Virus record (IMG/VR): IMGVR_UViG_2663763456_000003 | Source: a virus | Lineage: Duplodnaviria; Heunggongvirae; Uroviricota; Caudoviricetes | Reading direction: 5' to 3' (one strand) | DNA: 4,651 bases | Program-made: the position numbers and the translations under genes | Notes under the pieces: generated by a model | Databases searched by the model: none | What the model was told of the DNA's origin: nothing | What the model saw: the letters and a program-made list of their open reading frames with translations, nothing else | Shown here: piece after piece, positions 1-4,651 of the stretch | How positions within the stretch are numbered: position 1 is the first letter of the stretch | Layout of the letters: the number at the start of each line of letters is the position of its first letter

Positions 1-413
1 GCCTGTCATGGGCTGTTAATCATTACCGTGATAACGCCATTACCTACAAAGAGCAGCGCGACAAAAACGCAAGAGAACTGAAGCTGGCGAACGCAACCAT
101 TACTGACATGCAGCAGAGACAGCGTGATGTTAATGCACTCGATGCTAAATACACGAAGGAGTTAGCTGATGCGAAAGCTGAAAATGAAACTCTGCGCGCT
201 GATGTTGCCGCTGGTCGTCGTCGGTTGCACATCAAAGCAGTCTGTCAGTCAGTGCGTGAAGCCACCACCGCCTCCGGCGTGGATAATGCAACCAGCCCCC
301 GACTGGCAGACACCGCTGAACGGGATTATTTCACCCTCAGAGAGCGGCTGATGACGATGCAGATGCAACTGGAAGGGGCACAGGAGTATATCCGCACTCA
401 GTGCATTAAGTAG
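1..413 (+). CDS. Rz: Rz-like i-spanin (lysis, inner-membrane spanin subunit); 5' end lies upstream of the window
   Basis: Open frame from position 3 to TAG at 411-413. Translation ([29 protein letters not shown]...[70 protein letters not shown]...) is near-identical, from memory, to lambda Rz. No N-terminal Met in the window, so the gene is truncated by the window edge. Confidence 0.9.
169..351 (+). CDS. Rz1: Rz1-like o-spanin outer-membrane lipoprotein, nested in the +1 frame inside Rz
   Basis: ATG at 169 preceded by AAGGAG (155-160); 60 aa [60 protein letters not shown]. It has a signal peptide with lipobox (VVGC) and a proline-rich mature part, is the same length as lambda Rz1 and nearly the same sequence from memory, and is fully embedded in Rz as in lambda. 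Confidence 0.85.
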
Positions 414-455
414 CCTTTTTATCGTGGTAAACATTTCGCAGGGTATGAGGTATTT

Positions 456-806
456 ATGCCATCACTAATCCCACGTGCCTGCCGTAAGCGTGGATGTGCA
501 GGTACAACCACAGACAGTTCGGGTTACTGCGATAAACATCGCGGTGAAGGCTGGGTGCAGCACCAGCGCGGACTGAGCCGCCACCAGCGTGGCTATGGCT
601 CAAAATGGACGGTGATTCGTGCCCGTATTCTGAAGCGCGATAAAGGTCTGTGTCAGTTGTGTCTGCGTGTCGGTGTGGTGAGCGAGGCGAAAACCGTCGA
701 CCACATCATCCCGAAAGCGCATGGCGGAACAGACGCAGACAGCAACCTGCAGAGTCTGTGCTGGCCCTGCCATAAAGCGAAAACAGCGCGCGAACGAATC
801 CGGTGA
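456..806 (+). CDS. HNH endonuclease, phage packaging-associated (HK97 gp74-like)
   Basis: ATG 456 with GAGGT 9 nt upstream; 116 aa. N-terminal Cys cluster (C9, C14, C25), CxxC (CQLC) and CWPCH, with an HNH core (DHIIPKAHGG...N...CWPCHKAK) at about nt 699-773. It sits immediately upstream of the terminase small subunit, the conserved position of the HNH protein in HK97-like phages. Confidence 0.87.
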   Translation: MPSLIPRACRKRGCAGTTTDSSGYCDKHRGEGWVQHQRGLSRHQRGYGSKWTVIRARILKRDKGLCQLCLRVGVVSEAKTVDHIIPKAHGGTDADSNLQSLCWPCHKAKTARERIR

Positions 807-828
807 TAATTATTCTCACTTGTAGGGA

Positions 829-888
829 GGGGCGGGGCAAATCCCTGTGACCTGACGTCTTCCGGACTGCCCGCCCCATCGTTTTTTT
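829..888. other. GC-rich interrupted inverted repeat plus T7 tract in the HNH-terS intergenic region; candidate cos / terminase recognition region
   Basis: GGGGCGGGGCA (829-839) and TGCCCGCCCC (868-877) form a 10-bp stem with one bulged G, separated by 28 nt that include GTGACCTGACGTC (847-859, contains palindromic GACGTC), followed by ATCG and T7 (882-888). The location between HNH and terS is where cos sits in HK97-type genomes. The exact cleavage site cannot be determined from sequence alone. Confidence 0.4.
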
Positions 889-927
889 ATACCCGCGAAA
901 AATGAAATTTAACCAGGAGTGCCGCAT

Positions 928-1422
928 ATGGCTGGAACGGCGGGGCGTTCCGGGCGTCGCCCCAAGCCAACGGCGCGCAAGGCGCTGGCCGGAAACCCCG
1001 GCAAGCGAGCCCTGAACAAAGATGAACCTGTTTTTACGCCCATCAAAGGTGTTGAGCCACCAGAGTGGTTCGCTGAAGAAGATCTCCCTCTCGCCACGAT
1101 CATGTGGCAACTGACAACCAAAGAACTCTGCGGTCAGGGCCTGCTGTGCGTGACTGACCTGGCGGTACTTGAGCGGTGGTGCGTGGCCTATGAGTTCTGG
1201 CGACGTGCCGTGAAAAATATTGCCATACAGGGCAACACCATCACCGGTGCAATGGGCGGCAGGGTCAAAAATCCGGAGCTGACCGCCAAAAAAGAACAGG
1301 AGTCCGAGATGAGCAGCACGGGGGCAATGCTCGGACTCGACCCCAGCAGCCGCCAGCGTCTGATTGGCCTGGCGGGGCAGAAGAAAGCCACTAACCCGTT
1401 TCTGAAAATTATCGAATCATGA
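928..1422 (+). CDS. Terminase small subunit (P27 family-like, HK97 gp1-like)
   Basis: ATG 928 preceded by AGGAG (915-919, 8-nt spacer); the ORF track's GTG 919 start is 3 codons upstream in the same frame. About 164 aa, basic N-terminus ([29 protein letters not shown]...). Size, composition and position directly upstream of and overlapping the large terminase gene support the call. Stop TGA 1420-1422 overlaps the terL ATG (ATGA). Confidence 0.85.
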
Positions 1423-3152
1423 GCCGGAAATCTTACCCCAACGTAAATGCTGCAAATCAGTATGCCCGGGATGTCGTGCGCGGAAAGATTGTTGCCTGCC
1501 AGTTTGTGATTCAGGCCTGCCAGCGCCATCTTGATGACCTGATGGCGGAAAAAAGTAAGTCGTTTCGTTACCGCTTCGACAAGGACCTGGCTGAACGGGC
1601 CGCGAAATTTATTCAGCTGTTGCCGCACACCAAGGGGGAGTGGGCATTCAAACGGATGCCCATCACGCTGGAGCCGTGGCAGCTATTTGTGATCTGCTGT
1701 GCGTTTGGCTGGGTCAATAAAGGCACCCGGTTGCGCCGCTTCCGGGAGGTGTACACCGAAATCCCCCGTAAGAACGGCAAATCAGCAATCTCTGCCGGTG
1801 TTGCCCTGTATTGTTTTGCCTGTGATAACGAGTTTGGCGCGGAAGTGTATTCCGGTGCCACGACAGAGAAACAGGCGTGGGAAGTCTTTCGCCCGGCGCG
1901 ACTGATGTGTAAACGCACACCCATGCTGACGGAAGCGTTCGGGATTGAGGTTAACGCCTCAAACATGAACCGTCCGGAGGATGGCGCGCGGTTTGAACCG
2001 CTGATCGGCAACCCAGGTGATGGTTCATCACCCCACTGTGCCGTGGTTGATGAATATCACGAGCATGCCACCGATGCGCTTTATACCACAATGCTTACCG
2101 GGATGGGGGCGCGACGTCAGCCACTGATGTGGGCCATCACCACCGCCGGGTACAACATTGAGGGGCCGTGCTACGACAAGCGGCGGGAAGTCATCGAGAT
2201 GCTCAACGGCTCGGTGCCTAACGATGAACTGTTCGGGATCATCTATACCGTTGATGAAGGTGACGACTGGACCGGCCCGCAGGTGCTGGAAAAAGCCAAT
2301 CCAAATATTGGCGTGTCGGTTTATCGCGAATTTTTGTTAAGTCAGCAGCAGCGTGCGAAAAATAACGCCCGTCTGGCAAACGTCTTTAAAACAAAACACC
2401 TCAATATCTGGGTGTCGGCGCGTTCGGCGTATTTCAACTTGGTGAGCTGGCAGAGCTGCGAGGATAAATCACTGACCCTTGAGCAGTTCGAGGGGCAGCC
2501 GTGCATTCTGGCCTTTGACCTGGCGCGTAAGCTGGATATGAACAGCATGGCGCGACTTTATACCCGCGAGATTGACGGTAAAACGCATTACTACAGTGTG
2601 GCCCCGCGTTTCTGGGTACCGTATGACACGGTGTACAGCGTCGAGAAAAATGAAGATCGACGGACAGCCGAACGCTTTCAGAAATGGGTGGAAATGGGCG
2701 TTCTGACCGTTACCGATGGTGCGGAGGTGGATTATCGCTACATCCTCGAGGAGGCCAAAGCGGCGAACAAAATCAGCCCGGTCAGTGAGTCACCCATCGA
2801 CCCCTTCGGGGCGACCGGGTTGTCACATGACCTTGCTGATGAAGACCTGAATCCCGTCACTATCGTCCAGAACTTCACCAATATGTCCGATCCGATGAAA
2901 GAGCTGGAAGCAGCGATTGAATCGGGACGTTTTCATCATGACGGCAATCCCATCATGACCTGGTGTATCGGCAACGTGGTCGGCAAAAACATGCCGGGTA
3001 ACGATGATGTGGTGAAACCCGTCAAAGAGCAGGCGGAAAACAAAATCGATGGTGCAGTTGCGCTGATTATGGCGGTTGGCAGAGCCATGCTGTACGAGAA
3101 AGAAGACACGCTGTCTGACCACATTGAGTCCTACGGGATCCGCTCGCTTTAA
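1419..3152 (+). CDS. Terminase large subunit (ATPase + nuclease)
   Basis: 577-aa ORF translationally coupled to terS. Walker A-like P-loop IPRKNGKS (nt 1761-1784), Walker B-like hydrophobic stretch ending in DE (CAVVDE, nt 2037-2054), and a C-terminal region with acidic residues consistent with an RNase H-like nuclease ([11 protein letters not shown]...). Enterobacterial codon usage throughout. Confidence 0.93.
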
Positions 3153-3163
3153 CTGAGGTAATT

Positions 3164-3346
3164 ATGATCATGCTGATTCTCGCGCCTCTGGTGGGCGTGC
3201 TGGGTGCGCTTTTGCTGGCGTATGGTGCCTGGCTGATTTATCCCCCGGCGGGTTTTGTTGTTGCCGGGGCGCTGTGCCTGTTCTGGTCGTGGCTGGTGGC
3301 GCGATATCTCGACCGTACACGGCAGTCTGTCGGCGGAGGTAAATAG
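3164..3346 (+). CDS. Small hypothetical membrane protein (60 aa, two predicted TM helices), between terL and portal
   Basis: ATG 3164 with GAGGT (3155-3159) upstream; stop TAG 3344-3346. [60 protein letters not shown] has two hydrophobic segments separated by YPPAG and a basic C-tail. Codons are strongly enterobacterial (CTG-rich), unlike the overlapping alternative frame. No homolog recognised from memory. Confidence 0.5.
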
Positions 3347-4502
3347 TGTTCTTTTCGGGATTATTTCAACGAAAAAGCGATGTGCCGGTGACCACGCCAG
3401 CAGAACTGCTGATGCTATCGGGCTGTCATACGACACCTATACCGGAAAGCGGATCAGTAGCCAGCGGGCCATGCGCCTGACGGCGGTCTATTCTTGCGTC
3501 AGGGTGCTGGCAGAGTCTGTTGGTATGCTGCCCTGCAGTCTCTACAAAATCAGCGGTACCCTGAAAACACGGGCGGTGGATGAACGACTGCATAAGTTGG
3601 TTTCGGCAAAACCTAATGGCTACATGACACCGCAGGAATTCTGGGAGCTGGTTATTGTCTGCCTGTGTCTACGGGGGAATTTTTACGCCTACAAGGTAAA
3701 GGCACTGGGAGAAGTGGTGGAGCTTCTTCCGATAGATCCGGGCTGTGTGGAACCGAAGCTGAACAGCCAGTGGCAGCCGGTTTATCAGGTGACGTTTCCG
3801 GATGGTTCCGTGGATGTGTTGACCCAGAATGAAATCTGGCATGTGCGCACCCTGACGCTGGATGGACTTGTCGGGCTGAATCCCATTGCGTATGCGCGTG
3901 AGGCCATTTCACTGGCAGCGGCAACCGAGGAGCACGGTGCCAGGTTGTTTAGTAATGGTGCGGTGACATCCGGTGTGTTGCGTACGGAACAAAAGCTCAC
4001 GCCGGATGCTTACGAGCGTCTGAAGAAAGATTTTGAGGAGTGTCACACGGGGCTTGGCAATGCTCACCGCCCGATGATTCTGGAAATGGGGCTGGACTGG
4101 AAGTCGATGGCGCTGAACGCCGAGGACAGTCAGTTCCTGGAAACCCGCAAGTTTCAGCTGGAAGAAATCTGTCGTCTGTTCCGGGTGCCGTTGCACATGG
4201 TGCAGAACACCGATCGCGCCACCTTCAACAATATCGAAGAGCTGGGGCTGGGATTTATCAACTATTCACTGGTGCCGTATCTGACCCGCATCGAACAGCG
4301 GATCAACACCGGACTGGTACGAAAAAGTAAGCAGGGCGTTTATTACGCCAAATTTAACGCCGGGGCGTTACTGCGCGGGGATATGAAGTCCCGTTTTGAA
4401 GCCTACGCCACCGGGATCAACTGGGGAATTTACTCTTCCAATGACTGCCGCGACCTGGAAGATATGAATCCGCGTCCCGGTGGTGTAATGCCGATCAGTT
4501 AA
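3346..4502 (+). CDS. Portal protein, HK97 family; 5' end apparently frameshifted (start GTG 3346 in one frame, body from about 3423 to 4502 in another; uninterrupted from ATG 3471)
   Basis: The body (3471-4502; ...QRAMRLTAVYSCVRVLAESVGMLPCSLYK...) has the conserved N-proximal motif and length typical of HK97-family portals and sits directly after terL. GTG 3346 follows a GGAGG SD (3335-3339) by 6 nt and overlaps the upstream stop (TAGTG); it encodes a portal-like N-terminus MFFSGLFQRKSDVPVTTPAELLMLSG but runs into TGA at 3478-3480. The ORF-track start (TTG 3255) has no SD and lies in the poorly coding frame over 3255-3345. The N-terminal boundary is therefore uncertain. Confidence 0.8.
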
Positions 4503-4534
4503 GGATCAGTTGACCGATCCAGTGGCTGTGTAAG

Positions 4535-4569
4535 AATCCGGAAACGCTCACTTGTTTCCGGATTTTTTT
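4535..4569 (+). terminator. Rho-independent terminator-like hairpin downstream of portal
   Basis: Perfect 11-bp stem AATCCGGAAAC (4535-4545) / GTTTCCGGATT (4554-4564) with an 8-nt loop, followed by a T run (4563-4569, 7 T). The T run is on the + strand, matching the direction of the late operon. Confidence 0.6.
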
Positions 4570-4651
4570 ATGCACATTGGACAGGCTCTTGATCTGGTAT
4601 CCCGTTACGATTCTCTGCGTAACCCACTGACTTCTCTGGGGGATTACCTCG
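4570..4651 (+). CDS. Start of an unidentified ORF running off the window end (by synteny possibly the next head gene, e.g. prohead protease)
   Basis: ATG 4570 opens a frame through the window end (MHIGQALDLVSRYDSLRNPLTSLGDYL...) with enterobacterial codons (CTG, CGT, AAC, TAC). There is no clear SD (the start abuts the terminator T run) and only 27 codons are visible, so the call is weak. Confidence 0.3.
   Translation, partial: MHIGQALDLVSRYDSLRNPLTSLGDYL

Follow-up and report, generated by a model that had tools for sequence, protein, structure and literature searches.

A probable cos site of the SfI/SfV/phiP27 type between the HNH and small terminase genes of a defective lambdoid prophage

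The stretch of DNA analyzed here (4651 nt, hereafter the window) contains a GC-rich interrupted inverted repeat in the gap between an HNH endonuclease gene and a small terminase gene. The sequence-only reading of this locus had called the gap a cos region and proposed that the repeat, taken as one symmetric element, is the site where terminase nicks or binds the DNA. The locus therefore raises the question as to whether this gap is indeed a cos site, at which positions the two strands would be cut, and what the symmetry of the repeat contributes. The window as a whole is late-region DNA of a lambdoid prophage whose packaging module is of the HK97 style. Its features are the following.

1–413, plus strand: Rz spanin gene (PF03245 Phage_lysis, E = 2e-45), with an embedded Rz1 lipoprotein ORF at 169–351 (from the ORF list)
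456–806, plus strand: HNH endonuclease gene, 116 aa, intact (PF01844, E = 2e-16)
807–927: HNH–terS intergenic gap, 121 nt
928–1422, plus strand: terS, small terminase, 164 aa, Terminase_4/P27 family, intact (PF05119, E = 4e-20)
1419–3152, plus strand: terL, large terminase, 577 aa, intact, overlapping terS by 4 nt (ATGA) (PF03354 and PF20441)
3164–3346: YmfR-like ORF, 60 aa
3346–4485, plus strand: portal pseudogene (split ORF; alignment to the intact portal of an E. coli BE311 prophage)
4486–4651, plus strand: left end of an IS4 insertion that interrupts the portal gene (97% identical to IS4 copies found across thousands of E. coli genomes)

The Rz gene, the final lysis gene ahead of the packaging module, has its 5′ end beyond the window. 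The HNH protein carries an N-terminal zinc ribbon (CxxxxC...CxxH) and is 99% identical to L34 of phiP27, 78% identical to its SfIV counterpart, 38% identical to the HNH protein of phage Gamma (E = 1e-16), and 34% identical to HK97 gp74. The start codon of terS (ATG at 928) is preceded by a Shine–Dalgarno sequence (AGGAG, 914–918), and copies of this gene with 99–100% identity occur in 80 IMG/VR contigs. The encoded TerS is 48% identical to phiP27 TerS, and a 23-residue N-terminal arm is common to both proteins. TerL matches the structure of HK97 TerL (6Z6D) with E = 5e-26. Relative to the intact BE311 portal, the portal gene has lost one nucleotide near position 3408, which shifts the reading frame, and its 3′ end is cut at 4485/4486 by IS4. 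For the frameshift, the SfV portal gene was of no use as a reference, since this region is mosaic and the portal genes of SfV and the window have no DNA similarity. The prophage is defective: with a portal gene that is both frameshifted and interrupted, it is unable to form particles on its own. An exact search of species-representative genomes for the junction of portal and IS4 gave zero hits; to judge from the 98–100% identity to Sf phages and from the IS4 insertion, the host is probably Shigella or E. coli.

A megablast search with window positions 420–1450 against phage records provided the lead to the function of the gap, since several linear records break within the HNH–terS interval. 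Such breaks differ in what they mean. The record ends of SfV, SfIV, SfII, and ST64B were set arbitrarily by the depositors, according to the authors' own description (the SfV and SfIV records start at window position 861, the SfII record at about 803). We left these four out and counted only SfI, phiP27, HK97, Gamma, Dragolir, and possibly EPP-1 as evidence for DNA ends. The most direct evidence comes from SfI. When SfI virion DNA was sequenced by run-off from either side and the reads were set against the prophage sequence, a gap of 10 nt remained, 5′-TGCCCGCCCC-3′; the authors regard this gap as the phage's cos, "as postulated for SfV" (PMC3636060). Window positions 868–877 are identical to this gap. 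The SfI record starts at the equivalent of position 878 and its right end reads ...GGACTGCCCGCCCC, which places the break exactly at 877|878. The record of the Edwardsiella phage EPP-1 ends with ...TACTGCCCGCCTC, and its first position aligns with window position 878, so that it breaks at 877|878 as well. In the phiP27 record (AJ298298, 21806–21815), a misc_feature "cos-site" is placed on the homologous sequence CGCCCGCCCC; for phiP27, this GenBank feature is the sole basis. A literature search with the 10-mer strings returned only unrelated eukaryotic papers among the matches listed.

The cos-region call of the sequence-only reading is thus borne out by the identity to the SfI end, the homology to the phiP27 cos site, the intact HNH gene, the P27-family TerS, and the HK97-like TerL. 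Region 807–927 is very probably the cos site of a temperate phage of the SfI/SfV/phiP27 type with an HK97-style packaging module, now residing in a defective prophage. Carried over from the mapped homologous sites, the predicted cuts fall at 877|878 (top strand) and 867|868 (bottom strand). The run-off reads of SfI left a gap rather than an overlap; given how the method works, this points to recessed 5′ ends and therefore to 3′ overhangs. HK97 DNA has 10-nt 3′ overhangs, and because of these two observations we assign the same polarity to the ends predicted here. The elements of the site can be described as follows.

825–837, plus strand: G-box GGGAGGGGCGGGG, which holds the left arm of the repeat (829–836 as perfect core, 829–839 as first drawn)
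838–843, plus strand: CAAATC motif, adjoining the 3′ side of the G-box
844–864: spacer of variable sequence and fixed length, which includes GTGACCTGACGTC with the palindrome GACGTC
865–867: GAC directly 5′ of the cohesive end, with the predicted bottom-strand nick at 867|868 (AC^TG)
868–877, plus strand: cohesive end (cosN equivalent) TGCCCGCCCC, which is the right arm of the repeat, assigned by identity to the mapped SfI end and by homology to phiP27
882–888, plus strand: run of seven T (T7), +5 to +11 relative to the cut, within the A/T-rich segment that separates the cut from the candidate TerS site
891–903, plus strand: candidate TerS recognition site (cosB equivalent) ACCCGCGAAAAAT at +14 to +26, proposed by motif resemblance

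Which parts of the site are conserved was examined in two alignments. The first was built from the HNH–terS gaps of 263 IMG/VR loci, found with four TerS queries (the window type, the phiP27 type, the EPP-1 type, and HK97 gp1). Anchored on the G-rich box, these gaps yielded 59 distinct cos regions that align with zero gaps. Invariant among the 59 sequences are G830–832, AAATC at 839–843, GAC at 865–867, C871, and C874. The spacer differs in sequence: CCTGACGTC is swapped for CCCTGGCTG, CCGCGCGCC, and others, always with unchanged length. The palindrome GACGTC is not conserved, and phiP27-type and other variants have unrelated sequence of the same length at this position. In HK97 and in the window alike, the top-strand cut lies 39 nt from the A that opens AAATC, and in phiP27 and the Sf phages as well the G-box/CAAATC keeps a fixed distance to the cut. 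The second alignment is gap-free as well and compares eight phages across phyla; here, the AC at the boundary is invariant. A G-box at the matching distance from the cut is also found in HK97, Gamma, D3, and Dragolir. In the last three, the G-box is followed by TC and an A-run and lies 31–32 nt ahead of the cohesive end; in the window the G-box lies 31 nt before it. The Bacillus phage Gamma has GGGGCGGGTCGAAAAAC, 31 nt from the G-box to the end CGCCGCCCC, a 9-mer found at either end of its record. Pseudomonas phage D3 has GGGGCGGGTCAAAACC, 31 nt before the last 9 nt of its record, and Paenibacillus phage Dragolir has GGGGGAGGTTCAAAAATG, 32 nt ahead of the published 9-nt 3′ overhang CGACGGCCC.

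As a control for this spacing, we scanned species-representative genomes for GGGGCGGGTC-N(18–42)-GACYGCCSGCC. This small control gave at least 120 matches, dominated by high-GC genomes, and the gap lengths were flat across the 120 matches listed. Among these, only the matches in Citrobacter braakii and Mangrovibacter have HNH, terS, and terL nearby, and both show a gap of 26 nt, which is the spacing of the window. The right record ends of Serratia phage Niamh, Burkholderia phage vB_E173, Geobacillus phage PK3.5, and Mycobacterium phage Sparky lack the G-box/AC pattern. Therefore, either this architecture is not universal among HNH-carrying phages, or these four ends follow other conventions.

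The arms that first drew attention to the locus remain to be accounted for. The strings and positions given in the sequence-only reading are correct: GGGGCGGGGCA at 829–839, TGCCCGCCCC at 868–877, and a spacer of 28 nt at 840–867, within which GTGACCTGACGTC spans 847–859 with GACGTC at 854–859; the T7 run and the A/T-rich stretch ahead of the terS Shine–Dalgarno sequence are equally in place. Both arms are present as described, but their lengths are 11 and 10 nt, and pairing them requires a bulge of 1 nt (G837). The perfect inverted repeat is limited to 8 nt, GGGGCGGG at 829–836 with CCCGCCCC at 870–877, separated by 33 nt. A repeat of this length with a loop of at most 40 nt occurs in 6.7% of random 121-mers generated by a first-order Markov model with the same composition (P = 0.067). 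Across the whole window there are seven overlapping 8-mer inverted-repeat hits in three places, against an expectation of 3.0 ± 2.2. The RNA fold of the region (−27 kcal/mol) has a z score of −1.09, with 31 of 200 shuffled sequences equally stable, and the DNA fold has a z score of −1.69. The inverted repeat alone is not beyond chance, and the significance of the region lies in homology and conservation rather than in symmetry.

Could the two arms nevertheless form a functional symmetric unit, either as inverted sites for one dimeric protein, 41 bp apart from center to center (about four helical turns), or as a hairpin or cruciform recognized by the terminase? The perfect 8-bp repeat is present in the window and in most loci of the Sf/phiP27 type, phage Gamma has a 7-nt version (GGGGCGG/CCGCCCC), and in the alignment of 59 sequences 71% of the cells pair over the ten drawn pairs, compared with 39–51% in slid registers. 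The in-register value is inflated, however, because the structure was derived from one of the aligned sequences. HK97, with the same architecture and spacing, retains only 4 of the 10 pairs. Loci L024 and L072 (GGGGGAGG) as well as L102 change the left arm without compensation in the right arm, and L064, L093, and L097 change the right arm (CCCGCCTC) without compensation in the left; the only pair altered on both sides ("compensated") reflects a single change at family level that separates the Sf/phiP27 group from the HK97 group. Furthermore, the repeat is within chance for its G-rich/C-rich context, as the statistics above indicate. A symmetric unit of either form is improbable, although degenerate symmetric recognition may occur. 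The idea of the symmetric element as a single nicking or binding unit thus finds no support. Its nicking component does hold for the right arm, which is the cohesive end, whereas the left arm belongs to the separately conserved G-box/CAAATC, and the pairing between the two is not kept in relatives. The alignments indicate that each arm is conserved for a reason of its own and that complementarity is not itself a functional feature; the locus looks like an inverted repeat since one strand carries both the G-rich box and the C-rich sticky end.

Two further explanations of the gap were weighed. The GC-rich stem and the T7 run could constitute a Rho-independent terminator after the lysis and HNH genes, as a stem of −27 kcal/mol can form in the RNA and the T7 run follows it. 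This stem encloses 33 nt, however, and the T run starts 4 nt past it; the fold energy is ordinary for the composition, the consensus terminator scan makes no call, and no Rfam family matches positions 700–1000 at E ≤ 1. In phiP27 and EPP-1 the T run is shorter and displaced (T5 at +7 to +11, also in Mangrovibacter), and it is absent at that position in HK97. Late transcripts of lambdoid phages normally continue across cos into the head genes. We give the terminator next to no credence, and the negative scan and the unremarkable fold agree with the judgment of the sequence-only reading that a simple intrinsic terminator is less likely. The other explanation holds that the site is an inert relic, a cos that no longer works in a decaying prophage. 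The 1-nt deletion and the IS4 insertion in the portal gene, which make particles impossible, speak for it. Against it stand the undamaged state of the site, with 861–930 being 100% identical to the left end of SfV and SfIV, the intact HNH, terS, and terL genes, and the G837 variant of the left flank, which recurs unchanged in several IMG/VR contigs with terS of both the Sf type and the phiP27 type. In addition, the site could still be cleaved by a phage of the Sf type that resides in the same cell and has an identical sticky end. We consider the relic explanation rather unlikely; it concerns the present use of the site, not its identity, and is compatible with the cos assignment.

Returning to the cos site, its closest relatives are the Shigella flexneri serotype-converting phages SfI, SfV, SfII, and SfIV, with which it shares an identical TGCCCGCCCC, 100% identity from 861 to terS, the position between HNH and terS, and a terS gene of 98–100% identity. 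Unlike the Sf phages, the window has a phiP27-like left flank and a G-box that ends with G (837) instead of T, and its copy sits in a prophage with a broken portal gene. With the Stx2e phage phiP27, the window has a near-identical HNH gene, the G-box/CAAATC, the GAC, and CCCGCCCC in common, whereas the first base of the phiP27 sticky end is C (T in the window), the spacer differs, and TerS is the more distant protein described above. DNA homology to phiP27 extends from HNH across cos as far as position 900. The cos site thus lies on a mosaic boundary, with a phiP27-like left flank (HNH, 99%) and an Sf-like right flank (terS, 98–100%).

The comparison with the cos regions of HK97 and its relatives, which the sequence-only reading had suggested, revealed the same layout with the 39-nt spacing and the GAC ahead of the end. 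In HK97, the HNH gene is followed by a G-run, ATCAAATC, GAC, and the 10-nt C-rich end CGCCGCCAAA; TCAAATC, as well as ACCCG and an A/T tract downstream, are shared with the window, and TerL and HNH are homologous at the levels given above. In contrast to the window, HK97 has the sticky end CGCCGCCAAA, a plain G-run as its G-box, a TerS without detectable similarity, and an HNH protein (gp74) without the N-terminal zinc ribbon. Phage Gamma, which encodes the HNH nickase N.phiGamma, resembles the window with GGGGCGGGTC 31 nt before its C-rich end CGCCGCCCC, a TAC|CG boundary, an HNH protein of 38% identity that includes the zinc ribbon, and a TerS that its record annotates as TIGR01558 (P27 family). 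It differs in having an end of 9 instead of 10 nt, a Gram-positive host, and a TerS that is dissimilar by BLASTP, and the boundary of the window is AC^TG. The position in the HNH–terS gap, the match to a mapped end, the flanking architecture, and the presence of genes for TerL, TerS, and HNH all point the same way; on its sequence features, the element is a member of the HK97-type 3′-overhang cos family, in the SfI/SfV/phiP27 subgroup.

Other packaging sites fit less well. The cos of phage lambda consists of a nicking site, a TerS-binding region downstream, and an upstream element that is passed last during packaging, and cosQ, cosN, and cosB resemble the site described here in this functional logic only. 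Lambda has 12-nt 5′ overhangs, no HNH partner, the Nu1/gpA terminase, and a dependence on IHF, and its cos shows no sequence relationship to the window. We excluded a lambda-type cos on account of the Terminase_4 TerS, the HK97-like TerL, and relatives with 3′ overhangs. Likewise, a pac or headful site was rejected, as the DNA of close relatives has fixed ends and gives precise restriction fragments, and TerL is of the HK97 cos type. Three smaller ideas were also set aside. Two-fold symmetry about the center of the sticky end, as in lambda cosN, holds at 4 of 9 positions and is unconvincing; the idea that the 3′ overhang folds back onto the G-box or pairs with it as a triplex was dropped for want of supporting evidence; and by eye there is no IHF site in the spacer, with a weak resemblance only in HK97.

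How might this site be cut? The terminase would cut the concatemer such that TGCCCGCCCC (868–877) is left as a single-stranded 3′ end of 10 nt. The HNH protein, whose gene lies immediately upstream, would nick the bottom strand at GAC^TG (867|868), and TerL, the homologue of HK97 gp2, would nick the top strand 10 nt downstream (877|878), with packaging running rightwards from terS. We infer this division of labor between HNH and TerL from related systems. In HK97, cos cleavage requires the HNH protein gp74, which stimulates the reaction, and the HK97 authors suggested a possible split in which TerL cuts one strand and gp74 the other. Xu and Gupta found that cos-adjacent HNH nickases of Bacillus phages cut CG|GT, which corresponds to AC^CG on the other strand, and left the biological role of this nicking open (PMC3592412). 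The boundaries of the cohesive ends can be read against this specificity: Gamma has TAC|CGCCGCCCC (TAC|CG), HK97 and phiP27 have GAC|CG, and Dragolir has AAC|CG, while AC|TG is found in the window (GAC|TG), SfI, and EPP-1. The AC^CG specificity of the nickases, the Gamma boundary, and the 38% identity of the HNH protein to the Gamma enzyme with a common zinc ribbon argue for an HNH nick at the invariant AC^YG step. Arguing against it, HK97 gp74 and the lactococcal HrdP are nonspecific nucleases in vitro, D3 does not have AC at the boundary if its 9-nt record end is taken as the cohesive end, and the window has AC^TG instead of the preferred AC^CG. On balance, we give nearly even chances to the proposal that HNH makes the bottom-strand nick at this step.

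The G-box/CAAATC at 825–843 would, in this mechanism, be a fixed-distance positioning site for the nuclease complex. From the conservation of these elements and of their distance to the cut, it is possible, if short of probable, that they either position this complex or act at termination in the manner of lambda cosQ. Downstream of the cut, the P27-family TerS would bind at about ACCCGCGAAAAAT, much as HK97 TerS binds its experimentally mapped site, CTAACCCGATTTTTT at +15 to +29. The candidate resembles the HK97 site ACCCGATTTTTTT; its CCCGCGAAA is kept in phiP27 despite a terS that is only 48% identical, counterparts are found in EPP-1 (GACCGCGAAAAAT) and Gamma (CGCAGAAAAAT), and the motif is kept in Mangrovibacter too. 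BLASTP of the window TerS against HK97 gp1 and Gamma TerS gave nothing, and a comparison with solved structures gave zero hits at E ≤ 10. Because this TerS is not detectably similar to HK97 gp1, the site is proposed by motif resemblance and analogy, and we assign TerS binding to 891–903 tentatively.

The SfI/SfV/phiP27 cos site has been published, and its identification here contributes nothing new. Novelty might lie solely in the cross-phylum G-box and AC^YG pattern together with its link to HNH specificity. No statement of a link between this pattern and the nick specificity of HNH proteins was found in the literature searched, a set that excludes Kala 2014 and Quiles-Puchalt 2014. The pattern could reflect an ancient bipartite cos signal common to HNH-dependent phages of Gram-negative and Gram-positive hosts, in which a G-box followed by TC and an A-run precedes AC^YG by about 31 nt; HNH would be a sequence-selective nickase of the bottom strand, TerL would cut the top strand 9–10 nt downstream, and the G-box would position the complex. 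We regard this generalization as conceivable but lean against it. If it is true, the "inverted repeat" of the window is the visible trace of this signal, and the signal would account for the second nuclease that these terminases require as well as for their 3′ overhangs.

For the annotation of this prophage family, the analysis places the predicted genome ends at 867|868 and 877|878. It also illustrates that a cos site can be located by a sequence-only reading from gene order and a GC-rich motif. As a comparative by-product that is possibly useful for work on HK97-type packaging, the fixed-distance G-box and the AC^YG step recur from enterobacterial phages to those of Bacillus and Paenibacillus, and together they make a testable proposal as to which nuclease cuts which strand. 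Finally, an intact cos site and intact terminase genes lie beside a broken portal gene, and therefore a co-resident phage of the Sf type could still cut the chromosome at this position.

The arrangement of the cohesive end recurs in phages of distant hosts. In Bacillus, Paenibacillus, Pseudomonas and enterobacterial phages, the G-box (the G-rich motif upstream of the sticky end) is followed by TC and a run of A, and lies 31–32 nt before a C-rich 3′ cohesive end of 9–10 nt. The records compared were those of Bacillus phage Gamma (L274, positions 1010–1054, together with L275, positions 1–30) and the right record ends of Pseudomonas phage D3 (L280) and Paenibacillus phage Dragolir (L279). The dinucleotide AC stands immediately 5′ of the cohesive end in all these phages, with the exception of D3 if its end is taken as the last 9 nt of the record. 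This position agrees with the nick site AC^CG published for the HNH enzyme of phage Gamma. A few IMG/VR copies (L143, positions 597–656, L121 and L122) carry a sticky end with one C fewer, TGCCCGCCC, or T6 in place of T7 after the sticky end. These variants may be true homopolymer length differences or assembly errors.

The window also contains the following features:

1–413: Rz spanin gene, entering from the left window edge
3164–3346: ORF of 60 aa with two hydrophobic stretches, between terL and the portal gene
4486–4651: left end of an IS4 element (TAATGCCGATCAGTTAAGG...), inserted in the portal gene

Inside Rz, an ORF in the +1 frame (169–351) encodes a protein with the lipobox LVVVGC and a tail rich in proline, as is typical of Rz1. 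In related E. coli prophages (compared over L283, positions 742–1268), about 810 bp of extra DNA, including the iss/bor serum-survival lipoprotein gene, separate Rz from HNH. In contrast to these prophages, the window contains no such insert (414–455), and HNH follows almost directly after Rz.

Downstream, the stop codon of terS overlaps the start codon of terL in the sequence ATGA (1419–1422), which suggests that the two terminase subunits are translationally coupled. A second short inverted repeat within terS (1300–1338; GAGTCCGAG / CTCGGACTC, with a loop of 21 nt) is probably due to chance, since the window holds about the expected number of such repeats. The 60-aa ORF has no match in Pfam; its equivalent in a related E. 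coli prophage is annotated as YmfR in RefSeq.

The portal gene (3346–4485) is a pseudogene. Comparison with the intact copy of an E. coli prophage revealed a 1-nt deletion near position 3408 (GCAGAACT-GCTG in the window versus GCAGAGCTGGCGG), which breaks the reading frame into ORFs 3346–3480 and 3255–4502. The 3′ end of the gene has also been removed by an insertion. An 11-nt inverted repeat with a T run (4535–4564) is internal to the IS4 end and precedes the start codon of the transposase (ATG, 4571). The portal/IS4 junction had no exact match among the species-representative genomes.

Finally, the cos site (within 456–1422) sits on a mosaic boundary. The phiP27-like side comprises HNH (99% identical) and the G-box, and DNA homology to phiP27 stops at position 900. 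From the sticky end on, the sequence resembles that of the Sf phages, including terS (98–100%). IMG/VR also contains hybrids in both directions; L113 and L150 are examples.

Follow-up and report, generated by a model that had tools for sequence, protein, structure and literature searches.

Organization of the Locus

The DNA analyzed here (4,651 nt; "the window" throughout) was identified by its ORF map and by similarity searches as late-region DNA from a phiP27/e14-like prophage. Its exact sequence is present in at least 13 of 20 chromosomal loci fetched from separate assemblies, among them CP000038.1, the Shigella sonnei Ss046 chromosome (PMC5447701). We are therefore highly confident that the window belongs to a degraded prophage of this type, with an HK97-type head module, residing in the S. 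sonnei chromosome. In the fetched loci, the upstream edge of the remnant is an IS3-family element adjoining a DnaB-like gene.

The features of the window are collected in Table 1. The two lysis ORFs at its left end probably represent a classic nested Rz/Rz1 spanin pair. The Rz1-like ORF has a lipoprotein-like start signal and is proline-rich, and one assembly's gene call for it carries PF06085 (Rz1). The HNH, small terminase, large terminase, and lysis genes of the remnant are all still intact ORFs, and decay has thus not been uniform; HNH, TerS, and TerL (456–3152) stand full-length beside a dead portal gene. An index of the assembly collection lists the large terminase in 4305 blocks. In a few draft assemblies (loci L006, L009, and L012) TerS or TerL was called in pieces, which may reflect either further decay or assembly errors. 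Between TerL and the portal gene lies a small ORF whose counterparts in the same slot of homologous prophages carry the annotation "protein YmfR" or "membrane protein"; a Pfam search of its 60-aa product gave no match.

Table 1. Features of the window (positions counted from its first base)
Feature	Position	Strand	Remarks
Rz gene, end	108–413		5' end outside window; ORF map
Rz1-like lipoprotein ORF, 60 aa	169–351		nested in Rz in another frame; ORF map
HNH endonuclease	456–806		ORF map
Small terminase, TerS	919–1422		ORF map
Large terminase, TerL, 577 aa	1419–3152		ORF map
ymfR-like membrane-protein ORF, 60 aa	3164–3346	+	ORF map; annotation of homologues
GGAGG, Shine-Dalgarno-like sequence	3335–3339	+	6 nt upstream of GTG 3346; same in all 7 aligned homologues
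Portal codons 1–21 (MFFSGLFQRKSDVPVTTPAEL)	3346–3408	+	original start frame; tblastn
1-nt deletion site	3408/3409	+	one G of CTG-GCN (codons 21–22) lost, leaving CTGCT; frameshift
Out-of-frame tail of 44-aa ORF (LMLSGCHTTPIPESGSVASGPCA, then TGA)	3409–3480	+	by-product of the deletion
Portal body	3409–4485	+	last two bases of codon 22 to codon 380, plus first base of codon 381
343-aa "portal" ORF	3471–4502	+	internal ATG to IS4-encoded stop
IS4 left end (TAATGCCGATCAG...)	4486–4651	+	transposase ATG 4571; portal cut after codon 380 of 413

The Portal Reading Frame Is Split by the Apparent Loss of One Base

The portal start codon, GTG 3346–3348, overlaps the TAG stop (3344–3346) of the ymfR-like ORF in a TAGTG arrangement and is preceded by a GGAGG sequence that probably serves as its ribosome-binding site. 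This start opens an ORF of only 44 aa (3346–3480), which closes at TGA 3478–3480. A long frame, −1 relative to the start frame, extends uninterrupted from TTG 3255 to position 4502, has an internal ATG at 3471, and encodes the portal body. The original prediction had described the same arrangement, and all of its coordinates for these elements match the sequence. It had also proposed that, in a frameshift-aware comparison, a homologous portal would align first to the 3346 frame and then to the body frame. This is what was observed when the 413-aa phiP27 portal was used as a tblastn query against the window: its residues 1–21 matched frame +1 at 3346–3408 (19/21 identical, E 4e-8), and residues 5–380 were aligned to frame +3 at 3357–4484, with real similarity beginning only at residue 23. 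Because the match divides between frames +1 and +3, the split of the portal can be taken as real and far beyond chance. The residues LMLSG, previously counted as part of a portal-like N terminus, lie past the 3408/3409 junction and are already out of frame. A Pfam search with the 44-aa product returned no match, and an exact look-up of this product found no gene on record, a result that is uninformative, short ORFs being seldom called.

Two DNA alignments located the lesion. The first contained the window, phiP27, and E. coli A36; the second, the window and six intact or partial homologues, namely phiP27, E. coli C311, K-12 e14, a divergent E. coli prophage with an ATG start and 77% DNA identity, SfII, and ST64B. 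Both introduced a single gap in the window, where CTG-CT GAT GC faces CTG GC(G/A) GA(T/G) GC in the homologues. When one G is put back, the translation reads ...TTPAELADAIGLSYDTYTGKR..., which is identical across the junction to that of C311, K-12 e14, SfII, and ST64B; the repair restores ELADAIGLSYD and gives 380 codons without a stop. The predicted 1-nt deletion is thus borne out by both alignments and by tblastn, but its site is not 3421–3425, as first proposed, but 3408/3409, about 15 nt upstream. Likewise, the two frames do join as expected, but the result is not a continuous portal of about 386 aa: the repaired product is still incomplete, since IS4 sequence from 4486 onward takes the place of the final 33 codons out of 413.

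An IS4 Element Truncates the Portal Gene

This truncation is a second lesion, which had escaped notice in the earlier reading of the sequence. Homology to P27-like prophages ends at position 4485, and megablast matches for the remainder of the window (4486–4651), to IS4-family transposase elements, came from 2634 E. coli records. Alignment with the IS4 copies located in mlc, torT, and ptrR placed the boundary with single-base precision: the element starts with the same first base (TAATGCC...) at these three unrelated insertion sites, which identifies it as IS4. Consistently, the genes that follow have PF13006 (Nterm_IS4) and PF01609 matches. Portal codons 381–413 are replaced by five IS-encoded codons (VMPIS) followed by a stop. 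The left flanks of IS4 are alike at four unrelated sites (portal, mlc, torT, and ptrR), reading roughly ..AAnCCGCGnCC..CGGTGGTG/TAATGCC, which fits a strong target-site preference of IS4.

All 20 loci (20/20) were without DNA similar to the 3' end of the phiP27 portal gene or to the phiP27 protease, capsid, and adaptor genes over the next 10 kb, a stretch that has no prophage tail genes either. What lies beyond IS4, itself often split by an IS3-family element, is bamE-recN-nadK-grpE or, in a subset of strains, raiA-pheA-tyrA-aroF. The downstream flank differs between two groups of assemblies (L008, L011, and L016–L018 versus L003–L007 and L013–L015): one group has the interrupted IS4 and then bamE-recN-nadK-grpE, and the other an intact 442-aa IS4 transposase and then raiA-pheL-pheA-tyrA-aroF. 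Since the genes beyond IS4 vary in this way, IS-mediated inversion or recombination between strains is suggested.

Despite the two lesions, the family of the gene is readily recognized. The repaired 380-aa product matched PF04860 (Phage_portal) with 359.2 bits (cutoff, 39.1) over profile positions 2–321 of 321, and the TIGR01537 (portal_HK97) equivalog with 263.7 bits (cutoff, 112.05) over positions 3–343 of 343. It also matched portals of solved structure, namely the HK97 portal (8cez; E 4.6e-51, residues 27–380), the gp1 portal 9lbn (2.9e-50), and the portal of the Rhodobacter gene transfer agent (6te8; 2.2e-19). The upstream gene order (TerL at 1419–3152, the ymfR-like gene, portal) also fits a portal. 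The protease and capsid genes expected to follow are missing, with IS4 at 4486 and neither gene within 10 kb, which is consistent with a remnant rather than with a different family. An intact full-length portal ORF is not present, given the deletion at 3408/3409 and IS4 at 4486. By descent, then, the gene is an HK97-family portal, but not an intact member of that family.

Annotated Portal ORFs and the Possibility of a Truncated Product

Gene callers deal with this locus in two ways. Many assemblies list a 343-aa "portal" beginning at the internal ATG 3471, which is an annotation artifact of both lesions. In CP000038.1, the call is a 414-aa "portal" (L020 11840–13084, equivalent to window 3258–4502) whose start is a TTG farther upstream in the body frame and which shares roughly 90 nt with the ymfR-like ORF. 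The frameshift is concealed by either call, and the two deserve to be flagged as one pseudogene, though the practical value of doing so is limited to annotation hygiene.

Could the remnant nonetheless make a portal fragment lacking both its N and C termini, possibly co-opted for some purpose? ATG 3471 lies 7 nt upstream of TGA 3478–3480, so that stop and start fall within 10 nt of one another (ATGCGCCTGA), and spacing of this kind is compatible with termination-reinitiation. Low-level reinitiation at ATG 3471, yielding a protein without both ends, is therefore conceivable. The 343-aa ORF is, moreover, identical across S. sonnei assemblies. However, S. sonnei is a very recent clone, and identity among its isolates is hence uninformative about selection. 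Late phage operons in remnants are normally silent, and no sequence feature points to a new function. We consider production of such a fragment very improbable. Less probable still is a more specific version, in which the truncated portal (ATG 3471 to the IS4-encoded stop) would be kept as a domesticated, dominant-negative defense fragment directed against P27/SfII-like phages; if this were true, the defective portal subunit would hinder head assembly of such superinfecting phages.

Homologous Portals Are Encoded by a Single ORF

The 221 nt spanning positions 3300–3520 were compared with 5,426 complete E. coli genomes by sensitive blastn, and 1359 records covered at least 80% of this query. 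Among full-length rows sampled evenly down the ranking, 222 nt of subject paired with the 221-nt query in 29 out of 29. A longer, 601-nt query paired with 602 nt in all 40 of the E. coli rows listed and in all 16 full-length phage rows. Indeed, all homologues examined, whether from E. coli, Shigella phages, or Salmonella phages, had the extra base and one continuous ORF; the deletion appears to be private to the S. sonnei lineage. We also noted a 1764-nt record under the name of an Enterococcus faecium phage (OR844959.1, "Enterococcus phage Efm 3-10"). It matches window 3150–3475 at 96.6% identity, carries the extra base (327 nt versus 326 nt of query), and has a TerL-ymfR-portal junction of enterobacterial type; contamination or mislabeling of the record seems likely.

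Annotation gives each homologous portal as a single ORF whose GTG or ATG start overlaps the ymfR stop (phiP27, 413 aa), and the N termini of these portals, from the annotated starts, read MFFSGLFQRKSD.PVTTPAEL. It had been reasoned that intact homologues starting at the counterpart of ATG 3471, or within the TTG 3255 frame, would speak against a split gene; the annotated GTG/ATG starts instead correspond to position 3346. The divergent homologue (77% DNA identity) retains MFFQGLFQRKNNTPVTTP despite many DNA changes, and the first 21 codons are hence judged to be genuinely coding in the 3346 frame.

These comparisons bear directly on the idea that the arrangement is native, with the 44-aa ORF being either a small gene of its own or open by chance, and the portal beginning at ATG 3471. 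The 343-aa calls from ATG 3471 in many assemblies would agree with it, as would the late onset of the portal profile matches in the repaired protein (residue 47 for Pfam and residue 39 for TIGRFAM). But the homologues are continuous from the matching GTG/ATG, with the first 21 residues conserved even at 77% DNA identity; the 23 residues that end the 44-aa product are without counterpart in any homologue, and no Shine-Dalgarno sequence is found upstream of ATG 3471, leaving the portal body with no start that has one. A native two-gene structure is accordingly scarcely credible, and a portal gene split by deletion accounts for the sequence.

No Recoding Signal Is Apparent in the Overlap

In principle, programmed −1 ribosomal frameshifting or transcriptional slippage could restore a full-length portal, in which TTPAELADAIGLSY would be the peptide spanning the frame junction. 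The overlap of the two frames covers 3346–3480, such that a −1 shift anywhere in this interval would give an open product, and an A5 run (3372–3376) lies within it. All frames of 3346–3480 were scanned and no XXXYYYZ heptamer was present, as had been noted before; the longest runs in the interval are T4 and that same A5, both judged too short for efficient slippage. With neither a slippery heptamer nor a long homopolymer, programmed frameshifting is unsupported. A shift at the A5 run would, besides, swap out 11 conserved residues. The two-frame arrangement is not shared by homologues, all those examined having a single continuous frame; as they need no shift, there is no conserved recoding signal. 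The portal is, in addition, cut by IS4 and is without its partner head genes at the locus. Unconventional decoding, one of three causes initially offered for the split, is in our estimate exceedingly unlikely.

The Deletion Is Found in All S. sonnei Loci Sampled

A 50-mer and a 220-mer across the deletion were identical in 20 of 20 loci from separate NCBI assemblies, which include CP000038.1 and one 10-kb short-read draft contig; from these data the deletion appears to be fixed in the S. sonnei assemblies sampled. Within the assembly collection, 1695 indexed blocks contain the 343-aa product (3471–4502) encoded downstream of the deletion. A one-genome-per-species collection gave no exact match to a 40-mer spanning the site; S. 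sonnei is evidently not represented there, and exact-protein look-ups decided the matter. A sequencing or assembly error in a genome that truly reads CTGGCT, with an intact 5' end, can be set aside as practically excluded: single-base indels are the commonest kind of assembly error and the 40-mer is missing from that collection, but the 20 independent assemblies agree, the affected site is a GG dinucleotide rather than an error-prone long homopolymer, and the downstream product recurs in the 1695 indexed blocks.

The Portal as a Doubly Disrupted Pseudogene

With error and unconventional decoding set aside, prophage decay is the cause of the split that the evidence favors. We conclude that the portal is, almost certainly, a pseudogene disrupted twice, by the 1-nt deletion and by IS4, in a decaying prophage, and not the site of an unusual decoding signal; evidence contradicting this reading was not found. 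The ancestral portal would have been one ORF of about 413 codons starting at GTG 3346, its start probably coupled translationally to the ymfR-like gene through the TAGTG overlap. The S. sonnei lineage lost one G of CTG-GCN at codons 21–22. Ribosomes initiating at GTG 3346 are now predicted to read 21 correct codons and 23 nonsense codons before stopping at TGA 3478–3480. IS4 inserted independently after codon 380, and the portal 3' end, together with the prohead protease, capsid, connector, and tail genes, is missing from the locus. Prophage heads could therefore not be built from it. As no head or tail genes are present at the locus, neutral decay is the simplest reading of the deletion, and we infer that no functional portal is made.

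The locus adds one more clear case of decay by point indel plus IS insertion in Shigella sonnei. A frameshift-plus-IS pseudogene is an ordinary kind of finding. Expansion of IS elements and accumulation of pseudogenes are already familiar features of Shigella genomes (e.g., PMC8072062).

Comparison with Known Systems

The closest known relative is the portal of the Stx2e phage phiP27 (NP_543090, 413 aa), near-identical versions of which occur in P27-like E. coli prophages, SfII, SfIV, SfI, and ST64B. The window shares with phiP27 the gene order HNH, TerS, TerL, ymfR-like gene, portal, and a GTG start placed over the stop of the preceding gene; the two are 95.5% identical in DNA around the junction, and residues 23–380 of the repaired product are almost identical. 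Unlike phiP27, the window is missing one G of codon 22, codons 381–413, and the protease and capsid genes.

The HK97 gp3 portal (8cez, 8fql) belongs to the same family but is a distant homologue; unlike the gene in the window, it is intact and functional and has a longer N terminus. The −1 shift in the G/GT tail chaperone of lambda bears a superficial likeness to our locus in that two frames overlap within a late phage gene. Programmed shifts such as that of G/GT use a slippery heptamer and are conserved across relatives, whereas the portal in the window has no heptamer and the relatives examined are all single-frame.

A further parallel is e14, a defective prophage of E. coli K-12, which carries a homologous portal pseudogene in the same context (a terminase remnant and ymfR). 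We take this pseudogene, downstream of ymfR, to be beeE. In e14 (L024 717–3238) the terminase is without its N terminus, ymfR is intact, and the portal, on the other side of ymfR, abuts a baseplate J remnant. The 5' end of the e14 portal, with about 90% DNA identity to the window, is in frame, and a deletion about 408 nt into the gene fuses it to the baseplate remnant, whereas the portal described here combines a 5' frameshift with a 3' IS4 insertion. Since the e14 homologue has also become a pseudogene, through a different lesion, decay of this module is commonplace.

Follow-up and report, generated by a model that had tools for sequence, protein, structure and literature searches.

The open reading frame at positions 3164–3346 of the window, by which we mean the whole 4,651-nucleotide stretch of viral DNA that was analyzed, is ymfR, an already known gene. 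It is a gene of the prophage type represented by phiP27, ST64B and SfI. Judged by sequence comparison, ymfR behaves like a component, conserved within its lineage, of the late packaging and head operon, made together with the portal protein, and not as a moron expressed by the lysogen. Its identity and its operon membership, taken together, are in our view close to certain; for the best explanation as a whole, in which a role as a helper of the portal is added to these two, we would put the chances at about even. What is new here is the comparative evidence for a predicted membrane hairpin which is strictly syntenic with, and coupled to, the portal gene across very many HK97-type phages.

The ymfR coding sequence lies on the plus strand and runs from the ATG at 3164 to the TAG at 3344–3346, specifying 60 amino acids; it is identified by the ORF itself, by its match to phrog_502, by its position in RefSeq records and by selection in frame. 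An 11-nt spacer (3153–3163) separates it from the TAA (3150–3152) of the gene for the large terminase subunit (terL), and this spacer, taactgaggtaattATG, is unchanged in phiP27, ST64B and the E. coli relatives. Within it a Shine-Dalgarno sequence, GAGG (3155–3158, plus strand), is situated 5 nt 5' of the ATG. At the other end of the gene the TAG shares one base with the GTG (3346–3348) of the portal gene, giving the stop-start overlap TAGTG (3344–3348, plus strand); in phiP27 and in E. coli BE311 (RefSeq) the portal is annotated as beginning at this GTG. The Shine-Dalgarno sequence of the portal gene, GGAGG (3335–3339, plus strand), is embedded in the ymfR codons for Gly58 and Gly59, which accounts for the invariant C-terminal GG of the enterobacterial homologs; since these codons double as a ribosome-binding site they are under two constraints. 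The ymfR-portal junction, ggcggaggtaaaTAGtg, is conserved among the relatives, and TAGTG reads as a translational coupling junction. The initial annotation of this DNA had reported the 60-aa ORF, its own ribosome-binding sequence, its distance from the terL stop and its overlap with the portal GTG, and all of these are present as described. The leucine codons used in ymfR (CTG 8, CTC 2, CTT 1 and TTG 1) are consistent with enterobacterial usage. The length of the ORF is by itself no evidence, because many spurious ORFs of at least 60 aa occur in the window; the case for a gene therefore rests on comparison and conservation.

For the analysis of selection 31 genomic homologs were set against the window copy, and a gap-free core of 48 codons was examined in 19 representatives. 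The ymfR frame contains no stop codon in 19/19 of these, and its pN/pS of 0.42 (pS being saturated, at 0.675) is below that of any other frame; the remaining five give values of 0.55–1.9 and carry 3–53 stops. Pairwise dN/dS is 0.15–0.3 across all levels of divergence, and the variable sites are mainly third codon positions. By these measures ymfR is protein-coding and under purifying selection, in the ymfR frame only. An antisense ORF of 95 aa (3149–3436) was considered and set aside as a chance occurrence, the reverse frames having 23–38 stops in the relatives. Two findings had been named beforehand that would speak against a separate gene, namely loss of the frame in related prophages and membership of the ORF in the 5' part of a longer portal gene. 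Neither came to light: in the relatives the frame is open and constrained and loss was not seen, and in every intact relative ymfR ends at its own stop, with the portal continuing in another frame from the overlap and never fused to it.

Upstream of ymfR the window carries Rz/Rz1 (108–413, with Rz1 embedded at 169–351), an HNH endonuclease (456–806), a P27-type small terminase (919–1422) and an intact large terminase subunit of 577 aa (1419–3152, plus strand; Pfam TerL_ATPase and TerL_nuclease). Downstream lies an HK97-type portal pseudogene (3346–4485, plus strand), recognized through Pfam Phage_portal, TIGR01537 and alignment to phiP27, ST64B and E. coli. Compared with phiP27, ST64B and E. 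coli BE311 it is without one base between 3407 and 3408, and because of this 1-nt deletion the frame which begins at GTG 3346 stops at 3480. The Pfam portal domain goes on in another frame, that of 3255–4502, and restoration of one G gives an open portal frame of 380 codons. The apparent extension of the portal frame back to a TTG at 3255 was rejected as a frameshift artefact, since that frame is open only because of the deletion. Portal similarity ends at 4485; positions 4486–4651 are the terminal part of an IS4 element, in which the transposase starts at an ATG at 4570, and which has cut about 33 3' codons from the portal gene. The prophage in the window is defective, with ymfR intact inside a dead prophage.

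YmfR matches phrog_502 ("membrane protein") over residues 1–55 of 60 [2.8e-28] and is 97% identical to database proteins. At the DNA level the gene is 92–96% identical in phiP27, ST64B, SfI, SfII, SfIV and other phages, and the best E. coli match across ymfR is only 96%, so that the DNA probably comes from a close relative of E. coli, such as Shigella. Among 5426 complete E. coli genomes, 1385 have the gene, K-12 MG1655 (e14) included, and there it bears the RefSeq name ymfR or "protein YmfR." In phage records it is called a "(putative integral) membrane protein," L37 in phiP27 and Sb3 in ST64B, and the SfII copy is likewise annotated. With a RefSeq name, phage records and a PHROG match to its credit, the gene was not unannotated, as had been supposed initially. 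The e14, phiP27 and ST64B proteins are also of 60 aa, and their genes have the same 11-nt spacer and the same TAGTG overlap as the window copy. In protein sequence the window copy is approximately 97–98% identical to its counterparts in phiP27 and ST64B and to the common E. coli ones, and in DNA approximately 94% identical to e14. Nothing essential sets it apart from them; its own prophage has the 1-nt deletion in the portal gene and the IS4.

Homology searches gave little beyond this. Neither Pfam nor NCBIfam holds a family for YmfR, and a Pfam search with YmfR and 10 distant homologs returned only sub-threshold hydrophobic noise (TctB, DUF1206 and DUF2244). The hydrophobic composition of YmfR inflates its similarity statistics. 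A sequence-profile search of the PDB gave nothing below E=0.37, and a Foldseek comparison of the AlphaFold2 model with BFVD matched nothing at E≤0.001; its top hit was an uncharacterized 58-aa Siphoviridae protein which is probably a family member. Since a two-helix hairpin is too simple a fold, this last search is uninformative. The literature searched contained no functional study on YmfR, on the phiP27/ST64B membrane protein or on small membrane proteins encoded between terminase and portal; what has been published on YmfR consists of gene lists and one transcriptome table.

Two existing labels deserve comment. Several GenBank phage records name the YmfR homolog "head-tail joining protein W." We considered identity with gpW and rejected it: there is no Pfam gpW match at E≤1, and YmfR is a hydrophobic hairpin while gpW, whose gene in phage lambda likewise lies between those for the large terminase (A) and the portal (B), is a soluble alpha/beta protein. 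The label is a positional mis-annotation which evidently arose because lambda W occupies this slot. PHROGs places phrog_502 in the category "moron, auxiliary metabolic gene and host takeover," an assignment that seems to derive only from the label "membrane protein."

YmfR is predicted to be an inner membrane hairpin with both termini in the cytoplasm. Its grand average of hydropathy (GRAVY) is 1.16, and AlphaFold2, run on an alignment of 28 sequences, gives helices at residues 2–25 and 27–57 with a break at Pro27-Pro28 (mean pLDDT 75). The two hydrophobic helices and basic C-terminal tail which were initially noticed are thus backed by both hydropathy and structure prediction. Transmembrane helix 1 (residues ~2–25, positions 3167–3238), which is also marked out by conservation, contains G11, G14 and G21, invariant among close homologs. 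It leads into a predicted periplasmic turn, Y-P-P-A (residues 26–29, 3239–3250), delimited by AlphaFold2 and the family alignment; the turn is exactly 4 residues long in 86/86 aligned family members and forms the center of the family motif. Helix 2 (residues ~30–46, 3251–3301; AlphaFold2 and conservation) has G30, G35, C38, W41 and S42 conserved in close relatives, and the remainder (3302–3343) specifies a basic, sequence-variable tail, assigned to the cytoplasm from positive-inside statistics and its variability. All four segments are on the plus strand. The residues invariant among the close, mostly enterobacterial homologs are P8, G11, G14, L18, G21, W23, Y26, G30, G35, C38, L39, W41 and S42. 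Across the 86 sequences of the wider family the core shrinks to the turn and its flanks, [SA]YGAW[LM][IV]YPPAG[FY]I[VT]xG, with G21 and G35 still invariant. Membership of the family calls for a two-helix hairpin of approximately 50–70 aa with a 4-residue turn and the motif [SA]YGAW..Y.PAG[FY]; the present protein has this form, with the motif at residues 19–31. The distribution of Lys and Arg fits an N-in/C-in orientation: the N-tail has on average 1.7 of these residues and the C-tail 2.0, but the loop hardly any (mean 0.1). The tails are short, of 0–30 and approximately 5–15 residues, and there is almost no soluble surface; contact with the portal or TerL would therefore be possible only through these tails or within the membrane.

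In every one of about 190 loci, taken from Enterobacterales, from Halomonadaceae and from varied metagenomic contigs of viruses, the ymfR homolog lies between TerL and an HK97-type portal wherever both flanks could be read. All 30 of the genome loci have the homolog in this position. They include Escherichia, Shigella, Edwardsiella, Mangrovibacter, Scandinavium, Erwinia, Lonsdalea, Serratia, Citrobacter and one record under the title Martelella alba, together with the Halomonadaceae Salinicola, Halomonas, Vreelandella, Chromohalobacter and Modicisalibacter. The synteny is kept where the portal is 37–40% or TerL 35% identical to that of the window's relatives. A 1-base stop-start overlap with the portal, as TAGTG, TAATG or TGATG, is present at 30/30 of these junctions, and the spacing from terL to the small gene ranges from −7 to +25 nt. 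Among 80 IMG/VR contigs with a close portal, 79 have an intact 60-aa copy, the 80th ending before the position is reached, and all 79 have a TAGTG or TAATG junction. We also took 80 diverse viral contigs with distant members and removed the redundancy among their loci. Where a flanking ORF of sizeable length is present, the downstream one is a Pfam Phage_portal protein in 52/52 cases and the upstream one TerL in 45/47; 45 of the 48 distinct junctions overlap, 37 by 1 nt and eight by 4 nt (ATGA). The order in one such locus (L201) is HNH, Terminase_4, TerL, small ORF, portal, S78 protease and capsid. In another (L203) a 246-aa ORF parts the small gene from the portal gene. The small gene is joined to terL by an ATGA overlap in both of these loci.

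The family is a large one. When 1.84 billion representative proteins were searched with a profile, 397 clusters at 50% identity were recovered, of which almost all are 45–90 aa in length; a second search gave at least 1896 clusters at 90% identity, which are mostly metagenomic. The portals that accompany the small gene have M-x-G-L-F-G or MFFPGLF at their N-terminus. Four phages in which terL is followed directly by the portal gene (HK75, CharmingMan, Klebsiella ST899-OXA48phi17.2 and Pseudomonas PotUPM1) have different, longer portal N-termini. The initial annotation had pointed out that HK97 goes straight from terminase to portal, and this order is indeed seen in the HK97-like phage HK75. 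Since the HK97-like phages are without it, ymfR is lineage-specific and not universal, which does not show it to be foreign to the module.

Because of its strict position between terL and portal and the usual 1- or 4-nt overlap with the latter we assign ymfR to the late operon. It is co-transcribed with terL and the portal gene and, by the design of the sequence, co-translated with the portal. The earlier proposal that it is co-expressed with the head genes was correct.

Is the gene then tied to the portal or to the terminase? Among 108 pairs of loci in which TerL is less than 45% and the portal more than 65% identical, the small protein is 61% identical; the corresponding values are 69% for pairs resembling each other in both neighbors and 43% for pairs distant in both. 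Phage SfV possesses the terL of the window nearly to its end, followed by a different portal and a small ORF of the phrog_7105 type (PMC3851460). The pairs in which recombination has exchanged TerL, together with SfV, place the gene on the portal/head side. When every pair of loci is taken, the partial Spearman correlations are 0.27 for the portal and 0.25 for TerL, and only the discordant pairs favor the portal. These near-equal correlations and the arrangement in L203 indicate that the link is not exclusive; we regard the small gene as likely to be linked to the portal in this non-exclusive sense.

The ORF of SfV just mentioned belongs to phrog_7105, whose members (Salmonella phage F1055, the unannotated SfV ORF and Vibrio phage K254) are of 52–67 aa, have two transmembrane helices, occupy the same slot and overlap both neighbors. 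Comparison with the YmfR family by hhalign gave probabilities of 94.5% for SfV and 90.7% for K254, and the two families cross-match in PHROGs. On this profile evidence phrog_7105 is a sister family, distantly homologous to phrog_502. It differs in that the YPPAG turn is degenerate and the neighboring portal is of another subtype, about 30% identical.

Several other functions could be imagined for a small gene in this place. It might be a leader, that is, a short ORF which delivers ribosomes to the portal start and so sets the ratio of TerL to portal, the peptide itself being secondary. An overlap of 1 or 4 nt between its stop and the portal start, which is near-universal, is what one would expect of such a leader, as are the portal Shine-Dalgarno sequence within the last ymfR codons, a ymfR start near or overlapping terL (−7 to +25 nt; ATGA in L201 and L203) and the variable sequence of the C-tail. 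A leader would not, however, call for an amino acid motif with G21 and G35 invariant in 86 sequences, nor for purifying selection, in a family of at least 1896 clusters, and in HK75, CharmingMan and PotUPM1 terL and the portal are coupled directly, with no leader between them. We consider this explanation improbable.

The initial annotation proposed a moron, or accessory gene, inserted among the head genes. On such a reading it would be an acquired inner membrane protein of benefit to the lysogen through superinfection exclusion, as does HK97 gp15, or through modulation of the envelope. Morons are typically sporadic in occurrence, have their own promoter and terminator, and are often deviant in composition. 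YmfR resembles gp15-type morons as a small inner membrane protein encoded among structural genes, it has the PHROGs category and the absence from HK97-like phages in its favor as a moron, and the gene stays intact in decayed prophages such as that of the window and e14 of K-12, the latter having damaged terL and portal genes. In other respects it is unlike them. Its position is invariant in about 190 loci with very divergent flanks, its stop nearly always overlaps the portal start, and its presence is not sporadic (30/30 genome loci, 79/80 close and 80/80 distant viral loci), the HK97-like lineage alone being without it. No sigma-70-like promoter or terminator was found on the plus strand near the ORF, and the 11-nt gap leaves no room for one. 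Its GC content tracks that of its neighbors in every host (locus GC roughly 48–66%). Mean pairwise identity of the core is 0.47, against 0.35 for TerL and 0.41 for the portal in 68 non-redundant loci, a value which hydrophobic composition inflates. PADLOC returned no family at E≤1 for YmfR and two distant homologs, and in S. flexneri (L014) the copy is frameshifted while terL and the portal gene are intact. Of the original description, then, the small membrane protein with two transmembrane helices is genuine, while its status as an inserted moron finds no support in position, overlap, transcription signals or composition, and we think such a role quite improbable. The SPP1 ORFs 3–5, which lie in the slot between terL and the portal gene, were considered as a parallel and rejected; they are dispensable morons and have not been reported as membrane hairpins.

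A protein of the class II holin type, forming or modulating late membrane lesions and so governing the timing of lysis, is very unlikely. The likeness is one of architecture: class II holins and pinholins such as S21 of phage 21 are proteins of approximately 60–70 aa with two transmembrane helices in the N-in/C-in orientation, rich in small residues (Gly and Ala in the helices of YmfR) and with a basic C-tail. One of the weak fold matches is also named "Holin," with a non-significant E of 4.8. Unlike these holins, ymfR is never found in a lysis cassette, its relatives having a separate set of holin, lysozyme and spanin genes (essD-rrrD-rzpD) upstream and the window its Rz/Rz1 genes; there is no match to a holin Pfam or PHROG family; the pair Met1/Met3 that could act as a dual start is not conserved, the homologs beginning MFL or MIL; and the strict linkage to terL and the portal gene would be left unexplained. 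A virion protein, packaged at the portal vertex and released to help the DNA across the inner membrane, would suit a hydrophobic hairpin whose gene is coupled to that of the portal, but is highly unlikely given that a 4-residue loop and very short tails leave little to bind the capsid, that the literature searched held no virion proteomics mentioning YmfR, and that in long-tailed phages passage of the inner membrane is normally attributed to tape-measure and tail-tip proteins.

We might suggest instead, tentatively, that YmfR is a membrane-embedded protein of late infection which helps the portal or prohead to assemble. The hairpin would act in the inner membrane, where it may tether or nucleate the portal ring, the start of the prohead or the packaging complex. 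The portal initiator of T4, gp20, is assembled at the inner membrane with the aid of gp40 and contacts YidC; gp40 is the only well-known precedent for a phage factor needed by a membrane-bound portal initiator (PMC9958956). YmfR has no sequence relationship to gp40 and the comparison is one of analogy alone, so that T4 illustrates what YmfR may work like and not what YmfR is. Gene 40 of T4, moreover, is not adjacent to gene 20. As for expression, ymfR of e14 rose 2^4.5-fold alongside other e14 genes under an SOS-inducing treatment (PMC10012262), which is consistent with induction-dependent expression of ymfR. The existence of HK97-type phages without the gene implies that its function is not intrinsic to this type of head. 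HK97 proheads themselves assemble without membranes.

Some corrections to annotation follow from these comparisons: the W labels are wrong, the moron category is unsupported, and copies have been missed in some genomes, such as that of SfV. As it stands ymfR looks like a conserved and unexplained partner in one of the best-studied of all phage modules. If YmfR does act on the portal, head assembly of the HK97 type would include an extra membrane step. It is conceivable, though we hold this to be rather doubtful, that the phrog_502 and phrog_7105 hairpins, with at least 1896 clusters, together constitute a dedicated and hitherto unrecognized membrane part of HK97-type head morphogenesis, made in cis with the portal. 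Were that true, membrane-initiated head assembly, which has been documented mainly for T4 (gp40/gp20), would be widespread.

The genes ahead of terL begin with an Rz/Rz1 spanin pair (108–413), in which Rz1 is embedded at 169–351, followed by an HNH endonuclease gene (456–806), the next gene after which encodes the P27-type small terminase. In the annotation of phage phiP27 a cos site is placed between the HNH and terS genes (366–375 of its locus, L001).

Downstream of ymfR, the portal gene of the window is frameshifted. The frame opening at GTG 3346 ends at 3480 after only 44 codons because one base, a G in the relatives, is missing between positions 3407 and 3408. The portal domain carries on in the frame of 3255–4502, and putting one base back opens a portal frame of 380 codons. 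The 3′ end of this gene is also interrupted by the end of an IS4 element (4486–4651), the insertion of which has removed approximately 33 portal codons. The IS4 transposase starts at the ATG at 4570 (MHIGQALDLVSRYDSL...). The alignment of some Escherichia coli IS4 matches starts at 4470, that is, 16 nt before the inferred end of the element.

In the Shigella flexneri SFBU0723 locus (L014) the small gene has decayed ahead of its neighbours: ymfR (4001–4216) loses its frame at around codon 27, whereas both adjacent genes match at full length (terL, 99% identity; portal, 88% identity). The only clear break of the adjacency between the small gene and the portal was seen in a metagenomic phage (L203), where a 246-aa ORF (5144–5884) possessing no Pfam match separates them. 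On the other side of the small gene, the TerL encoded upstream of the YmfR-family ORF in viral contig L159 (290–3454) is over-long at 1055 aa. Among the upstream ORFs as a set, one member matched LAGLIDADG_3 and one Hom_end; the L159 protein is likely to be a member with such a match, carrying an intein or a homing-endonuclease insertion.

In phage SfV (NC_003444; L120) the 99-nt "gap" between terL and the portal gene is occupied by an unannotated 53-aa ORF with two transmembrane segments (2289–2450), belonging to phrog_7105, the ATG of which overlaps the terL stop codon (ATGA). The SfV portal probably starts further downstream than its annotated start codon, GTG 2392; initiation at GTG 2440 would give an N-terminus of the typical kind, VLLDALFRSK.

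In four GenBank phage records (ON470584, ON470603, ON470580 and PQ793804) the YmfR homolog between terminase and portal bears the name "head-tail joining protein W," apparently transferred from lambda on the basis of gene position. The protein is a hydrophobic hairpin without similarity to gpW.

Portals preceded by a YmfR-family gene among the diverse viral loci (L121–L200) share a short conserved N-terminal motif, M-x-G-L-F-G-x-L-A or MFFPGLF, whereas those lacking the small gene (L116–L119) have different N-termini, about 20 aa longer. The motif could be a contact site, or it could merely be a lineage marker. Some family members (P0153, P0179, P0182 and P0197; 102–122 aa) have arisen by tandem duplication and carry two YmfR-like hairpins per protein, a hint that the hairpin may be active in dimeric or oligomeric form.
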